Source of the DNA: Candidatus Daviesbacteria bacterium
GTDB taxonomy: Bacteria; Patescibacteriota; Microgenomatia; Daviesbacterales; UBA10151
Assembly: GCA_028715175.1 (NCBI GenBank)
Contig: JAQUSJ010000002.1
Span: forward strand, 22,285-86,284
Length of the DNA stretch: 64,000 nucleotides
Reading direction: 5' to 3'
A model generated the notes under the pieces. The model saw only the letters and a program-made list of their open reading frames with translations, had not been told where the DNA came from and did not search any database. Of the stretch, positions 1 through 64,000 are shown in pieces (positions within the stretch are counted from its first letter, which is position 1; every line of letters begins with the position of its first letter). Position numbers and translations under genes: made by a program.

Positions 1-2318
1 CTTTCTCCTTCATCTGAGCTTGCAACCCGGTAAGCTTTATTGTCACAATTTTTTGCAAATCCTCCGGAGAAAGCGGCTTAAATAAAACAACTTTATCAAA
101 ACGATTGATGAGCTCCGGCTTAAAAATTGTCAGCAATTCATTGTTAACTTGCTTATCGATTTCTTCCAAACTTTTTCCCAATTTCAAACCTTCTGCAATA
201 ATTAAACTACCGGCATTTGAGGTGGCAATAATAATGGTATTGGTAAAATCCACCGTCAGTCCGTTTGCATCAGTTAGCCTGCCATCCTCCAAAACTTGTA
301 AGAATAAAGTTAAAATTTTAGGATCTGCTTTTTCAAATTCATCCAAAAGCAACAAAGAATAGGGTCTTTGCCTTATAGCTTCTGTCAACTGCCCTTCCTC
401 TCCCGATCCGCCGATTAACCTGTTTACCGACTGCTGAGTTTGGTACTCCGACATATCAAACCGTACATATGCCCCCTCTGTTTTAAAATATATCCGGGCC
501 AAAGTTTTAGCCAATTCAGTTTTACCAACCCCGGTAGGGCCGACAAAAAGGAATGACCCGATTGGCCTGGCTTCTTCCCTAAGACCGGTAACAGACCGCC
601 TCAAAGTATCGGCTACAGCTTTAACTGCCGGCTCCTGGTCTATCATTCTTTCGTGAATTTCCTCTTCTAAATTCAACAACTTAGTCTTATCGGCATTGCC
701 AACTTCTGTCAAAGGCACTTTTACCCTTGAAGAAATAACCCTTCTGATAACTTCTTTTGTCACCCATTTATTAATAGATTGGGTCAGCGCCTCCTTTAAA
801 ACAGCAATAGCAGAATCAGGTAAAACCCGGTCATGAATTAATTTTTGGGAAAGCGCCACTGCAGTCTTAATGGCTATAAAAGTAACTTTCACTTTGTCTT
901 TTCTTTCAGCCTCTATAGCGCGGTATTCCAGAATGGCTAAAGTGTCTTGATCAGTGGCAGGAGAAAGTTCAATTTTTCTAAAAATCCTGGCAAAAGAACC
1001 ATTTTTTTCTAAAATCCGGCTGTAATTTCCCGCCTCTGTTGTACCGATAAACTGGAAAGTATCCGATTCCAAATATGGCTGCATCAGGGAATACAAATTT
1101 AAGACCCCGCCTGCCTCACCCATGCCCAATTCATGAATTTCTTCTATAGCAATAATGACATTTCCTGCAAATCCTACCTCTTCAAAAATCACTTTCACCC
1201 GGTCTGCCAAATCACCTTGCGACTTAATCCCTGATAAAAGTTTTGGGAGATCCAGCAAAACTATCCTTTTTGTGGCCAAAGCGCTTGGCGCATCTCCTAT
1301 GGCTATCTGTTTAGCTAAATGCCGAAGCGTTGTTGTTTTGCCGGAACCGGGAGCACCAACTAAGATAACATTCATGCCGCCGGTTTGTTGAGATAAAATA
1401 TTAACTATATCTTTCAGCGCGCCATTCTCCCGAATTAAATCAGGGAAAAATTTTGAAGCTGCCTGCTTTGTTAAATCCTCACCTACCAAATCCAAATTAG
1501 GCGTCGGCGCTCCTAACCATCCTCTGTTTATGCCTTTCAGATGATGAACAGTGAAATCTTCGTCCCAAATATATACCCGTCTCCAAATATTCTTTTTCTT
1601 TTCCAAATAGACCAGTGCCTTTATAAAATCATCGATCGTTAACTCTAACCTAGCTAAACTGGCATCGATATTGGGAATTTCCCCGAGGGTGGCTACAAAA
1701 AAATGGCGGGGGCCTAAATACAAACTTTCACTTTCTCTTCCGAGCTCATATGCTTTCTTTATTACCGTATTTATATCGGTTATTTCAAAAGAAGGCAGAC
1801 TATTAAATTGAATCTCCAGGTTCGACAGCAAATCTATAACTTCCCGGTCTGTAAGAAGCTTTTTAAAATTTAAGTCTTTCTTTTTTATTTTGGAAGCTTG
1901 CCAGAGATCTTCTTCCTGAACTTGCCAAATTTTCTTATGGGGGTGGGAAACTATATTTATCACAAAAAGCCCCAACCCGCTCAAAAATAAACATCTGCTT
2001 AAAATCTGCGGGGTATCAAAAACAGCCAACACAGGCAGGATCAACCAGTATCCGCCAATTGCAAGTAAAGCCATTGTGGCAATTAAAAAGGCAAACAGTC
2101 CAATCAAAATCCGCCCCACCCGAAAGATAAAACTCAAAATTCTACCAACAACTGATGTATCATGAAAAAGCGGGGTGAAGAGCAGTTTCCACATCAGCCC
2201 CACTGCTAAATCTTCTTCCAGAAGAAGTATTAAATTTTTCCATGTTCTAATAAAAAAAGCTATGCTTTCCGGATACCAGAATTTAAATATTTGGATTGGC
2301 GCTGATAAGTATTTCATA
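1..2318 (-). CDS. Clp-family AAA+ ATPase (ClpA/ClpC-like, two AAA+ modules) with an N-terminal transmembrane segment in place of a Clp_N domain. Partial: the C-terminus lies beyond the window start.
   Basis: Reverse-strand translation gives Walker A GAPGSGKTT and GPTGVGKTELAKT, plus the pre-AAA1 linker 'IVNILSQQTGGMNVILVGAP' that is typical of ClpA/B/C. Start is the ATG (cat) at 2316-2318. Not in the ORF track because no stop codon falls inside the window. Confidence 0.8.
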
Positions 2319-2320
2319 AT

Positions 2321-2390
2321 AGTCGTCAGCTTTCAGTCATCAGTCGTCAGACTTTTGTTTTAATCTGATAGCTGAAGACTAATAGCTATC
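2321..2390. repeat. heptamer-array hairpin element (TCAG family), copy 1
   Basis: 'agtcgtcagctttcagtcatcagtcgtcagact' - AT loop - 'ctgatagctgaagact...'. Confidence 0.8.
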
Positions 2391-2739
2391 TTACTCTTAC
2401 TAAATTCCCCTCCGTATCCAATTCAACAAAATGTTGAGCTTTACCCTCGATGTATGCGGGACACTGATTCTCCGGCAGATCGTCGATTGATAGTCTGGGG
2501 CTGTGAACAATGTCTACAATCCAACCGGGCATTAAAGCATTTGAAAGGCAAGGACCGGTTGAAAAATCTTCGCTCGATGCCCTTCTTTGACGATACAAAA
2601 AATTTGCTTGATTCACAGCGGTATCAATTTCGCTTTTAGGAGTCATTTTCTGTTCAAAACCGTTAAAGAAATAGATAGTCGCGAAACCTGTCAAAACTAT
2701 AACAATTAATACAGTAGCAAATAGAGTTAGCTTGGGCAT
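2386..2739 (-). CDS. hypothetical membrane-anchored protein (117 aa)
   Basis: ORF with an N-terminal TM helix, between dprA and the clp-like gene in the same orientation. Confidence 0.4.
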   Translation of the reverse strand: MPKLTLFATVLIVIVLTGFATIYFFNGFEQKMTPKSEIDTAVNQANFLYRQRRASSEDFSTGPCLSNALMPGWIVDIVHSPRLSIDDLPENQCPAYIEGKAQHFVELDTEGNLVRVR

Positions 2740-2741
2740 AG

Positions 2742-3848
2742 TTACTTCTTGCAGTATATCCCAGCACCCATGCTTTGAACAAGTCCCGAGATTTCCATTC
2801 TTAAAAGAAGTGCTGAAATTTTTGGCGAATCAAAATTTACTAATCTTCCAATTTCATCAATGTGCATTTCTTCGTTCTCCAAACATTCCAGAATTTTTTT
2901 CTCTTCTTCGGAAAGATTCTCGTTTTGCGCTCCCGCCCCGAGCGAAGCCGAGGAGTTGAACTTTGCACTTTGAACTTGATTAATCCCTAACTGTTCCAAA
3001 ACTTCATCTACGCTAAATACAGCCATAGCGCCATTTTTTATAAGCCCGATCGGGCCTTTGGATAGATTTGAGGTAACCGGACCAGGCACGGCGAAAACTT
3101 CCCGACCCTGCTCCAAAGCAGATCTCGCTGTAATAAGCGACCCTGAGTCTTCCGCTGCTTCAATCACCAAAACCCCCAGGGATAAACCGGAAATAATCCT
3201 GTTCCTGGCAGGAAAATTCCCCGGTAAAGACGGACTATCCGGAGGGAATTCCGAGATAACTGCCCCAAAGCCTCCGGCGATTTTCGCAGCCAGTCCTCTG
3301 TTTTCCGAAGGGAAGATATTATTTAACCCGCCTCCCAAAACCGCAATTGTCTGTCCGCCCTCAGAAATAGTAGTCAAATGCGCCTGGCTATCTACTCCCC
3401 GGGCCAACCCTGAGACAATGGTGAACCCTGCTTGAACCAACCCTCTGGTAAATTGTTCAGTCACTACCTTACCATAACCTGTTATTTTCCTAGTCCCTAC
3501 AACTCCAATAGCTTTTTCATCCAAATCCAGGTTTCCTTTATAATAAAGGACTATCGGCGGATCATAAATTTCCGCAAGTAGTTTGGGATAATTCTCATCA
3601 AAGACAGTAACCCATTTTATTCCACTTTCAGCTATTTTCTTTGCATAAGTTTCAGGCTCTAAATTCTTGCGGGTTTCTATCAAAAGGTTAACAGTATTTT
3701 TGTAGATGCCAAGTTTTAATAGCTCTTCTCCGTTTACCTCCCAGGCCAGTTTTGGATCTTTGAAATACTGCAAGATAGCCTTCAGTCTAATTGGCCCCAA
3801 ACCGTCTATGGAATGAAGAGCTAGTAAGTATGGATCATTTTGAACCAT
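2742..3848 (-). CDS. dprA: DNA processing protein DprA (Smf)
   Basis: Rossmann-like DprA core motifs 'GLARGVDSQAH', 'AVLGGGL', 'ISEFPP'. Confidence 0.85.
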   Translation of the reverse strand: MVQNDPYLLALHSIDGLGPIRLKAILQYFKDPKLAWEVNGEELLKLGIYKNTVNLLIETRKNLEPETYAKKIAESGIKWVTVFDENYPKLLAEIYDPPIVLYYKGNLDLDEKAIGVVGTRKITGYGKVVTEQFTRGLVQAGFTIVSGLARGVDSQAHLTTISEGGQTIAVLGGGLNNIFPSENRGLAAKIAGGFGAVISEFPPDSPSLPGNFPARNRIISGLSLGVLVIEAAEDSGSLITARSALEQGREVFAVPGPVTSNLSKGPIGLIKNGAMAVFSVDEVLEQLGINQVQSAKFNSSASLGAGAQNENLSEEEKKILECLENEEMHIDEIGRLVNFDSPKISALLLRMEISGLVQSMGAGIYCKK

Positions 3849-3850
3849 TT

Positions 3851-5710
3851 TTATTCCCCCAAAACCCTACCAGATTCTGTAGCAGAACCATAAACATCCT
3901 GGATTAGTTTATTTTTATCGGGGGAAAAATACCAGCGGTAAACCTCTTTGACTATTGGTGCGGCAACGCTCGATCCTTCCCCTCCGCCTTCCACCAAAAC
4001 AGTTAAAGCTATTTTGGGATCATCGACAGGGGCAAAAGAGGTATACCAGGCATGAGTTTTACCTTTTGGGTCGCCATATTCCGCTGTGCCGGTTTTACCT
4101 GCCGTCGGAATTGGGAAGCTAAAGAATGGCCAGGCTGTCCCGCCTGCTTGCGGGACCAGTTTCATTCCTTCTTTAACCTTCGCTACGTGTTCTTTTGATA
4201 ATAAATTGGAGGCTATAATTTTAGGCGAATCATTCAAGAGAAGCTCTGGTTTATAAAGTATACCCTCACCTGCAATATAGGAGGTAATCCCCAAAATTTG
4301 AAGCGGTGTAGCCAAAACAAACCCCTGGCCAATCGCCATATGCAAAGTATCTCCCGGATACCAGGGTTGCCTGAAATTATTTTGTTTCCATTCATTCGTA
4401 GGAATGAGCCCTGTCTCCTCGCCAGGTAAATCTATCCCCAGTTTTCCGCCCAGATTCAACTTCCCGGCCCAATCTACCAGGCTCCCCTCACCAACGATTT
4501 GCGCAATTTTATAAAAGTAAGTATCGTTTGACCGCTCAATAGCTTTTGTTAGATTTAAGAAACCTTCAGTCTTACCATATTGGTTAAAATACCAATTGGA
4601 AAATCGATACGACCCCAAATACATCACGCCGGTATCTTCAAAAACTGTATCCGGGCTGATTTTGCCGGAGGCAAGGGCAGCAAGAGCGGGAATAATCTTA
4701 AAAGTTGACCCGGGAGGATAAGTACCGCCTATAACCCTGTTTAGGATCGGAGAATCTGAGCGGGAAAGAATTTCACTGATAATCCCATCATTGTCGTTTT
4801 GCGAAAACACATTCGGATCAAAAGAAGGCAAAGATACCAACGCTAAGATCTTACCGCTTGTCGGATCTTCTGCTACTGCAGCGGCACAACAACTGCCGGA
4901 TTTAGATAGCGCTTCTTTCATTAACTCGAAAAGCTTTTCCTGCAAAGATGCATCAATCGAGAGGTAGATATTTTGTCCTGGAATCGGAGCCTGATGCCTT
5001 AAAGTCCGCAGTTTCCGACCTGTTGAATCAACTTCAATAATTTCTCCTCCGTCTGTTCCACGCAGTATTTTTTCATACTGCGCCTCTATCCCGATTTGAC
5101 CGATAACATCTCCCGGATGGTAATCCTTAAATTCTTGACTTTTAAGTTGATTTTCCGTAATCTCTCCCAAAAACCCCACAACATGTGCAAATTCGGCCCC
5201 TAGCGAGTAGGTTCTGACATTGTCAACTTCCAAATTAAGCACTCTGGGATCATTTTTCACTTCCCACTCCAATGCCTCTTCTCTTGTCACATACTTAGTT
5301 TTAAATTTATCTTCGGAGCTAAAATTCAACCGGAAAGCCGGGGAATTGGCAGCCAAAATTTTACCATTGCGATCAAAAATGACTCCGCGGGGAGCATGAA
5401 CCACCTTGACCTGGATACGATTACCGTCTGCAAGAGCTCTATTTGATTTACCCTCAACTATTTGGAGATGGAAAAGTCTTAAAAAGATAATAAAGAACAA
5501 CACCAAACACAAACTCAAAAAAAATACGATCCTCCATATTCTTATCTTCGGCAACTCCTGGTTTTCCGGATGAAAATTTGGCAAAAGGAAATCTGTCCAA
5601 CTGCTCTCTTCCCCTTTTTTGAGTCCGCCAGCCGGCGGACCAACTTTAGCGGTGGCTTTTGTTACCTCTTCCAAAAAACCTGGACCTAAATTACGTTTTT
5701 TTTGCGCCAT
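3851..5710 (-). CDS. mrdA: penicillin-binding protein 2 (elongation transpeptidase)
   Basis: N-terminal TM helix; transpeptidase motifs STFK, SND and KTGT; sits next to mreC/mreD. Confidence 0.85.
   Translation of the reverse strand: MAQKKRNLGPGFLEEVTKATAKVGPPAGGLKKGEESSWTDFLLPNFHPENQELPKIRIWRIVFFLSLCLVLFFIIFLRLFHLQIVEGKSNRALADGNRIQVKVVHAPRGVIFDRNGKILAANSPAFRLNFSSEDKFKTKYVTREEALEWEVKNDPRVLNLEVDNVRTYSLGAEFAHVVGFLGEITENQLKSQEFKDYHPGDVIGQIGIEAQYEKILRGTDGGEIIEVDSTGRKLRTLRHQAPIPGQNIYLSIDASLQEKLFELMKEALSKSGSCCAAAVAEDPTSGKILALVSLPSFDPNVFSQNDNDGIISEILSRSDSPILNRVIGGTYPPGSTFKIIPALAALASGKISPDTVFEDTGVMYLGSYRFSNWYFNQYGKTEGFLNLTKAIERSNDTYFYKIAQIVGEGSLVDWAGKLNLGGKLGIDLPGEETGLIPTNEWKQNNFRQPWYPGDTLHMAIGQGFVLATPLQILGITSYIAGEGILYKPELLLNDSPKIIASNLLSKEHVAKVKEGMKLVPQAGGTAWPFFSFPIPTAGKTGTAEYGDPKGKTHAWYTSFAPVDDPKIALTVLVEGGGEGSSVAAPIVKEVYRWYFSPDKNKLIQDVYGSATESGRVLGE
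5623..5640. repeat. palindrome GTCCGCCAGCCGGCGGAC (a variant of the 16-bp TCCGCCAGCTGGCGGA element) in-frame in mrdA
   Basis: Encodes 'GPPAGG' in the PBP2 cytoplasmic tail. Confidence 0.7.
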
Positions 5711-6154
5711 TTACATTTTTAACTTGATTTCTTTTTGAATAACGAATCTTTCTTCCCAAAGCCTTACTAAAAAAAGAATTGGCAAAGATAAGATGCAAGC
5801 AAGGATTACTTTTGAAAACTCAAAAGAACTGTGATCTAATATCGAATTAGCGAACTGACTGATAGTTATAAGGAAAAAGGTAAGCGGTACGATAAGCAAT
5901 GGGTTGCCGGCCAGCCGGAGCTTCGATAAGATTTCTGTTACCTCAACCAAACTTAAGTATATTAAACTCTGAAAACCAATACTCGCCAGATTTAAATGCG
6001 AAGTAAAGATGCCAAAGAAAAAAGCAAGATAAAGATTTGCTGAGTCGGATTTTATATATGACCTGCATATTAATATAAGCAGCACTAGATCTATTGGAAG
6101 GATAGTTGTCTGCATAAATGATGCAATAATTAAAATAATGATTAAAGTTTTCAT
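5711..6154 (-). CDS. mreD: rod shape-determining protein MreD-like polytopic membrane protein
   Basis: 147-aa multi-TM ORF between mreC and mrdA; assigned by position and hydrophobicity. Confidence 0.5.
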   Translation of the reverse strand: MKTLIIILIIASFMQTTILPIDLVLLILICRSYIKSDSANLYLAFFFGIFTSHLNLASIGFQSLIYLSLVEVTEILSKLRLAGNPLLIVPLTFFLITISQFANSILDHSSFEFSKVILACILSLPILFLVRLWEERFVIQKEIKLKM

Positions 6155-6160
6155 AACGAA

Positions 6161-6222
6161 TAGTCGTCAGCTGTCAGCTTTCAGTCGTCAGACTTTTTAT
6201 TTTCTAATCTGATAGCTACTCT
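6161..6222. repeat. heptamer-array hairpin element, copy 2 (between mreC and mreD)
   Basis: 'tagtcgtcagctgtcagctttcagtcgtcagac' - loop - 'tctgatagctact'. Confidence 0.8.
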
Positions 6223-7004
6223 TGAATCACAAACACAAGTTCCAAATCCCTAATATCAAAAATCGGAGAAACTTTTGCCTGCTTAAAAACTTCATTTTCC
6301 CGCTCCAGCACTTCTGTGACTTTCCCTAAAATCAGTCCCCTGGGTAAAAAACCCTCCAATCCTTCCGAATAAACCAAATTCCCCTGAGCGATTTTTTCCT
6401 CATGCAGAATTTTATCCATTAGAATTGCTGTGCCGAATTGCCCAACCAATACCCCTTTTGCCTGACCATCTTTGTTTTGTGAAAATGCAGCCACTTTTGA
6501 ATCGGGATCTGTCAGAAGCTCCACATTTGAGGCCGAAGGCGAAACCAAAACTATCTTGCCTATGAAGCTGTCTTCAAAAACTACCGGCTGACCCACTTTC
6601 ACTCCGGATGAGGAACCCTTATCAATTTTTAAGTATCTGGAAAGCCCGATCAATCTTGCCGGCAATAAATTATAAGTACCTGGATCAAGGTATTTTTCTT
6701 GAGAAAGCTGGGCAGTAATTTCTGCAATATTTTTGCGCAAGTTAGCATTCTCCGAGAGTAGCTGCCCCACCTGTTCTTTTAAAGCTTTGTTTTCCTGACC
6801 CGCTTTGCGGGCCAAGAAAAGAAAATAAAATTGTTTGCCTATGTTCCTATTTGTATTATAAATCCCAAAAGAGATGGGGTTGGTAATATAAAACGCCAAC
6901 TGCTTTGGTAAGTTTAACAGATTGATTTTGTCTAAGATAAAAATTGTTAGACTTAAAAATAGCAGTATTAATAAAATTTTCAAGTCAGGGATAACCTTAC
7001 TCAC
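6216..7004 (-). CDS. mreC: rod shape-determining protein MreC
   Basis: N-terminal TM helix, coiled coil, and the MreC beta-domain ('VVFEDSFIGKIV', 'LLTDPDS'). Confidence 0.8.
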   Translation of the reverse strand: MSKVIPDLKILLILLFLSLTIFILDKINLLNLPKQLAFYITNPISFGIYNTNRNIGKQFYFLFLARKAGQENKALKEQVGQLLSENANLRKNIAEITAQLSQEKYLDPGTYNLLPARLIGLSRYLKIDKGSSSGVKVGQPVVFEDSFIGKIVLVSPSASNVELLTDPDSKVAAFSQNKDGQAKGVLVGQFGTAILMDKILHEEKIAQGNLVYSEGLEGFLPRGLILGKVTEVLERENEVFKQAKVSPIFDIRDLELVFVIQE

Positions 7005-7066
7005 TTTGGATCAATATACCACAGCTTGCCAGCGCCTACAAACCTCTATATAATTATCCTAAAGTT

Positions 7067-7840
7067 ATGACAGACCAAACCTTTCTAGATAAACTTAAGA
7101 CTGGATGGAATGAGGGAAAATTTGTCTGCGTGGGTTTGGACAATGCAGATTTGCAGTTTAACAAAACTATTGTTGATCAGACTTTTGATCTGGTAGTTGC
7201 TTATAAACCGAATATTGCCTTTTATGAAGCTGCAGGGGCTAACGGCTTGCAGGCCTTAAAAGAAACAATTGATTATATAAAAGAAAAATCCCCTGATGTT
7301 CCGGTTATCCTGGATGCAAAACGGGGAGATATTGGCAACACTAATGAGGCATATACAAAAGCTATCTTTGATAACCTGCAAGCTGATGCAGTAACAGTTC
7401 ATCCATATTTGGGTAAAGAGTCTCTTGAACCGTTTTTAAAAAGAGTTGATAAAGGAATTTTTGTACTGCTCCGAACTTCTAATCCGGGTGCAGGTGAATT
7501 CCAGGACCTAGAAGTAGAATCCACCAAAGAGCCACTCTATCAAGTTGTAGCAGAACATGTGGCCAAAGATTGGAATACCAATGGAAATTGTGGTCTAGTA
7601 GTTGGAGCCACGTATCCTGAGGAATTAAAAAAGGTCAGGGAAATTGTAGGCGATATGCCAATTTTAGTTCCCGGCATTGGAGCGCAAGGCGGGGATTTAA
7701 AAGCTGTTTTGGAAAACGGTCTGGATTCCAACAATCAAGGACTAATCATAAGTTTATCCCGCAGCATCATTTTTGCCCCAGACCCAAGAGAAGCTACTTT
7801 AAAAATTCATCAAGAAATAGTAGACTTTCTAAAACCATGA
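7067..7840 (+). CDS. pyrF: orotidine 5'-phosphate decarboxylase
   Basis: 'DAKRGDIGNT' active-site region of the type-2 OMP decarboxylase. Confidence 0.85.
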   Translation: MTDQTFLDKLKTGWNEGKFVCVGLDNADLQFNKTIVDQTFDLVVAYKPNIAFYEAAGANGLQALKETIDYIKEKSPDVPVILDAKRGDIGNTNEAYTKAIFDNLQADAVTVHPYLGKESLEPFLKRVDKGIFVLLRTSNPGAGEFQDLEVESTKEPLYQVVAEHVAKDWNTNGNCGLVVGATYPEELKKVREIVGDMPILVPGIGAQGGDLKAVLENGLDSNNQGLIISLSRSIIFAPDPREATLKIHQEIVDFLKP

Positions 7841-8484
7841 ACCAAACTAGCCAAACTGTTGCTAAAATTCTACTGGAACTTAATGCAGTAACTTTAAATT
7901 CCAAAAAACCATTCCGTTATGTTTCCGGTATATTATCGCCGGTTTACACTGATTGTCGGGTACTGATGGCTTACCCGGATAAACGGCGTTTAATTCGAGA
8001 TCTTTATATTGAAACTATTAAAAAATCCAGTGTATCTTTCGATGTTGTGGCTGGAACAGCTACAGCAGGCATTCCCCATGCTGCTTGGATTGCAGATAGG
8101 TTAAGTTTACCCATGGTCTATGTCCGGGGCAAAGCCAAAGATCATGGCAAAGAAAACATGGTAGAAGGAATAATCAAAAAGGGGCAAAAAGCAATTGTAA
8201 TCGAAGATTTAATCTCTACCGGGGAAAGCGCCATTAATAGTGTTAATGCAGTCAGAGCAGCGGGCGGAAAAACATCATATGTCTTTGCTATTATCACTTA
8301 TGGTCTTAAAAAAGCTGAACAAAATTTTAGTCAAAACGGACTTAAATTAATCACTCTAACTACTTTTGAGGAGGTTGTGGAACAAGCCCAGAAGATGAAC
8401 TATATAAGCAAAGAGGAGGTACAGCTGATTCTAGATTGGACCAAAGACCCTATCTCTTGGGGCAAACAAATGGGTTTTGAATAA
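7837..8484 (+). CDS. pyrE: orotate phosphoribosyltransferase
   Basis: PRTase fold with the PRPP motif 'AIVIEDLISTGESA'; start overlaps the pyrF stop by 4 nt. Confidence 0.85.
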   Translation: MNQTSQTVAKILLELNAVTLNSKKPFRYVSGILSPVYTDCRVLMAYPDKRRLIRDLYIETIKKSSVSFDVVAGTATAGIPHAAWIADRLSLPMVYVRGKAKDHGKENMVEGIIKKGQKAIVIEDLISTGESAINSVNAVRAAGGKTSYVFAIITYGLKKAEQNFSQNGLKLITLTTFEEVVEQAQKMNYISKEEVQLILDWTKDPISWGKQMGFE

Positions 8485-8904
8485 GACAGCTAATTTATCT
8501 AGATTAGCTACTATATAATCTGGTTTCTGATTTGGATTCTCAGGCAGTTCATTTACAAATTTACCTTGTCTCACCCAAATGGTAACTGCTCCTAATTTTT
8601 TGCCGATTTCCAATTCTGACCTGACTCTGTCCCCAATCACCAAAACCTCTTGAGGATTTTTGATGAATTTTTGGAAAGTTTGAAGATCTTTTTCTTTATC
8701 GCTAAAAACAATTTCCTGAAAATACTTTGCCACACCCAGTCGCTTAACTTCCTGTTTCATATCCTGCCCGCCTTTACCAATTAAAATCATGGGGATATGT
8801 TTGCTTCTTAGAAATTTTAAAAGTTCCACGGCTCCAGGAAGTAAAACTTTTCTGTCAGGATCATACAAGGTCCTTTTCCAGTCAAAAATAATCATGTCAA
8901 ACAT
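8431..8904 (-). CDS. HAD-superfamily hydrolase (phosphatase)
   Basis: 'MIIFDWKRTL' HAD motif I and 'VIGDRV' motif IV; convergent 54-bp overlap with pyrE. Confidence 0.6.
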   Translation of the reverse strand: MFDMIIFDWKRTLYDPDRKVLLPGAVELLKFLRSKHIPMILIGKGGQDMKQEVKRLGVAKYFQEIVFSDKEKDLQTFQKFIKNPQEVLVIGDRVRSELEIGKKLGAVTIWVRQGKFVNELPENPNQKPDYIVANLDKLAVLFKTHLFAPRDRVFGPI

Positions 8905-9052
8905 AACTTAATATCCACTTTCCTATCTCCTGTTCACATTAATATCACGAATATCACAGCCATAACATTAATGTCAACGGAGAATCTATGAGGTAGTTGC
9001 AAGTGGAATAGCAATAATCTTTACCAACAGAAGTGTAAAATTAAGCTAATTT

Positions 9053-10657
9053 CTAAATTTGATCAGGATTTAAAAAAGTTCCGTCAACACAACTTCTGTA
9101 ACCCTTTGAACTTGTACAACTTCCGCACAAACCAACTCCACATTTGGTCATAAAATCTATTGAAGAATAAATTTTTTCTGACTTGATCTTTTTACTTTCT
9201 ATTTGGATAGCTTTTTTTATCATTGGCTCAGGACCACAATTTAAACAACAATCTGCTTTAATATTTTTAATCATCCTTCCTAAATTATCAGTGACTAATC
9301 CTTTTTGACCTACTTCTCCAGACTCTGTACTCAAATACACCTCTTTACAAACATTTCTAAATTTTTCATAAACCAAATGTTTTTTATCTCTTGCTCCCAA
9401 CAATGCTACTACCTTTTTATCTCTTTTGGCGAAAAGATAAAGAGAGGCTATACCTGTTCCACCTCCAACCAGTAATGTTTTTCCAGAAATTTTTGGTGAA
9501 TTTCCATAGGGCCCTTTAATATAAATCGTATCTCCTTTTTTTAATTTTGATAATTCACAAGTGAAACATCCTCTCTTTTGTATAAGTAAGCTCATTGGTT
9601 TATCATCAAATACAGAAAACGGCTTTTCACCTTTTTCCGGCAACCAGGCAAAAATAAACTGCCCTGGTTTTATTTTTATACCAGCGTCAAATTCCAGTAA
9701 AAACAAGTCGTCCGCCAGTTTCTTATTTTCTTTCACTTTATATTTCTTATAATCCATATTGACCTTTTCTTTTAGAATCTTTGCGGCATTGTTTGTATTT
9801 TTCTCCAGGTCTTTTGACAATTCATAAAAATATTTTTTTATTTCATCTGTTCTAAGACCAGTCAACGCTGAGCCAATCCCAAAATAATTTGAGCCAGCCT
9901 CTTTGAATCTTTTAATATCTTTGGCAGTTGATATTCCGCCACAAGCAATAATCGGTAAATCTGTCATTTGACGAATTTTCTTAACGCAATTTAGCCCTAA
10001 TTCTAAAATCGCTTTGCCGGATATTCCTCCCACTTTATTGGAAAGAACTGGATAACCATCATGTAAATAAGATACCGGACCTTTGGTATTTATGGGCACA
10101 AATCCAGCAGCTCCTCCCCGTAGCGCATATTCCACAGTTTTCTCTACATCAATATTTGGTGAAATTTTAACAAGTGTTGGTTTTCCCAATGAAACCACCC
10201 TCCTTGTTACCTTTTCCACAAGCTCGTTGTCTGCGCCGACAGATTGGCCATATTTACCGGAATGAGGACAGGAAATATTCAATTCAAAACCGTCTGCGAA
10301 GCTGACTAATTTTTTAGCCACTTCAAAAAATTCATCTTCATTGCTTCCAAAAATTGAGATTAAGAGGAACTTGTCATCTGGAATTTTTACTTTTGAGAGT
10401 TTCTTAACATATTCATCTACTCCCGGATTGGTCAGACCAACAGCATTAATAAATGAAGATTGAGCGTACTGAGCAACGATTGGTTCTTTGTATCCTGCCC
10501 GAGGTATAGGACCAATACTTTTTGTAGTTAGAATCCCGATTTCCGGAATTTCATTTCCGATTTTCTCAAGTACCTCTACCTCCGTGGTAACAATTCCCGC
10601 TGGAATAGTAAAAATTCCACTAATTCTCTTTCCAAATAATTCATATTTACTTTTCAT
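9053..10657 (-). CDS. pyrD: dihydroorotate dehydrogenase (class 1B catalytic domain) fused to a PyrK-like FAD / 2Fe-2S electron-transfer domain
   Basis: The N-terminal ~300 aa is a DHOD TIM barrel ('ISCPHS', 'IIACGGIST'). The C-terminal ~230 aa looks like a ferredoxin-NADP-reductase fold ending in 'CGVGLCGSC...C', the PyrK cluster motif. Confidence 0.8.
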   Translation of the reverse strand: MKSKYELFGKRISGIFTIPAGIVTTEVEVLEKIGNEIPEIGILTTKSIGPIPRAGYKEPIVAQYAQSSFINAVGLTNPGVDEYVKKLSKVKIPDDKFLLISIFGSNEDEFFEVAKKLVSFADGFELNISCPHSGKYGQSVGADNELVEKVTRRVVSLGKPTLVKISPNIDVEKTVEYALRGGAAGFVPINTKGPVSYLHDGYPVLSNKVGGISGKAILELGLNCVKKIRQMTDLPIIACGGISTAKDIKRFKEAGSNYFGIGSALTGLRTDEIKKYFYELSKDLEKNTNNAAKILKEKVNMDYKKYKVKENKKLADDLFLLEFDAGIKIKPGQFIFAWLPEKGEKPFSVFDDKPMSLLIQKRGCFTCELSKLKKGDTIYIKGPYGNSPKISGKTLLVGGGTGIASLYLFAKRDKKVVALLGARDKKHLVYEKFRNVCKEVYLSTESGEVGQKGLVTDNLGRMIKNIKADCCLNCGPEPMIKKAIQIESKKIKSEKIYSSIDFMTKCGVGLCGSCTSSKGYRSCVDGTFLNPDQI

Positions 10658-10715
10658 AAAATTTTATAGTGATATATTAGCATATTTAAATTAACCACAG
10701 TTTCTATACCGGGAA

Positions 10716-11780
10716 TTATTTGAGTCCTCCTGTAACTTTAACTTTTGAAAGTAAATCCAAATTGTCCAGAACCTCACCACAACCTCTTACCACTGCTGTT
10801 AAAGGATCATTAGTTACATAAACAGGCAGTTTTGTTTCTTCGGCTATTTTTTTATCCAGACCGCGAAGCAACGCTCCACCCCCTGCCAAAAAAATCCCCC
10901 GCTCTACTATATCTGTTAAAAGTTCCGGCGGTGTTTCTTCTAAGATATCCTGGATCGAAGAAATAATTTGTGAAATAACCGGGGTTAGCGCTTCTCTAAT
11001 TTCAGCTGCCGAGATTTTTATGGATTTTGGCAGTCCATTCGAGAGATCCCTGCCCCGGATTACAGTTGCGCCGTCATCTTTACTATCTGTAGGATATGCG
11101 GAACCGATTTCTATTTTTGCCTCTTCAGCAGTGCGTTCACCGATCAACATTCCATAACGCACCCGCATATAATTAACAATTTCCGCATCCATTTCATCGC
11201 CTGCCACACGCAGCGATTTATTAATCACCATTCCTCCCATAGATATAACTGCTATTTCGGCAGTACCACCGCCGATATCAATAATCATTACTCCTTCCGG
11301 ATCTTCAACCGGAAGCTTACTCCCAATTGCCGCTGCCATCGGCTCTTCAATTAGATATGCTTCCCTGGCTCCGGCAGAAAGACATGCATCCTGCACTGCC
11401 CGCCTCTCAACTGGAGTTACACCGGAGGGAATACCGACCACTATTCTGGGCCTTGGAATTTTTGGCAGCGAGAAAACACCTTTCCCGGGGGTTTCGTGAA
11501 CCTTACGAATAAAAAATTTAAGCATTGCTTCAGTGGTATCAAAATCAGAAATGACTCCGCCCCGGAGTGGTCTGACTGCTTCTATGGCAGCCGGAGTTCT
11601 ACCCAGCATTCTTTTGGCTTCGGTCCCTATTGCTAAAATCTGCCTGGTTTTTTTATGAAGTGCCACCACAGTTGGTTCACGGATCAGAACTCCTTTACCT
11701 TTAACTAAAACAAGAGTGTTAACAGTTCCTAAATCTATACCAATATCATAAGATAACAGTTGCCAGATACGACCAAACAT
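10716..11780 (-). CDS. mreB: rod shape-determining actin homolog MreB
   Basis: 'IGIDLGTVNTLV', 'IDIGGGTAEIAV', actin-fold ATPase motifs. Confidence 0.9.
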   Translation of the reverse strand: MFGRIWQLLSYDIGIDLGTVNTLVLVKGKGVLIREPTVVALHKKTRQILAIGTEAKRMLGRTPAAIEAVRPLRGGVISDFDTTEAMLKFFIRKVHETPGKGVFSLPKIPRPRIVVGIPSGVTPVERRAVQDACLSAGAREAYLIEEPMAAAIGSKLPVEDPEGVMIIDIGGGTAEIAVISMGGMVINKSLRVAGDEMDAEIVNYMRVRYGMLIGERTAEEAKIEIGSAYPTDSKDDGATVIRGRDLSNGLPKSIKISAAEIREALTPVISQIISSIQDILEETPPELLTDIVERGIFLAGGGALLRGLDKKIAEETKLPVYVTNDPLTAVVRGCGEVLDNLDLLSKVKVTGGLK

Positions 11781-11830
11781 GAGAGGAGTTTAACATATTG
11801 AATCTTTGGATAACAATAATGAAAGGGTTC

Positions 11831-12394
11831 TTAAACTTTTAAGAAATTACCTACTATCAAACCAACAATTGTTGCCATTCCTCCAATAAAGAGCATCTCA
11901 ATCGCGCTCCGGAGAGCCCTGCATTTCACAATTTTGCCCTTTAAATAGCCTATTGCAAAAAGAGCAAGGAGCGCCACGGAAATACTGATAATCCTGGCAG
12001 TTTCAGGAACAAAGAATAAAAATGGTGCAATTGGGATTAAGCCCGCCGCAAGATAAGCAAAAAACATTAAAATAGCCCCTATTATTAGGTCATCCCTATG
12101 CTTACCGGATTTACCCATCTGGTGGACTGCCTTTTCTGAAGAATATTGGCCTGCAGCCATGGAGGAAGCTTCTACCGATACTGTTACAAAAGAAGCCAAA
12201 ATAATAATTGCCTGATCGGAAACACCGGCAGAAATCCCTACCACCACACCGGTGGTAGAAACCAGCCCATCCTGCAACCCGAATATCACACTTCTGAAAT
12301 AATCCTCATTCAAAGCAATTTTCATCTGTAGTAGGCTTTTGTATTTAGATATATTATACCAAGAAAATAAAAGTTTTAATTTAAAAATCCTCAA
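11831..12394 (-). CDS. VIT1/CCC1-family (DUF125) membrane protein; a start at an internal Met near 12325 is likely
   Basis: 'GLQDGLVSTTGVVVG' signature of the VIT family. Confidence 0.55.
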   Translation of the reverse strand: MRIFKLKLLFSWYNISKYKSLLQMKIALNEDYFRSVIFGLQDGLVSTTGVVVGISAGVSDQAIIILASFVTVSVEASSMAAGQYSSEKAVHQMGKSGKHRDDLIIGAILMFFAYLAAGLIPIAPFLFFVPETARIISISVALLALFAIGYLKGKIVKCRALRSAIEMLFIGGMATIVGLIVGNFLKV

Positions 12395-12434
12395 TCTTGC
12401 CCTAAAAAGTTACTTCTGTTAGCATAATCTTGAA

Positions 12435-14498
12435 ATGTTGGATAAAGTTATCTCTTATTCCTTTTATCTGCTATTTTTTCTTACCCCTCTTTTTTGGACA
12501 TCTTTCAATTACGAGCTTTTTGAATACAACAAGATGCTTTTAGTTTATGGCTTTACTGTCATTATTGTTGGTGCATGGATCCTTAAAATGATCAACGATC
12601 AACGATTAACGATCAAACACACTCCCTTGGATATTCCCCTTCTTTTATTTTTAGGTGCAAATATTCTTTCCACCATCTTTTCCATAGATCCCCACACCTC
12701 CATTTGGGGTTATTATTCAAGATCTAATGGCGGCCTCTTATCTTTAATCTCATATCTTCTATTATATTGGGCATTTGTTTCCAACATGGATTCCTCCAAA
12801 GTCAAAACCGTCCTCAAGTTTGGACTGGCTTCAGGTCTGATCATTTCTCTGTGGGCCATTTCAGAGCATTTCGGAGCATCTCCTTCTTGTCTGATTTTAC
12901 GGGGAGAGCTTAATGATGCCTGCTGGATACAAGATGTCCAAGCCCGGGTTTTTGCCAGCTTAGGTCAACCAAACTGGCTGGCAGCATATCTTGCCATGCT
13001 AATTTTCCCTACCTTATATTTTTTCTTAACCGCTTCTTCCCGCATACTACATACTACATACTACATACTACTTGTGACATATTATTTGGCTTTTACTTTT
13101 ACCTATTCCAGAGGACCAACATTAGGGCTGATCGGAGGAATGATAGTATTTTTGATTTGCTACACTTTCTGTCATCCTGAGGGAGCAAAGCGACCGAAAG
13201 ATATAATAATTAGATTCTTCGCTTCGCTCAGAATGACAAAGCTGGCGGGTGTTCTTGCGTCTTTCCTACTAATCAACCTGCTTTTTGGATCAGCCTTAAC
13301 CAGCTTCAGGCTAGTTTCCAAATTTGCAGCACCGGCAAGACCCGAGATCTCCCTTCCAACAGCTCCCTCGGGTACCCAACTGGAAAACGGTGGCACCGAA
13401 TCAGGCCAAATCAGATTTATTGTATGGCGCGGGGCTTTGGATATTTTTTTAAATTATCCAATTTTTGGTTCAGGCCTGGAAACCTTTGCCTATTCCTATT
13501 ATAAGTATCGTCCCATCGAGCATAATCTCACCTCCGAATGGGATTTCTTATACAACAAGGCTCATAATGAGTATCTTAACTATTTAGCCACTACTGGAAT
13601 TGTTGGGTTTGGAACATATCTGTTGGTTATTGGTACGTTCGTTGTATTTTGTATTAAGTATTTTGTATTAAGTATAAAAAATTACAAGATACATAATACA
13701 GGATACATACTACTTACTACCTGCTTGCTTGCAAGCTACATCTCCTACCTCGTCTACAACTTTTTCCTCTTTTCTGTAGTCATAATTGCCGTCTTTTTCT
13801 ATCTTTTCCCGGCCCTTGTCTTTGTGATCACTGAATCTACCAAACCGCTTAAGATTCCTTCTGCCTTCCATTTTCTATCTTCCATCTTCCGGACTATTTA
13901 TCATCGGCCTTTGTATACAAAAATTACTAAAGGTATCGTGGTTGTCCTTACTGTATATTTCCTATATTCCATCTTCCAGCTCTGGTGGGCAGATACCCTT
14001 TTTGCTGAAGGTCAAAGAGTCTCTGAAGCAGGCAATCCCGGCAGGGCATACAACCTGCTTTCCAGTGCTTCACAGTTAAACAAAAATGAGCCTTTCTACA
14101 AATCTGAGCTTGGTTTTGCCGCAGCTCAAGCTGCAGTAGCTTTACAAGATATAGATGCCACTCTTTCTGCAGAGTTAAAAAACGAAGCTATACTACAAAC
14201 AGAAGAAGTTTTGCGATCAAGCCCTAAAAATGTTTCATTTCTTCGTGCGGCAGTCAGAACCTATTTCGAGCTTTCCAGTTTTAATCAGACCTATGCAGAT
14301 AAAACTCTGCAAACGCTGGATTCGGCAATTAAGTTGGCTCCAACCGACCCGAAACTCTATTACAATAAAGCTCTTGTTTTGGATACAATGGGGAGAAAAG
14401 ATGAAGAGATTAGTGCTTTACAAAAGGCTATACAATTAAAACCAAATTATCTGGAGGCCTTTGCCCAGCTAAAAGAAGCAACTGCTTCGGCAAAATAG
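12435..14498 (+). CDS. O-antigen ligase-like polytopic membrane protein with C-terminal TPR repeats
   Basis: About 12 TM helices followed by TPR-like 'ALxLxP' repeats; it contains an in-frame palindromic element and two heptamer arrays (listed under repeats). Confidence 0.55.
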   Translation: MLDKVISYSFYLLFFLTPLFWTSFNYELFEYNKMLLVYGFTVIIVGAWILKMINDQRLTIKHTPLDIPLLLFLGANILSTIFSIDPHTSIWGYYSRSNGGLLSLISYLLLYWAFVSNMDSSKVKTVLKFGLASGLIISLWAISEHFGASPSCLILRGELNDACWIQDVQARVFASLGQPNWLAAYLAMLIFPTLYFFLTASSRILHTTYYILLVTYYLAFTFTYSRGPTLGLIGGMIVFLICYTFCHPEGAKRPKDIIIRFFASLRMTKLAGVLASFLLINLLFGSALTSFRLVSKFAAPARPEISLPTAPSGTQLENGGTESGQIRFIVWRGALDIFLNYPIFGSGLETFAYSYYKYRPIEHNLTSEWDFLYNKAHNEYLNYLATTGIVGFGTYLLVIGTFVVFCIKYFVLSIKNYKIHNTGYILLTTCLLASYISYLVYNFFLFSVVIIAVFFYLFPALVFVITESTKPLKIPSAFHFLSSIFRTIYHRPLYTKITKGIVVVLTVYFLYSIFQLWWADTLFAEGQRVSEAGNPGRAYNLLSSASQLNKNEPFYKSELGFAAAQAAVALQDIDATLSAELKNEAILQTEEVLRSSPKNVSFLRAAVRTYFELSSFNQTYADKTLQTLDSAIKLAPTDPKLYYNKALVLDTMGRKDEEISALQKAIQLKPNYLEAFAQLKEATASAK
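12591..12618 (+). repeat. (ATCAACG)x4 heptanucleotide tandem array inside a CDS
   Basis: 'atcaacgatcaacgattaacgatcaaac'. Confidence 0.85.
13044..13071 (+). repeat. (ATACTAC)x4 heptanucleotide tandem array inside a CDS
   Basis: 'atactacatactacatactacatactac'. Confidence 0.9.
13170..13238. repeat. ~69-bp palindromic MITE-like element (GTCATCCTGAG...CTCAGAATGACA) inserted in-frame in the O-antigen-ligase-like gene
   Basis: Arms TGTCATCCTGAG / CTCAGAATGACA; the ORF continues through it ('CHPEGAKRPKDIIIRFFASLRMTK'). Confidence 0.7.
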
Positions 14499-14607
14499 CC
14501 TTCAGCTATCAGTCATCAGTCGTCAGATAATTGCAATTTAAGTCTGAAAGCTGACAGCTGAGAGCGAAGCCGCGCCAAAGGCGGGCGAAGCGATACTGAC
14601 GACTACT
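14498..14607. repeat. heptamer-array hairpin element, copy 3, with a nested GCGAAGC-type insert (14562-14595)
   Basis: 'ccttcagctatcagtcatcagtcgtcagat' ... 'agtctgaaagctgacagctga' + insert + 'ctgacgactactATG'. Confidence 0.8.
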
Positions 14608-14871
14608 ATGAAATCGATTGCCAAAGCCATTGCTGAAACAAAATTCAAGGACCGGCCAAAAAATATCTCCCGTGAATTCCAGATGTACGGAGTTTATCTG
14701 GCTGAAAGTTTAGGAGATACTAAACATTATTCGCTTTATATCAAACTGGCAAAAGAAATAGACCGCAAAATCCTGGAAGAAGCCTTAAATTTTACCAAAG
14801 ACTATTATGGTGCCAGATCCAAAGCTAAAATCTTCATGTGGAAATTACAACAGCATGACAAACTCGTCTAA
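14608..14871 (+). CDS. hypothetical protein (87 aa)
   Basis: ORF whose ATG directly follows the hairpin-element motif ...GACGACTACT. Confidence 0.35.
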   Translation: MKSIAKAIAETKFKDRPKNISREFQMYGVYLAESLGDTKHYSLYIKLAKEIDRKILEEALNFTKDYYGARSKAKIFMWKLQQHDKLV

Positions 14872-14950
14872 ACCCTGAACGCGAACGACAAGAATCCCAA
14901 GTTCTCTGTCAAATTTGGCAAGTTGGCTTAACTCTGATAGAATTCCTGGT

Positions 14951-15541
14951 ATGGAAGTAGTTAAAGCGCCGGATGCAAAACTCCGAGTCAAAACCAAACC
15001 TGTTAAAAAAGTAGATCAAGCATTAAAAAACACCTTAAAGGAGATGATCAAGCTGACCAAAACCTTTAAAGATCCTGAGGGGGTGGGGCTGGCTGCCACC
15101 CAGATTGGCAGGAACGAAAGTTACTTTGTGGGCAGACTGCACGATTCCAAAAAATCCGCCAGCTGGCGGACTCCTTCAAAGCCTGGTCAAAGAAAAGACA
15201 GATGGGCAGGCTATGATAAGGAATTTTCTGCAATTATTAACCCTAAAATTTTATCCTATGGGAAGCACACCAGAACCTATTTTGAAGGCTGCCTGTCTAT
15301 TCCTGATGTCTGGGGACAAGTTAAAAGGTATACCAACATTAAAATTTCCTACCAAAACAGTGATGGCGAGCAAGTGACAAGAACTCTAAAAGGAATACCG
15401 GCCTGGATATTCCAGCATGAAACAGATCATCTAAATGGAATTTTATTTTCCGACAGAGTTTTGGAACAAAAAGGCAAATTTTATCGTTTTACAGGTAAAG
15501 ATAAAACAGGCACAGATTTATTTGAGGAAATAACAATATAG
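14951..15541 (+). CDS. def: peptide deformylase; start placed at the Met before 'PDAKLR', whereas the ORF-track start is 14915
   Basis: 'GVGLAATQIG', 'EGCLSIPD', 'QHETDHLNG' (the three PDF motifs); it carries an inserted segment that includes a 16-bp palindrome. Confidence 0.8.
   Translation: MEVVKAPDAKLRVKTKPVKKVDQALKNTLKEMIKLTKTFKDPEGVGLAATQIGRNESYFVGRLHDSKKSASWRTPSKPGQRKDRWAGYDKEFSAIINPKILSYGKHTRTYFEGCLSIPDVWGQVKRYTNIKISYQNSDGEQVTRTLKGIPAWIFQHETDHLNGILFSDRVLEQKGKFYRFTGKDKTGTDLFEEITI
15155..15170. repeat. 16-bp perfect palindrome TCCGCCAGCTGGCGGA in-frame in def
   Basis: Encodes 'SASWRT' within an insertion relative to canonical PDF. Confidence 0.75.
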
Positions 15542-15622
15542 CTTTCAGCTATCAGTCATCAGTCGTCAGACTGATATAATTTAAAAGTCTGAAAGCTGAT
15601 GGCTGAAGACTGACGACTATTT
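15541..15622. repeat. heptamer-array hairpin element, copy 4 (between def and fmt)
   Basis: 'gctttcagctatcagtcatcagtcgtcagac' - 'tgatataatttaaa' - 'agtctgaaagctgatggctgaagactgacgactattt' then ATG. Confidence 0.85.
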
Positions 15623-16327
15623 ATGAAAATCGCATTTCTAGGTACTCCGGATTTTGTTAAGTCAATCAGAAATGTCCTTGCCAAACACTACACTCTGGTA
15701 GATTCATTAGATGAGGCAGATCTTGGGGTAGTGGCTGCCTATGGCAGAATCCTGACAAAAGATGAATTAAATACCCCAAAATATGGCTGTATAAATATCC
15801 ATCCATCGCTTTTGCCAAAACACAGAGGCCCTTCCCCTATCCAGGAAGCCATATTAAAAGGTGATCGAATTTCCGGAATAACGGTTATCAAAATGGATGA
15901 GGAAGTGGATCATGGACCGATAATTTATCAAGAGGAAGTGGAGCTTTCTGATATGGATAATTTTGATACATTGAGTAAAAAAATGTTTCATCGGGCTAGC
16001 GAAATTCTACCCAAAATTATTGAAGATTTTATATCGGGTAAGACAAAACCAAGGTTACAGGATAACGCTCGAGCGACTCATTGTAACCGATTGACCAGAA
16101 AAAGCGGCTATTTTGATATTAATCCGCCAGCTGGCGGACCTCCACCTCCTGAGATCCTAGACAGAATGATTCGGGCATATCATCCCTGGCCGGGAGTTTG
16201 GACTAAATGGAATGGCAAAATTGTTAAATTTTATCCTGGTGGAAGAATCCAAATGGAAGGGAAAAAAGTTATATCGCTACAGGATTTTCTAAACGGCTAC
16301 CCTGATTTTCCTTTAAAGAAGCTTTAA
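15623..16327 (+). CDS. fmt: methionyl-tRNA formyltransferase (short form)
   Basis: 'INIHPSLLPKHRGPSPIQ' formyltransferase core; immediately downstream of def. Confidence 0.8.
   Translation: MKIAFLGTPDFVKSIRNVLAKHYTLVDSLDEADLGVVAAYGRILTKDELNTPKYGCINIHPSLLPKHRGPSPIQEAILKGDRISGITVIKMDEEVDHGPIIYQEEVELSDMDNFDTLSKKMFHRASEILPKIIEDFISGKTKPRLQDNARATHCNRLTRKSGYFDINPPAGGPPPPEILDRMIRAYHPWPGVWTKWNGKIVKFYPGGRIQMEGKKVISLQDFLNGYPDFPLKKL
16123..16138. repeat. 16-bp perfect palindrome TCCGCCAGCTGGCGGA in-frame in fmt
   Basis: Encodes 'NPPAGGPPPP'. Confidence 0.75.
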
Positions 16328-16525
16328 CTGCCCGCAAACACTTTGTACAATATTTTTGACCCTTAAAAGCGTGCAGATTCGGCCTTTGTACTCTTTTGTG
16401 AATTGGCGCCCTAAGAGCCCAAGTGCCTCCGGCCCCTGAAGAACCCTTTTTATGCCGGGAAAAATTTAAAATATTGTTACCTTTGTCGCAACGTGAACAT
16501 ATTGACATGTGGTAAACTATAACAC

Positions 16526-17161
16526 ATGCCTGAATTTTTTGCATTATCTATCATTATCCTGTTATTTTCAGTAATCGTACATGAAGTGATGCATGGTTTG
16601 ATAGCCTTAAAATTTGGGGACCACACAGCTGAGCGGGCCGGCAGGCTCACCTTAAACCCTCTTCCCCATATTGATCTTTTTGGAACAATTCTTTTGCCCG
16701 GGATTCTAATCCTGACCGGTTCTCCGATTCTTTTTGGCTGGGCCAAACCAGTGCCTGTAAATCCTCTAAATTTTTCTAATTTAAAAAGAGGCGAATTTTT
16801 TGTTTCAGCGGCCGGAATCCTTGCCAATTTCGGATTAGCCATTGCCGCAGCTTTGATTTATCACTTTTTAAATGCCCTTCCTCAAACTTTTCCGGCCATG
16901 ATCGGAGTACTTCTTCGCTTTACTGTTACGATAAATTTGGTCTTAGGCATTTTTAATCTATTTCCTATCCCCCCTCTGGATGGATCCAGGATACTTATGT
17001 CCCAACTGCCTTATAAATTAGCGCGGTCATATGCCAGGGTCGAACCATATGGGATTTTAATTCTTTTGATCTTAATGATGATACCTTTTGGGGGCACTTC
17101 AATCATTCAAGCGATATTGGGATTTCTGGTAGAACTTTTTTCTTCAATCCTAAGATTTTGA
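16526..17161 (+). CDS. M50-family (site-2 protease-like) membrane metallopeptidase
   Basis: 'HEVMHG' HExxH within a TM helix, and the 'LNPLPHIDLFG' motif. Confidence 0.7.
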   Translation: MPEFFALSIIILLFSVIVHEVMHGLIALKFGDHTAERAGRLTLNPLPHIDLFGTILLPGILILTGSPILFGWAKPVPVNPLNFSNLKRGEFFVSAAGILANFGLAIAAALIYHFLNALPQTFPAMIGVLLRFTVTINLVLGIFNLFPIPPLDGSRILMSQLPYKLARSYARVEPYGILILLILMMIPFGGTSIIQAILGFLVELFSSILRF

Positions 17162-17596
17162 AGCCAAGCCAGGCACATACCATCTTGACAAATTTAGCTT
17201 TTAATACTACTATTAAATTATCCTAAAAGGACATTTAGTAGATGGCCTGAAGGACTGCCCAAAAGGCATCCCTACCTAGCACGTTTAAAGCCAATATATT
17301 TTTCTTCACTGATTTGATACTTTACGGGAGTTCAAAGTGTGCTCCATAGCCTTGTGCGACGGACACCAGAACACCCACCTTAGATTTTCTGAGGAGAAAA
17401 TTTGGCTGACGACTATAGTAGGGAGAAATTATTTTTGAGCATTAGCGAAAAAATAGTCTTCCGAAAGAAGTATATTTTTTTGTTTTGGACAAATTTCGAC
17501 ATACCTCTATTCGCAGATTCAATAATTCTGCGAATTTGTTCATTCTACCTTTCATCTCGTAATCAATATAAAAAATCGCTATAATATACTCGCATG

Positions 17597-17725
17597 CCGA
17601 GATAGCTCAGTGGGTTAAAGTCGTAAATCGACTTTAACGGGATAACTACAACCAAGCCCGCGATCAGCGGATATCTTAAAATAATAGTTATCCCAGGAAG
17701 AGCAGCGGTTTTGCTTATCTGCTAT
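17597..17725 (+). other. tRNA-like 5' fragment plus a structured region (two perfect hairpins), downstream of a TATAAT box; possible small RNA or tRNA remnant
   Basis: Begins 'GCCGAGATAGCTCAGTGGG' (tRNA acceptor and D-arm-like) but has no T-arm. Contains hairpins TTAAAGTCG-TAAAT-CGACTTTAA and GGGATAACTA...TAGTTATCCC. TATAAT lies at 17581-17586. Confidence 0.25.
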
Positions 17726-17800
17726 GCCAACGTAGTTCAGTGGCAGAACACTTGTTTTGTAAACAAGATGTCGTGGGTTCGATTCCCACCGTTGGCTCCA
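17726..17800 (+). tRNA. tRNA-Thr (anticodon TGT), CCA encoded
   Basis: Manual cloverleaf: acceptor GCCAACG/CGTTGGC, D GTTC/GAAC, anticodon stem CTTGT/ACAAG, loop TTTGTAA, T-arm GTGGG-TTCGATT-CCCAC. Confidence 0.8.
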
Positions 17801-17803
17801 ACA

Positions 17804-17877
17804 GCCGACATGGCTCAGTGGCAGAGCACGTTCTTGGTAAGAACGGGGTCGCGGGTTCAATTCCCGCTGTCGGCTCC
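17804..17877 (+). tRNA. tRNA-Thr (anticodon GGT)
   Basis: Acceptor GCCGACA/TGTCGGC, D GCTC/GAGC, anticodon stem CGTTC/GAACG, loop TTGGTAA, T-arm GCGGG-TTCAATT-CCCGC. Confidence 0.8.
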
Positions 17878-17897
17878 GAACGAAGTAAGGAGACAAA

Positions 17898-17955
17898 GCG
17901 GGAACAAGATCTTCGAGCGAAGCAAGAAGTAGACTTATTCCCGCTGTCGGCTCCA
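17898..17955 (+). repeat. partial duplicate of the tRNA-Thr(GGT) 3' end (T-stem plus acceptor 3' strand plus CCA) with a 39-nt insert in the T-loop position
   Basis: 'TTCCCGCTGTCGGCTCC' at 17865-17881 is repeated at 17938-17954, preceded by GCGGG...CCCGC. Confidence 0.6.
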
Positions 17956-17970
17956 ATAATCCCCAGGTTT

Positions 17971-18327
17971 TTAAATATACTGTTTAACTCTATCAACCAT
18001 CTCTACCAAAGTAACATCTGATTTAACCAGATAATCAACAACTCCTAATTTCTTGGCCTTTTCCACATCCTCTTTTTGGGAAAGATTAGAAGCTACAACT
18101 ACAGGAGTTTTAATCCCTAATTTATTAAGCTCTGATAAAACATAAAATCCGTCTTTTTTGGTCATCATTAAATCCAAAATAATGAGATCAAAATGTTCTT
18201 TAGAAACAGCGGCCAGGGCTTCTTCGCCACTAAAAACCGTGCTTGTTGAATACCCTGCGGAGTTTAATTTTAGACTCATTACCCGAGCTAGCGGTTTTTC
18301 ATCATCAACGATTAGTATCTTTTTCAT
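17971..18327 (-). CDS. response regulator receiver-domain protein (CheY-like, stand-alone)
   Basis: 'ILIVDDE', 'DLIILDLMM', a conserved Lys near the C-terminus. Confidence 0.8.
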   Translation of the reverse strand: MKKILIVDDEKPLARVMSLKLNSAGYSTSTVFSGEEALAAVSKEHFDLIILDLMMTKKDGFYVLSELNKLGIKTPVVVASNLSQKEDVEKAKKLGVVDYLVKSDVTLVEMVDRVKQYI

Positions 18328-18719
18328 TCTGAATTACCTCCTAGAAACTTTTTCATATCTGCAATAATTTGGTCTAATCTAAAATCTACTTTTGTATAAC
18401 ATTTCTGCACCCCTAATTTAAGATATGTTTGAACTTTATCCATAGATACTGTGTTGGAGACGACAAATACCGGCAAATTTTTCCATGATCTGTGTTTTTT
18501 TAAAGCCGTGACAAAATCTAAACCGTTATGTTTGCCAAATAAATAATGATCCAACCAAACAGCATCAACTTTAATACCCTCTTTCAGATAATCCAGGGCT
18601 TGATCTGCTGCTCTGGCAGTTACCACATTAAAACCTTCTGTCTCAAACTTATCTTTAATCACCTTAAGTAATGGTTTCTCATCTTCTAATACCAGGATTG
18701 TTTTAGCTATTTTTTTCAT
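18324..18719 (-). CDS. response regulator receiver-domain protein
   Basis: 'ILVLEDEKPL' receiver fold; a 4-nt overlap with the downstream receiver gene suggests an operon with the kinase. Confidence 0.7.
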   Translation of the reverse strand: MKKIAKTILVLEDEKPLLKVIKDKFETEGFNVVTARAADQALDYLKEGIKVDAVWLDHYLFGKHNGLDFVTALKKHRSWKNLPVFVVSNTVSMDKVQTYLKLGVQKCYTKVDFRLDQIIADMKKFLGGNSE

Positions 18720-18731
18720 ATTTATCCTAAA

Positions 18732-19853
18732 TTATTCTGCCACCTCCTTTCGCGGAATTGAAACATAAAATGTAGTTCCTTTATTCTCTTCCGATTCAAA
18801 CCAAATCTTGCTATTCATCTGATCAGCTATGGCTTTTAAAATATACAGGCCCAATCCTATACCTTCAGGTTCTTGCGCTTTAGCATTATCGGCCCTAAAA
18901 AATCTGTCAAAAATATTGGGCTGGGCGGCTTTAGGTATACCCATACCAGTATCTGCTACCACAATTAGCAGACGACCTTTTTGCTTTTTTATTTTCAGAG
19001 TAATTTTGTCACCTCTGTGGGTGTATTTTGTTGCATTAGAAAACAGGTTTTGAAAAACCATGCTTAGTTGCTTGGGGTCTATCTGGATTTTGGGAATGTT
19101 TTTATCATAAATTTTTCTCACTTTAAGCCCTTTCCTTTTAATCTCCGGTTGATTATCTTCTAATATAGTTAGGGCAAGTTTGACAACATCAGTCGGCTTC
19201 TTTTCAATTATAGTTGTCCCCATTTCGATTCTAGAAACACTAAGTAAAACATTGATAAGATTAACCATTCTTTTGCTGGCGCGGTATGCTTCTTCCAAAT
19301 ATTGTGTTTGTTTTTCATTCAACTTGCCGACATCTTTTGAGAGCAGCAGTTCAACATACCAATTTATGGTGGAAAACGGCGTACGCAGTTGATGGGAAAC
19401 TAGTGAGGCAAATTCTGTTTTGGCTTTGTCAACCTGATTTTCTTTACTAATGTCTCTGAAAGTTTCTACAGCTCCAACTATTTTTTTATTAAGGATAATT
19501 GGAGTTATCACGCTGGCAACCGGAAATTTGCTTTTATCCTTGCGAATATAATAAAAAGGCTCTGTCAAATCAGTCACAACTTTTTTTCCAGATAAAACTT
19601 TAGTCACAATCCTTTCTTTAAAAGGCACTGTCTTTCCATTTTTGTCTTCTCTGGGAAGCACATCAATGACAGGTTTGTTGCGTACTTCATCCAACTTCCA
19701 ACCTGTCATATCTTCGAATACCTTATTGACATAAACGATCTTGCCGCCCTTATTGACATCTACGATTACAATCAAACCGTCGCCAATTGATTGAAGGACA
19801 GCATCATCTCTGATGTTGTGCTCAATTAATTCCTGATATGTTTGTTTTGGCAT
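18732..19853 (-). CDS. PAS-domain sensor histidine kinase
   Basis: PAS-like N-terminus, H-box 'SHQLRTP', HATPase_c 'VADTGMGIP...GLGLYI'. Confidence 0.8.
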   Translation of the reverse strand: MPKQTYQELIEHNIRDDAVLQSIGDGLIVIVDVNKGGKIVYVNKVFEDMTGWKLDEVRNKPVIDVLPREDKNGKTVPFKERIVTKVLSGKKVVTDLTEPFYYIRKDKSKFPVASVITPIILNKKIVGAVETFRDISKENQVDKAKTEFASLVSHQLRTPFSTINWYVELLLSKDVGKLNEKQTQYLEEAYRASKRMVNLINVLLSVSRIEMGTTIIEKKPTDVVKLALTILEDNQPEIKRKGLKVRKIYDKNIPKIQIDPKQLSMVFQNLFSNATKYTHRGDKITLKIKKQKGRLLIVVADTGMGIPKAAQPNIFDRFFRADNAKAQEPEGIGLGLYILKAIADQMNSKIWFESEENKGTTFYVSIPRKEVAE

Positions 19854-19857
19854 AAGT

Positions 19858-20313
19858 TTATCTTGTAATACTAATGGTTGCTCCTTGTTCAGCAGAAGGA
19901 GCGCAAACAGTCACCCGACCGTTGGAGTTTTTGGCAATAAAATATCCTGTTCCGTTAGTTCCTGATCCGATTGGATCAGTTGGAATAGAAACCACATATT
20001 TTTCGCTGGTTGTCAAAACCGACAGGTCAACCAAACCAGTACAAGTACCACCGGTTTTGCAAATCTGATTTGTTGAAGGTGTTGAACAAGTTGCAGATGT
20101 CGAAATAGATGAAGGCAGCGTACCGCTATTATCGATTGAATACTGGTATGCAGCATTTAAAATAGTGTTGACATCAACTCTTCTCTGAGCATTTCTGGTA
20201 TCCCCCAGCTGTTTGTTGGGATTGATGGCGAGGATGACAATACCAGCAAGGATGGCCATGGCAGCCACCACCAGAAGAATTTCCAGGAGAGTGAAACCAC
20301 GTTCAGTTTTCAT
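19858..20313 (-). CDS. type IV pilin (prepilin with N-terminal cleavage/methylation motif); the ORF-track start at 20376 is probably too far upstream
   Basis: '[26 protein letters not shown]' class III signal peptide. Confidence 0.7.
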
Positions 20314-20440
20314 GAACGTGGTAGAACCCTTTTTAGAACACTTGTCACTAAAAAGAGATTTTAATAACTTGTCCATGAGCAGAATTTCTGTATAATTTTA
20401 TTGTTGATTGTCTGTAGTTAGTTGTCAAGTATTGCATCTT

Positions 20441-20875
20441 TTATAAGTCTGTCACTTCTTGCCAGGAGGTGATATTAATGCTTGGTCTGATTTTATCCAG
20501 AGTAATGCTTGCTTTCCTTATAATTGTTCCCACTGTGCCGCTGGCAGTGATAGTCCGGTTTTGTCCGGTAAGTTTGGTGACAGTATAGCTGCAGCTACCT
20601 TGACTCAACGTAAGACTGCCGGTACCCTCAAAAGGAATTGAATTGCTGATTTGCTGGAGGGCTTCTTCACTACAGGCATTGACCAAAGCTTTGGCCTGAT
20701 TGGATTGTTCAAGCGAAAAACTGGTTCTCGAAGAACCCAAACCCAAAAGCAAAAGTGAAACAGCAATAGCCACGCCAACAGCGCCGGCCACTAAAACCGT
20801 AATTAGAGCAATATAACCTCTTTGTCTATCGCAAGCTAGCTGTTCCATAAAATGTTTTACTAAAATCATATTCAT
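20441..20875 (-). CDS. minor pilin / pseudopilin-like protein
   Basis: Hydrophobic N-terminal helix 'RGYIALITVLVAGAVGV' inside the pilin gene cluster. Confidence 0.45.
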   Translation of the reverse strand: MNMILVKHFMEQLACDRQRGYIALITVLVAGAVGVAIAVSLLLLGLGSSRTSFSLEQSNQAKALVNACSEEALQQISNSIPFEGTGSLTLSQGSCSYTVTKLTGQNRTITASGTVGTIIRKASITLDKIRPSINITSWQEVTDL

Positions 20876-21320
20876 TTCTACCTGATGAATTGATGTGGGT
20901 TAGAGTAAATTGAATACGAATTATACCCGGAGTACCAGTGCGAGAGAGATTATGAAAGGTCAGACCGGAAGCGCTAATACGGGAGTTGGTAAGAGAAACA
21001 GCCGAGCCAGTCCCTTCTTTGATGCAAATCACACCATTATCAAGATCAAAAATGGTCGGGTCATTTGCGACCGTCACCACATCAAAGGTCAACGAGGCGG
21101 AACTGCTACCAACTGCGGGCAAGGTTATTGCTTGGGCATTACGGCCAGTTTGGGTAATAATTTGCATGACTTGAATTCCTTGCTGTTCTACTTCAGCGAT
21201 GGTTTGATTTTTCACCCGCGATTGCATCAGAATAAACAAAAAACCAGCAATAGAAAGAATAACTACCCCGATGATGCTGACATATAAGAGAAGTTCAATA
21301 AGAGTAAATCCTTTCTTCAT
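20826..21320 (-). CDS. type IV pilin-like protein (start at the internal Met of 'MKKGFTLIELL')
   Basis: Prepilin motif 'KKGFTLIELLLYV'. Confidence 0.7.
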   Translation of the reverse strand: MKKGFTLIELLLYVSIIGVVILSIAGFLFILMQSRVKNQTIAEVEQQGIQVMQIITQTGRNAQAITLPAVGSSSASLTFDVVTVANDPTIFDLDNGVICIKEGTGSAVSLTNSRISASGLTFHNLSRTGTPGIIRIQFTLTHINSSGRNEYDFSKTFYGTASLR

Positions 21321-21324
21321 ATTA

Positions 21325-21912
21325 TTATGGTTTACAACAGCAAGTATCTGCATTTTCTCCTCCTGTACAGTACACATCTCCGCCTGATTCGTACGTTTCG
21401 CTGTTATTTGTACATTGTTGGGGATTTTCTCGACAAGTGCCAGTAGCGTAACTACCCAGCGACTGACAATAAATATCGCAGGAACCGATTGGGGTTGATT
21501 TATTCCAGTCAGTAAAATAGGTCGTGAGAATAACTGCTCCCGAGCGCTGTGGGGTTTGAGACCAAGTCACATTTGAAATGACTTGTTTTCTATTGGCGTC
21601 AACTGAGGTAATAGTCAGGCTGCGGGTAAAAATATCTGTGGTGTCTGATGTTCCGGACAGCGTCCACTGGTTACCGGAAATAGCTAATCCGTGCGGGCCG
21701 TCGGTAAGATTACTAAAGCCGGCATCACGGATATTGCGCACTGCTTCCAAACCTTCATCGGCCAGCATCGTTGCCCGGGATCTTGCTCCGGAGAGTACCG
21801 TACTTTCTTGCCCATAGATAAGGCTGCCAACTAAAGCTATAACAATTAGGCCAAGGACCGAAACGGCCAAAAGAACTTCAACTAAACTAAAACCCGATTG
21901 TACCTTTTTCAT
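21325..21912 (-). CDS. type IV pilin-like protein with a Cys-rich C-terminal tail (start at 'MKKVQSGFSLVEV')
   Basis: Prepilin motif 'SGFSLVEVLLAV'; C-terminus 'CDIYCQ...TCREN..CTNN...YCTGG...TCCCKP'. Confidence 0.6.
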   Translation of the reverse strand: MKKVQSGFSLVEVLLAVSVLGLIVIALVGSLIYGQESTVLSGARSRATMLADEGLEAVRNIRDAGFSNLTDGPHGLAISGNQWTLSGTSDTTDIFTRSLTITSVDANRKQVISNVTWSQTPQRSGAVILTTYFTDWNKSTPIGSCDIYCQSLGSYATGTCRENPQQCTNNSETYESGGDVYCTGGENADTCCCKP

Positions 21913-22321
21913 TGATGGAAACCGATCTGCTATCGTTTTCAGTTGACAAATTAATCGTTCCGGTTGCTTGCGGTAAACCGGTGAATTTGGAGAAAACATA
22001 TTCGGTGGTGCCACTGACGCCAATAGTTGTTGCCATATCAAATGTTTCATCAAAATTGCTGTCACGGCTTATAAAACTGGTTCCCTTAAAAAGGACGATA
22101 CTACCACTTTGAACTTGCAGTCCCCAGGAAGTATCCCCATCTACTGCCTGGGATAGCAGTTGTGCCCTGCGCAAAGTTTGAGCAACAGTAGTGGTGGCTA
22201 TATCAAGGTCATTTTTTGTTAGCATGATTCTAAATACCGGAATAGAAAGACCGGATAAAATAGCAACTACGCTAATTGCTAATAGAACCTCAAGCAAGGT
22301 AAAACCACTCTTGTCATTCAC
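21887..22321 (-). CDS. type IV pilin
   Basis: 'MNDKSGFTLLEVLLAISVVAIL' prepilin motif. Confidence 0.7.
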   Translation of the reverse strand: MNDKSGFTLLEVLLAISVVAILSGLSIPVFRIMLTKNDLDIATTTVAQTLRRAQLLSQAVDGDTSWGLQVQSGSIVLFKGTSFISRDSNFDETFDMATTIGVSGTTEYVFSKFTGLPQATGTINLSTENDSRSVSINEKGTIGF

Positions 22322-23367
22322 TTATTCAACCCCCCAATTAAACTATAAATTGGCAAAATTACTGCCAGGGCCACAAATAATACTCCTAACCAGATAGTAA
22401 TTAAAAAAACCGGTTCCAGCATAACTACCAGATTCTTAGTGCTAGTTTGTAACTTATCTTCATAAGTTTGATTCAGGCTTAAAAGTACTTCCGGGAGCCT
22501 ACCTGATCTTTCTGAAGTGATAATGATTTGCTGAATAGGCAAAGGTAAAAGTTTGTTGGTGTCTTTATATAATTTGAAGCTGCTTTCAAAAGAATTGCCT
22601 TGTTCAATACTTTTTTCCAGGCTTAAATATAATTTTTGATAAGCCATAGTGGTGGTTGAAGATGCCAGCGAACTTAGCGCATCAGTCACTGTCAACCCTG
22701 CCTTAAGAAGTGTTCCCAAAAGAAAACCAAGCCTGGCAAGTTCGGTCTCCATTATAATCTTGCTGATTCCGGGAAATCGCATCAATAAAACCTCGCCTGT
22801 ATATTTTGTTTTTCGGCAGAAAAAGAGGAAATAAACAGCTAAACAAATCAAAAAAATTAACAGCGGTATCACCACAATCCCAAATTCTCCCAGGAATTTC
22901 CCCAGAGAAATTAAAATCTTAGTGATCAGAGGAAGTTCCATTCTAAGCTGGGAAAAAACCAGGCTTAATCTGGGCAAAATAAACCAGGCTATGCCAATCC
23001 CGGTGATTAAAGTTAAGGAAAATACAATCACCGGATAGATCATGGCGGATTGGAGTTTGGAGGCAAATTCTCTTATCTTTTGCTGCTGGGTAACGACCAG
23101 TTTTAAATTCTCCGTGAGGTTTCCAGACTCCTCCCCCAGTCTTATTAAAGATATAAAATAATCCGGCAATAACTTAATCTTTTGAAGAGCCACCCAAAGA
23201 GCAGAGCCGGAATCAATTTCCGCTTCCACTAACCCTAAAGCTTTAAACATCTTCCGGGAGCGGGTTTCAGCTTTGATAGAAGTAATGGCCGAGGATACAT
23301 CAATGCCCGAGGCAATCATTATGGCAAGATTTTCTAAAAAATAGTCTTTTTCCGCGTCTCCGAACAT
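22318..23367 (-). CDS. pilC: type IV pilus assembly platform protein PilC (GspF family)
   Basis: Two T2SSF-like repeats, polytopic membrane topology, adjacent to pilB. Confidence 0.8.
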   Translation of the reverse strand: MFGDAEKDYFLENLAIMIASGIDVSSAITSIKAETRSRKMFKALGLVEAEIDSGSALWVALQKIKLLPDYFISLIRLGEESGNLTENLKLVVTQQQKIREFASKLQSAMIYPVIVFSLTLITGIGIAWFILPRLSLVFSQLRMELPLITKILISLGKFLGEFGIVVIPLLIFLICLAVYFLFFCRKTKYTGEVLLMRFPGISKIIMETELARLGFLLGTLLKAGLTVTDALSSLASSTTTMAYQKLYLSLEKSIEQGNSFESSFKLYKDTNKLLPLPIQQIIITSERSGRLPEVLLSLNQTYEDKLQTSTKNLVVMLEPVFLITIWLGVLFVALAVILPIYSLIGGLNK

Positions 23368-23372
23368 TTTTG

Positions 23373-25016
23373 TCAGCGGGGGGAAGCTACCCGCAATACC
23401 TCCTCAAGTGTTGTTATACCTACCTTTACTTTTTCCATACCGTCTTCAAATAAATCTTTAGAACCCTCAGATTTGGCAAGTTGCCAGATTTGATCAACAG
23501 AAGGTTTTTGCAATATCAACTCACGCATTTCCTTCCCGACTGCGATAAACTCAAAAATTGCGCTCCTGCCTTTATAACCTGTCCCGTGACAAACTGTACA
23601 ACCTTTACCTCTATATAAAGTTGTGGAATCATCAAGAAAATGATTTTTTAAATTAGGGAAGTAATTATGTATATAATTTTTAGGGTAAAACTGGCTCATT
23701 TTGCATGATTGGCAAATTGTACGTACTAATCTTTGAGCAACAATCAGCTCCAAAGTCGAAGCCATCAAAAACGGTTCAACTCCTACATCCAACAGCCTGG
23801 GGATAGCAGTTGCTGCATCATTAGCATGAAAAGTGGTCAGCAGAAGGTGACCGGTTAAGGCAGCATTGACAGCGATTTCTGCAGTCTCAGGGTCTCTAAT
23901 CTCTCCTACCAGAATAATGTTTGGATCCTGTCTGATAATAGAACGCAGTCCTTTGGCAAAAGTAAGATTTGTGGCAGGATTAACCTGAATTTGATTAACA
24001 CCGATAATTCTATACTCTATTGGATCCTCAATGGTGGTGATATTCACCTCCGGCCTGTTTAAAAGCTTTATCAAAGCATAAAGAGTAGTAGTTTTACCTG
24101 AACCTGTTGGGCCGGTACAAATAATCATCCCAAAAGGTTTTCTGATGGCAGCTAAAGTCAGCTGCTGGTTAGCTTGTGACAAACCAATATCAGACAGGCT
24201 ATAGTCACGAAGATAGGCAGAAAGTATCCTGATGGCAGTTTTTTCTCCATCCATGGTAGGGACGACTGAAATACGAAGGTCGATAAGTTTGCCATTTACT
24301 GTCATTCTCATGGCACCATCTTGAGGCACCTTATGCTCATCAATCCTAAGTCTGGATTTAACTTTAATCCTGTTTAAAATATTTTCATATAGCGGTTTTG
24401 GGATATTGCCATGTGTTTGCAACACACCATCAATCCTAAAGCGAATAATTACAGCATTTTCTTGTGGTTCGAAATGAATATCCGAAACTTTATTAATTGC
24501 TGCTTCTTCAAAAAGTTCTTCCAGGATTTTTGGGGCAAAACCAGGCGTATCTTTTAAGGCACTACTTAGTCTTGCCACCAATGGCTGCCTATAGTTTACA
24601 AATAAGCTTTCAATATCTTTAGGGAAGCTGTAGACCAAATCAACTATTTTTCCGGAAAAGAGTTTTTGCAGCAATTCTTTAAGATTTTCTTGATTAGGAT
24701 TGGCTGTAGCTATGGTAACCTTTAGGGGTTCTTCTTCTGCCAAAACTATGTAATATTGTAGCGCTATATCTTTTGGGATTTTTAGAATTTGTTCTTGTTG
24801 GGGAGGATTAGCAGTTAAATTAAAAAATGGCACTTTAAAAGCTTCTGCAACAGCTTGTCCAAGCAAACTTCTATTTATTAAACCAGATGTAAAAAGATAA
24901 TCAACAATAGAGCTGTTATGCTCTTTAGCATATTCTTCTGCCTTTAAAATATCATCAGGCGTAACATAACTTTGATGCAAAAGAATCTCTTTAACGATTT
25001 GATCATTTGTATTCAT
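23373..25016 (-). CDS. pilB: type IV pilus assembly ATPase PilB (GspE family)
   Basis: Walker A 'GPTGSGKTTTLYA', Asp/His boxes, and a C-terminal CxxC...CxxC tetracysteine. Confidence 0.85.
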   Translation of the reverse strand: MNTNDQIVKEILLHQSYVTPDDILKAEEYAKEHNSSIVDYLFTSGLINRSLLGQAVAEAFKVPFFNLTANPPQQEQILKIPKDIALQYYIVLAEEEPLKVTIATANPNQENLKELLQKLFSGKIVDLVYSFPKDIESLFVNYRQPLVARLSSALKDTPGFAPKILEELFEEAAINKVSDIHFEPQENAVIIRFRIDGVLQTHGNIPKPLYENILNRIKVKSRLRIDEHKVPQDGAMRMTVNGKLIDLRISVVPTMDGEKTAIRILSAYLRDYSLSDIGLSQANQQLTLAAIRKPFGMIICTGPTGSGKTTTLYALIKLLNRPEVNITTIEDPIEYRIIGVNQIQVNPATNLTFAKGLRSIIRQDPNIILVGEIRDPETAEIAVNAALTGHLLLTTFHANDAATAIPRLLDVGVEPFLMASTLELIVAQRLVRTICQSCKMSQFYPKNYIHNYFPNLKNHFLDDSTTLYRGKGCTVCHGTGYKGRSAIFEFIAVGKEMRELILQKPSVDQIWQLAKSEGSKDLFEDGMEKVKVGITTLEEVLRVASPR

Positions 25017-25251
25017 GGGCAGAGAAGTTACTACTTAAATCATATACCAACTATTAAAATCTTTCCATTGACTGTTTTTTGGGATTAAACTCAGAAAGGT
25101 TAATCAGTTTTACCAGTTAAGAATACACTAATCCCCAATATCAACTATCGGCTCACATTCCCAAGAAGATAACTGTCTAATCCCCTATTTTTGAGTAATT
25201 TTTGTGTAGAGATTTTTAAATAATCTATTATGATATATACTTATATATTAT

Positions 25252-25761
25252 ATGACTCGGCAAGACTTTGAAGAAGTAGTAAAAATTATCGGTGATGACC
25301 CGAAGTATCGCCATTTTATTGACAGAATAAAAAAAGATTTTGATGACAGTGAACATAAAGGCATTCCGGTTGCCATGCATGCTTATTTCATAAAAGAAGG
25401 GAAAGAAAGTATTGGTTTTTGTATTTTATCGCTATCCCCTCTTAAGATGAGGCGATGGGAAAAAACATTTATAGAAGAAGATTGGAAAACGCAAAATTTT
25501 CAGATTGATATTTCATCTTTTGAACTAATGTATCTGTACATTAAACCTGAATTTAGAAGAAAAGGAAAAGCTACCCAGTTATTTAATAAAGTTATCAAAC
25601 GTTCCAAAGTTTTGGGCATTAAATCAATTTATGCTTATGTAAGCGATACAGACAATGCGGCGCTGGAATTCTACCGCAAGAGCGGAGCAAAAATTATCCA
25701 TGATTTTTCCGATGAAACAGAAGGAATAAGCGCAGCTTTTATGGTATGGAAGTTGGAATAA
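25252..25761 (+). CDS. GNAT-family N-acetyltransferase
   Basis: 'RRKGKATQLFNKVI' acetyl-CoA-binding motif A region. Confidence 0.65.
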   Translation: MTRQDFEEVVKIIGDDPKYRHFIDRIKKDFDDSEHKGIPVAMHAYFIKEGKESIGFCILSLSPLKMRRWEKTFIEEDWKTQNFQIDISSFELMYLYIKPEFRRKGKATQLFNKVIKRSKVLGIKSIYAYVSDTDNAALEFYRKSGAKIIHDFSDETEGISAAFMVWKLE

Positions 25762-25776
25762 AGGGGTTGAACCCCT
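25762..25776. repeat. 15-bp palindrome AGGGGTTGAACCCCT (REP-like), copy 1
   Basis: Exact match, located between convergent genes. Confidence 0.8.
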
Positions 25777-25782
25777 AAAACG

Positions 25783-26292
25783 CTACTTTAAGGAGGCCAA
25801 GGTAGCCCTAGTTTTGATATCTTTGAGGGTTTTACCAACAGATCCAGTTGTAGCATGATCAGCGATAGGTTCGTCCCAGACCCCGCCGGCAATATTTGCT
25901 ATATCGGTAGCAGAAATAGCCACTCCAGCAGTTAAAGAGCTAGAAGAAACGATAGATTTTATAGTAACTTGATAATCCCCCAAAACACTTGTGAAAGGGC
26001 TTGTCTCATCGTCAGTGATGAGATTTCCGGCCACTGTCAAAGTATGATCAGCCTCCTGTGGCCTGATCTTCCAGCCGTATCTCAACACGATATAAGGAGA
26101 GATGACCTGTCCGCCTCCAATTGCCTGTCCGCCAATGGCCATTATAGGAAACCTAAATTTATTCATTAAAGGATCTGATAACCAATCTTCTTTGGCGTCC
26201 GAATATAAATCCACCACCACATCAAAGGAAGTTACCCCAGTGTTTAGGATAAATAACTTATTATTGGTATCATAAGTCATTTTTTGAGCCAT
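25783..26292 (-). CDS. hypothetical protein (169 aa); its N-terminal domain is paralogous to that of the 26871-28460 protein
   Basis: Shared motif 'YS..KE(D/E)W..D....NKF(R/K)FPI'; no signal peptide. Confidence 0.5.
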   Translation of the reverse strand: MAQKMTYDTNNKLFILNTGVTSFDVVVDLYSDAKEDWLSDPLMNKFRFPIMAIGGQAIGGGQVISPYIVLRYGWKIRPQEADHTLTVAGNLITDDETSPFTSVLGDYQVTIKSIVSSSSLTAGVAISATDIANIAGGVWDEPIADHATTGSVGKTLKDIKTRATLASLK

Positions 26293-26371
26293 TTGCTGTA
26301 ATTTTTAGCAGAAAAAAATCAATTAATCAACCGATAAAAAGAAAGTCTAAAAATATCAAACTATTCCTAAG

Positions 26372-26899
26372 TTATTTCAACCTGTCCCAAAAGCTTACTT
26401 TTTTGGATTGTTTCCTATTTTCCTGGACTTCTTCTTGTAAATCATTTTTAACCTGTTTGGTTTCGGCTGGAACCGGTACTTCCTCTTGAGGCGGGATTTC
26501 TTCCGGAGCCGCTTGCTGTTTTTTCTTTGCCTCCTGTACTTTCTCTGACAGCTTATTAGTTAAAAATTTCTTTTCTTTAGGAAGTTCTTTAGCCTCTTCT
26601 TTTAAGATTTTGTTCCAGTCGCTGTAAATGCTGGAGGTTCTTTTAACTACTACTAGAGGCGATTTTTCGTCTACATCCCACGTCTTGGCAAACATATTCC
26701 ATCCGCCAAAGTCCTCCTGTTGTTCCATATGTTCCTTGATTCTGTCGACGAAACTCATCAGGCCGGTTTCTTCCCTTGTGGCTTTATTGCCTCCTTCTAT
26801 CTCGGTTTGGAGTCGGAAGCAGAGGTAGCGGATTTGGCGTCTGGTGAGGTCCTCGTTTTTAGTCATTTTTTTAGGTTGGATTAGAGTAGTTCCTTTCAT
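26372..26899 (-). CDS. hypothetical charged protein (175 aa)
   Basis: ORF only; Lys/Glu-rich C-terminus. Confidence 0.4.
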   Translation of the reverse strand: MKGTTLIQPKKMTKNEDLTRRQIRYLCFRLQTEIEGGNKATREETGLMSFVDRIKEHMEQQEDFGGWNMFAKTWDVDEKSPLVVVKRTSSIYSDWNKILKEEAKELPKEKKFLTNKLSEKVQEAKKKQQAAPEEIPPQEEVPVPAETKQVKNDLQEEVQENRKQSKKVSFWDRLK

Positions 26900-28460
26900 C
26901 GTCAGCGTTGACCGTAATTGTCTGTCCGGTAGCGCGGGTAATGGTGTAAGTGGCCATCACCCAGGTAGCTCCGTTCAAGCCCTGCGCCACAATAGTTACA
27001 CCCGCATCGGTTCCTGCCGTGCGGCCACCCTGCACATTGTTGTCATAGTCGAAATCAAAGGCGATACTTGAAGCCGTAATCTGTCCGGTAATATCCGCAG
27101 AGGAGTTGTTCTTCACAATAATGGCAGAAGATGAATCAAAGTTACCGCCGGGATTAGTGGTAAAGTACATAGTGTATTTTGTATCAGCATCCGGTTCTGA
27201 AACTAAGTTAGAGCTAAAGTTCATATTACCAGCTGCAACGAACGGAAATGCCCGTTCTGTTGAAGTAACAGGAAGTCCGGTATTTGCATTTACTCCGCCT
27301 CCATCTACTGTAATATCACGGAATTTTATTGAGTTGGTCGAGTTGGTATTGAAACCGCTGATGTATAGTCCGCCTTTTGTCTTTAACGTATCACCAACGT
27401 ATTCCAGCAAAAGTTCAGCGACATTACCTTTCTCAACTAATCCACTTCGTTGATTAACTGTCGTTGAATCGTTAGCATTTATATCAGTAGTTTTACGAAG
27501 TTGTCTTTGTGCCCAGTTATAAATTTGTGTGTCTGTTCCATTATTAGCAGTAAGCAAACGGTTAAAAGCGTAATAGTTAGAACCAATTTGAACTTCTCCG
27601 TCGTAAGCTACCCAATCAGTTACACCAATATCCGTTGCTCGAGTTGCGCCGTTTGATGTTCCTCCGGCTGCTGTAAAGAACCAACGTCCGGTGTCATCTT
27701 TTACTACCGAAGCGGCGGGATAAACTGTGCTGTTTGCATAAGTAGTGAAACCCTTACCCTTTAGATAGTTTATCTTCATGCCGTTATAGGGTGGTGAGGC
27801 AGCGTCAAGGGTAGCATCGGCAATTGTAATTTTTAAATCGGTTGAGTTGGATAGAGGTAATTTGTAAAGAACTGGCTCTAAAGCTGAAATAGATTGTTCT
27901 GTTAATAGATTATATTCCGCATATAATTTACCTGTGCCGGAACCTGAAGCAATACGCAGAAACAGCTTTAAGTAGCCTGTGTAGTCTACCGGGCCGGTGG
28001 CGTTATAGATCATGATGGCCTCGTTTAGGTTTCCGGTTTTATTAAAGTTAGTGACACTTTGGTTATAGCCGATGATATTTTGGTAGGTGGCTTGGTCAGT
28101 GGAGGCGTCAAAGTTCCCTAGGGAAACGATACCGGCGTATTTATCTCCGGTGATTTCTTCCCAGCCGGCATCCCTGATGACATTTCTGGTAGTGGCGTCT
28201 GTCCAATCCCAACCATTAATCAGAATGCCATCAGTTTTGGTAAACATCTTGATTGGGAACTTGAACTTATTGAGGGCAGCATCAGTTTTCCACTCTTCCT
28301 TCAGGAAGGAGTAAACTGCCTGGAGGGTAACACCGGAAGTTGAACCTGGGGAGGCGTTACTTACATTACCGGTAGTAATGATCTGGATTTTTTTTGTCGT
28401 CGTATTAATAACGACATCAGTAGTTTGGGCTAGTCCGTCTGGGTCAACAATTTTTGCCAT
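26871..28460 (-). CDS. hypothetical large Gly/Thr/Asn-rich beta-structure protein (529 aa), no signal peptide; fibre / tailspike-like
   Basis: N-terminal domain paralogous to the 25783 protein; C-terminal motif '...NYSNPT' shared with the next gene. Confidence 0.5.
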   Translation of the reverse strand: MAKIVDPDGLAQTTDVVINTTTKKIQIITTGNVSNASPGSTSGVTLQAVYSFLKEEWKTDAALNKFKFPIKMFTKTDGILINGWDWTDATTRNVIRDAGWEEITGDKYAGIVSLGNFDASTDQATYQNIIGYNQSVTNFNKTGNLNEAIMIYNATGPVDYTGYLKLFLRIASGSGTGKLYAEYNLLTEQSISALEPVLYKLPLSNSTDLKITIADATLDAASPPYNGMKINYLKGKGFTTYANSTVYPAASVVKDDTGRWFFTAAGGTSNGATRATDIGVTDWVAYDGEVQIGSNYYAFNRLLTANNGTDTQIYNWAQRQLRKTTDINANDSTTVNQRSGLVEKGNVAELLLEYVGDTLKTKGGLYISGFNTNSTNSIKFRDITVDGGGVNANTGLPVTSTERAFPFVAAGNMNFSSNLVSEPDADTKYTMYFTTNPGGNFDSSSAIIVKNNSSADITGQITASSIAFDFDYDNNVQGGRTAGTDAGVTIVAQGLNGATWVMATYTITRATGQTITVNADDERNYSNPT

Positions 28461-28521
28461 AATTTCTCTTTATATTAATAATTGTCATAATTTAAACAAC
28501 TAGTCAATATATCAAATTTTT

Positions 28522-28567
28522 AGGGGTTGAACCCCTAAAGCCTTTAAAAACCTTTAGGGGTTTGAGT
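28522..28567. repeat. AGGGGTTGAACCCCT palindrome (copy 2) joined to a second hairpin CCCCTAAAG-N-CTTTAGGGG
   Basis: Sequence 'taggggttgaacccctaaagcctttaaaaacctttaggggtttgag'. Confidence 0.75.
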
Positions 28568-30137
28568 AGAAGGGATCAGTATCCAGCTGGACAGTTAAGG
28601 TGGTGTTTGAACTTGGGAGGGCGTAGTTATTAACTGTTTTAGATTGATAACCAGTAACATTATGAATATTGATATAAGTAGTAGTTCCTGCGCCGGAAGA
28701 ATAAGAATAAGTAGTAGAACCGTCGGTGATATTGTCTTCTGTAAAAAGAACTGATTCATCAGACGCTTTCACCACAGTCACCTCACAGTTTGCAGTTACT
28801 GCATTTCCATCGGCATCAACAATATTAATGATTAAATTTACCGAACTGGCCACCGTGGTAGTTGCCCCTGTTCCGTTACGATAAGAAATTACTCCACTCC
28901 CGCCTGAATAGTTAATAATAACCTCTCCGCTGGAATTATTATAGATAACCTCATTGCCGGTTGAACCATTGGAGGCGGCGTAACCAGTAAAGGTGTTGCC
29001 GGAGAATGAATATGTTCCGGCAGTATTTATCTCTATGGCATGATTTGAACCATCAGAAACAAAAGTGCAATTGGAAATATTGGTCAGGTTATTAGATAAG
29101 ATTGAAGCTGATGCTGTTGAATTTTCAAACCTGCAACCAGTGAATACCGCTCCGCCTTGAGTAACTAAGCCGCACCTGCGAAAAATAGTTGTGAGGATTG
29201 TTGAGTTAGACTGGAATACAAAAGTGTCCATATCGCTAAAGGTGCAGGTATCGAAGTTAACATCGGCATTATCGGTAACAGTAAGTTTGCCCTTGGAAGT
29301 CGTTCCTAAAGCGGTGATTTGGATATTTGTCCAATCAATCCTGCTGCTGGCATTTCTAATTTCAAACTCATTAAATCCCGATGTGACTCTGATGGTATCT
29401 TGAATAGTGATGGTCCTATTTGAATCCCTAAAATCAACTGCTGTTCCTGAAGTTCCCATTAAAAATAAACCTTGCTGAAGATATCCGCCAGCAATGACTT
29501 GGAAAAGTCCCCATCGATTATAGCCGTCCGTGGCATCATTGGCATCGTTTTTAGTTGCTGCTCCGGCAAAAGTAGCATAATTACTTGTTTCTCCACCTGT
29601 GACTTGTAAAAGTCTACCAAAGCGGATAGCATCAGTTCCAAATGGATTTCCTTTAGAAATAGTCACTAAGGTTTTAGCAACAGTGCCGAAATATTGTAAC
29701 GTTGAAGTAGGCGAGCCTTGAGTTGCCTGACTGGATACTGAAGGGTCAACAGCAACACAGAACCAGCCACCATAAGTATATGTATTGCTACCTTTGACAT
29801 ACCAAGCATTATAATTGCTTGAATCACTTCCCACGATAACACGAAGTCCTCCGTTTGCCTGCGAATCCAGAGTATTGGGACAGGCAAAAAATATCCAGAC
29901 AAAAACTGCAGCCGGGCTGGTAATTGTTTGTGGCGAGGCGGCAAGCGTTCCCATTCCGCCGATACCTCCGCCAGCAATAGCCATTGTTTTAGAAAAGCAA
30001 TATGACTTTTGAATAAAATAATCAGTTTCTGCCGAAGGCACACCTCCTCCTGTTGCTCCAGCAGGCTCACCCCAGGTTTCACCGCTTTCAGCCTCGACAA
30101 TATTTGTTAAATCTGTAGTATAACTAGGTGTTGCCAT
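28554..30137 (-). CDS. right-handed beta-helix repeat protein (527 aa), no signal peptide; tailspike / adhesin-like
   Basis: Repeated 'N(C/T)TF..G' and 'GNTFTG' beta-helix rungs; C-terminal '...FYSNP'. Confidence 0.5.
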   Translation of the reverse strand: MATPSYTTDLTNIVEAESGETWGEPAGATGGGVPSAETDYFIQKSYCFSKTMAIAGGGIGGMGTLAASPQTITSPAAVFVWIFFACPNTLDSQANGGLRVIVGSDSSNYNAWYVKGSNTYTYGGWFCVAVDPSVSSQATQGSPTSTLQYFGTVAKTLVTISKGNPFGTDAIRFGRLLQVTGGETSNYATFAGAATKNDANDATDGYNRWGLFQVIAGGYLQQGLFLMGTSGTAVDFRDSNRTITIQDTIRVTSGFNEFEIRNASSRIDWTNIQITALGTTSKGKLTVTDNADVNFDTCTFSDMDTFVFQSNSTILTTIFRRCGLVTQGGAVFTGCRFENSTASASILSNNLTNISNCTFVSDGSNHAIEINTAGTYSFSGNTFTGYAASNGSTGNEVIYNNSSGEVIINYSGGSGVISYRNGTGATTTVASSVNLIINIVDADGNAVTANCEVTVVKASDESVLFTEDNITDGSTTYSYSSGAGTTTYINIHNVTGYQSKTVNNYALPSSNTTLTVQLDTDPFYSNP

Positions 30138-30143
30138 AATTTT

Positions 30144-30167
30144 AGGGATTCAATTCAACCCCTAATG
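30144..30167. repeat. degenerate copy of the GGGG...CCCC palindrome (TTAGGGATTCAATTCAACCCCTAA)
   Basis: TTAGGG / CCCTAA arms immediately downstream of the RAYT-like gene. Confidence 0.5.
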
Positions 30168-30812
30168 TTCGATAATTACATTTTTAATTTTATGCAATTC
30201 TTTTGCATAATCTATCTGGTCTTCATGAAATGATTTCATTGCCTCCTGTGAAGGAAAATAGGATAATATCTCATTTTTGGAACAGCTAAATTCTGTATCT
30301 TTTCCTAGATAATCAGGATAACTTGACCAGGAATAATTATCCGGATTTTGAGTAAGTTCGGAAGAAACAGGATTTAAGTGAATATATCTGACAAGATGAA
30401 CAAATAAATTATCCGAAATCACAGAAACAGCTTTAAATCTACCCTGCATTAGCCCTCCAACTCTTTTATATTTTTGATTAAAAAAAAGAGTATAAGCATT
30501 GGTGATTTGCTTCATAAGTTTGGATATACCATTCTTGGTTTTTTGCTTAAGTAACAGGTGAAAGTGATTCGGCATGAGGCAGTATGCTATTAACTCTACT
30601 TCTTCAGATAAATTTTTGCTATATAGGCGCAAAGGTAAATCTGGATATTTTTTTAATACTTCTTTAAGAGGCCGGAGGTAAATAAAAAGGTATGCTTGGA
30701 AGAAATGATAATCTTTATCATCCAAAAAAATATCCCTTTTTTCTACGCCCCTGTTAAAAACATGATAATAAGAGTCTTCTGTGAAGCTTCTCACAACATA
30801 CTTGGATGGCAT
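30162..30812 (-). CDS. HuH-Y1 transposase of the IS200/IS605 TnpA superfamily, REP-associated tyrosine transposase (RAYT)-like
   Basis: HuH motif 'NHFHLL' and catalytic-Tyr motif 'YIHLNPV' (compare E. coli RayT 'HMHCIW' and 'YIYINPV'); flanked on both sides by the GGGGTTGAACCCC palindrome. Confidence 0.7.
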   Translation of the reverse strand: MPSKYVVRSFTEDSYYHVFNRGVEKRDIFLDDKDYHFFQAYLFIYLRPLKEVLKKYPDLPLRLYSKNLSEEVELIAYCLMPNHFHLLLKQKTKNGISKLMKQITNAYTLFFNQKYKRVGGLMQGRFKAVSVISDNLFVHLVRYIHLNPVSSELTQNPDNYSWSSYPDYLGKDTEFSCSKNEILSYFPSQEAMKSFHEDQIDYAKELHKIKNVIIEH

Positions 30813-30846
30813 AGAAACAGCTTATCATACTTTATCGAAGAAATAA

Positions 30847-30861
30847 AGGGGTTGAACCCCT
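30847..30861. repeat. AGGGGTTGAACCCCT palindrome, copy 4 (extended palindrome AAATAAAGGGG-TTGAA-CCCCTTTTATTT)
   Basis: Exact match, immediately upstream of the RAYT-like gene. Confidence 0.8.
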
Positions 30862-30869
30862 TTTATTTA

Positions 30870-31337
30870 TTATAAATCGTCGTTATCTTCTTTAGTAAAA
30901 GCATCATAGGGACCTTCTGTAAGGCTTTTATGAGCTTTCTTGGTAAACCCGATTAGTATATAAATAATTGCCGGAATAAGCAGTATCGCTCCGGTAAGAG
31001 CAAGCGAAATGGACCACTCAAGCGGAATTACTCTGGAATTTGAGGCCACATCCTGCAGGGCATAAAGTTGAATTAATGCTGCCAGAACAAAAAGAATTGC
31101 TCCTTTTGTCAATTTGCTAAGGTGTAAAAATGATAAAAACCAAAGCGGGGCCATAATCAGAGCAATACTTTTAATAATGATAGAGGTGGTGGTAAAAGTG
31201 TATTTTGATAAGATGTCGGGATCAAAAAAGTGGTATGGGGTTGCAAGCCTAAGCTTTAAAGGATTAACCACGGCATCAAGTACATAGGCAAAAATCAAAA
31301 GCCCTATTATGATAACCAGAATATATTCCTGTTTCAT
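30870..31337 (-). CDS. hypothetical polytopic membrane protein (155 aa)
   Basis: Four predicted TM helices. Confidence 0.45.
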   Translation of the reverse strand: MKQEYILVIIIGLLIFAYVLDAVVNPLKLRLATPYHFFDPDILSKYTFTTTSIIIKSIALIMAPLWFLSFLHLSKLTKGAILFVLAALIQLYALQDVASNSRVIPLEWSISLALTGAILLIPAIIYILIGFTKKAHKSLTEGPYDAFTKEDNDDL

Positions 31338-31340
31338 CGT

Positions 31341-32180
31341 TTAATCAAAGATAGCATCGAAGTAGCCATAAGTCAAATCTTTACGTTTTGGCCAGCCAGT
31401 ATCCGCATCAGTAAAGCCTGATGCCCCTTTTTTATATCTATAGTTTCCAGAACCGTCATCCTTCATGATAAACCAGGCCCCATCTTTATTAAGATAGCCA
31501 AAGTAAGTGTTGGGAGCATCGGAAGTTTCATCCATCTGGGTAATTTTGTAACCGTCGGTAGGTTGTTTCTGTGCAGGATTAATTTGTACACCACTAATAT
31601 CTTTTAAGGCAACAGTTCCCGGTCCTGGCACACTGCCAAAAAAGGCTGCCTGGGCTTTTTTGGCAAATATGGAAAATAAGAATAAAGATAATCCAGCCGC
31701 ACTGATAAGTTTAAGAAACTGTCTTCTGTCAACATCTATCCTTGGAAGCTTTGTTGGTTCATCTTCATGTTTAACTTTTCTTTTAAGTTGTTTTAGTTTC
31801 TTTGGTTCAAGTATGATAGCGGGAATATTAATAGCCTGTCTTTTCTTAGGCAGTACTTGTAGAATAAAGTAGCCCGCAAGAGGTAAAAAGATAATACCAC
31901 TTATCATCTGGGAGATATTTTTGGCTCCAACCAGACCGCTGATAGTCATAATTGCTACAACAATAAAGCCATAGTAAAGATCCAAAGTGCTTAATGGTTT
32001 TTGAAATGGAAATGAAAAACGGTAACCATTTATCTTTCCCAAGAATAAACTAAGAAAATAAACAGTTATTGGAAGGAAAAGTACCAAGGGAATAACCGAG
32101 GCTGTTTGGGCGCTGAATGCTGCGCCAAGTGTGAGTAAAATAACCAGCAATAGACAGTAATAAAAAAGCAGATTTTTCAT
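31341..32180 (-). CDS. hypothetical membrane protein with an internal twin-arginine-like motif (DRRQFLKLISAAG...AQA) and a C-terminal extracytoplasmic domain
   Basis: N-terminal TM bundle, then an 'RRQFLK' h-region ending 'AQAA', then a ~100-aa domain. Confidence 0.45.
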   Translation of the reverse strand: MKNLLFYYCLLLVILLTLGAAFSAQTASVIPLVLFLPITVYFLSLFLGKINGYRFSFPFQKPLSTLDLYYGFIVVAIMTISGLVGAKNISQMISGIIFLPLAGYFILQVLPKKRQAINIPAIILEPKKLKQLKRKVKHEDEPTKLPRIDVDRRQFLKLISAAGLSLFLFSIFAKKAQAAFFGSVPGPGTVALKDISGVQINPAQKQPTDGYKITQMDETSDAPNTYFGYLNKDGAWFIMKDDGSGNYRYKKGASGFTDADTGWPKRKDLTYGYFDAIFD

Positions 32181-32692
32181 TCTTTAGGCCCGCTATCCGC
32201 TACTTCCTTCAGAAACCTTCCAGCTACCCATCCGTTGGTTTCTGTTTTTGGTAAAACAATTTGATACCAACTCCCCTCTTTTTTAAGATAGCGGTAAACT
32301 TTATCAAATTCGATTTTACCGATTACTTTGGAAGAATAAGAATTGCTTTCATAAACATCTACACTTTGCCATTTTTTATCATTGATGGTAACAAAGCCGG
32401 ATAGAATTTTGGAGCTGTCTGATGCCTCTTTGCTGCTGCCCAACACCTTTGTGCCTACAGTGTTAGTCGTTTCCGGTTTTAAACTATCCACTTTTTGGTC
32501 GGTTTCTTTTTGCGACTGCTGATAGGCTGCGATTTTTCCCAATTCCTGTTTCAAATTGTTAATAGCGCTTTCGGCTTTTTTATTTTGTTCCGCAGTACCC
32601 CTTATCGATGTAAAGGTAATAATGAGCAGAATTGTTGTTACCGAAGCTGTATATATTATTAGTAATCTAATTAGCTTTTGCATAAGTATCAA
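32177..32692 (-). CDS. membrane-anchored protein with a C-terminal bacterial SH3-like domain
   Basis: N-terminal TM helix; coiled coil; 'GWVAGRFL' SH3b-like C-terminus. Confidence 0.45.
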   Translation of the reverse strand: MILMQKLIRLLIIYTASVTTILLIITFTSIRGTAEQNKKAESAINNLKQELGKIAAYQQSQKETDQKVDSLKPETTNTVGTKVLGSSKEASDSSKILSGFVTINDKKWQSVDVYESNSYSSKVIGKIEFDKVYRYLKKEGSWYQIVLPKTETNGWVAGRFLKEVADSGPKE

Positions 32693-32701
32693 AATATTAT
32701 A

Positions 32702-33124
32702 TCAGACAATATTGCTGACGAATGTTCCAAAAAGGTTATGCCAGTAGCTAAAACTTAATATTTGTATAATACCCTTTTTTTGCATTAAAGTAGCGTTCAT
32801 CGCCTCCCTTAGGGCGATTTGACGGTCCCTGTTTACCCTGAGCATCCTATGAATAGTAATCAAATCAGCCTTTTGAGGCAGAAGAATTTCTATATCCGAT
32901 TGAAGGCTAGCCTGCAGGAAATCCAAAGCCACGGATTGACCAATTTCTCTGCTAAGTGCTACATAGGTTTCAACTACATTCTGATAGCTTGTATAAAGCT
33001 GATAACCTAACCTGGCCAGATTCTCCATGGATTGAACTGCCTTTTGATGGTTTGTATCGGACCGGTCAATAAAACTTACCAGAACCGAAGAATCAATAAA
33101 AATTTTTCTGCTTTGAATAGCCAT
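32702..33124 (-). CDS. PIN-domain protein (VapC-like toxin)
   Basis: 'IFIDSSVLV' N-terminal PIN motif with conserved acidic residues. Confidence 0.65.
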   Translation of the reverse strand: MAIQSRKIFIDSSVLVSFIDRSDTNHQKAVQSMENLARLGYQLYTSYQNVVETYVALSREIGQSVALDFLQASLQSDIEILLPQKADLITIHRMLRVNRDRQIALREAMNATLMQKKGIIQILSFSYWHNLFGTFVSNIV

Positions 33125-33213
33125 AATTAGTTATTAGTACGCTCGCTTCGCTCGCTGGTAGTTCATAGTTCATAGTATTTTCTACGAGCTACCAACTCAT
33201 AACTACGAGCTCA

Positions 33214-33495
33214 TTACGAACTTTCTAGCTTGCTCATATTCATTCCTATTCCTTTAAGCCTTAAAAGTGGATCGTTAAAATTAAATGTTTTGGTTTGGAT
33301 TGCAGTTTGAACTCTAACTTGTTTGGTATGTGGAATAAAATCCTGGGTAAAAGCTCGTAGATCATTTAGAGCTATTCTGACATTTCCACCTACCCGGACG
33401 GCTTTTAACTTACCTTCTTTGATGTAGCGCCTTACTGTTAAAGGATGTACTTTTAATGCTATAGCTGCCTGATTAACAGTATAAAATTCTTCCAT
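33214..33495 (-). CDS. excisionase-family / MerR-like HTH DNA-binding protein (putative antitoxin partner of the PIN protein)
   Basis: 'LKVHPLTVRRYIKEGKLKAVRVGGNVRI' HTH_17-type motif. Confidence 0.6.
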   Translation of the reverse strand: MEEFYTVNQAAIALKVHPLTVRRYIKEGKLKAVRVGGNVRIALNDLRAFTQDFIPHTKQVRVQTAIQTKTFNFNDPLLRLKGIGMNMSKLESS

Positions 33496-33590
33496 AGTCT
33501 ATTATGTAATCTTATACAAGTATATACATAGATATACATAACTTGTCAAGTGTTGACATTATATGAAATATTGTAGAACAATGAATTCAT

Positions 33591-33626
33591 ACTAGTTTTT
33601 AGAAATATTTGTCTGCTAAAACTAGT
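33591..33626. promoter_or_regulatory. inverted repeat ACTAGTTTTTAG-N13-CTAAAACTAGT in the tatA 5' region
   Basis: Hairpin / operator-like structure 25 nt upstream of the tatA ATG. Confidence 0.3.
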
Positions 33627-33650
33627 CAGAAGGAAGGGGGGTGATTTTGC

Positions 33651-33797
33651 ATGTTAAGTGGCATAGGCACAACTGAAATTGTTGTCGTAGGCCTGATCTT
33701 ATTGGTCTTATTCGGCGGCAAGAAACTACCCGAACTCGCAAGAGGTATGGGAAGCTCTATAAAAGAATTCCGAAAAGCAGCCAATGAGGATGCTTAA
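33651..33797 (+). CDS. tatA: twin-arginine translocase subunit TatA (48 aa; below the ORF-track size cut-off)
   Basis: '[43 protein letters not shown]'; SD-like 'aggaagggggg' upstream. Confidence 0.75.
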   Translation: MLSGIGTTEIVVVGLILLVLFGGKKLPELARGMGSSIKEFRKAANEDA

Positions 33798-33802
33798 ATC
33801 TT

Positions 33803-36800
33803 ATGGTAACTGCCCAATTTGCAAAAAAGGCATATTTGGCAATTATTCTAACTGTTGCAGCCTTAGTGTTTGTCAAAAGCACTGAGGCTGCTTCAGGTAA
33901 TACCCAAGTATGCAGTCCAGGTAGTAGCTGCAGTGTTGGAGAGTTCCTTTATGATGATTCTTATTCCCCAATTACTACTGCAACATGTACTATCACCAGC
34001 CGTTATCCTGACGAAACTCTATTTTTGGACTCGGTAGCAATGACCTCATCGACGAAAAATGACGGTTGGTACTCTAAAGATTTTACAGCACCTGCTACTA
34101 CCGGAATATATAGAACCCAAGTCTGCTGTACTCCTCTCGGCGGTGATAAACTTTGCCTGGATAAGACTTTTGAAGTCAAAACAGAGTCAACTTTAACTTC
34201 CGGTGACGTAACAAGTGCTGTTTGGGATACCACCAGAAGTGCCCATATTTCTTCCGGCAGTTTTGGTGAAGCACTTGTAAACGCGGTGCCTTCGGTCAAT
34301 GATGTTGCCGGTGCTGTTTGGGGATATTCCGGCAGAACCCTGAGCACCTTTGGCAGTTTAATTACCGATATCTGGACTAACCCAACCAGAACATTGAGCG
34401 GTTTTGGCACTTTAGTTGCCGATGTCTGGGCAAACGCCACCAGGACTTTAACAGGAGCTACCCTTTCAAGTGGATCTTTAGCCACCAAAAGCAATGTTGA
34501 TTCGGTTGCATCCGATGTCAGTAGTACCAAATCTGATGTCACTACTGTCAAAAGCGACGTCAGCACTATCAAATCCGATGTATCCGATCTTAAAACAGAT
34601 ATTTCCAGTCTCAAGAGTACATCAAGCACAACCAACATTACCAATATCCAAAACACTACCAACACAACCAATAATTTACTTGAACAGCTTATTAACAGGC
34701 CAATTATTGAGAATGAATTAGAAGAAAGTAATGTTACCACTACGGAATTGCAAACCAAACTTGAAAAATCCGACAGCCTGGCAAACCAGCTATTGACTTC
34801 CAGCGGATATGTCAAAAGCAAAACCAGTTTACTCAAAGCCAGGTGGAATAGCTTGGGGGAAGATGAGATTACAAAATCTTTGGGCCAGCTTGAGGCTGTA
34901 GTAGGCAAAGAAGATGAAACATCAGAGGCAAATTCTATATTCGGCCAATTAAATTGGATTACCGGGCAATGGGATTTACCCATCTCCTCTAAATTGTATG
35001 TTCAAAATAAAAAAATTGCCTTATCGCTCAAGAAAGTAAATTCGGCTCAACAGCTTAAGGTTTTGTCATCAGATTTGGATAATTTTATTAAATTGGTGGG
35101 TACTCAAAGCGATAGCCCAAAATCAAACACTTTGTTTGGTGCTCTAAAAGGTCAAAAAGAGCTTTTGTCCTTTCTTGATAGAAATTATACGGATGCAACT
35201 ACGTTGCTGTCAGATCTTACAAAAAATTCCAAGCCCCAAACAGACCTGGTAGGACAAATAAACAGCTTAAGCAAACAGGTTGCAACAGTAAACCAGTTGC
35301 CAAAGATGAATAAAACCATTTTAGCGGAGGCGGCTAATACTAAAATGGATCAAAAACAGCTTAAAAACAAAGCCCTTAGTTTAAGAGGGGTCGTTCAAGC
35401 AAACAGGCAATTACTTGCTCAAGGTCCAAATCAGCCTTTAAGCAGTCTGTGGCTGGAAGAAGGAAGCATTGTTTTTAAAACTCTAATCAGTAATCCTTCC
35501 AAATCAATCAGCCAAAAGATTCCACTTAAATATTATCTGCCAAAAGAAGTGACAAAAGAGAATATTACCAAAACGGACGAAGGATTAACTGTAAACTATG
35601 ATATGGAAAAAGACCAATATTTTGTCAGTGGAAATTTCACCATTGATCCAGGAGAAACCAAAACTCTTGCTGTAACTGTTGATGATTCTGCATTTTACAT
35701 AAATGATGCTGAAATCGCCACCATGCGCAAACAAGTAGAAGAATTATCAAAACCTCTTAATAATACTGCCTATTTTGCCCAGGGGGTAACTCTCAAAACC
35801 GATATAGATGCTTCTTTGGATAAAGTGGACAGTTTGCAAAAAAATAATACTACACCTGAGGCAAGAATCCGAAGCTACAGGGAAGCTCAAATTGAGTATA
35901 AGGTAGCCAAGGAAAAGCTGGAAAAATTAAAAGAGTTGGCTACCAGCGCCGGTTCTGTGGGCACATTATTTGGTTTTGTAGGTGGAGCGCAAACTTTGGC
36001 AGTTTGGGGATTAATCATTATCATGACAGCCGGATTTGTATTTTTAGCCTTATATATGCGCACTTTAAAGACAAACGAGCTTTACTTGGACCAAAGAAAC
36101 CAAAAACTTACTCCGATTGTAGACAGTTTTGAAAATTATGAAGAAACTCTAAATGAGGAAAAACCTCAACCTCTCCTCCACCCTAAAAAAAGATTTTATT
36201 TGGGCAAGCCAGTTCATTTAGCAGTAGTTATCATAGCAGTATGTATTATAGGAGGCGGCAGTGTATATGCCCTTGGGACTCTACGACAGAGACAAGTAAG
36301 GCATGAGATTGCACAAACAACTCCTCAAGGAGTGCTGGGAAGTTCTAACGAAAATATTGCTTCGGATTCATCCCGATTAGATCAGGATTCATACAGAGAG
36401 GTAACTATTCTGGTGCCGGATGACAGCACAGTAACTATACAATCCCAACCTTCCATAAACTCGCCTGTTTTAACCTCTTTAAAGGCCTCAAAAAAGGCAA
36501 AAGAGATCAAGCGAGAGGATATCTGGGTAAAAGTAGCTTTGCAAGATTCTGAAGCTAAATTTATTGAAGGCTGGGTAGATGGGGATTTTGTGGAAGAGGT
36601 TGAAAAGAAACAAAGCTTAGATTCTGATGAAGAACAAAAACCGCAAGGCGGTTTATTAGAAAACCAAAAAATAGTGGTTATAAATAATACTCCCACTGGA
36701 TTTTTAAGAGTCAGGAAGACGCCCGAGGGTGAAGAAATTACCAAGATAAGTCCGGGAGAACAGTATAATTTAGTTAAAGAAACGATAGGATGGGTGCAGA

Positions 36801-36856
36801 TTGTTTTGGAAGACGGTACTTCGGGCTGGGTATCCAAACAATATATCAGCTTCTAG
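33803..36856 (+). CDS. large secreted / membrane-anchored surface protein (1017 aa) with a Sec signal peptide, tandem peptide repeats, coiled coils, two C-proximal TM helices and two C-terminal SH3b-like domains
   Basis: Signal peptide 'AILTVAALVFVKSTEA'; ~16-aa 'TRTLSGFGTLV' repeats; 8-aa 'SDVSxxKS' repeats (24-bp DNA tandems at ~34497-34620); 'GWVQIVLEDGTSGWV' SH3b. Confidence 0.7.
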   Translation: MVTAQFAKKAYLAIILTVAALVFVKSTEAASGNTQVCSPGSSCSVGEFLYDDSYSPITTATCTITSRYPDETLFLDSVAMTSSTKNDGWYSKDFTAPATTGIYRTQVCCTPLGGDKLCLDKTFEVKTESTLTSGDVTSAVWDTTRSAHISSGSFGEALVNAVPSVNDVAGAVWGYSGRTLSTFGSLITDIWTNPTRTLSGFGTLVADVWANATRTLTGATLSSGSLATKSNVDSVASDVSSTKSDVTTVKSDVSTIKSDVSDLKTDISSLKSTSSTTNITNIQNTTNTTNNLLEQLINRPIIENELEESNVTTTELQTKLEKSDSLANQLLTSSGYVKSKTSLLKARWNSLGEDEITKSLGQLEAVVGKEDETSEANSIFGQLNWITGQWDLPISSKLYVQNKKIALSLKKVNSAQQLKVLSSDLDNFIKLVGTQSDSPKSNTLFGALKGQKELLSFLDRNYTDATTLLSDLTKNSKPQTDLVGQINSLSKQVATVNQLPKMNKTILAEAANTKMDQKQLKNKALSLRGVVQANRQLLAQGPNQPLSSLWLEEGSIVFKTLISNPSKSISQKIPLKYYLPKEVTKENITKTDEGLTVNYDMEKDQYFVSGNFTIDPGETKTLAVTVDDSAFYINDAEIATMRKQVEELSKPLNNTAYFAQGVTLKTDIDASLDKVDSLQKNNTTPEARIRSYREAQIEYKVAKEKLEKLKELATSAGSVGTLFGFVGGAQTLAVWGLIIIMTAGFVFLALYMRTLKTNELYLDQRNQKLTPIVDSFENYEETLNEEKPQPLLHPKKRFYLGKPVHLAVVIIAVCIIGGGSVYALGTLRQRQVRHEIAQTTPQGVLGSSNENIASDSSRLDQDSYREVTILVPDDSTVTIQSQPSINSPVLTSLKASKKAKEIKREDIWVKVALQDSEAKFIEGWVDGDFVEEVEKKQSLDSDEEQKPQGGLLENQKIVVINNTPTGFLRVRKTPEGEEITKISPGEQYNLVKETIGWVQIVLEDGTSGWVSKQYISF

Positions 36857-36859
36857 CTT

Positions 36860-36874
36860 AGGGGTTCAACCCCT
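36860..36874. repeat. AGGGGTTCAACCCCT palindrome, copy 5 (opposite orientation of the centre base)
   Basis: Exact match 4 nt after the stop of the 1017-aa gene. Confidence 0.8.
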
Positions 36875-37262
36875 AAATGAATGTGTTGTAAAAGTAATGT
36901 ATCGACATTGCCACAACCACTCCAATCAACAGAAACCACTTATGCTTAAAGGTAGAAATAAGCATTATAAACATAGTCAGACTATGTAAAATACTAGTCA
37001 GAATAAATCTTGTAAGTAAAGTTGAAAGATCTCCTACCAAGGCTATATTTAAGGTGTAAAGAACGGTTTCGGAAAAGGTAAATAGTAAAGCGGCTGCCAA
37101 AACAACTTTGACTTGTATATTCCTCCTGGCACAATCTATAGCAAAAAATACCAAAAAGCCTTTCACTATTTCCTCAATAATATAAGGATAAGGCAGCAAA
37201 AGCTCGATAGGCCAGATAATAAACGGAGTAATAGCAGCTACTAACGGAATCAAAAAAGACAT
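36873..37262 (-). CDS. small polytopic membrane protein, possibly CPBP-family (CAAX protease-like)
   Basis: 'EEIVKG', '...LHS', 'HYFYN' are spaced like CPBP motifs 1-3; a weak call. Confidence 0.35.
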   Translation of the reverse strand: MSFLIPLVAAITPFIIWPIELLLPYPYIIEEIVKGFLVFFAIDCARRNIQVKVVLAAALLFTFSETVLYTLNIALVGDLSTLLTRFILTSILHSLTMFIMLISTFKHKWFLLIGVVVAMSIHYFYNTFI

Positions 37263-37420
37263 TACTCTTTAGAATCGTCTTTACCTTGCAAGGCTTTTCT
37301 TAGTTCTCTGATCGCTTCTCCTAAACCTTTAGCAAATTCGGGAAGTTTTTTCCCGCCAAAAATAAGCAGTATAACAGCAGCAATAATTAATATTTCTGTT
37401 AATCCGATACCTCTAAACAT
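37262..37420 (-). CDS. tatA: twin-arginine translocase subunit TatA paralog (52 aa; not in the ORF track)
   Basis: Reverse translation '[52 protein letters not shown]'; SD 'aaggaggctgct' precedes the ATG. Confidence 0.7.
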
Positions 37421-37440
37421 AGCAGCCTCCTTTCTTTAAG

Positions 37441-38190
37441 TTACAACAAATGAGACTTCAAAACGTATCTATTTAATAATAGGGTAAGTTCAAAAAGAAG
37501 TGCAAGTGGCAAAAACAACAGCACCAAAGATAAAAGATCGGTTGGGGGTAAAAGCGCTGCAAAAATTAAAGATAATATGTAAACGAGAAGACGTTTTTTT
37601 ACAATAGCATGATATTTAAGAATTTTCAGTTTCATTAAAATTGTTAAGACAACTGGAAATTCAAATGCCAGTCCCATTAACAAAGCGGTAGTCAAAATTT
37701 GGGAAAGCAGTTTGCTGATATCCAGCAAATTGCCAATATTAAGTTCAACCGATTTCTGGAAGAAAATAATTACCACATATTTCATAATTAATACTCCAAA
37801 AATGAATCCGGATATAAAAAGAAGGAGGGTAATTGGCAACAGGGCCAATACGGCTTTATATTCGGATCTACGAAGGGCTGGTTTTAAAAAGCTTAAAATT
37901 TGAAAAATAACAATGGGTAAAATGGCAATAAATCCAACCAGTAAAGCCGAGTCAACAGCCAGAGTGAAGAATTGAAAAGGAGAAGTAAAAACTATGTTTA
38001 CGCCTTTAAGGTCGAAAATTCTCAAAACGAAACGGATTATGTTTTCATAATATATAAAACCAACTACGGCACAGATTATAAAAACTGATAAAGTAAAAAT
38101 TAGCCTTTTTCTAATCTCTGAAAAAAAGGGTGAATATTTAATGATTGTGGAGTCTAAATCTCCTGTTATCGAAGCTTCAGATGCCATCAT
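37441..38190 (-). CDS. tatC: twin-arginine translocase subunit TatC (start taken at 'MMASE...'; the ORF-track start is 38244)
   Basis: 'FSEIRKRLIF' N-terminal TatC motif and six TM helices. Confidence 0.8.
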   Translation of the reverse strand: MMASEASITGDLDSTIIKYSPFFSEIRKRLIFTLSVFIICAVVGFIYYENIIRFVLRIFDLKGVNIVFTSPFQFFTLAVDSALLVGFIAILPIVIFQILSFLKPALRRSEYKAVLALLPITLLLFISGFIFGVLIMKYVVIIFFQKSVELNIGNLLDISKLLSQILTTALLMGLAFEFPVVLTILMKLKILKYHAIVKKRLLVYILSLIFAALLPPTDLLSLVLLFLPLALLFELTLLLNRYVLKSHLL

Positions 38191-38449
38191 CTTCTGCCTT
38201 CTTCTCGATATCAAAAGTTCTTTTAATATTTTTATTGGTTTCATCCGTTGCGCTTATAATTTCCTTCTTGGCTTTCTCTAATTCTTTATCTGTTTCATCG
38301 ATTGCATTGCTGAACTCTTTTTTTGCCTTTTTCAATTCTCTCCCCGCTTCCCCAAGTCCCTTAGCCCATTCGGTCAGCTTTTTACTGCCAAAAAGGAAAA
38401 GTATAATCAGAGCGATGATTAGTATTTCTTTAGATCCTAAGTTAAACAT
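38177..38449 (-). CDS. tatB: TatA/TatB-family protein (90 aa)
   Basis: 'FNLGSKEILIIALIILFLFGSKKLTEWAKGLGEAGRELKKA' followed by a charged tail. Confidence 0.7.
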   Translation of the reverse strand: MFNLGSKEILIIALIILFLFGSKKLTEWAKGLGEAGRELKKAKKEFSNAIDETDKELEKAKKEIISATDETNKNIKRTFDIEKKAEDDGI

Positions 38450-38532
38450 TGTTATTTAATCTTATATTAGATCAATATCTTTTAGAAATGCAAGCTAGAT
38501 TTTTGTATGAATTCAGTTTTCCCCGGCGGATT

Positions 38533-38600
38533 TGTCATTCTGAGGCTGAAAGCCGAAGAATATAACTGAAATTATATCCTTCGCTACGCTCAGGATGACA
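38533..38600. repeat. ~68-bp palindromic MITE-like element (family 'TGTCATYCTGAG...GCGAAG.../...CTTCGC...CTCAGRATGACA'), intergenic copy
   Basis: Arms TGTCATTCTGAGG / GCTCAGGATGACA, inner arms GCCGAAGAATATA / TATATCCTTCGC. Confidence 0.7.
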
Positions 38601-39112
38601 GTTTACTGGAAAATACTGAATAGTTACAGATTTTTTTGGTAAGCTCCATCCAGACAAAAAAGACCGTGGTGCGATAAAAAATAGTAAAAAAAGTAATACT
38701 TTTTTATATATAGATATCTTAAGTTATACTTTGATATATTATCCTTCAACAATAATTTCAGGTACAATTCCAGCTCTTGCAGTTTAGCTACAATCTAAGA
38801 TATAATCCATAAATCGCCTTTGTCAAAAACTGTCATTTAGACACTTTTTGCAAGCGATCTCGCGCCAGAAGAAAGGAGGGCGCTCCGATTGGCCAAAAAG
38901 GGTAATCGAAATTTATTCATATTTCAATGTTCTTCCTGTAAAAACAGAAATTACACTGCTACCAGAAATACGGTAAACATTAAGGAAAAGCTCGCTTTAA
39001 ACAAATTTTGTAAACATTGCCGGAAAACCACTCCCCACAACGAAGTCAAGCTTTAACTTCTTTTCTGCTTATTGACTTTTAATTATCGAACCTACTACTA
39101 TAATCATATAAC

Positions 39113-39778
39113 ATGCCCTACCCAATCGATATAAAAGAAAAAGCTTTTATTCTTCGAAAACAAGGATATTCAATAAAAGAAGTCGCAGCTAAACTTAGCA
39201 TTGCACAGAGCACCTCTTCGGTATGGTTATCACAGATCATTCTTTCTGCTTCAGCTCAGAAGCGTTTAGAAAAGCGGAAAATCCTTGGTCAATACAAAAG
39301 TATCTTTATTAGAAAAACTGCTCGAGAAAAGCATAGGGCAATTTTAGAAAAAACAGCTACCGAGATGTTATCTACCATTCCTCTATCTCAAACTCTTGCT
39401 AAGCTTTGCTGTGCTTTAATTTGGTGGTGCGAGGGAAATAAAAATACAACTTCAGTAAAATTTACAAGTTCTGACCCCACTCTTATAAGAAACTTTCTTT
39501 ATCTTTTTAGGGCTGGTTTCAAGATAGATGAGTCTAAATTCCGGGCTTTAGTGCATTTACATGAATATCACAATAATAAAACTCAAAAACAATTTTGGAG
39601 TAATATAGCGAGTATTCCTCTAACGCAATTTCATAGAAGTTATTTGAAACCAAACACTGGAAAAAGAATTAAGGAAAATTATCCGGGCTGCCTTGCTTTA
39701 GTATATTATGACGCTAGCATTGCTAAGGAACTTGAGGCAATATATAATGTTTTCAGCAAATCTAGGGGCGTCGGTTAA
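39113..39778 (+). CDS. HTH-domain protein, possibly homing-endonuclease-like; its 3' end overlaps tRNA-Trp
   Basis: N-terminal 'LRKQGYSIKEVAAKLSIAQSTS' HTH; the remainder is unassigned ('LCCALIWWCEGNK' is weakly LAGLIDADG-like). Confidence 0.35.
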   Translation: MPYPIDIKEKAFILRKQGYSIKEVAAKLSIAQSTSSVWLSQIILSASAQKRLEKRKILGQYKSIFIRKTAREKHRAILEKTATEMLSTIPLSQTLAKLCCALIWWCEGNKNTTSVKFTSSDPTLIRNFLYLFRAGFKIDESKFRALVHLHEYHNNKTQKQFWSNIASIPLTQFHRSYLKPNTGKRIKENYPGCLALVYYDASIAKELEAIYNVFSKSRGVG

Positions 39779-39834
39779 CGGTAAACCAATGGACTCCAAA
39801 TCCATGACTGAGGGTTCAATTCCTTCCGCCCCTG
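39764..39834 (+). tRNA. tRNA-Trp (anticodon CCA)
   Basis: Acceptor AGGGGCG/CGCCCCT, D GGTT/AACC, anticodon stem ATGGA/TCCAT, loop CTCCAAA, T-arm GAGGG-TTCAATT-CCTTC, discriminator G. Confidence 0.7.
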
Positions 39835-39925
39835 CAAATTGGACAATAATCCGATATAATCAATTCATGAGCACTATTCCGTATTCTCCCAGCGCAACAA
39901 CATGATTGCTTATAAAGACTAACCC

Positions 39926-40114
39926 CTATCTGCCAAAAATTCCCAATCCCAAAAGGCCTATTATAATAAGATAAAATGCCACAAAATAATTCAAAAAACT
40001 GGGAAATATCAAAATTAAAATTCCAAATAATAATGCCGACAAGGCTGACATATTACCTAGCGTAATAAGATTCATTTTTCTCACCTCCTTAATATAAAAA
40101 TTAGGGCGGCTCAT
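39926..40114 (-). CDS. small hydrophobic protein (two TM helices)
   Basis: ORF only. Confidence 0.3.
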   Translation of the reverse strand: MSRPNFYIKEVRKMNLITLGNMSALSALLFGILILIFPSFLNYFVAFYLIIIGLLGLGIFGR

Positions 40115-40156
40115 GTTGCACCGAAGTCAACCCAAGCCACCCTTAATTCAGGAAAC

Positions 40157-40456
40157 CTACATACCGCCATATGAAAGCCTATTCGCGCTTTCCTCCTTCT
40201 TTTCTCCTTCCTCTTCCGTGCCTTTAGTTCTTGTCCCCTCTTCTCCTTCTTCTTGTTTCATTCCTTCTTTTTCCTCAGATTCCTTACCTTCTCCTTTATC
40301 ATCATTTCCTTTGTCTGTTGGCATAATTTTCACCCCCTTTCTAATATACTGATGGAGACTTAGCGTCTTTTGATCTAGCTTCTGAAAGTCCAATTGCGAT
40401 TGCCTGCTTTCTGCTCTTAACAGTTTTACCAGATCTATCTGATTTAAGAGATCCAC
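40157..40456 (-). CDS. hypothetical Glu/Lys/Gly-rich low-complexity protein
   Basis: ORF only; compositionally biased. Confidence 0.25.
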   Translation of the reverse strand: MDLLNQIDLVKLLRAESRQSQLDFQKLDQKTLSLHQYIRKGVKIMPTDKGNDDKGEGKESEEKEGMKQEEGEEGTRTKGTEEEGEKKEESANRLSYGGM

Positions 40457-40620
40457 TTTTCATTTTGTGCATTGCCTCTTTCACCCTTTTTGTGCTCCTC
40501 TGCTATATCTAGCCATTATTTTCATCTCTTCCAAAAATTTATACCATGACCACTCCATTAAATCAGTGATAGTTATTACATCTGTAAAGATGGGGAACAA
40601 TTTGTATGAAGAAACGGATC

Positions 40621-41367
40621 CTAAAAATTTACCTTAATCCTGGCTGATTGGACAAACAAAATCTTTGCCTCAGAACTCTTAACCTGAATAGTATATGTTT
40701 TTTGACCGCTAGCTAACTTAAAAGTCCCTGAAGTTTTTACACCAAAGTTGGTTGAAGTAGTATCCAGCTGTGATGATACTGAACTCCCATCCGTCACATT
40801 ATACAACCTTATAGACCCTGTACCGGATGGCTCTGATAATCTGAAATTTGCTTCCAACTGCATGCTGGAATAACCCTCGTAATTATCGGGATTTATTACT
40901 GCCTGATATTCATTTAATGTAGTCCAAGCCTGATCAATCCAAGGTCCACCTCCTGCGCCAAGAGGTATATATAATGGAGATTTAGAAGTTGAACCGGCAG
41001 TCGGGCTTGATTTTTCTAAGGCGCTGACCCGGGCTTTCAACTCTGTAGCAGATGCTTCCAAATCTGAAATCCTTGAATCCGAAGAAGTTGAATTGGCGGT
41101 TTGAGAAGTTTGAGATTTTAAAGAATTTAGCTGGGTAGCAAGTTTAGTTACCAGATCCTCCAAAGCCTTAACTCTATCTTCCAGGCTTGCTCCTGGCAAA
41201 GTGCTTGGCACCTCTATTGGTGTCTGATCCTGTTGACTTGTCTCAGAAGTGGTTAAACTTGCTTTGGTGGAAACATACCGCCAATAGCCTAACCCCCCTA
41301 AAATCAAGACAGGTATTAATATAAAGGGCAGAAACCTAATCACAATTACATCATACCATAACCCCAA
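40621..41367 (-). CDS. membrane-anchored coiled-coil protein with a C-terminal beta domain
   Basis: N-terminal TM helix; heptad-like 'LEDRVKALEDLVTKLATQLNSLK'. Confidence 0.4.
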   Translation of the reverse strand: MGLWYDVIVIRFLPFILIPVLILGGLGYWRYVSTKASLTTSETSQQDQTPIEVPSTLPGASLEDRVKALEDLVTKLATQLNSLKSQTSQTANSTSSDSRISDLEASATELKARVSALEKSSPTAGSTSKSPLYIPLGAGGGPWIDQAWTTLNEYQAVINPDNYEGYSSMQLEANFRLSEPSGTGSIRLYNVTDGSSVSSQLDTTSTNFGVKTSGTFKLASGQKTYTIQVKSSEAKILFVQSARIKVNF

Positions 41368-41409
41368 TAGCTTGACTTTAGGCTCATAGTATGCTAAACT
41401 ACACAGCTT

Positions 41410-42081
41410 ATGATAAAAAAGCCTTTTCAGGCTCTAGCTATTCTCCCTTTTGCTTTTGGTTCACTCTTAGGGGATGGCAGCAGTCAACAATTTGTCAGTC
41501 CTTTCACAGGCCAGTATTTGCTGGCTCAAAAAGAGATGTCTCTTACTAACCGCTATGCAGATAAGTTTGTCAACAATGTTTTTAAAGACAATATCCTGTT
41601 AAATTTGGCCTACCTTGGCGATAAGGTAACTTCTTCTAAAGATATTAAATGGGATGAGATTGCCAAGCCGTTTCAATACGAGTTTAAGCTGGAACCAAAG
41701 AAAACTTTTGCTTTTCATAGCGATGTCCAGGCTAAATTCCAAAATAGTTTAGTCAAAACCACCAATGCTCATTTTAATGCTCAAGAGGGCTTTAAAACAG
41801 ACGGGTATTTATTCGGGGACGGAGTTTGTCATTTGGCATCTTTAATTAACTGGGCAGCCAGGGAAGCAGGGTTAGAAGTAGAGGCCCCGACCAACCACAA
41901 TTTTGCCAATATTCCTGATGTTCCAAAAGAATACGGAGTTTCTATTTATTCAAACCCGTGGTCCCGAGGTTCAAATGCGCTTCAAAACCTTTATATTACT
42001 AATAACAAAACTAAACCAGTAGCTTTTAGGTTTGCATACCAGGATAATAAAGTTAAAGTATCTGTAGTTGAGTTAAATTAA
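41410..42081 (+). CDS. VanW-like domain protein (secreted)
   Basis: Signal peptide; 'GDGVCHLASLINWAAREAGL' resembles the VanW 'GGGVCQVSSTLYNA' motif. Confidence 0.45.
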   Translation: MIKKPFQALAILPFAFGSLLGDGSSQQFVSPFTGQYLLAQKEMSLTNRYADKFVNNVFKDNILLNLAYLGDKVTSSKDIKWDEIAKPFQYEFKLEPKKTFAFHSDVQAKFQNSLVKTTNAHFNAQEGFKTDGYLFGDGVCHLASLINWAAREAGLEVEAPTNHNFANIPDVPKEYGVSIYSNPWSRGSNALQNLYITNNKTKPVAFRFAYQDNKVKVSVVELN

Positions 42082-42119
42082 GCTTTACAAATACATATCC
42101 CCTATCTTAATATGAGATT

Positions 42120-43466
42120 ATGTCTCAAGATGAAGCTGTGCCACAGGAACACCCCAAAGAACATCACGATCATGCAATTTTAAAATTCCCGGAAGGATTT
42201 TTGTGGGGCACAGCCACTTCTGCTCATCAGGTAGAGGGAAATAATATTCACAGCGACTGGTGGGAGTGGGAACAAACTCATCAACCGCCCCATTTGCGCT
42301 CAGGAAAGAGTTGTGACCAGTACCATTTATATGAACAGGATTTTGAACTGGCCAAAGAGTTAAATCATAATGCTCACCGCTTATCTATTGAATGGTCCAG
42401 GATTGAGCCTATTGAAGGGCAATTTGATACAGCTGAAATTGAACACTACAAAAAAGTCTTAAAGGCTTTAAAAGACCGCAAACTAACAGTCATGTTAACT
42501 CTCTGGCACTGGACTTTACCGAAGTGGGTGGCTGATAAAGGCGGTTGGGAAAATGGGGCAACTGTTAAATATTTTGAAAGGTTTGTCAGAAGAATCGTTC
42601 CCGAGATCTCGGAATTCGTTGATTTATGGGTAACCTTGAATGAACCTGGAGTGTATATTTATGAAACATACATTGAAAGGATTTGGCCTCACTCAAAAAA
42701 AAGCTGGGTTGGACAAGTCAAAGCTTATTTAAACCTGGTTTCTGCTCACAAAAGAGTCTACAAATACCTGCACTCAAGCTTCCCGGCCGGTAAACCGGTT
42801 GGCGTTGCCAATAATATACTTTCTTTTGAAGTCTATCATAAACATTCCATCGTCGAACAAATGGCAGTTGCTTTAAACGATCTTTTTGTTAACCATTTGT
42901 TTTATTTCTTAACCCGGGGCAGCCATGATTTCCTGGGAATTAATTACTATTTTAATATCCGTCTCAAAGGCAATAATTTGATATCTCAGAATGTGGGTCT
43001 GACACAGCAAACTCATGAAGTCTCTGATTTAGGTTGGGAGATTCATCCCGAAGGCATCTTTGAAGTTTTAACCGACCTGTCTGATGATTTACCTATCTAC
43101 ATTACCGAGTGTGGAATTGCTTCCACCAATGACGACAGAAGAAATCGCTTTTTAATTTCTTATTTGCAAGAAGTAGCCAGAGCCATTAAAGCCGGAGTTA
43201 ATGTCAGAGGATTCTTTTACTGGTCGCTGCTGGATAATTTTGAATGGCATTTGGGCTTTGAACCCAGGTTTGGGCTGGTGGAAATAGATTATACCAACTT
43301 AGAGCGCCATATCCGACCTTCAGCGCTGGTTTATACGGACATTATTCAACACAACGGCATTCCCCACTCCCTCCTCCGGTTCATCGGGCACACAGTCCAG
43401 GCAGAAGAAGTTTTGGAAAAAAGACAAAAAGAGATAGAAAAGGAGATAGAAAAGAAAAACAAATAG
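42120..43466 (+). CDS. glycoside hydrolase family 1 beta-glucosidase
   Basis: 'FLWGTATSAHQVEG' GH1 N-terminal signature; 'TLNEP' acid/base and 'YITECG' nucleophile. Confidence 0.85.
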   Translation: MSQDEAVPQEHPKEHHDHAILKFPEGFLWGTATSAHQVEGNNIHSDWWEWEQTHQPPHLRSGKSCDQYHLYEQDFELAKELNHNAHRLSIEWSRIEPIEGQFDTAEIEHYKKVLKALKDRKLTVMLTLWHWTLPKWVADKGGWENGATVKYFERFVRRIVPEISEFVDLWVTLNEPGVYIYETYIERIWPHSKKSWVGQVKAYLNLVSAHKRVYKYLHSSFPAGKPVGVANNILSFEVYHKHSIVEQMAVALNDLFVNHLFYFLTRGSHDFLGINYYFNIRLKGNNLISQNVGLTQQTHEVSDLGWEIHPEGIFEVLTDLSDDLPIYITECGIASTNDDRRNRFLISYLQEVARAIKAGVNVRGFFYWSLLDNFEWHLGFEPRFGLVEIDYTNLERHIRPSALVYTDIIQHNGIPHSLLRFIGHTVQAEEVLEKRQKEIEKEIEKKNK

Positions 43467-43530
43467 CTTTCAGTCGTCAGTCGTCAGATTTTAAGTCTGA
43501 CAGCTGAAAGCTGATAGCTGACGACTATTT
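43467..43530. repeat. heptamer-array hairpin element, copy 5
   Basis: 'ctttcagtcgtcagtcgtcagat' - 'tttaa' - 'gtctgacagctgaaagctgatagctgacgactattt' then ATG. Confidence 0.85.
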
Positions 43531-44433
43531 ATGTCCCACATACCCTTTACCATAACAGCCTATTTTTTCAATGCCTTGGCAGTTTTAGCCAACAAATTTT
43601 TGCTTAATAAAACCATTCCAGATCCTTTAATTTACATCTTTTATATTAGCCTGATCTCTTTACTGGCAATTCTAGCTTTACCTTTTACCCATATTCCTAA
43701 TTTAGAAGCTTTTACCCAGGCTTCAGTGTCCACCATTCTTTGGACCGCTGGAGCGTATTTTATGTTTAAAGCCCTAAAAATCGGCCAGGTTTCCCGGGTC
43801 ATCCCAATTATCGGCACGCTTATTCCCCTGATCCTTTTGATCTTTGCCTCGCAAACTTATGCCATCTCACAGACCCAAACCTGGGCGGTTTTGATCCTGA
43901 CAGCAGGCATGATTTTTTTAACTATGCAGGATATTTTACAAGGAAGCTTAAATAAACGGGAAATTGTCTTTGAAGTTTTATCTGCTGTCAGCTTTGCCAT
44001 ATCCTACATTATTCTAAGACAGGCATATCTTCAGCTAGACTTTTTTTCTGTGTTGGTTTGGTCAAGATTAATCCTGCTTCCATTTATTCTCATAGTGCTT
44101 CTGATCCCGACTTTACGCAGAAAAATTATCACCCCTGCCGGCTTACAAATCAATTTTTTCTCTAAAGAAGGCCTGGTATTTTTGGGAGGGCAAGCCAGCG
44201 GGGCCATTTCGGAATTTTTGATTCTTTTCTCAATTTCTCTGGCAAATCCGGCTTTGGTAAATTCCTTGCAAGGTACTCAGTATGTATTTTTGTTTATCCT
44301 GGCCATATTTTTATCCAAAAAATACCCCGCTATTTTTCAGGAAAAATATAATATTCTGAATGTATCTTCTAAAGTTGTAGGGATAGGTTTAATAGGAATC
44401 GGCCTCTACTTACTGACATTATCCGGAAGTTAA
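43531..44433 (+). CDS. EamA/DMT-family transporter (10 TM)
   Basis: Two five-TM repeats with Gly-rich helices. Confidence 0.6.
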   Translation: MSHIPFTITAYFFNALAVLANKFLLNKTIPDPLIYIFYISLISLLAILALPFTHIPNLEAFTQASVSTILWTAGAYFMFKALKIGQVSRVIPIIGTLIPLILLIFASQTYAISQTQTWAVLILTAGMIFLTMQDILQGSLNKREIVFEVLSAVSFAISYIILRQAYLQLDFFSVLVWSRLILLPFILIVLLIPTLRRKIITPAGLQINFFSKEGLVFLGGQASGAISEFLILFSISLANPALVNSLQGTQYVFLFILAIFLSKKYPAIFQEKYNILNVSSKVVGIGLIGIGLYLLTLSGS

Positions 44434-44451
44434 TTATTTATTACTCAGAAA

Positions 44452-45036
44452 TTACTTAGAAGAGCTTAGTAAGTAATTTGCATCAATCGCACAAACTTGA
44501 TCAGGTTTTGGAGTTTTACCATTTTCCCACATTGCACCTGTGGCGTCAGCACAGTTAAAAACTCCCCATAAATCTTTTTCCTGATAGCCAGACCTTTCTA
44601 CATTTGTCAAAATAACATTATTAACTATACCATCTTGAATAATTTGACCAATAACTCTACCTGTAGGTTCGCTTGAAACTCCTCCTGTAGGATGATCTCG
44701 GATATCAACAAGAGTTCCTTTATCCTTCATTTCATATTGTCCCCTTAAATCTGCTCCTGCAGCCACAATTCTCACTTCAGAATAATATTTCTCACCAGGA
44801 AGCATGCTACTAGGGTCGTTTAATTTTTCTCTCATTGTTGCAGCCCAACTGGAAACCTGTTGATTTCTTTGATGTTCGTGCAATGCAAGAATTCCGCAAT
44901 ATGCTAAACCACCAAGAACAACAACTGCTAAAATCTCCCGCAAGTGAGCGGCAAATTCATGACCAATTCCAGATCTACTTCCAGATCTTCTAATTTCTGG
45001 TAGATATCTAGCTCTTTCCATAATGGGTATAATCAT
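44452..45036 (-). CDS. hypothetical membrane-anchored protein (194 aa)
   Basis: ORF with one TM helix. Confidence 0.35.
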   Translation of the reverse strand: MIIPIMERARYLPEIRRSGSRSGIGHEFAAHLREILAVVVLGGLAYCGILALHEHQRNQQVSSWAATMREKLNDPSSMLPGEKYYSEVRIVAAGADLRGQYEMKDKGTLVDIRDHPTGGVSSEPTGRVIGQIIQDGIVNNVILTNVERSGYQEKDLWGVFNCADATGAMWENGKTPKPDQVCAIDANYLLSSSK

Positions 45037-45100
45037 ACACTATGGGATTTAATTTGTCAAGTAAACTTCCCTCTTGTGAGAATCAAGTAAATCTTTTAGA

Positions 45101-47389
45101 ATGCGGCTAAATATCTATAATTTTCTGTCCCAAAAGCAAAAAAATATGCCCACAGGGCCAAAGAAAAAGAATCATTTAAAGCCTTCCCCAAAAAATCTTA
45201 CTCTCCTTTTGGTCAAAATTATCCTGATTAAAATAGGTGATATGCCGCTTCGCTTGCTTCAATGTACAATGTACAATGTACAATGTACAATTCGAATCTT
45301 TCCAAAAATTATACATTCTACATTTTCAATTCTGCATTTTGCGCGGCTTCACCGCGCAAGAGGCCGGCCTAAGAAACTACGCTTCTCCAAAAAATCCAAA
45401 ATCATATTTGTTTTTTCAGTCTTTGTGGTCTTTATTATTTCGTATACTATCTTTCTCTTGACCGCAGCTTACCAGCTCCCGACACCTACCAGGCTTATCT
45501 ATTCTAACGAACCTCTCACCACTGAATTTTATGACAGGAACGGTAGTTTGCTTTACAGACTCTATGAGGGCAAAAACCGCACTCTGATTAAACTTCCGGA
45601 AGTCCCGAAAAATTTAATCCAAGCCACCATTGCTATTGAAGATCAAAATTTCTATCACCACATCGGTATTGACCCGTTAGCCATTATCCGTGCCTTTTAT
45701 CAAAATCTCAAAAATGGTAGCTACGAGGGAGCCTCCACCATTACCCAACAACTTATCAAAAATTCCCTGCTCACTCCTGAGCGAACCTATACCCGTAAAT
45801 TGCGCGAGATTATTTTGGCTTTATGGACCGAGAGAATCTATTCAAAAGATCAAATTTTACAAATGTATTTTAATGAAGCCCCATACGGAGGAACTAATAT
45901 CGGAATTGCAGCAGCTGCTCAGACTTATTTTGGCAAATCCCCATCTGATCTTAATTTGGCAGAAAGCGCTTTCTTGGCCGGACTGCCTGCATCTCCCACC
46001 CAGTTTTCTCCTTATGGATCAGCGCCTGAGTTGGCTAAACTCCGGCAAAAAGAGGTTTTAGGCAGGATGGTTAAAGAGAAATATATCACGGAAGAAGAGT
46101 CAGCAGCAGCTTTTGCAGAAAATCTCAATCTCAAACCCCTCAGCAACGATATCCATGCTCCACATTTTGTAATGTATGTGCGGGATTTACTCTCCCAAAA
46201 GTATGGCCAGAGAGTTGTCTCTCAGGGAGGTCTTAAAATTTATACCACCCTAGATCTTGATTTACAAGAAAAGGTGGAACAAATTGTCAAGGAAGAGGTG
46301 GAAAAATTAGCTTCTTTGAATGTCCAAAATGGAGCAGCCATGATTACTGATGTGGGAACTAACCAGATTTTGGCTATGGTTGGCTCAAAAGATTACCATG
46401 AGCCCAAATACGGCAATTTTAATGTAACACTCTCAGCACGCCAACCAGGCTCCTCCATCAAAGTCATCACTTATGCTACGGCTTTTAAAAAAGGTTTCAG
46501 TCCGGGAAATACTATTTTAGACGCTCCTGTCACATTCAAAGACGGCCCTAGAAGCTATTCTCCCATCAACTATGACAATGCATTTCACGGACCGGTTTCT
46601 ATCCGTACAGCAATTGGGTCATCTTACAATGTACCTGCAGTTAAAATGCTCTCCACTGTGGGTGTAGATGAAATGATCAAAACTGCCAAAGATTTAGGAA
46701 TTACCACCTTCAATGATCCTGCTAGATTCGGCCTGTCTTTAACTTTGGGCGGCGGAGAAATTAAAATGATTGATATGATGTCTGTTTACGATTCTTTGGC
46801 AAATTTGGGAATTAGAAAATCTCCGACTCCGTTTTTGAAAGTAACTGATTCAAGCGGCAATGTTTTGGAAGAATATAACAATTCAGGAAAAAGGGTCTTA
46901 CAATCGGAAATTGCCTATCTTCTCACTGACATTTTAAAGGATAACAAAGCCAGAACCCCTGCCTTCGGACCTTCCTCCCTTCTTCAAATTCCAGGTTTTG
47001 AGGTGGCGGTTAAAACCGGCACTTCTGACAATAAAAGGGATAATTGGACGTTTGGCTACACCCCGAAATTTGTGGTAGGTGTGTGGGTGGGTAATCCTGA
47101 TAATTCGCCTATGAATCCTGCCTTAACTTCCGGCATCACGGGCGCCGCTCCAATTTGGAATAAGATAATGCATACGCTTTTGGATGAAACTCAACCTCTT
47201 GCATTCCAAAAACCAGCTGGATTACTCGAGGCCACCATTGATGGAAGAAAAGATTTAACTCTGGCAGGATTAATCCCCAAAGCCATGGTGAGGGTAACCA
47301 GAAATGAAGATAAAATTACTTTTTCTGACAGCTTCTCATCCTATGCTACATCTTCTGCCCAGGCTAATCCAACACAACCCAACCTCTAA
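45101..47389 (+). CDS. class A penicillin-binding protein (bifunctional GT51 transglycosylase / transpeptidase); the true start is probably at 45242 or 45269 rather than 45101
   Basis: 'EDQNFYHHIGID', 'TITQQLIKN' (GT51); 'SSIK', 'SYN', 'KTGTS' (transpeptidase). Basic cytoplasmic tail plus a TM helix follows the (AATGTAC)4 array. Confidence 0.8.
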   Translation: MRLNIYNFLSQKQKNMPTGPKKKNHLKPSPKNLTLLLVKIILIKIGDMPLRLLQCTMYNVQCTIRIFPKIIHSTFSILHFARLHRARGRPKKLRFSKKSKIIFVFSVFVVFIISYTIFLLTAAYQLPTPTRLIYSNEPLTTEFYDRNGSLLYRLYEGKNRTLIKLPEVPKNLIQATIAIEDQNFYHHIGIDPLAIIRAFYQNLKNGSYEGASTITQQLIKNSLLTPERTYTRKLREIILALWTERIYSKDQILQMYFNEAPYGGTNIGIAAAAQTYFGKSPSDLNLAESAFLAGLPASPTQFSPYGSAPELAKLRQKEVLGRMVKEKYITEEESAAAFAENLNLKPLSNDIHAPHFVMYVRDLLSQKYGQRVVSQGGLKIYTTLDLDLQEKVEQIVKEEVEKLASLNVQNGAAMITDVGTNQILAMVGSKDYHEPKYGNFNVTLSARQPGSSIKVITYATAFKKGFSPGNTILDAPVTFKDGPRSYSPINYDNAFHGPVSIRTAIGSSYNVPAVKMLSTVGVDEMIKTAKDLGITTFNDPARFGLSLTLGGGEIKMIDMMSVYDSLANLGIRKSPTPFLKVTDSSGNVLEEYNNSGKRVLQSEIAYLLTDILKDNKARTPAFGPSSLLQIPGFEVAVKTGTSDNKRDNWTFGYTPKFVVGVWVGNPDNSPMNPALTSGITGAAPIWNKIMHTLLDETQPLAFQKPAGLLEATIDGRKDLTLAGLIPKAMVRVTRNEDKITFSDSFSSYATSSAQANPTQPNL
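45261..45290 (+). repeat. (AATGTAC)x4.3 heptanucleotide tandem array at the 5' end of the class A PBP gene; each unit carries an ATG
   Basis: 'aatgtacaatgtacaatgtacaatgtacaa'. Confidence 0.9.
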
Positions 47390-47756
47390 GATCTTTTTTG
47401 GGAAATTTGACCGGGGATGTAATGAAACGGGAAGAATCCCCTATAAAAATTAGAGTTCCATATTTACTATTTGTCTTATTGGTCCAATAGGCCTTGTCTG
47501 CTGCCAGGTCTTTCTCGTACTCTTTTTGAATCCCGGCCATATCTTCCGGAGAAATACCGTCAAAAAAAATCACTTTTTTGACCCGAAATTCACCAATTAT
47601 TTCTTTGCCGGAAGGTTTTATATAAACCAAATCCCCGCTTGAAATCATCCCAAATGGCACTGTTTTAACCTTTGAAAAACGGGATTCGACCCTTTTTTGC
47701 CCGGAAAGTATCAACTCCCCTGCTTTCCCTTTAAAAATAGCCAAATGCTTTTTCAT
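47364..47756 (-). CDS. ASCH-domain protein
   Basis: 'GQKRVESR' matches the ASCH GxKxxExR motif. Confidence 0.5.
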   Translation of the reverse strand: MKKHLAIFKGKAGELILSGQKRVESRFSKVKTVPFGMISSGDLVYIKPSGKEIIGEFRVKKVIFFDGISPEDMAGIQKEYEKDLAADKAYWTNKTNSKYGTLIFIGDSSRFITSPVKFPKKDLRGWVVLD

Positions 47757-47789
47757 TGTTGCAATTATATCACCGTCTTTGTTATACTT

Positions 47790-47816
47790 GATACGTTAAG
47801 CTACCATTAACGTATC
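47790..47816. promoter_or_regulatory. perfect 10-bp inverted repeat GATACGTTAA-N7-TTAACGTATC, directly followed by TTGACA, upstream of secE
   Basis: Read directly from the divergent intergenic region between the ASCH gene and secE. Confidence 0.35.
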
Positions 47817-47835
47817 TTGACAAAGTTCCTCCAAA

Positions 47836-48048
47836 ATGGAGGATTTTTTAAACCTAAAATGTATGCCTAATATCTTTAATTTTCTGAGGGAGGTCAAAGA
47901 GGAATTAGTAAAAGTTACCTGGCCCAGTCAGGAACAAACTATCCGGTATACTGTTTTAGTTATACTTGTAGCTGCAGTAGTGGGACTGTTCTTGGGAGGT
48001 TTGGATTATATTTTAACTGCTATTACAGCTTTTCTATTAAATAAATAA
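47836..48048 (+). CDS. secE: preprotein translocase subunit SecE
   Basis: Single C-terminal TM helix 'YTVLVILVAAVVGLFLGGLDYIL'; directly precedes nusG. Confidence 0.6.
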   Translation: MEDFLNLKCMPNIFNFLREVKEELVKVTWPSQEQTIRYTVLVILVAAVVGLFLGGLDYILTAITAFLLNK

Positions 48049-48050
48049 TT

Positions 48051-48743
48051 ATGGACGATAATAAGCAGAAAACTAAACCTACTAAGACGATAGATAATGG
48101 AAAGATGGAAGATAGTACTTTGAAGATGGAGGGTGGAAAATCAGAACAAGACGATCAATCCTCTACCATCAAAGTTCAATCTTCTACTGTCGATCTTCCA
48201 TCGTCAAAAAATGATAACCCTGATGCCCGCTGGTATGTTGTTCACACCTATTCCGGTCATGAGAACAAGGTTGCCTTGACCTTGAAACAGCGGGTTGAAT
48301 CAGAGCATCTGGAAGAGAAAATTTTAGATGTTTTGGTGCCTACGCAGGAAAAAATTGAGATCAAAAGCGGCAAAAAGGTCAATGTCAAAGAGAAAATTTT
48401 CCCTGGTTACATCTTAGTAAAAATGGTGTTGGATGATGCTTCCTGGCTGGCGGTCCGGACTACCCAGGGCGTAACCAGCTTTGTAGGTATGGGCAATAAA
48501 CCAACCCCGATCTCTGATAGTGAAGTTGCAACCATCGTCAAATTTACTCAAACAGAAGCTCCGATGTATAAACAGGTTTTTGCAGTTTCCGATGCGGTCA
48601 AGATTGTGGATGGACCTTTTGCCGACTTTATCGGTAAAATTGACTCTGTTGACGGCGAAAAAGGCAAAGTGAGAGTTTTGGTGTCCATATTCGGGCGCGA
48701 AACTCCGGTGGAACTGGACTTTTTACAAATAAAGAAAATATAA
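48051..48743 (+). CDS. nusG: transcription termination / antitermination factor NusG with a ~60-aa N-terminal extension
   Basis: NGN '[15 protein letters not shown]', KOW '[15 protein letters not shown]'. Confidence 0.85.
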
Positions 48744-48747
48744 ATCT

Positions 48748-49173
48748 ATGGCTAAAAAGATTAAAACATTGATAAAACTAAATATCCCTGCAGGAGAAGC
48801 TACTCCTGCTCCTCCGGTTGGCCCGGCCTTGGGTCAGCATGGTTTGCCTATTATGGAGTTTGTCAAAGCTTTTAATGATAGAACCCAGGATAAAAAAGGC
48901 AATATCTTGCCGGTTGTTATTACGGTTTACGAAGACCGCACTTTTTCTTTTATTACTAAAGAACCGCCGGTTGCGGAAATGATTAAAAAGACGCTGGGTT
49001 TGGAAAAGGGATCCGGAACTGCGCTTAAAGCTCCTGTAGGCTCACTAACGACAGCTCAAATAAAAGCTATTGCCGAAGCTAAATTGCCTGATCTAAATAC
49101 TAAAAATGTGGAAGCTGCGGAAAAAATAGTTGAAGGAACTGCCAAAAGCATGGGGGTGAAAATCGGTGGGTAG
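48748..49173 (+). CDS. rplK: 50S ribosomal protein L11
   Basis: '[23 protein letters not shown]'. Confidence 0.9.
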
Positions 49174-50107
49174 ACCAAGAATTAAAACAATTGATGATTC
49201 GGCTCCAGAAGTTGAAGAAAAAAAGCAAAAAACTAAACCCGGTAAGGCGGAGCGAGCGAAGGTTGAAACTGACAAAGCAAGTGGCGAAGTTGAAACCACA
49301 GAATCTGTCATTGCGAGCGAAGCCGAAGGCGAAGCGCGGCAATCTTCCGTGGATGAAAAAGATCGCCACGTCGTCCCACAAAGCGGGACTCCTCGCGATG
49401 ACGAAAAAAAAGAAACAAAGAAATCACAAAAACCAGGAAAAGCCAAACCAAGAAGCAAGAAATACCAGGAAGCAGTCAAAAATCTGGACAGAACCAAAAC
49501 ATATCCACTTCCAGAAGCAGTTGACATGGTCAAAAAAATGTCTTATTCTAAAATTAATGCCACCTTAGAAGCGCATATAAACACCGCGCAAACGGGTATT
49601 CGTGGTTACGTCTCCTTACCCTATGCGAAAGGTCGTCAGTTACGCATCTTATGTTTTGGGCCCTCGACCGCCTCGCAACTTGAGGGAGTAGTTTTTGGTA
49701 CCGATTCCACTATTGAAGAGATTAATAAGCAGAGCTTGTCAGTTAAGGCTGGTAAAGGCAAAATTGATTTTGATCTGATTATTAGCACACCTGATTGGAT
49801 GCCTAAACTTGCCAAAGTGGCAAGAATTTTAGGGCCAAGAAGCTTAATGCCCAATCCAAAAAACGGCACAATCACCAATGATATAAAAAAAGCAGTAGAG
49901 AGTTTTCAGACAGGAAAAACAGAGTATAAAACCGAAGCCAAAGCTCCTGTTATCCATATAGCAATGGGCAAATTGGATCAGCCTAACGAGGAACTGGTAG
50001 CTAATATTAAAACTTTGCTGCAGACTTTAGGTAAAACCAGAATTAAAAAGATCACCCTTTCCCCCACCATGGGGCCAGGGGTTAAAATAGATCTAGCTTC
50101 TGTTTAA
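49166..50107 (+). CDS. rplA: 50S ribosomal protein L1 with a ~95-aa charged N-terminal extension
   Basis: L1 core from 'KKYQEAVK...'; the extension contains a fragment of the GTCATTGCGAGCGAAGC element. Confidence 0.85.
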
Positions 50108-51076
50108 TACTTTTTTCAAAAGAACTCTGACCTCAATTTTTAAACTATAAACAGAAATCAATCCAAAAATTAACACAAAAATGGCTGAAAGTATATGAAA
50201 CAACACTATCATAGCTGAGGCTAGATTTGGCAGAATTCCAAAAACCCCTGAAAGTATTAAAAGCCCAGACGCTTCAGCCGAGCCCACATACCCGGGAGCT
50301 GCAGGTACAAGATAAGTCAGGGCAGACAGTAGTTGACCCAAATACATCTTAAAATAATCCTGGTTTGCTCCCAGGGCAATGAAAGTAAAATACCAAATCG
50401 CTGCATCTGCCCCATATGCCAGAATTGTTATACCGGTCATAAGACATAAATCTTTTGGATGCCTGTCCAGGATCGAAAAGGATTCTAAAATGAATGCACT
50501 AAACTTATCAAAATATATCTTAATACGATTAACTATTAAAATATATCGCAAAATTTTAAACAATTTCTTGGTAAAATCTATTCTAAATACTGCAAGATAA
50601 GTAAAAAACAGGGCTGCGATTAGTATAATCGTTATAATAATTACAAAAGTTATATTAAGAGCGGTCGGAACAAGAAAAAACAAGACTGAAGCCAAAAGCA
50701 ATACTGCCAAAAAATCTACAAACCTGTCAATAAATATCCAGATTACAGATTTCCCAAGGGGTAATTTACAGTGAGTATTAAGATAAATACCTTTAACAAT
50801 CTCCCCTGCTCTAACAGGTATAAAAAAATTAAGCATCATCGCTACTCCATTCAAATAAATTAAATCTGATACTTTAAGTTTCATTATTTCCGATAAGAAT
50901 ACTTTAAGCCTAATCGCGCGCAATACAGGGGAAGCCAGCATAAAAAAAAGGATTGGCGCCAGATAGGCTAAATTTACCCCTGAAATCACGGAGAAAACCT
51001 GGCCTATATCAACAAAACGGGACCAGATAAAAATTAAGATTATGCCTAAAATGGTGTTAAAAAGAATTTTAAACAT
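50093..51076 (-). CDS. UPF0104 / lysylphosphatidylglycerol-synthase-TM-like (flippase-like) membrane protein
   Basis: 8-TM protein with 'FFIPVRAGEIVKGIYL'. Confidence 0.5.
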   Translation of the reverse strand: MFKILFNTILGIILIFIWSRFVDIGQVFSVISGVNLAYLAPILFFMLASPVLRAIRLKVFLSEIMKLKVSDLIYLNGVAMMLNFFIPVRAGEIVKGIYLNTHCKLPLGKSVIWIFIDRFVDFLAVLLLASVLFFLVPTALNITFVIIITIILIAALFFTYLAVFRIDFTKKLFKILRYILIVNRIKIYFDKFSAFILESFSILDRHPKDLCLMTGITILAYGADAAIWYFTFIALGANQDYFKMYLGQLLSALTYLVPAAPGYVGSAEASGLLILSGVFGILPNLASAMIVLFHILSAIFVLIFGLISVYSLKIEVRVLLKKVLNRS

Positions 51077-51110
51077 CGCTTGCCAACTTACTATTATAAA
51101 TATACACTAA

Positions 51111-51203
51111 TAGTAGCTATCAGTCATCAGCTCTCAGCTGTCAGACTTAATATCTGATGACTGATGACTGATGACTGATGACTGATGACTGATGACTGAT
51201 AAA
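51111..51203. repeat. heptamer-array hairpin element, copy 6; its right arm is expanded into a (CTGATGA)x6.4 tandem array
   Basis: 'tagtagctatcagtcatcagctctcagctgtcagac' - 'ttaatat' - 'ctgatgactgatgactgatgactgatgactgatgactgat'. Confidence 0.8.
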
Positions 51204-52073
51204 ATGTTTTCAACTTTTAAACAAAAATTATTTTTAGGAATATATATTTTTCTTCTGCTAACGATCCCTGTCGGATCATATCTTGTTTCACAATACCAAA
51301 CTATTCAAAGCAGCGCAAAGGAGCAAAAAAACACCAAATCAATAGCCAGGGTCACACCAAAACCTACAACTTCACCCTCCAAAGAACTGCTAAGCGCTTC
51401 TCAAACCAGCGTCTCTCAGGGCGATTCCGCCTCGCCTGCCCCGTCTCCCACCGCTGATCCGACAATAGCCACCTCGTACGGCCCTACGCTATCTTTCAAA
51501 GCGACTTTGGAAGGCAGTCCCAAAGATAATCAAACAACCAGGATGTTTATAGGGATTGCGGAAGGAGCGCTCTCATCAAACCCCAAGTTCCTGCTTAGTT
51601 TTAGCGTGAATTTACCTGCTTCCGGGGAATACGGCAATATCTCCCTGGCCGGTTTGAATTCCGGAACACAATATACGGCACTCTTAAAGGGCGCTTCCCA
51701 GATTGCCGTCTCTTCTGTATTTACTATGTCACCTTCGGTTTCTACCTTAAACAACAATGAGCCTTTAAACCTAATCAGCGGAGATTTAAATGATGATAAT
51801 GTTATAAACAGCGCTGATTATTCTATTGCTCAAAAAGCGCTTGGTTCAACCTCAAAATCTTCCAACTGGAATGCCAATATCGATTTAAATAAAGATGGAG
51901 TAATAAATGCTTTTGATTTAGGCTTTATTACCAAAAACATGGGCCAAACCGGCGCTTCAGGCGCCTGGACCTCCCCTTTGCCTCAAGGCGCAACACCTTC
52001 TGCAAATCTTACTTCCCCTTCTATTGGTGGACCAGAAAGCTCCGGTGGCTATTGGATCTGGGTACCAAAGTAA
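51204..52073 (+). CDS. secreted dockerin-repeat protein (the ORF-track start at 51192 lies inside the heptamer array)
   Basis: Signal/TM 'LFLGIYIFLLLTIPVGS'; dockerin repeats 'DLNDDNVINSAD' and 'DLNKDGVINAFD'. Confidence 0.6.
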   Translation: MFSTFKQKLFLGIYIFLLLTIPVGSYLVSQYQTIQSSAKEQKNTKSIARVTPKPTTSPSKELLSASQTSVSQGDSASPAPSPTADPTIATSYGPTLSFKATLEGSPKDNQTTRMFIGIAEGALSSNPKFLLSFSVNLPASGEYGNISLAGLNSGTQYTALLKGASQIAVSSVFTMSPSVSTLNNNEPLNLISGDLNDDNVINSADYSIAQKALGSTSKSSNWNANIDLNKDGVINAFDLGFITKNMGQTGASGAWTSPLPQGATPSANLTSPSIGGPESSGGYWIWVPK

Positions 52074-52074
52074 T

Positions 52075-52413
52075 TTAAGCCAGTTTGGCTCGGTGTTGTA
52101 AGATATTAGCCCAAGTTAGAATCCGCTCTGCCCAGTATAATTTTTCTTTTTCATTCTTTACTTCATTTCTGAATTTTTTAAAATCCGCCTGAAACTTTAT
52201 CAAAGTGGGTTTGAAATCTTCTGAAATATTTTGATCTGATAAATCGTCTAAATAATTTTCTGTTTGTTTGATAAATATATCGATGAGTGATTTATGGCTA
52301 ATATACGAATCTGCAATCCATTCACTAAGCCTTGCCATATTAACAGAAACGTTTAGTATTTGTTTATCTAAAGGCAAATCTGTTTGATGAGAAAAATGAG
52401 GACTATGTTTCAC
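52075..52413 (-). CDS. hypothetical protein (112 aa)
   Basis: ORF only. Confidence 0.3.
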   Translation of the reverse strand: MKHSPHFSHQTDLPLDKQILNVSVNMARLSEWIADSYISHKSLIDIFIKQTENYLDDLSDQNISEDFKPTLIKFQADFKKFRNEVKNEKEKLYWAERILTWANILQHRAKLA

Positions 52414-52757
52414 AGTAGTAGTTTCTCCACCACAACCTTAAATTTATCTCTGATTTCCTGCGACAGAATATCTCTGCTTGAATTTTCTTGATTAGGTCTA
52501 ACGTTAATCATGGAATTGTAATCTATTGTACCAGTTGCAAAATCTATACCGCCGCCCCACAAATTTTCCTGTTTGCATCCATATTCTAAGAGTACCTGTT
52601 CCTCGTCGTAATGCATTGCTGCTCCGCCTGCCAATATGCCTTTTTCAACATCCACCACAACTTTAGTATAGTTACCAAACTCATAACACATTTTTTCTAC
52701 TTGCTCTTCTGTAGCCTTTCTGGTCAAAACTATTGTCATTGACAAACATAATACCAT
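52410..52757 (-). CDS. hypothetical protein (115 aa)
   Basis: ORF only; 4-nt overlap with the downstream ORF. Confidence 0.3.
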   Translation of the reverse strand: MVLCLSMTIVLTRKATEEQVEKMCYEFGNYTKVVVDVEKGILAGGAAMHYDEEQVLLEYGCKQENLWGGGIDFATGTIDYNSMINVRPNQENSSRDILSQEIRDKFKVVVEKLLL

Positions 52758-52822
52758 AAGATAAAATACTTTTTGCTTAAGACAGTGAGCATATACATAA
52801 GACTCACCGAGGCGAATTAAAT

Positions 52823-52899
52823 TAGCTATCAGTCTTCAGCTATCAGCTTTCAGACCTAAAAATTGTCTGACGACTGATGACTGACAGCTGACGACTATT
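52823..52899. repeat. heptamer-array hairpin element, copy 7 (upstream of rplJ); followed at 52900-52923 by the small hairpin CCTCG-TTTAA-CGAGG and a T-run
   Basis: 'tagctatcagtcttcagctatcagctttcagac' - loop - 'tctgacgactgatgactgacagctgacgactatt'. Confidence 0.8.
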
Positions 52900-52923
52900 C
52901 CTCGTTTAAGCGAGGATTTTTTT

Positions 52924-53448
52924 ATGGCTAAAACAAGACAACAAAAAGAAGATTCAGTTGCAAAATTATCAGAACAGCTAAGCAAGGCCAAGTCTGTAGT
53001 TTTTGCAGACTATAAAGGTTTGAGCATGAAACAATTATCCAATCTTCGGGATCAACTTCGTGAAGTAAACGGCGAATTTACTATTACCAAAAATACTCTA
53101 CTTCAACGCGCCCTACCAACTACCAACTACCAACTACCAACTGAATTAGAGGGTCCAACAGCCACACTTTTTGCATATGATGACGAAATTTCTCCTATCA
53201 AAATATTAGTCAAGACCTTAAAAGATGTTGCTTTGGGCAAAATAAAAAGCGGTTTCTTTGGAGGTACTGCATTAGATGAAGGAAAAATACTTCAACTTGC
53301 CGCTCTCCCTACAAAGTTAGAACTAAAAGGCCAGATCGTCGGAATCCTGGCTGCTCCTTTGCAAGGCATGGTTTCTGTACTTAATGGAAATTTACGTAAT
53401 CTAGTTTATGCATTAAATCAAATCAAAATATCGAAGGGAGGTGAATAA
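52924..53448 (+). CDS. rplJ: 50S ribosomal protein L10
   Basis: 'KSVVFADYKGLSMKQLSNLR'; contains the (CTACCAA)4 array. Confidence 0.85.
   Translation: MAKTRQQKEDSVAKLSEQLSKAKSVVFADYKGLSMKQLSNLRDQLREVNGEFTITKNTLLQRALPTTNYQLPTELEGPTATLFAYDDEISPIKILVKTLKDVALGKIKSGFFGGTALDEGKILQLAALPTKLELKGQIVGILAAPLQGMVSVLNGNLRNLVYALNQIKISKGGE
53113..53140 (+). repeat. (CTACCAA)x4 heptanucleotide tandem array inside rplJ
   Basis: 'ctaccaactaccaactaccaactaccaa' encoding 'PTTNYQLPT'. Confidence 0.9.
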
Positions 53449-53449
53449 A

Positions 53450-53521
53450 TAGCTATCAGTCATCAGCTTTCAGCTATCAGACTTAAAAATCTGAAGACTG
53501 ACGACTGAAGACTGAAAGCTT
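53450..53521. repeat. heptamer-array hairpin element, copy 8 (between rplJ and rplL)
   Basis: 'atagctatcagtcatcagctttcagctatcagac' - 'ttaaaaat' - 'ctgaagactgacgactgaagactgaaagct'. Confidence 0.85.
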
Positions 53522-53527
53522 ATTAAT

Positions 53528-54109
53528 ATGGCAGATGATCAAAAACAAGATCAAGTAGTAGAAGAGACAGCGAAGTCTGAAACTGATAAAACCACCCCGG
53601 ACGGTGGTAGCGTGAGCGAAGCGAAGGCTGACTCCTCCGAGGTGAATGCAGCAGAAGCTCCAAAAGAGGCTGAACCTGTAAAAGAGCCAAAAGTAGAAGA
53701 GTCTAAAAAAGCTTCTAAACCAGTTTCAGCTAATCTGGAAAAAATCATAGAACAGATTGAAAAACTGTCTGTTTTAGAGTTGGCTGATTTAGTTCATGCG
53801 CTGGAAGACAGATTTGGTGTTTCGGCTTCAGCTCCGGTAGCAGCTGCAGCCGCAGGCGCAGGTCCAGCAGCAACAGGTGAGCCGGCAGAGGAAAAAACAA
53901 CATTTAATGTTGTCCTCTCGGGTGCAGGAGCAAATAAAATTGCAGTTATTAAAGCTGTCAGAGAACTCGTCCAAACTTTGGGCCTTAAAGAAGCCAAAGA
54001 TTTGGTAGAAGCAGCTCCAAAACCTGTTTTGGAAGGAGTTAATAAAGCCACAGCTGAAGAAGCTAAAACTAAATTAACAGCCGCAGGAGCAACAGTTGAA
54101 TTACAATAA
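53528..54109 (+). CDS. rplL: 50S ribosomal protein L7/L12 with an unusual ~60-aa N-terminal extension
   Basis: '[19 protein letters not shown]' and the CTD '[25 protein letters not shown]'. Confidence 0.85.
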
Positions 54110-54116
54110 TCTTTCT

Positions 54117-54264
54117 AAGAGCGGCGAAGTCGCAAGTAGTCAAAAAATGTTGTTAGTTTTGCGTAACTAACTTCGATGATTCGAGATCATTAGTAGACGC
54201 AAAACTAACACAAGTAAGCAAGTCTCTACCGTGCGAGCGGTTTTTTGCACTGCGACGAACCGCT
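54117..54264. mobile_element. ~148-bp MITE-like element with imperfect TIRs (GTCGCAAGTAGTCAAAAAATG / CGGTTTTTTGCACTGCGAC) and an internal 13-bp perfect hairpin, intergenic copy
   Basis: Its termini are nearly identical to those of the copy at 56428-56576, while the middle differs. Confidence 0.65.
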
Positions 54265-54317
54265 CAAATACCACCCCTTGACACTCTCTGTTTTGTTATG
54301 ATATACAAAGAGTTAGT

Positions 54318-54554
54318 ATGGCAGACAAATTATCACTTGAGAATTTACCCGATCTTTTAACCGTCAGAGAAGTTGCAGAAGTCTTACGCGTTTCCGCCTT
54401 AACTATCAAACGCTGGGGTAAAAGAGGAAAACTACCTGCAATAAGGATAAATAGCCGGGGTGACCGCAGGTATAAGAAAGAAGCCGTCCTCTGGTTATTG
54501 GGCATCACTCAGAAAAGTAACCCTGCTGATTCTCCTTCTTCTAGTTCATACTAA
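54318..54554 (+). CDS. excisionase-family HTH DNA-binding protein
   Basis: 'LTVREVAEVLRVSALTIKRWGKRGKLPAIRI'. Confidence 0.5.
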   Translation: MADKLSLENLPDLLTVREVAEVLRVSALTIKRWGKRGKLPAIRINSRGDRRYKKEAVLWLLGITQKSNPADSPSSSSY

Positions 54555-54629
54555 CTTCCTTTTATTTAGCACTCTACTTACAATTTTTGCTAATTGGGGA
54601 TGAATATGTTGTTGGAATAGTAAAAAGTA

Positions 54630-55136
54630 TCACTCAGTCGTGATTTGGGGGTGGACACGATAGTAAGGGTTTGGTTCAAAGGCAATTTCCCCTCTTTTAT
54701 CAACTACATAATATGCAAATCCTCTTTTATCCGATATCGACTTTGGAACTTTGTATTTCTCGTCTAGATAGCTATTCTTCAAAACTATCAAAAAACTATT
54801 TCCTGTATTAACCAGGCAAACAAACCAGCTTGCCGGAACATTAACTTGTCTGTACGGATTTAATCTAACCATCTTAAATTCCTTCGCTTCTTCAGATTCA
54901 TCATTCCTCTGCATTAGTAAAATTCCAGAGCCGTAAAGACATTGGTATGTTTGTACGCCGGGGAAATTGTTAAAATAGCCTGAAGTTTTGTTAAATTCTC
55001 CTCCATTAAACCCCTGGGAAATTACAAATATCACCTGATCATTATCCGCTAATATATAATACGGTGTTTTAACACCATTATTTACTTTCTCCATCAAGAC
55101 AGGTCGTAAGTCCTTATGTGTTTTAAGTTTGATCAT
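54630..55136 (-). CDS. hypothetical protein, possibly a cupin-fold sugar-modifying enzyme
   Basis: Beta-rich 168-aa ORF next to glycosyltransferases; no firm motif. Confidence 0.3.
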   Translation of the reverse strand: MIKLKTHKDLRPVLMEKVNNGVKTPYYILADNDQVIFVISQGFNGGEFNKTSGYFNNFPGVQTYQCLYGSGILLMQRNDESEEAKEFKMVRLNPYRQVNVPASWFVCLVNTGNSFLIVLKNSYLDEKYKVPKSISDKRGFAYYVVDKRGEIAFEPNPYYRVHPQITTE

Positions 55137-55986
55137 AAAATAATATTAACCTTAAATACTTAAATAATACCAGCTGTCTTTTAATCCTCCATGGCTGAAT
55201 GACTAATCTAAACAGCCATTCAAACCCTGATTTTCTTACCATCTTAGGTGCCCTGCGTACTCTACCGGAGAGATAATCGAATGCTCCCCCAACCCCCATG
55301 GCAACACGCACAGGAATCTTATCTAAATTTTTGGCAATCCATTTTTCCTGTTTTATATGTCCAAAAGCCACAAAAAGAATATCAGTAGGAGGTATTATGT
55401 ATTTTGTATTACGCGAAGACATATCTTTTCCTGCTTTCTCCCTTGCTACATAATACTTACTACTTACTACTTCTTGAGGGTTACCATCCTTATCAATTAT
55501 TCCTCCAGAAGAAACATAACTAACCTTAAGGTTTGGGTATTTCCGCAATAAGCGCTCTGCAGTTTCCTTTGCTACCCCACCATTGCCTCCTAAAAAGCCT
55601 GTTGTAAAGCCTTTTTCGGCTGACAGCTTACAAAGCGCTTCCATAAAATCTGTTCCAGTCACTACATCAAACTGCATCATAGGTTTTACTGGAAAAAAGA
55701 ACAGCGGCCAAAGCAGTAATCTTTCCAACCTGCTTTTTCTAAGTAACCAATCAGACAAACCAAGGCTGGAACTATCTGGAATAGCCAAATCTGCCTTATT
55801 TAGAATCCCCCTGAATTCTTTATCTTTTTGGGCTGCCAAAATAAATTCCAAATTAGGAGTCACAATGTAATGTTTACCAGTCCGACAGGCGGACTTGTTC
55901 CGGATCCACTTTTCCGCAACAACAAGAGCCTCTGTTAAATTAACCTTGTCAATTTTGACTCCTAAAATATCTATTTTCATAATCAT
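55123..55986 (-). CDS. WecB/TagA/CpsF-family glycosyltransferase (GT26)
   Basis: 'IDILGVKID', 'FVAFGHIKQEKWI', 'GVGGAFD' family motifs. Confidence 0.7.
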   Translation of the reverse strand: MIMKIDILGVKIDKVNLTEALVVAEKWIRNKSACRTGKHYIVTPNLEFILAAQKDKEFRGILNKADLAIPDSSSLGLSDWLLRKSRLERLLLWPLFFFPVKPMMQFDVVTGTDFMEALCKLSAEKGFTTGFLGGNGGVAKETAERLLRKYPNLKVSYVSSGGIIDKDGNPQEVVSSKYYVAREKAGKDMSSRNTKYIIPPTDILFVAFGHIKQEKWIAKNLDKIPVRVAMGVGGAFDYLSGRVRRAPKMVRKSGFEWLFRLVIQPWRIKRQLVLFKYLRLILFYDQT

Positions 55987-57237
55987 TCAAAGCGCTTCCA
56001 GTACTTTAAGTGTTCCCCTGGCACACCTCTCCCACGAAAATCTCTTAATATTTAAAAATCCTGCCTCAATTATTCTTCTCTTCATATCTTTGTTCATAAT
56101 TTCTACCATCCCCTTTACTATATCACTAGTAGAATACGGGTCTACAAAAATTGCACCTCCGCCATCTGACAAACCTGCAACTTCCGGCATAGATGATATA
56201 TTAGAGGTTAAAACCGGACATCCGCAGGCTTGAGCTTCCAAGATCGGCAAACCAAATCCTTCAAAAAGCGAAGGAAAGGTTAAAGCTATTGCTCCGGAGT
56301 ACAAAGCAGGTAAATCTTTCACAGGCACATACCCCAAAAACTTAACCCTGTCTTCAATCCCCAGTTGCTTTGGCAGAGCATAAATTTTTTCACTCATCCA
56401 ACCTTTTCCGCCTACAATGATAAGTTTCAGCGCAGCGAAGTCACAAGTAGTCAAAAAATGTTGAGGATTTTGTGCTGATTTTCTTAATGATTGAGGATAA
56501 CGGTCTTCCACAAAATTCTCACAAGCGAGCAAGTCTCTACCGTACGAGCGGTTTTTTGCACTGCGACGAGCTGCGAATTTTGCAAATGCTTTTATTAACC
56601 TTTCCAGATTTTTCCTTGGCTGTACTGTGCCTACAAACAAAAAGTATTTTCCGGGTTTTAACCCATAATGGCTCAAACTATTAACTAATAGATCAAATTT
56701 AACTGGCCTAAACAGATTTTGATCATACCCCTCATAAATCACTTCTATTCTCCTCTGATCTATTCCTGTCTTTTTAACAAGATTATTCTTTGTAGCCTTT
56801 GATACGGCAATTATTTTGGTGGCGGTTTTAAGTTGATATCTTTGCATGAAGCCCAAATAGATTCTTTGTTTAATCTGATGCATTGAAGACAGGTATTCGG
56901 AACCCAAATCATGTACCGTTACCACAGTTTTTAATCCGGGATATCTAATTACCGGTAAGGTATGCGCCGGCACAAACAATACATCCAGATTATCCCTGAA
57001 TGTTTGTATTGCCAATCCACCCTGAGTCCAAAGTCTTAACCAATTAATAGTTCTAAATCGGAAATTATCTGGCCAGCCTTGCAAGGGGACGCCTTGCGTG
57101 CCTAACGGACGTAAATACACAATGTATTGATTGATTCGATCAATTTTGGCTAGATTTTTTAATAGCTGATAGGAGTAATTTTCTGTTCCTGTCCGCTGAC
57201 CTGTAAATGCCCTTGACCCATCAAAACCAATAACCAT
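55987..57237 (-). CDS. GT4-family glycosyltransferase carrying a ~49-aa in-frame insertion encoded by the MITE-like element
   Basis: C-terminal 'EGFGLPILEAQACGCPVL' (EX7E); inserted linker 'AARRSAKNRSYGRDLLACENF...'. Confidence 0.7.
   Translation of the reverse strand: MVIGFDGSRAFTGQRTGTENYSYQLLKNLAKIDRINQYIVYLRPLGTQGVPLQGWPDNFRFRTINWLRLWTQGGLAIQTFRDNLDVLFVPAHTLPVIRYPGLKTVVTVHDLGSEYLSSMHQIKQRIYLGFMQRYQLKTATKIIAVSKATKNNLVKKTGIDQRRIEVIYEGYDQNLFRPVKFDLLVNSLSHYGLKPGKYFLFVGTVQPRKNLERLIKAFAKFAARRSAKNRSYGRDLLACENFVEDRYPQSLRKSAQNPQHFLTTCDFAALKLIIVGGKGWMSEKIYALPKQLGIEDRVKFLGYVPVKDLPALYSGAIALTFPSLFEGFGLPILEAQACGCPVLTSNISSMPEVAGLSDGGGAIFVDPYSTSDIVKGMVEIMNKDMKRRIIEAGFLNIKRFSWERCARGTLKVLEAL
56428..56576. 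mobile_element. second copy of the ~148-bp MITE-like element, inserted in-frame inside the GT4 glycosyltransferase gene
   Basis: 'cagcgaagtcacaagtagtcaaaaaatgttg...caagcaagtctctaccgtacgagcggttttttgcactgcgacga'. Confidence 0.65.
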
Positions 57238-57244
57238 GAGCTAA

Positions 57245-58294
57245 TTATCTTTTAGATACCGATCTTTTGTAAAGATCAAGGTTTTCCAAAGCCAATCCTG
57301 TTCCAAGAGCCACGCAAAGGAGCGGGTTTTCTGCCAGAGCTGCCGGCACACCCAAAGATTCGGTTAAAAGCTTGTCCAGATTCCGCAAGAGCGATGTTCC
57401 TCCGGACATCACGATGCCTTTGTCAATAATATCCGATGCAAGCTCCGGCGGGATTTGTTCCAATACGCCTTTTGCCGCTATAATAATCTTGTGGGTAATA
57501 TCTGAGATAGCTTCTGTCACCTCATCGGATGTAATCTCAATAGTCTTGGGTAAGCCTGAAAAAGCATCCCTGCCCCTGACCTCCATCTTTTGCGCCTCGG
57601 AAGACTTCAACTTGGTTGCAGAACCTATTTTAATCTTAACTTCTTCCGCCATCCTTTCTCCAATAATTAAATTGTGCTTTTTGCGCACATAGCTTTGAAT
57701 TGCTTCATCAATCTTGTTACCGCCAACCCGCACAGACGAATGAACTACCACTCCTCCCAGACAAACAACTGCCGCTTCTGTTGTTCCCCCGCCAATATCA
57801 ATAATCATGTTACCGGAAGGATTAGCAATAGGAATTTTGGCTCCAATGGCTGCGGCTAATGGCTCATCGATTAGAAAAGCCGTCCTTGCTCCGGCAGAAA
57901 TAGTTGCGTCCAGAATTGCCCTTTTCTCAACAGAAGTCACTCCGGCAGGCGCACACACCATAACTTCCGGCTTAAAAAGCCTGCTCGAACCGCAAACTCT
58001 ATCCAGAAAATAACGGATCATCGCTTCGGTAATCACATAATCTGCGATTACCCCGTCTTTCATGGGACGCGAAGCAACAATATTCCCCGGAGTTCTCCCC
58101 AGCATTTCTTTGGCTTCATTACCAACTGCCAAAACACGGTAGTCATCGGTTGTGACTGCAACCACAGTCGGCTCGTTTAAAACAATACCAGCCCCTGCAA
58201 GATAAACCAGAGAGTTGGCAGTGCCCAGATCTATTCCGATCCTTTTGGAAAAATTAAACATAAGCTGATAATTGATTGTGATTCTACCAGCCAA
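57245..58294 (-). CDS. MreB-like actin homolog (second paralog)
   Basis: 'IGIDLGTANSLVY', 'IIDIGGGTTEAAV'. Confidence 0.8.
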   Translation of the reverse strand: MAGRITINYQLMFNFSKRIGIDLGTANSLVYLAGAGIVLNEPTVVAVTTDDYRVLAVGNEAKEMLGRTPGNIVASRPMKDGVIADYVITEAMIRYFLDRVCGSSRLFKPEVMVCAPAGVTSVEKRAILDATISAGARTAFLIDEPLAAAIGAKIPIANPSGNMIIDIGGGTTEAAVVCLGGVVVHSSVRVGGNKIDEAIQSYVRKKHNLIIGERMAEEVKIKIGSATKLKSSEAQKMEVRGRDAFSGLPKTIEITSDEVTEAISDITHKIIIAAKGVLEQIPPELASDIIDKGIVMSGGTSLLRNLDKLLTESLGVPAALAENPLLCVALGTGLALENLDLYKRSVSKR

Positions 58295-58339
58295 AAAACC
58301 TGATCACAAGATACACTAAATGGATCAATAGCTATCAGT

Positions 58340-59509
58340 TCACTTAAGGTTTACACCAAACAGGTTTGGTTCCGAGGCGGTCGGGGTTGGAAAAGAACTA
58401 ATAATCACCAGCCTTGATGAATCAAGCCACGGAAAAACAAAATCATCCTGGAAACTACCGGCATAAATAACAGCTTTATTTGTCCCGTCAAAATCCGCAA
58501 TTGATATTATCCCTTCTTCAATCAAGATAATATGCATTGAATTGGGCAACCAAATATGAGCTCTAGCCGCAGGTAGTGAGTATTCTTTTCCATCTTCCAA
58601 GTTATAAACCTTGAGGTCTGCTTCGGTCTTACCGGCCATAAATTTGGTTTCATCCGGAGACCAGCGCACGATAGCTGCGGAAGAGGCAATTTGACGGAAA
58701 GTTGTATTTTTAATTGCCAGTACCCTTGCCTCGTTTTTTAAACGGGTGTCTTCTTCCCAGGATTTTAAGGTAACTTGCAGCAGGGGTGTAATATCGCGGG
58801 GATCGGAATTTAATCTGTCGGATTCCAAAAGGTAATTGTTATCCCCTACTGTTGCCAAAATTTGCTTGGAGTCGGCAGACCAACGCAATGCAGCTTTCGA
58901 AAAATCTATACTTGTGCTTTGAACAATCTGATGAGGCTCGCTGGAGCGGGCAAAAGAAATAGGTTGATTGCGGGTTTGTGTCCAAACCCAAACTCCCCCC
59001 TTTTTATTAGCAACACCGACAGGTGTTGATGACGGCACGATGTAGGCAAGCTTACTTCCGTCAGGGCTCAAAGTCGGATTTTCCACCCCATTAAAAGTCA
59101 GCGGATAAATAGTGGGGATGGCAGGAAAAAGAGTTACCTTGACAGCTGTCACCAACCCTTCTTTGACGCTCACTTGCTTCTCCCAGGGAATAAATCCTTC
59201 CTTGACGATCCTGACAGAGTAATTTTTGGGAGAAAGCGAAGAAACTGTGGTATTTGTAGCGGTAGTAAGGTGACCATCTATAAAAACCGAGGCTGCATCA
59301 GGTTCCGAAGTTATAGTAATAATTCCGGTTCCAACAATCCTCTTTTCTTTTGGTGAAAAGGTATAACCTTTTGCCAAAAAAATTGCAATAGCGGCAATAA
59401 CACCAATTGCTATTAAGGTTGCAATAGAAATAACAAATTTTTTAGACAATCGGAGTGCGCCCCCTTTCCTAGCGCGCGAGATCGCTTGCAAAAATTGTCT
59501 AAATGACAA
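58340..59509 (-). CDS. membrane-anchored PEGA-domain plus TolB-like beta-propeller protein
   Basis: N-terminal TM helix; PEGA-like 'ITSEPDAASVFIDG'; WD40/TolB-like repeats 'WSADSKQILAT', 'RWSPDETKFMAG'. Confidence 0.45.
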   Translation of the reverse strand: MSFRQFLQAISRARKGGALRLSKKFVISIATLIAIGVIAAIAIFLAKGYTFSPKEKRIVGTGIITITSEPDAASVFIDGHLTTATNTTVSSLSPKNYSVRIVKEGFIPWEKQVSVKEGLVTAVKVTLFPAIPTIYPLTFNGVENPTLSPDGSKLAYIVPSSTPVGVANKKGGVWVWTQTRNQPISFARSSEPHQIVQSTSIDFSKAALRWSADSKQILATVGDNNYLLESDRLNSDPRDITPLLQVTLKSWEEDTRLKNEARVLAIKNTTFRQIASSAAIVRWSPDETKFMAGKTEADLKVYNLEDGKEYSLPAARAHIWLPNSMHIILIEEGIISIADFDGTNKAVIYAGSFQDDFVFPWLDSSRLVIISSFPTPTASEPNLFGVNLK

Positions 59510-59554
59510 TTTTTGACAAGGGCAATCTTTGATATCTATAGTGTACTTCTTTTA

Positions 59555-60259
59555 TTAGCTATTTACCAGCCTTGCCCTCACAATTAACCTGTTAAGCAGT
59601 GTTCCCGGAGGATCACAAGTCTGCAGAGTTACAACCGGAGCATCGTACCTGTTTGTTAAAAAGGAAATATCGTCCGGACTGGCAATAGTTTTATCAAACA
59701 CCACATAATCATACCTCCTATTCTTGTAAAAGATAATTATTGTATCCCCGGGTTCAAGTTCTTTCAATAAATAAAATACGGCATTGTAGCGGATAATATT
59801 CCAGGGGGCATCTGTTGAATGGGAAAAAAGGTATAAATTCCCTGGCACTCCCGGAGGCGTTGAGCCTAATGCTTCTGCAACTCCCTGAGTCAACATCTGC
59901 ACATATTGCTCCTCATCCCCTGGATTCACATTTGGAATAATCCTGGCGTTAGCATTGATTTTTTCAATAACTACTCCGTATTCTGTTGATACCGGAATAA
60001 TGCTGTTACCCCCGGAGCTAACATTGCTGAAGTCCAAAGGCCCGCCTGCACCGCTTTCTGTTGCTTCTGTTTGTGCAAACTGCTCAAAGGAGGTAATAAC
60101 CGGCACAGTTTTCTTAACACCCAAAATCCTGGAAATCCTGTAGCCGGCTTCTACCTGTACAACAGGACCCAACATAAAAGTTAAACCCGTAAGTCCGGCA
60201 AAAAATAAAAAGTAGCCGGCAAACCGGACAAATAAAATAATTTTAAAACGTTTAGACAT
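59555..60259 (-). CDS. sortase-family transpeptidase
   Basis: N-terminal TM helix; 'LFSHS' His and the 'VVTLQTCDP' TLxTC catalytic motif. Confidence 0.65.
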   Translation of the reverse strand: MSKRFKIILFVRFAGYFLFFAGLTGLTFMLGPVVQVEAGYRISRILGVKKTVPVITSFEQFAQTEATESGAGGPLDFSNVSSGGNSIIPVSTEYGVVIEKINANARIIPNVNPGDEEQYVQMLTQGVAEALGSTPPGVPGNLYLFSHSTDAPWNIIRYNAVFYLLKELEPGDTIIIFYKNRRYDYVVFDKTIASPDDISFLTNRYDAPVVTLQTCDPPGTLLNRLIVRARLVNS

Positions 60260-60287
60260 AGTACGCTAACAAGCTATTCCCTGTATG

Positions 60288-60360
60288 CGGCCCTGGAGGG
60301 AATCGAACCCCCTACATCAGACTTAGGACGTCCGCGTTCTATCCGGTGAACTACAGGGCC
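60288..60360 (-). tRNA. tRNA-Arg (anticodon CCT)
   Basis: Reverse complement folds with acceptor GGCCCTG/CAGGGCC, D GTTC/GAAC, anticodon stem CGGAC/GTCTG, loop GTCCTAA, T-arm GGGGG-TTCGATT-CCCTC. Confidence 0.75.
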
Positions 60361-60425
60361 AACTTAGGTTACTTACATTTTAACACCAGGAGGGGTAAAA
60401 TACTAAGGAAGAATGCTTCGGATTT

Positions 60426-60497
60426 CGGGGTGTAGTGAATCGGTATCACGCTGCGTTCGGGTCGCAGAGACACTGGGTTCAATTCCCAGCACCCCGA
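60426..60497 (+). tRNA. tRNA-Pro (anticodon CGG)
   Basis: Acceptor CGGGGTG/CACCCCG, D GTGA/TCAC, anticodon stem CTGCG/CGCAG, loop TTCGGGT with G37, T-arm CTGGG-TTCAATT-CCCAG. Confidence 0.75.
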
Positions 60498-60498
60498 C

Positions 60499-61002
60499 TT
60501 AAACTCCAAACCAAAGCTTGATTTCTTTTTTGGCTTCCTCAGGAGAAGCGGAGGCGTGAATTAGATTCCAAACCGGTCTTTCTTCCTGATTAGCTTTTAA
60601 AATATTATCTGTTCCCAAATCTCCTCTGATGGTGCCTTTTTCAGCTGTAGCCGGATCTGTAAAGCCTGTCACCTTCCGGGCAACACTTACCGCATTTTTC
60701 CCTTCTAAAACCATGGCCACAATCGGACCGGAGGTAATAAACTTTCTAAGCCAGGTTACTACTTTTCTTCCCTGATCTTCTGCGCTTTTGACTTTTTGAC
60801 CTGCAGCAATAGTTTTTTCCCCAATCAAACGAAGATAATCCGGTTCCATCGGATAGTGTTTCTCTACTATTGACAGCGGCGCCATCATATCTTTTCTTTT
60901 AACCACTTTCAGTCCTGCAGTTTGATAACGCCTAATAATTTCCTCAGTCAGCCCTCGGCTAACCCCATCAGGCTTAATAATGATTAAAGTCTGCTGTAAC
61001 AT
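60499..61002 (-). CDS. ndk: nucleoside diphosphate kinase
   Basis: 'TLIIIKPDGV', 'NLIHASAS' active-site His. Confidence 0.85.
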   Translation of the reverse strand: MLQQTLIIIKPDGVSRGLTEEIIRRYQTAGLKVVKRKDMMAPLSIVEKHYPMEPDYLRLIGEKTIAAGQKVKSAEDQGRKVVTWLRKFITSGPIVAMVLEGKNAVSVARKVTGFTDPATAEKGTIRGDLGTDNILKANQEERPVWNLIHASASPEEAKKEIKLWFGV

Positions 61003-61005
61003 AGA

Positions 61006-62019
61006 TCAATGTATTATAACATCCTCCACTTTCGTTGAACCATCATTAAATACTGATACAACCGCGAACCTGGGAGCTTGTGGGTTTCTTTCAATCGTGA
61101 CAGCTCCGATTGTAACCAGGGACAAATTTGTTTTAGGTTCACTGTACTCTGAAAAGAAATGAATATCTCCAGCAAAAATCTTTGTTGCTCCCGCTTCTTT
61201 TAGTTGAAAAATCAACCCGCCTGCCTGTAATTTCAAGCTTTTCTCCACCCACCCCATAACATGATCGGAAGAAGGATGATAAAGCGGTTCATGCATAAAT
61301 ACAAAAAGTCCTTTTGCTCCGATTTTCTTAGGTTTCTCCAATTCCGTCGCAATCCATGCAGTCTGTTTAGTATCGAAACCAGTGTAGTTATCGCTATTAT
61401 CCAGAAGCAAGAATTCAAAATTTTCAAGTTCAAAAGATTGATACGACGGACCAAAAACCTGACTGAAACAAGAACTTGGCAATAAAGACCTGTTCCGAGA
61501 GTCCCAAAGATCATGATCGCCCGGTATTAGAAAGTAGCGCAGAGAAGAGTTATCAAATTCTTTTTTTGCATTTTCCAACTCTGCAATTGTCCCGACTTCG
61601 GTGTAATCTCCCAAACCAATGATGAATTTTAGATCCGGATACTTATGCCTGCCTTGTTTAATAGCCTTCCCCAAATCAGCATTATCGTTGTGAGAATCTG
61701 CGACAATCAAAAATCGAAAAGCCAAATTTGAATTTAGCGGCTTAGAAGTTTCCGCAGGCACACTGGATTGATTAACTAATACTTTTTGACTTAAGTTAAG
61801 TTTAGATAGAGCTGCAGATATTTGTTTCGGCGTTCTTGATACAACAACATTATTAAAAATTGCTTGAGGATCGATCTTTAGCGGATCTAAACCGGAAAAA
61901 TGCTTATAGGCTGTGTACGTGCCGAGTAGTAAAACCGTAAACATCACCAAACTCAAAACCAGTCTGAAGAAAACAAGTATTACATTTGAGGATCTTTTTT
62001 TATAATGTCTTTTGAACAT
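61006..62019 (-). CDS. calcineurin-like metallophosphoesterase
   Basis: 'VADSHND', 'GLGDYTE', 'IPGDHDLW', 'FMHEP' MPP motifs; N-terminal TM helix. Confidence 0.65.
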   Translation of the reverse strand: MFKRHYKKRSSNVILVFFRLVLSLVMFTVLLLGTYTAYKHFSGLDPLKIDPQAIFNNVVVSRTPKQISAALSKLNLSQKVLVNQSSVPAETSKPLNSNLAFRFLIVADSHNDNADLGKAIKQGRHKYPDLKFIIGLGDYTEVGTIAELENAKKEFDNSSLRYFLIPGDHDLWDSRNRSLLPSSCFSQVFGPSYQSFELENFEFLLLDNSDNYTGFDTKQTAWIATELEKPKKIGAKGLFVFMHEPLYHPSSDHVMGWVEKSLKLQAGGLIFQLKEAGATKIFAGDIHFFSEYSEPKTNLSLVTIGAVTIERNPQAPRFAVVSVFNDGSTKVEDVIIH

Positions 62020-62022
62020 AAA

Positions 62023-62090
62023 ATAGCTTTCAGTCTTCAGCTATCAGCTTTCAGACTTTTAATAAGACCTGAAAGCATTGCGCTGATCTG
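62023..62090. repeat. heptamer-array hairpin element, copy 9 (its left arm supplies the stop codon of the IVS-protein gene)
   Basis: 'atagctttcagtcttcagctatcagctttcagac' - loop - 'cctgaaagcattgcgctgatctgg'. Confidence 0.7.
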
Positions 62091-62402
62091 GTCAACCTCG
62101 CTAATAACTGCATTAATCGTTTTCTCGTCTGCCATCTCAAGACTTATTGCAATTTCTAGTCCGGCAATTACTTCATATGCTGATCTTTGTGCCATTCTCA
62201 AAAATCTCATAAATTCTGGGTCTGATCCGGAACCCGATCCTTCTGCGATATTCAAACAAATACTCACTGCCGCTCTTCTTATTTGGTCTACCAGACCATA
62301 TTTCTCTTCTTGCGGAAACTTAGAAGTAATTTTGTAAACAAGCGATACAAACTGAATTGATCGCTGCCACACTGTAAGTTTTCTGAATTTATGTGTATTC
62401 AT
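62037..62402 (-). CDS. four-helix-bundle protein (23S rRNA-IVS-protein family)
   Basis: 'LTVWQRSIQFVSLVYKITSKFPQEEKYGLVDQIRRAAVSICLNIAEG' family signature; both gene ends lie inside heptamer-hairpin repeat arms. Confidence 0.7.
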   Translation of the reverse strand: MNTHKFRKLTVWQRSIQFVSLVYKITSKFPQEEKYGLVDQIRRAAVSICLNIAEGSGSGSDPEFMRFLRMAQRSAYEVIAGLEIAISLEMADEKTINAVISEVDQISAMLSGLIKSLKADS

Positions 62403-62434
62403 GTCTGACGACTGATGACTGATGACTATTAAAC
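62403..62434. repeat. single arm of the heptamer-array element (AGTCATCAGTCATCAGTCGTCAGAC) between argS and the IVS-protein gene
   Basis: Reverse complement of 'gtctgacgactgatgactgatgact'. Confidence 0.7.
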
Positions 62435-64000
62435 TTACATTCTCTCCGGCGCTTCTATCCCTAACAGATTCAAACCTTTCTTTAAAACCTTACTTACTTC
62501 CAAAGATAACTTTAATCTAAAATCTTGCTTTTCTGATTCCAAAATTCTGCATTCCTGGTAAAAAAGATTGTAGAGCCTGGAGAGCTCAACCAGATACGAG
62601 GCTATGAGGTTTGGATGTCCTAATTTCAACGCTTCTTCCACAGTTTCAGAAAAATAAAGAAGCTGTCTTAATAGCGCTCTCTCCTGTTTGTCTAACGCAA
62701 CACTCTCCATTGGTATTTTCGGAAGTTTGCTGGAATTTCGGAGAACCGATTGGATCCTGGCAAACGTATATTGGACATAAGGCCCGCTATCCCCATCCAG
62801 TGAAACTGATTGCGCAAGATCAAATATCATATTTGGCCTTGGGGAGAATTTTAGATAAGAAAATTTGATTGCGCCCAAAGCTACAATCCGGACAACTTCC
62901 TGATCAATTCCCAGACTACTCTTTTTCATTACTTCCCTGACTTTTTCAGATACTACATGATACAAATCATCAACAGTTACCACATTGCCGGTCCGTGATG
63001 ACATTTTACCTTCACTCAAATCAACAACACCATAAGACAAATGGTATTTTTTCTGCTTTAGATACGGGAAAATGAGCTCTATTGCCTTAATCACAACCTG
63101 AAAATAACCCTCCTGCTCGCTTGCAACAACATGGATTGATTTCTCGTAATTAAAAGCATCATATTCCGCTTCTGCCAAACCGATTTCTTTACCCTCATAT
63201 GTCGGATTACCGGCTGAAGTAACAAAAACACGGTTATGCAAACCGTATTTTTCTCCAGGAAAAATAATTGCCCCATCGCTTTCCTCAAAAACTTTGCCCA
63301 GGTTTTTAAGTACTATTTGCTTTCCTCTCTCAAAAACTTCACTTTCAAAAAAACACCGGTCGTATTTGATTCCCAGGAGCCGGTAAATAGGTTCAAAGTA
63401 TTCTAAACTCCAGGACCTGGTCAATTGATAGATTTCTTGAAATTCTTTTCTTTTTTGATAAAGACCGATGTTAATTTTGTCTATTTCTTCCTTAAAAACG
63501 GAATCTTCTTCGTACGATTTATTACCTTCAGCATATGCCCTGCCTAAAAAATCGGCCTTTTCTTCCAAACTTAACTCCTTTGAGGGCAAACCAAGCTTTT
63601 CTATCCCCCAAATAGCCTTGGCAATATGCAAGCCAATATCACCCTGATAATTAGCTCTAAATACGGTGTGACCTTGTGACTGATAAATTCTGCAAAGACT
63701 CTCTCCCAAAATAAAAGTCCGGAGATGTCCGACGTGTACTTCTTTCAAAGGATTAACATGACCATATTCAATAAGCACTTTTGAGGTTTCGGTCGATTTT
63801 TGCAACAGATCCAAGTCGCTGGCATTTTTGACAAGTTCGGAGTCTTTAATGAAAAAATTAATAAAACCCCCGCCGGCTACTTCTATTTTCTCCAGATAGT
63901 CCACTTTTCCAAATTTCTCTAAAATTTCATTAGCAACTTCTGTTGGGGACTGCTTACCTTTAGGCGATTCTAGTTTAGCAAGCTGTAAGGCTATATTCGA
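62435..64000 (-). CDS. argS: arginyl-tRNA synthetase (partial; the N-terminus lies beyond the window end)
   Basis: 'HVGHLRTFILGE' HIGH region, 'YQGDIGLH'; the reading frame continues to position 64000 without a start. Confidence 0.8.
   Translation of the reverse strand, partial: SNIALQLAKLESPKGKQSPTEVANEILEKFGKVDYLEKIEVAGGGFINFFIKDSELVKNASDLDLLQKSTETSKVLIEYGHVNPLKEVHVGHLRTFILGESLCRIYQSQGHTVFRANYQGDIGLHIAKAIWGIEKLGLPSKELSLEEKADFLGRAYAEGNKSYEEDSVFKEEIDKINIGLYQKRKEFQEIYQLTRSWSLEYFEPIYRLLGIKYDRCFFESEVFERGKQIVLKNLGKVFEESDGAIIFPGEKYGLHNRVFVTSAGNPTYEGKEIGLAEAEYDAFNYEKSIHVVASEQEGYFQVVIKAIELIFPYLKQKKYHLSYGVVDLSEGKMSSRTGNVVTVDDLYHVVSEKVREVMKKSSLGIDQEVVRIVALGAIKFSYLKFSPRPNMIFDLAQSVSLDGDSGPYVQYTFARIQSVLRNSSKLPKIPMESVALDKQERALLRQLLYFSETVEEALKLGHPNLIASYLVELSRLYNLFYQECRILESEKQDFRLKLSLEVSKVLKKGLNLLGIEAPERM

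Follow-up and report, generated by a model that had tools for sequence, protein, structure and literature searches.

Results

A family of heptamer-built hairpins lies at gene junctions

The window, the whole 64-kb stretch of a Candidatus Daviesbacteria MAG analysed here, contains eight gene-less hairpins, one gene-bearing copy and two solo ends, all composed of phased TCAG/CTGA heptamers (Table 1). The elements share the layout (A)ATAG - [YYN-TCAG]x3-4 - A - AT-rich loop - T - [CTGA-NRR]x3-7 - CTATT(T), in agreement with the heptamer-array arms and single family described in the original prediction. TA at the element ends fits a TA target duplication and a palindromic TAG...CTA terminus alike. 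The repeated hairpins are one family, with a count far above chance: TCAG(N3)TCAG(N3)TCAG matches the window 32 times (shuffle expectation 0.00), the terminal motif CTGACGACTA (at most one mismatch) occurs 18 times against 1.4 expected, and ATAGCTNTCAG occurs 14 times against 3.9 expected. All ten copies listed originally are present at their positions, but those at 62023 and 62403 belong to a single element as its two arms; the remnants suspected near 17404 and 58328 are the solo ends.

Table 1. Elements of the family in the window and features nested within them.
Feature	Position	Strand	Context and basis
E1, gene-less hairpin, 72 nt	2318..2389	+	abuts the minus-strand TAG stop of ORF 2386-2739
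E2, truncated element	6159..6219	.	between mreC (6216-7004, minus) and ORF 5711-6154 (putative mreD)
E3, gene-less	14494..14607	+	between Wzy_C/TPR gene and conserved 87-aa ORF; synteny, junction series
Nested GC-rich mini-hairpin, 16 nt, CCGCGCCAAAGGCGGG	14570..14585	+	inserted in E3 right arm; read from sequence
E4, gene-less	15537..15622	+	fills the def|fmt junction exactly
Solo right-end motif CTGACGACTA (remnant)	17406..17415	+	motif scan
E5, gene-less	43462..43530	+	between GH1 glycosidase gene and EamA-like transporter gene
E6	51110..51203	-	divergent intergenic region; orientation score 88 vs 48; fold z -5.1
E7	52821..52899	-	divergent region, DUF5674 gene / rplJ; orientation score 99 vs 44; fold z -3.9
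E8	53448..53527	.	between rplJ stop and rplL ATG; orientation weakly minus; fold z -5.4
Solo left-end motif ATAGCTATCAG (remnant)	58328..58338	+	between mreB and PEGA-domain gene; motif scan
Full cassette, 409 bp	62022..62430	-	between argS and metallophosphatase gene; arms read from sequence
PF05635/TIGR02436 'four helix bundle' gene (S23p, IVS protein), 121 aa	62037..62402	-	Pfam PF05635 E 5e-37; NCBIfam TIGR02436

The arms behave as arrays of whole heptamers, as had been proposed. The expanded arm of E6 is a perfect (CTGATGA)x6.7 array (51154-51200) that reaches the ATG at 51204, and E4 differs from its orthologue in the relative L122 by whole-unit indels. The arms do not form the clean 30-bp stem envisaged earlier; systematic pairing is confined to the TCAG/CTGA cores while the spacer triplets are mostly unpaired, and the loops measure 9-20 nt instead of 8-15 nt. 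Six of the eight gene-less copies fold with z-scores of -3.9 to -6.0 and free energies of -24 to -36 kcal/mol, among them E1 (-24.6 kcal/mol, z -6.0), E4 (-35.9 kcal/mol, z -6.0) and E5 (-28.9 kcal/mol, z -5.4). E2, with a single heptamer left in one arm, folds weakly (z -1.8) and is ambiguous in orientation. No covariation was found at spacer positions, where in-register spacers were less complementary than shuffled ones, and there was no sense-strand folding bias, sense and antisense strands folding equally well. The stems consist of 4-6 bp helices interrupted by internal loops, which would make them mediocre substrates for RNase III. E1 is oriented as the cassette reference on the plus strand (score 75 versus 51) and is therefore antisense to its neighbouring gene; E7 is oriented as the cassette on the minus strand. 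With respect to the genes beside them, gene-less copies are found in either orientation, as expected of transposed miniature elements.

Elements supply stop codons and precede start codons

The reported overlap with preceding stop codons holds for E1, E2, E3, E4 and E5, in each of which the left-end TAG is the stop of the gene that ends there. The TAG of the Wzy_C/TPR gene falls within the end of E3, and that of def within the left end of E4, after whose right end comes the ATG of fmt. With three CTGA heptamers, all reading frames also contain a TGA. The element ends in a short tail, unpaired and rich in U, after which comes the ATG of the next gene; this ATG lies 0-4 nt beyond E2, E3, E4, E5, E6, E8 and the cassette; the rule of an immediately following start fails at E7, with the rplJ ATG 24 nt further downstream. 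Because of E8, the rplL start lies about 80 nt from the GGAGG that is conserved at the rplJ 3' end. Among the gene names given previously, def, fmt, rplJ, rplL and mreC were recovered by Pfam, whereas 'mreD' (5711-6154) is placed by position only and has no Pfam or NCBIfam match. The argument that such a stem would occlude initiation is weaker than stated, since Shine-Dalgarno sequences are rarely used in this genome (7 of 73 crude gene starts). It was confirmed that conserved operons harbour these elements and that they are no canonical terminators: a terminator scan flags none of them, and a U-tract is absent.

The probable full form is a palindromic cassette encoding a PF05635 protein

In the gene-bearing copy, a promoter-less gene of the family PF05635 ('23S rRNA intervening sequence protein') lies within inverted phased heptamer arrays (TCAG-YYN / NRR-CTGA) with TA-G...C-TA ends; on the minus strand the left arm spans 62403-62430 and the right arm 62022-62060. 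The last codons of the gene (LKADS-stop) come from CTGA heptamers of the right arm, and the gene-less loops retain ...ATTTAAAAGT beside the right arm, which equals the gene's last codons ...ATTAAAAGT-CTGAAAG. The protein matches the pentameric structure 2GSC (E 1e-20), an entry with five chains. Comparison of the window copy with that of L122 gave a dN/dS of about 0.04 at a dS of ~1, indicating strong purifying selection on the protein. A weak match was also detected to the DGR protein Avd, which binds nucleic acid and reverse transcriptase.

The junctions are insertion-polymorphic among relatives

The operon-site reading first given to these copies missed their nature as insertions, as empty sites were found in relatives at all three junctions tested. 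At the Wzy|87-aa junction, L227 and L234 are empty with a stop/start overlap (ATGA or TAATG), L230 and L231 hold a 34-nt remnant, L122 carries a full cassette with its PF05635 gene and the window carries the gene-less E3. E3 and the L122 cassette are orthologous, with arm identities of 36/37 and 22/22 (58/59 in total). The 16-nt mini-hairpin of E3 is bracketed by the direct repeat CGAAG (14565-14569 and 14586-14590); the L122 def|fmt element reads GCGAAGCGATA, without this insert. The def|fmt junction is empty in L227 (TAATG stop/start overlap), L228, L230 and L231, and holds a different insert in L234. The rplJ|rplL junction is empty, in the form GGGAGGTGTTTAAATT-ATG, in 12 of the 21 close relatives fetched, whereas L135 has at the E8 site an element identical at 74 of 75 positions between flanks only ~70% identical. 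In this compact genome, copies occupy boundaries at which stop and start codons originally overlapped or abutted.

Across lineages the arms and even the loops are 97-99% identical, while flanking genes are only 70-75% identical and the PF05635 gene has a dS of ~1. Such conservation beyond the flanks is unlike that of passive junk; it suggests either that the sequence itself is under selection or that it spread recently. Neither within nor next to any cassette was a transposase, integrase or RAYT gene seen; mobility is therefore deduced only from the insertion polymorphism.

PF05635 genes are often flanked by short-period arrays in other phyla

We examined 26 PF05635 genes picked by protein similarity alone, with 102 segments as controls. 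Period-7 or period-8 arrays occur on at least one flank of 22 of the 26 genes and on both flanks of 13, against 1 of 102 controls (Fisher p = 1e-20), and by inspection of the printed flanks most arrays are mutually inverted. The hosts include Cyanobacteria, Xanthomonas, Azospirillum, Riemerella, Gemmatimonadota, other CPR lineages and viral contigs. An Omnitrophota gene has TCAG arms; a Nostoc gene has GGGAGTA/CCCTACT arms, and 4 kb away the same heptamer forms an inverted pair that holds no gene. The PF05635/S23p gene located between accB and accC in Xanthomonas is bracketed by arms of exactly the GGGAATC heptamer of Rehm 2015. A genome-wide pattern scan found only 2 of ~116 TCAG arrays adjoining a PF05635 gene, so that most arrays lie far from any such gene. 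In other phyla, arrays adjoin ribosomal-protein genes, hfq and SUI1.

Discussion

We consider it likely that the hairpins are MITE-like, gene-less members of an IVS-type selfish family whose full form is the palindromic PF05635 cassette. The body plan of the cassette is that of ORF-bearing 23S rRNA intervening sequences (IVSs). Gene-less copies would be cassettes that lost their interior by deletion and subsequently spread; in the opposite descent, the gene would have entered a pre-existing hairpin. Copies insert at gene boundaries, the element end giving the upstream gene its TAG stop, and the long imperfect hairpin may hold the flanking signals close together. Inserts may be tolerated there because stop codons are supplied, the ATG follows a short unpaired U-rich tail and the element folds away.

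Short gene-less IVSs also exist, the Salmonella-type forms. The ORF-bearing IVSs of Leptospira and Coxiella burnetii resemble the cassette in having a PF05635/S23p ORF in a long terminal inverted repeat and a variable number of tandem heptamers right before the ATG; they too are seen as selfish elements (PMC4990558). They occupy helix 25 or 45 of 23S rRNA, whereas the window copies lie between protein-coding genes, nine in 64 kb. The Coxiella IVS combines its S23p ORF with a 28-bp terminal stem and GACAGAT heptamers, in contrast to TCAG-YYN here, and its protein is decaying (PMC4990558) while that of the window is under strong purifying selection. RNase III cuts in the Coxiella stem, an experimental result (PMC4990558). 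A hairpin in the hmw1A 5'UTR of H. influenzae, whose left arm is an (ATCTTTC)n heptamer array, is likewise cut by RNase III (PMC12721329). By analogy, the transcribed window hairpins are probably RNase III substrates, and at each junction cleavage would divide the transcript of the operon. Like the window arrays, that of hmw1A makes up one arm of a long hairpin, here in the 5'UTR before a start codon, and hairpin and cleavage govern expression and repeat-number change; unlike them, it is a single non-dispersed phase-variation locus whose right arm is a G-rich tract and not an inverted array (PMC12721329).

Other dispersed repeats share part of this design. The TAACTGA repeats of marine Beggiatoaceae, Cyanobacteria and Bacteroidetes (MacGregor 2015, PMC4679880) are also CTGA heptamer arrays in sense orientation that end 0 to a few nt before starts lacking a Shine-Dalgarno sequence, occur in ribosomal-protein operons and are spread patchily across phyla. 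They differ in being nearly all direct (one inverted case) with the fixed unit TAACTGA; no connection with PF05635 or a hairpin was drawn, and no function was assigned to them. The Xanthomonas GGGAATC and Nostoc GGGGAYT arrays and the cyanobacterial STRR are, as here, lineage-specific intergenic heptamers, those of Xanthomonas often in convergent inverted pairs; they were read as G-quadruplex-forming SSRs and not tied to a gene cassette or insertion polymorphism (Rehm 2015, PMC4692102).

REP/BIME sequences are similarly dispersed extragenic palindromes inside operons and can stabilise mRNA. The suggested kinship with them is not supported, as REPs measure 20-40 nt, share a conserved head of GTAG type and have a cognate Y1 transposase, and neither the size nor the head is matched here, nor was a RAYT gene seen in the window or the fetched loci. 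Correia elements of Neisseria are MITEs of 60-150 bp that carry terminal inverted repeats and have TA at either end; they are insertion-polymorphic, many lie near genes and are co-transcribed, and their hairpins are reported RNase III substrates. In size, terminal inverted repeats, TA ends, gene proximity and insertion polymorphism the window elements are alike, but Correia arms are not heptamer arrays, and the longer relative in the window encodes a four-helix-bundle protein and not a transposase.

A possible but doubtful reading is that the phased heptamers are putative binding sites of the PF05635 pentamer, one per subunit with 4-5 per arm, much as TRAP binds phased triplets. In that case the dispersed hairpins would be candidate DNA or RNA cis-targets of the protein for mobilisation, protection or regulation, with hairpin formation and RNase III secondary. 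Systematic conservation and pairing only in the phased tetranucleotide cores, arms 97-100% conserved where synonymous sites are saturated, the low dN/dS of the protein and the weak Avd match agree with this, as do the five chains of 2GSC and the description of Xanthomonas S23p as a homopentameric toroid (PMC4990558). Dispersed arrays also share the arm heptamer of the resident PF05635 gene in three genomes: TCAG in Daviesbacteria, GGGAATC in Xanthomonas (with Rehm 2015, PMC4692102) and GGGAGTA on a Nostoc edaphicum plasmid. However, arms differ widely among genes whose PF05635 proteins are 57-59% identical to that of the window (L125 and L217 have TCAG heptamers, L219 has GACAGTAA octamers), one L122 paralogue has no arrays, some genes have direct instead of inverted arrays, and Coxiella S23p is apparently untranslated (PMC4990558).

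It is unlikely that the elements are cis-regulatory RNAs that benefit the host and are maintained by selection on its gene expression, whether by uncoupling operons through RNase III cleavage, by stabilising mRNA or by signalling SD-independent translation, with a purely historical link to the cassette. Their position directly 5' of start codons, including those of the essential genes fmt and rplL, would suit such a role, and so would the near-identity of E8 and its L135 counterpart, the CTGA-type heptamers before Beggiatoaceae starts (PMC4679880), the arrays beside ribosomal-protein genes, hfq and SUI1 in other phyla, and the H. influenzae precedent, in which RNase III cleavage of a heptamer hairpin can raise expression (PMC12721329). 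Against it, the same junctions are free of inserts in most close relatives, with stops and starts overlapping or SD-coupled, unrelated insert families occupy the same sites in others, copies occur in both orientations, covariation is absent and the flanking genes share no functional theme.

Formation in place as immobile simple-sequence repeats, by polymerase slippage favouring heptamers, is already disfavoured and very improbable: heptamer number does vary (E6, E4 versus L122), perfect arrays occur within window coding regions too, such as (CTACCAA)x4.3 in rplJ, and many bacteria are reported to have an excess of heptamer SSRs (Mrazek 2007, as cited in PMC4679880), but slippage accounts neither for identical arms around a conserved gene nor for one composite architecture at nine unrelated loci, in which the ends are shared, the spacers fall into two classes, the array has an inverted partner and the loop contains the gene's last codons. 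Equally improbable are intrinsic terminators, attenuators or promoters, suggested by stable hairpins followed by CUAUUU and by TATAAT-like hexamers in some loops, for example that of E4, since the promoter scan too flags no element, total counts of both scans equal the shuffle expectation, the stems are GC-poor and interrupted, and the elements lie within def-fmt and rplJ-rplL, as the Xanthomonas gene does within accB-accC.

The preferred reading, a selfish family with a PF05635 cassette as its full form, has a wider bearing: the link between hairpins and cassette may explain the heptamer repeat arrays of many bacterial phyla.

Heptamer-built elements fill gene junctions

Three TCAG cores in heptamer phase (TCAG-N3-TCAG-N3-TCAG) were counted 32 times in the window (G+C 39.7%), against an expectation of 0, and the end motifs of the elements are likewise far commoner than chance. 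The matches group at the ten places where the original prediction had listed copies of a repeated hairpin. That observation stands with corrections: the entries at 62023 and 62403, counted there as separate copies, are opposite arms of one element of 409 bp, here called the cassette, which encloses a 121-aa gene of the PF05635 family (S23p or '23S rRNA intervening sequence protein', a four-helix bundle family). The shared plan is (A)ATAG-[YYN-TCAG]n-A-AT-rich loop-T-[CTGA-NRR]n-CTATT(T), in which the arm spacers form two classes, CTN and TCN. Eight gene-less copies (E1-E8) measure 61-114 bp and have the termini G-YYN-TCAG/CTGA-NRR-C. The arms do behave as arrays, as had been proposed, and their unit number varies between orthologous copies. 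Folding of each copy, the check suggested at the time, returned a long imperfect hairpin for six of the eight gene-less copies (-24 to -36 kcal/mol, z -3.9 to -6.0); E2, which is truncated, and E3, which is interrupted, fold more poorly. Nested in the right arm of E3 is a 16-nt GC-rich mini-hairpin, CCGCGCCAAAGGCGGG, with the direct repeat CGAAG on both sides; it looks like a second, still smaller insertion.

Every copy is intergenic in a window that is ~87% coding, and the elements occupy their junctions almost exactly, filling about one in eight of the gene junctions here. Each element end carries a TAG, and in E1-E5 the terminal TAG is the stop codon of the neighbouring gene. At the opposite end a start codon follows after 0-4 nt in E2, E3, E4, E5, E6, E8 and the cassette. 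Three CTGA units supply TGA in all three frames, and the next ATG comes after a short tail rich in U. TA, a possible target-site duplication, is found at both ends in 9/9 copies; it is self-complementary and could just as well belong to the TAG...CTA inverted termini. Pfam supports the identities of def, fmt, rplJ, rplL and mreC, and gives no confirmation for the 'mreD' beside E2.

Elements and other features of the window
Feature	Position	Strand	Junction or content
Stretch without long ORF	1392-2317		
E1	2318..2389		
E2	6159..6219		beside mreC
Wzy_C/TPR ORF heptamer arrays	12590-12616, 13043-13071		coding
E3	14494..14607		Wzy_C/TPR gene, 87-aa ORF
E3 nested mini-hairpin	14565-14590		right arm of E3
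87-aa ORF	14608-14871		
E4	15537..15622		def, fmt
12-mer array	43426-43454		3' end of GH1 gene, just before E5
E5	43462..43530		
Heptamer array in ORF 45101-47389	45260-45291		coding
E6	51110..51203	-	
E7	52821..52899	-	
rplJ heptamer array	53113-53142		(CTACCAA)x4.3, encodes LPTTNYQLPT
E8	53448..53527		rplJ, rplL
rplL	53528-54109		193 aa
Cassette	62022..62430	-	PF05635 gene, 62037..62402

Other repeats and unusual stretches were seen in the window. Perfect heptamer arrays occur in coding DNA, including rplJ, where the orthologues at L137 and L144 (L-numbers denote loci fetched from relatives or other genomes) lack exactly seven residues, equal to three heptamers, at the array position. The remaining coding arrays have the units (CATACTA)x4.1, (GATCAAC)x3.9 and (CAATGTA)x4.6. 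A tandem 12-mer, (AAAAGGAGATAG)x2.4, closes the GH1 gene. The RplL protein has an N-terminal extension of ~70 aa before the L12 dimerisation domain, and its MADDQ... start is kept in relatives. A stretch of ~930 nt contains no ORF of at least 60 aa on either strand, which is unusual for a compact genome, and has no Rfam match.

The cassette encodes a conserved PF05635 protein

The cassette ORF matches Pfam PF05635 (E 5e-37) and TIGR02436, and its product matches the Xanthomonas XCC0516 structure 2GSC, which has five chains (E 1e-20). The product is also 100% identical to a Daviesbacteria protein at NCBI. PF05635 is all that the cassette encodes; by Pfam, NCBIfam and structure match it is not a known transposase fold. 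The left arm terminates in TCAGAC-ATG, the TCAG heptamers stopping 2 nt before the ATG, and the right-arm heptamers CTG AAA GCT GAY AGC TGA encode the last codons of the gene (L-K-A-D-S-stop). Comparison with the PF05635 gene of L122, from another Daviesbacteria MAG and at a different locus, gave dN 0.043 and dS about 1.07. This low dN relative to dS, together with the high conservation of the arms, argues that the protein is functional and that the arms are constrained, or have recently spread, at the nucleotide level.

Relatives show empty, filled and remnant junctions

L122 is syntenic with window 12.4-17.2 kb, and at the E3 position it carries a PF05635 gene between the same arms (left 36/37, right 22/22 identical). 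The junction between the Wzy gene and the 87-aa ORF therefore exists as a full cassette in L122 and as a gene-less hairpin in the window; it is a 34-nt remnant in L230 and L231, and it is empty in L227 and L234, where the stop codon of the Wzy gene and the following start codon overlap (ATGA or TAATG). L227, with a TAATG overlap, and L230 have no insert between def and fmt; L234 has an unrelated one there. At rplJ-rplL, 12 of the 21 close relatives fetched have no insert, and in these empty sites the final codons of rplJ contain a conserved GGAGG, 5-9 nt ahead of the rplL ATG; through E8, in the window and in L135, the two are ~80 nt apart. Empty sites in relatives thus reveal insertion polymorphism at three junctions. 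Compared across these genomes, the gene-less copies and the cassette are shown to be one family, both inserted at stop/start boundaries. The gene-less loops keep ...ATTTAAAAGT beside the right arm, as in the last codons of the PF05635 gene, and from this match we infer that the gene-less copies are internal-deletion derivatives of the cassette. The alternative is the reverse order of descent, with the gene inserted into a pre-existing hairpin.

A constant sense orientation was considered and rejected: scored against the cassette, E1 and weakly E8 are antisense to their neighbours, and E6 and E7 lie on the minus strand. Both orientations relative to neighbours would fit transposed miniature elements, and since the ends are palindromes, the TAG...CTATT features do not depend on orientation.

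The 87-aa ORF was rejected as a partner of the cassette, being present at empty sites and a highly conserved housekeeping-type protein of Patescibacteria. It has no family assignment and 2568 homologues, with 80-90% identity across Daviesbacteria. A Gottesmanbacteria orthologue (L219, 3391-3660) directly follows a PF05635 cassette with octamer arms. The junction before this ORF may be an insertion hotspot.

Other inserts were found in the same regions of relatives. An unrelated palindromic family (GTCATCCYGR.../GTCATTGCGAGG...; L130, L132, L139, L140, L147, L234) occupies the rplJ-rplL, rplJ-upstream and def-fmt junctions of Daviesbacteria relatives, its own stop codon included. Heptamer-array hairpins with other cores (TATATCG/CGATAAA, AAGGGTN, ACAGG) lie in the rplJ region of L131, L133, L135, L141 and L145, and a PF05635 paralogue in L122 (19930-20400) has ACTTAAG-type arrays at its flanks. 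ATAG...CTATT ends are common to several of these other-core elements.

Arms are conserved beyond their pairing

E8 and its counterpart in L135 (1438-1520) are identical at 74 of 75 positions, while the flanking rplJ and rplL DNA is 72% and 69% identical; the conservation extends to the loop and the unpaired spacers. The arms of E3 and L122 agree at 58/59 positions, between flanking genes that are 73-75% identical. Pairing of the arms runs through the TCAG/CTGA cores only, and the in-register spacers are less complementary than shuffled ones (Watson-Crick 16-22% versus 46%). There was no covariation between arms, the variable third spacer position (N) standing at random expectation in Daviesbacteria and in other phyla, and neither G-U wobble nor a sense-strand fold bias pointed to selection at the RNA level, sense and antisense folding equally. 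Together these features do not fit a simple 'junk hairpin' picture.

One candidate explanation is that a PF05635 pentamer recognises the phased units of the arms. Its main support is that the protein appears functional and that the arms were constrained, or recently spread, while the flanking genes diverged. Against it, arrays are direct or absent at some PF05635 genes, and the arms can differ where protein identity is similar; arm sequence did not follow protein subfamily one to one, the arms of L219 differing from those of L125 and L217 at similar protein identity.

Most sampled PF05635 genes carry heptamer or octamer arrays

A scan for TAG-YYN-TCAG x3 in one genome per species found at least 120 stretches, in Acidobacteriota, Bacteroidota, Planctomycetota, Omnitrophota, Cyanobacteriota, Chloroflexota, Gemmatimonadota, CPR and others. 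Among the matches listed, an inverted partner lies no more than 80 nt away for 47 of 116 arrays, many adjoin ribosomal-protein genes, hfq or SUI1, and only 2 of the 116 adjoin a PF05635 gene. Starting from the protein, we gathered 26 PF05635 genes by protein similarity alone from viral contigs, plasmids, Xanthomonadales genomes and other CPR. A period-7 or period-8 array lay on at least one flank in 22 of the 26 and on both flanks in 13, compared with 1 of 102 control segments (Fisher p = 1e-20); flanks inspected by eye showed the pairs to be mostly mutually inverted. The association thus holds strongly when one starts from the gene, and not when one starts from the array.

The arm unit depends on lineage (TCGGC-type, GGGAGTA, TCAGAAT, AAGGGAA, GGTTTAA; octamers such as GACAGTAA and CTCCTGCC). 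Several of the genes (L221-L226, L241, L243, L251) lie within operons: at accB-accC throughout Xanthomonas and Dyella, at cas6-cas4 (Pseudanabaena and Anabaena 90 plasmids) and at cmr2-cmr3 (Picosynechococcus). The Xanthomonas accB-accC arms are built of GGGAATC, and Rehm et al. (PMC4692102) found this heptamer over-represented between Xanthomonas genes, frequently in inverted pairs. In 50 kb of a plasmid of Nostoc edaphicum there are eight period-7 arrays; five of them consist of GGGAGT(A/G), the arm unit of the resident PF05635 gene, and these include a gene-less inverted pair. Apart from the Coxiella IVS (23S rRNA intervening sequence), the searchable literature yielded no paper that ties PF05635 genes to dispersed heptamer arrays, and the cross-phylum link appears to be previously undescribed.

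A broader reading, which we hold tentatively and consider rather doubtful, is that PF05635/S23p pentamers belong together with phased heptamer or octamer arrays in a single widespread system of protein plus cis-repeat, a new kind of selfish cassette with miniature derivatives, each subunit recognising one heptamer and the protein driving array spread or maintenance. If true, it would cover ORF-bearing 23S IVSs, cyanobacterial STRR-type repeats, Xanthomonas GGGAATC, Beggiatoaceae TAACTGA and the CPR hairpins.

Relation to known element classes

We classify the elements as an IVS-type S23p element with MITE-like derivatives, here occupying operon junctions in the mRNAs of a CPR bacterium. The IVS of Coxiella burnetii 23S rRNA is a selfish element with an S23p ORF and a 28-bp terminal inverted-repeat stem, and two or three GACAGAT heptamers, their number varying between strains, directly precede its ATG; RNase III cuts it within the stem (PMC4990558). 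The cassette likewise encloses a PF05635 ORF and has variable-number heptamers beside the ORF start; the eight gene-less copies share the arms only. By predicted fold, the window elements have terminal inverted repeats that could pair into a long stem. IVSs sit in 23S helix 25 or 45, whereas the window copies all lie between protein-coding genes, and the window contains no rRNA genes. Like MITEs, the gene-less copies are short (<300 bp), multicopy and insertion-polymorphic and have terminal inverted repeats; unlike the autonomous, transposase-encoding elements from which MITEs derive, their longer relative encodes only PF05635.

Direct TAACTGA arrays end just before start codons, including those of ribosomal-protein operons, and the study that described them found no mechanism (MacGregor, PMC4679880). 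The window elements agree in the CTGA core and in position, their right arms stopping 0-5 nt ahead of an ATG, but their unit is CTGA-NRR and their arrays are paired with an inverted partner. Membership of the REP/BIME class, which the original prediction had entertained, fails: REP/BIME elements are imperfect palindromes of 20-40 nt with a conserved head and a cognate RAYT (Y1 transposase), whereas these are heptamer-built, 61-114 nt long, and have no Y1 transposase among their annotated neighbours. That interpretation also missed their mobile, cassette-derived nature, while it was right that they are not simply terminators: scans for terminator or promoter identity were negative for all elements, terminator counts equalled the shuffle expectation, and the GC-rich uninterrupted stem plus U-tract of an intrinsic terminator is absent. 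Among Rfam covariance models run on the window, tRNAs alone passed the gathering score; the elements matched nothing by gathering score or E-value and gave sub-threshold miRNA-hairpin noise.

How the insertions may be tolerated

The TAG ends, the TGA in every frame, the U-rich tail and the folding into a hairpin would together make an insert harmless to both neighbours. At rplJ-rplL, folding could return the displaced GGAGG to the vicinity of the AUG; phage T4 gene 38 is a precedent for folding that restores SD-AUG proximity. The genome otherwise rarely uses SD, with a motif at 7 of 73 crude gene starts. By architectural homology with IVSs, RNase III probably acts on the transcribed stem, and such processing is plausible; no rnc signature motif was seen in the 64-kb window or the fetched loci, a result that bears on those stretches only. 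The hmw1A 5'UTR of Haemophilus influenzae contains a hairpin with an (ATCTTTC)n array as one arm; RNase III cuts this hairpin, and expression and changes in repeat number require the hairpin as well as RNase III (PMC12721329).

Significance

Three puzzles, the function of S23p, the origin of rRNA IVSs and the lineage-specific intergenic heptamer arrays, become one testable question, for which the window offers a compact system defined by its sequence: a cassette, its miniature copies and the corresponding empty sites. This system shows a selfish element living in essential operons without breaking them (def-fmt and rplJ-rplL here, accB-accC in Xanthomonas). In CPR genomes such elements affect gene calling, through borrowed stops and false short ORFs, and the inference of operon structure.

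Follow-up and report, generated by a model that had tools for sequence, protein, structure and literature searches.

How does palindromic DNA of one kind come to lie, with the reading frame preserved, in the gene of a Wzy-like membrane protein and in the N-terminal extension of the ribosomal protein L1 of a Candidatus Daviesbacteria genome? The window analysed here, a stretch of 64,000 nucleotides from a metagenome-assembled genome (MAG), holds three complete elements bounded by GTCAT…ATGAC (Table 1). They are members of a superfamily of short palindromic repeats, non-coding and non-autonomous, that is very widespread. The elements are dispersed, and close relatives have gained, lost or exchanged them at corresponding sites. 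We consider it probable that they are selfish repeats comparable to REPINs and RPEs, which would be tolerated in frame within disordered segments and would spread through a single-stranded DNA (ssDNA) intermediate by means of a trans-acting enzyme.

Table 1. Repeat elements, their arms and core fragments, and the genes that carry them (positions within the window).
Feature	Position	Strand	Description
Wzy_C/O-antigen-ligase-like membrane protein, C-terminal TPRs	12435..14498	+	Host gene of copy 1; matches Pfam Wzy_C at residues 212-395
Element copy 1	13170..13238	.	TGTCATCCTGAG...CTCAGAATGACA; 69 bp (23 codons) including flanking T/A, 67 bp within bounds 13171-13237; in frame in the Wzy-like gene
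Copy 1, right arm	13213..13237	-	Minus-strand reading is the canonical unit GTCATTCTGAGCGAAGCGAAGAATC
Nested core block	14562..14591	+	GAGCGAAGCCGCGCCAAAGGCGGGCGAAGC; inside an intergenic TCAG-heptad hairpin
Arm-core 11-mer	33143..33153	-	Exact copy of GAGCGAAGCGA; intergenic
Element copy 2	38533..38600	.	Intergenic; bounds 38534-38599, 66 bp
Copy 2, arm	38534..38561	+	Stem ATTCT...AGAAT enclosing GGCTGAAAGCC
Copy 2, arm	38576..38599	-	Stem ATCCT...AGGAT enclosing GAGCGTAGCGA
NusG N-terminal extension, different palindromic module	48100..48206	+	Orthologous segment of relative L002 has a 96-bp GTCAT element instead
rplA (L1), ~95-aa N-terminal extension	49166..50107	+	Conserved head, variable middle, conserved tail
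Module 3, left end	49256..49293		In the variable middle of the L1 extension
Element copy 3	49306..49403	.	Full-length variant of the GCGAG type, 96 bp (49307-49402); lies in frame within the N-terminal extension of rplA; ends GTCATTGCGAG...CTCGCGATGAC, a variant of the terminal repeat
Copy 3, arm	49307..49343	+	Stem ATTGC...GCAAT
Copy 3, arm	49362..49402	-	Stem ATCGC...GCGAT
rplL (L7/L12), ~65-aa N-terminal extension	53528..54109	+	Conserved MADDQ head, variable middle, conserved tail
Arm-core 11-mer	53614..53624	+	GAGCGAAGCGA, tandem GA with a GCGAAGC mini-hairpin; lies in the N-terminal extension of rplL

The two full copies described in the initial annotation, one in frame in a coding sequence and the other intergenic, are both present. 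At the L1 site it had rightly recognised repeat DNA within the extension, but what it took for a mere left arm is a complete 96-bp element, our copy 3. The pattern GTCATNNNGAG-N20-80-CTCNNNATGAC matched three times in the window versus none in 100 shuffles, and the 11-mer GAGCGNAGCGA occurs four times versus 0.05 expected. Copy 1, whose left arm is degenerate by a single stem mismatch, is translated through in the Wzy-like open reading frame (ORF) as CHPEGAKRPKDIIIRFFASLRMT. Copies 1 and 2, both of the CTGAG type, are alike chiefly where arm and stem are conserved (69% mean column identity in an alignment considering both strands), so that recent transposition in this genome would be hypothetical. 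Chance similarity through GC-rich codons or low complexity, or an artefact of assembly, has in our judgement a negligible chance of explaining these observations. The rplL match would by itself suit coincidence, being just 13 nt long, but for the three full copies both readings are refuted by the shuffles, by the same element standing at the same site in the independent assemblies of the window and of the relative L003, by the occurrence of elements in isolate genomes and by the intact reading frames of the essential genes.

The conserved structure lies in the arms. Each element, 56-100 bp long, consists of two inverted copies of a small hairpin unit with a variable spacer of 5-40 nt between them, an architecture seen in about 430 elements. 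In each unit a (Y)GTC foot leads into a stem of 5 bp, AT(Y)NN, which is followed by a pair of tandem G.A mismatches and capped by a loop of the form GCGNAGC or GCGNNAGC, and the terminal inverted repeats are GTCATYCTGAG / CTCAGRATGAC and variants of these. Covariation links the Y of GTCATY to the R with which the stem closes, both in the CTGAG type (268 compensated versus 5 mismatched arms) and in the GCGAG type (489 versus 6), amounting to 757 versus 11 overall. A long hairpin was rejected as the conserved structure, since the T and C types of the two arms assort independently (78 hetero, 56 CC, 25 TT) and each arm is internally compensated. The loop census counted GAGCGNAGCGA with N = C in 16, A in 14, T in 9 and G in 7 cases, and GAGCGNAGCGAA with N = A in 60, C in 42, G in 18 and T in 13, besides GCGNNAGC forms; GAGCGNAGCGA(A) loops thus accept any N, and the second loop base is often C, so that this is not a GNRA loop. 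The arm hairpin is also predicted by nearest-neighbour folding, albeit with modest energy. The arm loops match exactly, with any N and with tandem GA flanks, the mini-hairpin DNA GCGNAGC / GCGNNAGC described by Hirao and co-workers, which melts at 76.5 C as DNA and at 39 C as RNA and is known as a physical motif from the ssDNA origins of phages and plasmids and from N4 promoters (PMC13037366). No dispersed family of chromosomal repeats is known to be built around it.

Two of the three window copies, and many of those in relatives, sit within coding sequence. Daviesbacteria carry elements in frame in hypervariable protein segments, namely the Wzy-like loop and the N-terminal extensions of L1 and NusG, and core fragments in L7/L12, and at all these sites, as well as at one intergenic spacer, close relatives hold other elements or none. 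The loop occupied by copy 1 is hypervariable among 120 Wzy-like orthologs. In L1, the head is in frame with the core in 116 of 120 homologs, while the middles range from 25 to 94 aa and are nearly missing in the shortest. The middle in the window holds copy 3, read as 32 residues, together with the left end of module 3; the relative L003 has the same 96-bp element, and L002 is near-identical upstream, then has another GTCAT element, 72 bp long, together with 41 further bases at that place, and rejoins. A full GTCAT-family peptide was found in 33 of 120 Daviesbacteria L1 homologs, in 32 of them within the variable segment, and in no shuffled sequence. That the extensions are translated is deduced solely from the preserved frame; no secondary structure is predicted for that of L1 (by a weak model), and the AlphaFold models of L1 and the Wzy-like protein, with moderate to low confidence (56.6 and 63.2), offer weak support only. 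The rplA start codon is GTG, its product is annotated as 'hypothetical protein', and one Logan contig stops at the rplA start.

The initial annotation had proposed that these extensions are built from exapted repeat DNA. Comparison of the L1 and L7/L12 extensions across relatives, which it had suggested, bears out the construction from repeat DNA for the variable middles (L1, NusG in L002, the Wzy loop), where elements are swapped, but not for the heads and tails that bracket them; the L1 head MGRPxIKxIDDS and a 17-residue tail, like the L7/L12 MADDQ head and an 18-residue tail, are conserved across Daviesbacteria, element-free genomes included. Exaptation itself, whereby the peptides encoded by elements would have acquired a function in the L1, L7/L12 and NusG extensions, such as interaction with the ribosome or with partners, seems to us quite improbable. 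The extensions are indeed conserved Daviesbacteria features with constant heads and tails, and the L1 elements always adopt a hydrophilic VIxSEA...PRND frame while those of the Wzy loop adopt other frames, which shows that the encoded residues are under selection; the choice of frame is, however, explained equally well if harmful frames are purged by purifying selection. Moreover, the element is present in only about a quarter of the L1 homologs, the same segment is filled by different elements, unrelated modules or nothing in relatives whose cores are ~99% identical, and the rapidly replaced peptides show no conservation beyond what the arms of the DNA hairpins impose.

The family is not lineage-specific but pan-bacterial. 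It was found in at least 120 stretches drawn from almost every bacterial phylum, cultured Flavobacterium, Mucilaginibacter and Spirosoma among them, in at least 120 metagenome contigs and, as two variants, in 26 and at least 120 viral contigs, with occasional tandem clusters (L303, L015, L022). Outside the window and the Daviesbacteria examples, ~86% of the elements are not read through. Such sequence conservation across phyla could also mean that selection keeps hairpins useful to the host, either in RNA, where they would act as terminators or stabilise mRNA, as has been suggested for REPs, or in ssDNA, as priming or replication-restart signals like the G4/ssiA-type mini-hairpin origins. Mini-hairpins are found at primase and N4 vRNAP recognition sites (PMC13037366), different hairpin families swap at one intergenic site 3' of a gene, and copy 2 folds strongly as RNA (z = -5.2), all of which would agree with a host signal. 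We nonetheless regard it as unlikely, given that copy 2 lies between divergent genes, that a T-run is missing, that copies occur in coding sequence of unrelated proteins without an obvious terminator or priming role, and that presence and absence vary between close relatives. Rfam gave no match either, since only tRNAs passed the gathering thresholds and copy 2 returned nothing meaningful even at E <= 10. A host signal would be compatible with mobility.

With respect to insertion, Y precedes and R follows the element (positions -1 and +1) in 95% of cases, direct repeats of 2-9 bp, as expected of target-site duplications, were at chance level in 427 elements, and a clean pair of empty and filled sites was not obtained among the relatives compared. 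A classical MITE, that is, a DDE-type insertion sequence shortened by deletion and moved through its terminal inverted repeats, would fit the inverted ends, the small size, the multiple copies and the mixture of intergenic and genic sites. We find this very improbable, however, given the lack of target-site duplications above expectation, a covariation that fits the small hairpins of the arms and not a duplex repeat bound by protein, and the absence of any insertion sequence with such ends among the neighbours (flanks of 3-10 kb). Bacterial MITEs such as Correia, ERIC, Nezha, Chunjie and BOX/RUP are likewise small and foldable, with terminal inverted repeats and some intragenic in-frame copies, but the present elements differ from them in having neither target-site duplication nor parental insertion sequence nearby and in conserving an arm hairpin. 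No recurrent neighbour gene was seen in the 3-10 kb flanks of the bacterial loci, and all-against-all clustering of the ORFs near elements, carried out for a linked transposase, yielded only phage/GTA structural genes and generic families. Besides, Pfam and NCBIfam had no match to the six-frame peptides of the elements, blastn of the copy 2 region found none among GenBank phages, and a full-text literature search with exact DNA strings, typical encoded peptides and Patescibacteria ribosomal extensions returned unrelated primer matches only.

The REP/REPIN/BIME system (RAYT, TnpA-REP, HUH-Y1) shares with these elements the inverted doublets, the short imperfect hairpin, the conserved 5' foot and the variable spacer; both are dispersed and non-coding, without target-site duplications, sometimes in tandem and sometimes in frame in genes (PMC3116915, PMC3337134, PMC6006769), the in-frame insertion of a REP having a precedent (PMC6006769). 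On the other hand, the REP foot is a conserved 5' GT[AG]G tetranucleotide at the hairpin base (PMC6006769), while the foot here is YGTC(AT) without the canonical GT[AG]G; no RAYT was detected near these elements, the HUH...Y motif giving 0 matches by a crude regular expression in ORFs within 3 kb of about 430 of them. REPINs are moreover lineage-specific and vertically inherited and REPs extragenic, whereas these elements are conserved across phyla and often within genes, and their copies in this genome are divergent. The RPEs (Ogata et al. 2000) are Rickettsia-specific sequence families of about 100-150 bp, with a precedent for in-frame insertion (both in PMC10969869). Like our elements they are palindromic and lie in frame in many unrelated, even essential, genes of a small-genome bacterium without disrupting them, adding peptide segments at fold-compatible positions. 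Our elements are set apart by a host of another phylum, their length of 56-100 bp, their pan-bacterial occurrence and their mini-hairpin units, and also by clustering in N-terminal extensions of translation and transcription proteins with fast turnover.

Under the preferred reading of a REPIN/RPE-like selfish repeat, a putative enzyme resembling HUH/Y1 transposases would recognise the foot and the hairpin, and the genic survivors would be those copies that landed in stop-free frames at segments tolerating extra residues. If copies survive only in such stop-free, harmless positions, the variable middles would be by-products of repeat turnover and not designed domains. Counted against this reading is the conservation of one short sequence across phyla, which is unusual for REPINs and which a host function could explain instead. 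More tentatively, and with some doubt, the GTCAT-foot mini-hairpin doublets may constitute an undescribed pan-bacterial, phage-borne family mobile at the ssDNA level, with a widely conserved enzyme as candidate recogniser of the arms (an HUH-type nuclease so far unrecognised, or a core replication factor such as primase or PriA); the turnover of this family would be what mainly generates the lineage-specific N-terminal extensions of L1, L7/L12 and NusG in small-genome Patescibacteria; repeat insertion would then be a routine source of new protein segments on the translation machinery. If the selfish-repeat reading is true, this would be the second clear case, after the Rickettsia RPEs, of selfish DNA, palindromic in form, that essential genes carry in frame, here in the Candidate Phyla Radiation and in ribosomal proteins L1 and L7/L12 together with NusG, and it would provide a concrete mechanism for the origin and fast change of lineage-specific disordered extensions. 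A repeat unit based on the GCGNAGC DNA mini-hairpin, with near-perfect local covariation, would point to a single-stranded-DNA mechanism and give a simple search pattern for the family in most bacterial phyla and phage contigs. The elements would also be expected to break assemblies, distort annotation and create spurious peptide similarities between unrelated proteins.

In rplL, the fragment noticed earlier is an exact arm core of 11-13 nt (GAGCGAAGCGAAG at 53614-53626, the same sequence as the arm core in copy 1). The GTCAT foot and the stem were not found at this site, which is therefore a core fragment or a related module and not an element; a degraded full element was rejected there, as foot and stem are missing and the flanks pair poorly. 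This core is missing in L002 and expanded by a nested hairpin in L003. The related block pointed out near 14562 is real, being 29/30 identical to positions 7345-7374 of L003 inside that relative's rplL extension, and the one within 33131-33215 contains the exact 11-mer core. A second module, ~150 nt long, recurs as DNA sequence in rplA, rplL and the Wzy loop of different genomes. Module 3 was discarded as a hairpin (fold z about 0). The NCBI gene call for rplL in this genome leaves out the N-terminal extension.

The GTCAT...ATGAC repeat is a dispersed family whose covariation-supported hairpin unit occurs in inverted doublets carried in frame within genes, and its copies are quickly replaced at fixed sites that tolerate them, without target-site duplication. 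In the window (G+C ~40%), the pattern search returned three complete elements against none in 100 shuffles, and these copies are divergent from each other. The initial annotation had described two full copies, one in a coding sequence, where the in-frame translation is CHPEGAKRPKDIIIRFFASLRMT, and one between genes; both are present. It had also noted a left arm in rplA, which is there but belongs to a complete element, found with the looser pattern GTCATNNNGAG...CTCNNNATGAC and encoding a 32-residue peptide in frame within the rplA extension. The fragment in rplL is an exact 13-mer, GAGCGAAGCGAAG, consisting of the core only, since its flanks showed neither stem nor foot (the YGTC at the hairpin base). 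The 11-mer arm core GAGCGNAGCGA occurs four times (13219, 33143, 38581 and 53614) against 0.05 expected, and its exact copy at 33143 confirms the block between the PIN and HTH genes. The related GCGAAGC block at 14562-14591 is likewise genuine, sharing 29/30 positions with DNA of a close Daviesbacteria relative (L003, 7345-7374) that encodes SEAAPEAGEA within the rplL extension. Chance sharing of k-mers is thus refuted for the complete elements and for the 11-mer.

Genes and repeats of the window, with gene identities assigned by Pfam
Feature	Positions	Description
Wzy-like gene	12435-14498	Wzy_C/O-antigen-ligase-like membrane protein with TPRs
nusG	48051-48743	
rplK	48748-49173	
rplA	49166-50107	
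rplJ	52924-53448	
rplL	53528-54109	
Copy 1	13171-13237	ends GTCATYCTGAG / CTCAGRATGAC; within Wzy-like gene
Copy 2	38534-38599	ends GTCATYCTGAG / CTCAGRATGAC; intergenic
Copy 3	49307-49402	96 bp, GTCATTGCGAG...CTCGCGATGAC; rplA extension
TCAG-heptad hairpins	2326-2350, 6167-6191, 14502-14561, 15545-15613, 43470-43521, 51120-51199, 52829-52891, 53456-53515, 62030-62054, 62405-62422	

Public collections were scanned with the two terminal-repeat variants of the element, yielding 159 unique elements of the CTGAG type and 267 of the GCGAG type. Every arm is a small hairpin by itself (e.g., GTC-ATTCT-GA-GCGAAGC-GA-AGAAT-C), and the T/C at arm position 6 nearly always has its matching A/G in the stem that closes the arm: the CTGAG type shows 152 C-G and 116 T-A pairs against 5 mismatches, the GCGAG type 471 T-A and 18 C-G pairs against 6. 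The T/C types of an element's two arms (78 hetero, 56 CC, 25 TT) follow the random-pairing expectation. Since compensation sits within arms and arm types assort independently, the conserved structure is the arm hairpin, the long hairpin was rejected in that role, and each element consists of two inverted copies of a single hairpin unit. The rule is obeyed by all three window copies (arm stems of copy 2: ATTCT/AGAAT, ATCCT/AGGAT; of copy 3: ATTGC/GCAAT, ATCGC/GCGAT). In the arms, the loops take the form GAGCGNAGCGA(A), with all four bases found at N, or GCGNNAGC, and some contain an additional nested hairpin. Loops of the GCGNAGC/GCGNNAGC kind are the "mini-hairpin DNA" motif, formed by two G-C pairs and a sheared G-A pair, which melts at 76.5 C as DNA and at only 39 C as RNA and is known from N4 virion-RNA-polymerase promoters and from ssDNA origins, those of phage G4 and ssiA (PMC13037366). 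C is common at the third position of the four-base loops (GCCA, GTCA, GACA), which differs from the RNA GNRA pattern. Of 427 elements, 95% are flanked by Y at -1 and R at +1; no target-site duplication was found around the elements.

The distribution of the repeat shows that it is not lineage-specific. At least 120 stretches of species-representative genomes from many phyla contain the CTGAG type, hosts among the matches listed being Acidobacteriota, Chloroflexota, Patescibacteria, Bacillota, Pseudomonadota, Planctomycetota, Verrucomicrobiota, Cyanobacteria, Nitrospirota, Bacteroidota (with the cultured Flavobacterium swingsii, Mucilaginibacter and Spirosoma) and others; 26 IMG/VR contigs carry it too, and the GCGAG type was found in at least 120 contigs each of IMG/VR and the metagenome collection. 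Beyond Daviesbacteria, read-through is uncommon (23 of 167 copies with at least 40 stop-free codons on each side), and tandem arrays exist, one stretch (L303, 3969-5019) having at least eight copies with a 121-bp period; tandem clusters also occur in L015 and L022, and L338 is a further carrier. CTGAG-type elements recur in one related phage-contig group of IMG/VR (L005, L010, L014-L018, L023, L026, L028 and L029), and GCGAG-type elements are often found among GTA/HK97-like structural gene clusters. The family has no description in Rfam, Pfam, NCBIfam or a full-text literature search. Peptides in the loop of Wzy-like orthologs (below) point to a larger superfamily that would be defined by the foot and not by the stem sequence. 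Another stem variant forms a 100-bp intergenic element in L003 (9463-9562), with the ends GTCATCCCGAC...GCGGGATGAC.

The rplA genes of the window and of L002, another close relative (GCA_028712705.1), are near-identical as far as ...ACCACAGAA, after which the window has its 96-bp element and L002 has 41 other bases and a different 72-bp GTCAT element, encoding VILEGAQQPIES...DAIASLQHD, and the two reunite ahead of CAAAAACCAGG. L003 carries the window's element, with changes limited to the spacer and the inner nested hairpin of one arm. The extension head MG[RK][PT][KR]IKxIDDS is present in 116 of 120 L1 homologs and the 17-residue tail is conserved, whereas the middle varies from 25 to 94 aa; a full GTCAT-family peptide is encoded by 33 of the 120, lying in the middle in 32, against 0 in shuffled controls. 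The element copies are always read in the hydrophilic frame VIxSEA...PRND, and the reading frame is kept in all length variants. No start codon besides a GTG inside the element lies between it and the conserved L1 N-terminus, and the annotated GTG, preceded by GGGGGTGA, overlaps the rplK stop, from which we infer that the rplA element is probably translated. AlphaFold gave residues 1-95 no secondary structure (pLDDT 40-53) in a model that is weak as a whole (mean 56.6). An L1 protein identical to that of the window, PHE48_04430 at NCBI, comes from a Candidatus Daviesbacteria MAG (Microgenomates, Patescibacteria/CPR); the NCBI label is a 313-aa "hypothetical protein" (P0001). In one homolog (P0061), an element-type peptide, VILNKAKRSEES...ANAQDD, lies at residue 182, within the L1 core region. 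A 2375-bp Logan contig (L001, SRR22315506) matches the window in the NusG region, has an identical L11 and ends just after rplK, where rplA starts, which suggests that the extension repeats break short-read assemblies.

In NusG, which likewise has a lineage-specific N-terminal extension, the cores of the window and L002 are ~99% identical and the extensions unrelated: that of L002 holds a 96-bp GTCAT element (8877-8972) encoding VIANEVKQS...TPRND, and that of the window holds a different palindromic module (48100-48206; 16-residue stretch...SSTVDLPSS). The L002 extension also holds the right end of a ~150-nt AKSE...PDE module. The L7/L12 extension is laid out like that of L1, its head being MADDQ, its middle acidic and variable and its tail 18 residues long, and its rplL core is absent in L002, short in the window and accompanied by a nested hairpin in L003. 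A small hairpin module encoding RPE(D/A)DQP(L/M)ADK recurs in these extensions (L003 7455-7490; homologs P0274, P0310, P0346, P0351 and P0358). The NCBI call for the window's L7/L12 is 124 aa and misses the extension (P0279); that of L002 is also short, even though upstream of its conserved MADDQ head there is an ATG that has GGAGGGAGG as a strong ribosome-binding site.

In the Wzy-like protein, copy 1 lies in a hypervariable loop flanked by conserved segments; this loop is empty in some orthologs, holds the copy 1 element in P0127 and P0188 and variants in others, and elsewhere contains other repeat families (SFPRKRES...GMT, ...IPAFAGMT, VQNRFWSRRSAPPQND) or, in the L002 genome, a ~150-nt module. 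Copies there are read in CHPE...LRMT or SFPRK...GMT frames, and in the AlphaFold model (mean 63.2) element residues 246-268 link helices 229-246 and 268-284. Orthologs P0122, P0139, P0143, P0164, P0192, P0209 and P0229 have loop peptides of the kind that other GTCAT-foot variants encode (SFPRKRESIQ...GSRIKSGMT; ...NWIPAFAGMTK), corresponding to GTCATTCCCGC-type arms, and P0140 has VILSEAKNL...TPQDD at a second site, residue 417. Other L1 middles carry recurrent modules, one encoding a 12-residue start...GAKQ...SGALxPDE. Module DNA of the window rplA (49256-49293) matches rplL of L150 at 35/38 nt, and the ~150-nt module of that rplL (10046-10190) matches the Wzy loop of L151 (10750-10896). This module is non-palindromic, common to rplA, rplL and Wzy loop DNA of different Daviesbacteria, and present in many L1 homologs.

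The initial annotation had suggested that some ribosomal protein extensions derive from exapted repeat DNA. Among relatives, the middles vary by repeat modules at the DNA level and the heads and tails are conserved, so that the proposal holds in part: in these extensions, repeat DNA makes up the variable middles but not the conserved heads and tails. Exaptation itself is unsupported, as the sites hold differing elements, other modules or none among relatives.

Among known repeats, the element most resembles REPINs in its architecture of inverted doublets of hairpin units, and Rickettsia palindromic elements in being carried in frame within genes. However, the foot is other than the GT[AG]G of REPs, the element is conserved across phyla, unlike known REPINs, and target-site duplications as in MITEs are lacking; failing both the REP foot test and the MITE duplication test, it is therefore counted as a member of neither. 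By analogy with REP/REPIN-RAYT and IS200/IS605 systems (PMC3116915, PMC3337134, PMC6006769), the elements may move in single-stranded form with the help of an enzyme that acts in trans and recognises foot and hairpin, after which selection would sieve for stop-free frames. No such enzyme appeared among clustered neighbour genes or in a crude HUH...Y regex scan near the elements. A host-beneficial signal at the RNA or ssDNA level is a possible alternative, and is compatible with mobility.

A second intergenic family, unrelated to the GTCAT elements, consists of TCAG(Y)NN-heptad hairpins, with 16 heptad runs in the window against 0.01 in shuffles and six tandem CTGATGA units at 51154-51199. At the intergenic site 3' of the GH1 gene, the window has such a hairpin and L002 a GTCAT element.

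Follow-up and report, generated by a model that had tools for sequence, protein, structure and literature searches.

A 16-bp perfect palindrome, TCCGCCAGCTGGCGGA, lies in the coding frame of def and fmt of Candidatus Daviesbacteria, and a copy with one central mismatch lies in that of mrdA. Each gene is 12 nt longer than its orthologs at this position. On balance, we interpret the 16-mers as a family of copies of a palindromic insertion element that is minimal, non-autonomous, and filtered by selection; its mover has not been identified. The element is not private to the source genome and occurs across phyla.

The stretch of DNA analysed (the window, 64 kb) has a GC content of ~40%, and TCCGCCAGCTGGCGGA, an AGCT center flanked by a 6-bp GC stem, is its longest GC-rich perfect palindrome. 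The exact copies occupy positions 15155–15170 (def) and 16123–16138 (fmt), with no strand assigned. The initial annotation had counted three exact copies, of which these two stand; the third, TCCGCCAGCCGGCGGA in mrdA, carries the central mismatch. That copy had been placed at 5623; it is present, but the 16-mer spans 5624–5639, and 5623 is the start of an 18-bp quasi-palindrome (GTCCGCC..GGCGGAC, 5623–5640). No match was found in 100 dinucleotide-preserving shuffles of the window, even with three mismatches allowed, which bears out the view that the copies are far above chance. A search of the window itself with up to three mismatches returned no degenerate copies besides those in def, fmt, and mrdA. 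As had been proposed, all three copies fall within coding sequence and none in the window is intergenic. The host ORFs are confirmed by Pfam domains (Pep_deformylase; Formyl_trans_N and Formyl_trans_C; PBP_dimer and Transpeptidase) in a scan that took in only ten window ORFs. Rfam identified five tRNAs in the window and nothing else, with no match at the three palindrome sites. The copies are flanked by AAAAAA/CTCC, ATTAA/CCTCC, and GTTGG/CTCAA, and no target-site duplication was found at any of the three.

The def gene (peptide deformylase; 14951–15541, plus strand; PF01327, E 4e-44) starts at an ATG at 14951 that agrees with ortholog starts; the ORF list gives an upstream TTG at 14915. Its palindrome is read as S-A-S-W-R-(T); relative to orthologs (121 aligned sequences, consensus HDSKK-I-PPSKP), the SASWRT stretch contains four additional residues. 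In the DNA alignment, related loci L122 and L125 both show a 12-nt gap at the palindrome. L122 is the closest relative (Def 91% amino acid identity, def DNA ~95% by eye, Fmt 83%), and its def and fmt sites are both empty. Residues 69–74 of Def lie within a coil with pLDDT below 50 (69–78). One and the same Def loop holds the exact 16-mer in two frames, as SASWR in the window and in L185 and as PPAGG in L184; the 11 nt downstream of the element are common to the three SASWR carriers. Def of L307 has the exact 16-mer at a third site, the only copy in 20.6 kb of that locus.

In fmt (methionyl-tRNA formyltransferase; 15623–16327, plus strand), the palindrome is read (N)-P-P-A-G-G, with five codons in place of one Asn codon, a gain of 12 nt and four residues relative to ~120 orthologs. 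Residues 168–172 form part of a coil linker between Formyl_trans_N, which ends at 132, and Formyl_trans_C, which starts at 179. In mrdA (penicillin-binding protein 2, PBP2; 3851–5710, minus strand), the coding strand reads TCCGCCGGCTGGCGGA, and PPAGG stands in the N-terminal tail in place of a consensus His, again 12 nt and four residues longer than ~120 orthologs. The mrdA copy looks like an older, partly decayed insertion. At the same codon, orthologs hold the exact 16-mer (L181), a version with the center AGTT (L182), and a variant with compensating changes in the arms (L183).

The translations agree with the peptides first assigned, PPAGG in Fmt and PBP2 and SASWRT in Def, and alignments with ~120 orthologs per gene together with the DNA-level comparison establish them as insertions relative to canonical homologs. 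The initial annotation had asked whether they land in surface loops; by prediction, they occupy coil of low confidence, including the linker between the two Fmt domains, and the N-terminal tail of PBP2. A check for native residues in orthologs found a consensus without them, and among the orthologs whose DNA was fetched, all those encoding PPAGG or SASWR have either the palindrome or a one-step decay product. Nor is the 16-mer a uniformly frequent word: against three copies in the 64-kb window, related loci contain ~1 per 20–45 kb, the source genome not having been counted whole. As far as they reach, both checks favor the initial annotation.

Six insertion sites in Daviesbacteria-related genomes each show a net gain of 12 nt, with roughly one codon becoming five. 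In gene trees, the nearest neighbors of every carrier lack the insert and the carriers are scattered; on neighbor-joining trees, the 7 Fmt carriers require at least 7 state changes, the 6 Def carriers at least 6, and the 8 PBP2 carriers at least 6. The scatter of carriers, the two frames in one Def loop, and the third Def site together argue for recurrent gain. Where identical codons are hit in scattered lineages, short recombination patches between lineages could be responsible instead. Fast evolution of the loops leaves the limits of the insertions ambiguous. A single exact boundary had to be abandoned, as several alignments tie; replacement of one codon by 15 nt, or of 4 nt by 16, demands the fewest extra changes and is unproven. 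The window copies appear to replace 3–4 nt without duplication, which matches no textbook transposition chemistry. Elsewhere, 18 of 97 low-GC copies among the matches listed (~19%, vs 2.9% in a swapped-flank control) lie between direct repeats of 7 nt or more, as in CAAAAATCAA[P]CAAAAATCAA. Decayed derivatives are also seen, including PPVGG, LPAGG, PATAG, and center variants.

In a species-genome scan (one genome per species), 97–98 of ~135 copies among the matches listed are in low-GC genomes. Chance would favor high-GC genomes, yet the copies are mostly in low-GC ones; since the scan had no composition-matched control word, the enrichment rests on a composition estimate only. Patescibacteria account for ~41 and Bacteroidota for ~33 of 120 loci among the matches listed, with a few other low-GC phyla. 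With the arms fixed, the centers in low-GC metagenome contigs (n = 44) are AGCT (10), AGCC (8), and AACT/AGTT (6), and high-GC contigs have no dominant center. Judged from these sequences alone, the low-GC centers are a master sequence with its one-step derivatives, that is, a copy family and not a convergent structure. Where a copy among the matches listed falls in a stretch of 150 aa or more without a stop, it is read as PPAGG in 28 of 36 cases, as RQLA in 5, and as SASWR in 3. No conserved flank was found across the 97 low-GC copies tabulated among the matches listed. Of 55 matching stretches in viral contigs, most are chance matches in high-GC coding sequence, read in the ...RQLAE/D frame; a phage vehicle is therefore not indicated. 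Copies show a weak excess near tRNAs (6 of 98 among the matches listed, vs 2.4% of bases). Real tRNAs do not carry the element: neither ARAGORN nor Rfam calls the copies concerned as tRNAs, each being a partial 5' duplicate with an intact tRNA gene downstream.

RNA genes are also occupied. One copy interrupts tmRNA, where the palindrome is an insert state in the linker. Bacteroidota RNase P RNA has the 16-mer natively as its P12 helix, and one genome has it as the P3 helix as well; some cross-phylum identity is thus inherited structure and not mobility. A sister palindrome, CCTGCCTGCCGGCAGGCAGG, co-occurs with TCCGCCAGCTGGCGGA and occupies the same Fmt hotspot. In related loci, no GC-rich word recurs apart from these two families; that of CCTGCCTGCCGGCAGGCAGG was not found in the window. 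Presumably, GCTGGCGG resembles the E. coli Chi site.

We infer that existing copies would template new ones by an unidentified trans-acting or repair-linked process, landing nearly anywhere. The presumed survivors are observed directly. In gene-dense genomes, genic copies keep the frame and encode a flexible peptide, mostly Pro-Pro-Ala-Gly-Gly, and they sit in disordered loops, linkers, tails, or dispensable parts of RNA genes; subsequent decay by point mutation is visible in the derivatives listed above. The same loops may be hit repeatedly because compact essential proteins offer few permissive sites, and target preference or short recombination patches could contribute. The encoded peptide would then be a tolerated by-product, not a functional motif, and the element together with CCTGCCTGCCGGCAGGCAGG would have spread over Patescibacteria, Bacteroidota, and a few other low-GC phyla. 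Exact identity of non-coding copies across phyla is hard to explain by a passive element. We entertain, as a tentative possibility, that TCCGCCAGCTGGCGGA and CCTGCCTGCCGGCAGGCAGG belong to a cross-phylum family of 16–20 bp perfect GC-rich palindromes actively propagated by unidentified machinery, be it a trans-acting enzyme, oligonucleotide- or repair-based insertion, or uptake-linked drive.

A full-text literature search found nothing describing the 16-mer, its 14-nt core, the sister palindrome, or PPAGG/LPAGRQ, only organelle and REP/MITE analogues, and the element is apparently undescribed. The initial annotation had likened it to the Rickettsia palindromic elements (RPEs), reportedly described by Ogata and colleagues in 2000; the likeness holds for behavior, but membership fails on size, sequence, and host. 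RPEs are imperfect palindromes of ~100–150 bp that add 30–50 residues, enter RNA genes too, and are not known outside Rickettsia and its near kin. Both families are palindromic, enter unrelated and often essential genes in frame at permissive positions, are translated through, and are patchy among orthologs; the 16-mer also has its tmRNA copy. In-frame insertion at tolerated positions is met here by four added residues in low-pLDDT coil, linker, or tail. In contrast to RPEs, the 16-mer is a perfect palindrome about ten times smaller, with a net gain of 12 nt, found in several phyla and here in Candidatus Daviesbacteria, not in Rickettsiales. Its length rules out homology to the RPE consensus, no RPE sequence having been compared directly. 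The MJRE2 repeats of Methanocaldococcus jannaschii, which Suyama and colleagues are said to have reported in 2005, are likewise palindromic, with a few inside genes without a frame break, but they are longer and form an old, divergent family of one archaeal species.

To our knowledge, cross-phylum identity is not known for the GC clusters of organelles. Short GC-rich palindromic repeats populate the AT-rich organelle genomes of yeast mitochondria, Volvox, and fungal mitochondria, and coding palindromes occur in the mitochondria of Nematomorpha (PMC6649704). These GC-rich hairpin repeats resemble the 16-mer in multiplying in a compact AT-rich genome without coding capacity of their own, sometimes within coding sequence, and differ in being organellar, usually 30–60 bp or longer, and lineage-specific. 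REP/REPIN elements, mobilized by RAYT transposases, are short GC-rich stem-loops (PMC3733652). They too are non-autonomous and scattered in many copies, with mobilization presumably in trans. REPs are extragenic, 20–40 bp, imperfect, marked by a GTAG/CGTC tag, and species-specific, whereas the window copies are genic and untagged. A REP/REPIN assignment does not fit: all three window copies are coding, there is no tagged palindrome of 20–40 bp, and no conserved flank emerged from the 97 low-GC copies among the matches listed. Compared with MITEs (50–500 bp, with target-site duplication), 16 bp is too short and the window copies lack duplication; the repeats of at least 7 nt at 18 of 97 copies elsewhere are again counted among the matches listed.

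The uptake sequences DUS and USS (Neisseria, Pasteurellaceae) and the cyanobacterial palindrome HIP1 are also short over-represented words that extend into coding regions, with a frame bias and a place in variable segments. The 16-mer satisfies the frame-bias and variable-region criterion of DUS/USS (PPAGG in 28 of 36 long-ORF copies among the matches listed; variable loops). Unlike it, these words are lineage-specific and ~20–50 times denser; neither DUS nor USS is palindromic, and HIP1 measures only 8 bp. Substitution, not insertion, is described as their main origin. Density sets the 16-mer apart from DUS/USS, with 3 copies in 64 kb and 1 in 20.6 kb (L307) against ~1 per kb and thousands per genome. 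It also fails to match the 8-bp, very dense HIP1 type without length change, being a sparse 16-bp word that gains length at every examined site.

It nevertheless remains possible, if unlikely, that the 16-mer functions as a DNA motif recognized by a conserved protein, such as a competence uptake signal or a chromosome-organizing site, and spreads through alleles favored by preferential uptake or recombination or by selection, with coding copies where they are tolerated. In its favor, the sequence is identical from phylum to phylum, and at shared orthologous sites CCG CCA GCT GGC GGA shows almost no change at its five four-fold-degenerate positions where flanking synonymous sites differ. In L183, a C:G pair has become G:C, a compensating change that preserves the 6-bp stem. 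Introgression through homologous recombination would fit the patchy presence at identical codons and the immediate flanks in common. Uptake in particular is suggested by the frame bias and the preference for variable segments, both also shown by the uptake sequences of Haemophilus and Neisseria, and by dprA (2742–3848), which comes after mrdA and adjoins it in the window. Competence genes are common in Patescibacteria; a full-text search for DNA uptake sequences combined with Patescibacteria found no paper. Against an uptake signal stand a density of ~1 per 20–45 kb vs ~1 per kb and the lineage-specific, non-palindromic nature of known uptake sequences. The parS consensus bound by ParB, TGTTNCACGTGNAACA, is itself a 16-bp palindrome, and we rejected it as unrelated in sequence to TCCGCCAGCTGGCGGA. 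More generally, a protein-bound motif has to contend with the visible decay of copies (PPVGG, LPAGG, PATAG, center variants), with behavior common to two unrelated palindromes, and with the length gain in all coding cases examined, for which a copying step is still required.

A selected hairpin with a role in RNA or transcription, i.e. a terminator, a processing or stability element, or a translation pause whose stable sequence is reused, is an improbable account. The 16-mer folds with -10.8 kcal/mol alone and -20.8 kcal/mol in the extended mrdA version, tips longer hairpins followed by T runs in other genomes (L046, L085), and supplies helices P12 and P3 in RNase P RNA; another hairpin family in the window lies directly after stop codons. 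A terminator in the middle of three essential window genes would be harmful, however, and flanks do not extend the palindrome as a rule (first position at chance, 26%; ~6% of copies nested in longer hairpins, among the matches listed). Selection on structure alone would fix neither the AGCT center nor the exact arms across phyla, and insertion of an identical sequence is left unexplained. Independent local origin by template switching or snap-back synthesis at arm-like sites, e.g. CCN-CCA Pro-Pro codons by the Fmt and Def sites, gains some support from the empty sites ..AAT CCC CCA.. (Fmt) and ..AAG CCC CCA.. (Def), which resemble the left arm AATCCGCCA, and from 27/28 nt identity between the filled L184 Def and L124 Fmt sites. 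We give it very little weight: the empty mrdA site (Gly-His-Phe-Lys) bears no such resemblance, and the process would yield site-specific palindromes, not one 16-mer in def, fmt, mrdA, tmRNA, and many phyla. Hardly credible is a short-read assembly or library artifact, or chance or native sequence. Most carriers are indeed metagenome-assembled genomes, but the shuffle expectation is zero, the frame is kept at all three window sites, and point-mutated derivatives exist. Independent samples and sources yielded the same insertion (an NCBI MAG, Logan contigs of several runs, and JGI assemblies), and carriers include the isolate Mucilaginibacter flavidus and two chromosome-scale records, OY730416.1 (6.5 Mb) and contig CBDDGZ010000002 (5.8 Mb), which we take to be long-read assemblies.

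If the 16-mer is indeed a selection-filtered insertion element, reduced episymbiotic bacteria host a 16-bp selfish or driven element that repeatedly re-enters essential genes. Some of the puzzling lineage-specific mini-insertions in proteins of candidate phyla would thereby be accounted for, and PPAGG, SASWR, and LPAGRQ strings in metagenome-predicted proteins would be recognizable as element-derived, not as functional motifs. The insertions would provide a natural map of insertion-tolerant loops and a marker of recent gene flow between lineages and phyla living in the same habitat. As far as is known, transposases need end sequences far longer than 16 bp, and what copies a 16-mer would become a concrete mechanistic question. 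If actively propagated, the palindrome would rank among the smallest self-propagating DNA elements known to us and would furnish the compact proteomes of Patescibacteria with a steady supply of loop insertions of 4–7 residues.

The window, part of a 164,722-nt contig of Candidatus Daviesbacteria (Patescibacteria), contains two exact copies of the palindromic 16-mer TCCGCCAGCTGGCGGA, at 15155-15170 inside def (14951..15541, forward strand), where it is read SASWRT, and at 16123-16138 inside fmt (15623..16327, forward strand), where it is read PPAGG. A copy with one central mismatch lies at 5624-5639 inside mrdA (3851..5710, reverse strand), which encodes PBP2, and is also read PPAGG. The ORFs match the Pfam families peptide deformylase, methionyl-tRNA formyltransferase, and penicillin-binding protein 2 and bear out the in-frame placement proposed in the initial annotation; its claim of three exact occurrences holds for def and fmt but not for mrdA. 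In a window of ~40% GC, the 16-mer is the longest GC-rich perfect palindrome, and its expected count in dinucleotide-preserving shuffles is 0, even at three mismatches. Both strands of the palindrome contain GCTGGCGG (15162-15169 and 16130-16137), one base away from the Chi octamer of E. coli, GCTGGTGG, a likeness that may mean nothing.

Alignments of ~120 orthologs per gene place each copy at an indel position, as had been claimed, with a gain of four residues over the consensus in Def, Fmt, and PBP2. In Fmt the consensus YFDIN-N-PPSPE becomes N-PPAGG-PPPPE, with five residues in place of one Asn; in the PBP2 tail ..KIG-H-FKKG becomes G-PPAGG-LKKG, and in Def HDSKK-I-PPSKP becomes HDSKK-SASWRT-PSKP. 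The closest relative, a syntenic locus (L122) whose Def and Fmt are 91% and 83% identical to those of the window and whose def DNA, compared by eye, is about 95% identical, has empty def and fmt sites, with clean 12-nt length differences. On sequence grounds, the simplest description of the PPAGG-frame sites would be replacement of one AT-rich codon (AAT, CAT, or ATT) by CCGCCAGCTGGCGGA, or equivalently of 4 nt by the 16-mer; this rule fits the SASWR site in Def less cleanly. Because the loops evolve fast, alternative alignments of the insertion sites are not excluded. In AlphaFold models built on these alignments, Fmt residues 168-172 are predicted to form a reduced-confidence coil between the N-terminal formyltransferase domain (ending at 132) and the C-terminal domain (starting at 179), and Def residues 69-74 fall in the sole long internal segment with pLDDT <50 (69-78). 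The PBP2 copy lies in a tail upstream of a hydrophobic stretch that we read as a membrane helix. These locations, predictions only, are consistent with insertion at tolerant sites in all three proteins.

Carriers are dispersed among non-carriers, and the insert is missing from the nearest neighbours of each (80-93% identity). Neighbour-joining trees require at least 7 state changes for the 7 Fmt carriers, 6 for the 6 in Def, and 6 for the 8 in PBP2. The strongest single fact is that one Def loop holds the exact 16-mer in two frames, SASWR for the window and L185 and PPAGG for L184, while another locus, L307, has it at a third Def site; more than one event must thus have occurred. In Fmt, the orthologs at L123 and L124 have the palindrome at the codon where the window has it. 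At the PBP2 site L181 has the exact 16-mer, with the centre GGCT in the window and AGTT in L182, and derivative peptides include PPVGG, LPAGG, PATAG, and PAIAG; this insertion is in part inherited by descent, and is decaying. At the same site, L183 (mrdA, ~1314-1329) has TCCGGCGACTGCCGGA, in which a C:G to G:C swap preserves the 6-bp stem, either by compensatory evolution or by separate insertion of a variant palindrome.

The only other recurring family among the GC-rich palindromes and GC-rich 11-mers of the low-GC loci listed is CCTGCCTGCCGGCAGGCAGG, with at least 19 copies in at least 12 loci. This sister palindrome, CCTGCC(TGCC)GGCAGG(CAGG), read LPAGRQ, fills the Fmt hotspot of the 16-mer in other lineages (L125, about 2395-2420, CCTGCCGGCCGGCAGG; orthologs P0048, P0049, and P0111) and adjoins the 16-mer in L020 (about 130-150).

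Other small insertions and hairpins were seen. At a different Def site, the def gene of L125 (1309-1905) carries 18 extra nt in frame, read SAASGS, with their own small hairpin GCTGCCTCTGGCAGT; that of L186 (1254-1898) has a 30-nt insertion, AEDESKRARL, between perfect 9-nt direct repeats GCTCGCCTC (ARL...ARL) that look like a target-site duplication, and Def orthologs P0330, P0348, P0291, and P0337 have related insertions in the same place. Def loops accumulate several kinds of mini-insertion. At the His position occupied by PPAGG in the PBP2 N-terminal tail, P0123, P0125, P0127, P0133, P0164, and P0233 carry unrelated 7-residue insertions (NFRKSGL, DFQKTGH, SFQKNGH, DFKKKDH, FKSSDAK), some of which look like local duplications. 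A hairpin family in the window, (T)AGGGGTT[G/C]AACCCCT(A), has four members across the 64 kb: at 25762-25778 and 30846-30862, each immediately behind what appears to be an in-frame stop codon; at 28521-28537, in AT-rich, apparently intergenic DNA; and at 36859-36875. The family resembles a set of shared terminator hairpins, or else a further small repeat family. The 85-nt def-fmt spacer (15541-15625) folds as a single long hairpin (-34.7 kcal/mol, z = -6.5) made of short CAGTC/CTGAC-type repeats.

A scan at one genome per species found the 16-mer in at least 120 loci. At least 97-98 of at least about 135 copies lie in loci <50% GC; by our own composition estimate, chance would make a 75%-GC word roughly 50-fold commoner in high-GC DNA. 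The high-GC matches look like chance coding matches in the ...RQLAE/D frame. The loci listed include at least about 41 from Patescibacteria of many classes and at least about 33 from Bacteroidota; a few are from Cloacimonadota, Elusimicrobia, Gammaproteobacteria, and unclassified MAGs. Carriers listed include an isolate and chromosome-scale records (6.5 Mb and 5.8 Mb) taken to be long-read assemblies, which rules out an assembly artefact. Among the matches listed, 28 stop-free stretches of at least 150 codons read PPAGG, 5 read RQLA, and 3 read SASWR. The flanks show no conservation and lengthen the palindrome no more often than chance would, so that the unit is sharply bounded at 16 bp. Additional copies within loci that already contain one suggest one copy in every 20-45 kb or so, amounting to tens for a whole genome, an estimate from loci biased towards carriers. 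A search of metagenome contigs with fixed arms (ATCCGCC-NNNN-GGCGGAT) gave 44 low-GC matches with centres AGCT (10), AGCC (8), and AACT/AGTT (6); the high-GC matches had no dominant centre. This spectrum is that of a master sequence undergoing mutational decay, not one produced by selection for any stem-loop.

Direct repeats of at least 7 nt flank 18 of the 97 low-GC copies among the matches listed, versus 2.9% in a control in which left and right flanks were swapped between loci. Coding copies at L035 2689, L105 3380, and L084 7377 are bordered without a gap by A-rich direct repeats of 9-10 nt, such as CAAAAATCAA on either side of the palindrome; the window copies have no flanking direct repeats. 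Many intergenic copies are embedded in A-rich short-period tandem repeats. In the tmRNA of a Candidatus Spechtbacterales MAG (L027 5052-5448), alignment shows the palindrome as an insert within the linker that follows the last pseudoknot region. The P12 helix of Bacteroidota RNase P RNA (L074 4274-4680; L071 2699-3091; L093 480-873) is the exact 16-mer without extra length, as is the P3 helix of L074. Part of the Bacteroidota signal is therefore native, and some cross-phylum identity needs no mobility; the helix could be a source of the 16-mer, or a mere coincidence of stable stems. Several further copies were seen in Bacteroidales and three Patescibacteria classes (L006 3230-3395; L063 2185-2225 and 2500-2540; L045 about 40-100; L058 3985-4045; L023 1041-1115), within degenerate tandem duplicates of tRNA 5' halves located immediately upstream of intact tRNA genes; in these duplicates the palindrome or a CCCT-centre variant stands in place of part or all of the D-arm region.

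For one and the same 16-mer to lengthen the sequence at many unrelated sites, template copying is required, be the element selfish or useful, and local template switching is unable to yield one sequence everywhere. The model with the best support is a minimal, non-autonomous palindromic insertion element. Its copies inside genes would be filtered by selection on frame, peptide, and location, and those that survive would then decay. At each permissive loop an element is present in about 5% of orthologs; on the assumption that several hundred to a thousand sites per genome are permissive, tens of copies would be expected. This agrees roughly with the density estimate and supports, by inference, random insertion followed by filtering, with no need for strict target specificity. 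Microhomology may contribute to insertion: at the Fmt and Def sites, adjacent Pro-Pro codons look like the left arm, and L184 def and L124 fmt share 27/28 nt across their filled sites, but the mrdA site lacks this resemblance.

A motif bound by protein and maintained by selection or drive, an uptake signal for example, would account for the cross-phylum identity of the 16-mer, the near-zero synonymous change within shared copies, the compensating arm change in one case (L183), and the immediate flanks common to SASWR carriers. However, the density is 20-50x too low for an uptake signal, copies decay, and two unrelated palindromes show like behaviour. A function as an RNA hairpin is compatible with the intergenic nested copies, but mid-ORF copies do not fit it. 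Artefact or chance is ruled out by independent assemblies, frame preservation, and the shuffle results.

The proposed insertion element is closest in behaviour to Rickettsia palindromic elements, the likeness initially suggested, and, in AT-rich organelle genomes, to GC clusters and palindromic repeats, yet it is a member of neither; it does not meet the length and host range of the former. Nor does it have the extragenic location and tag of REPs, the density of uptake sequences and HIP1, or the size of MITEs. No description of the palindrome was found in open-access text, literal sequences included, and it is a real possibility that its mechanism of propagation is new.
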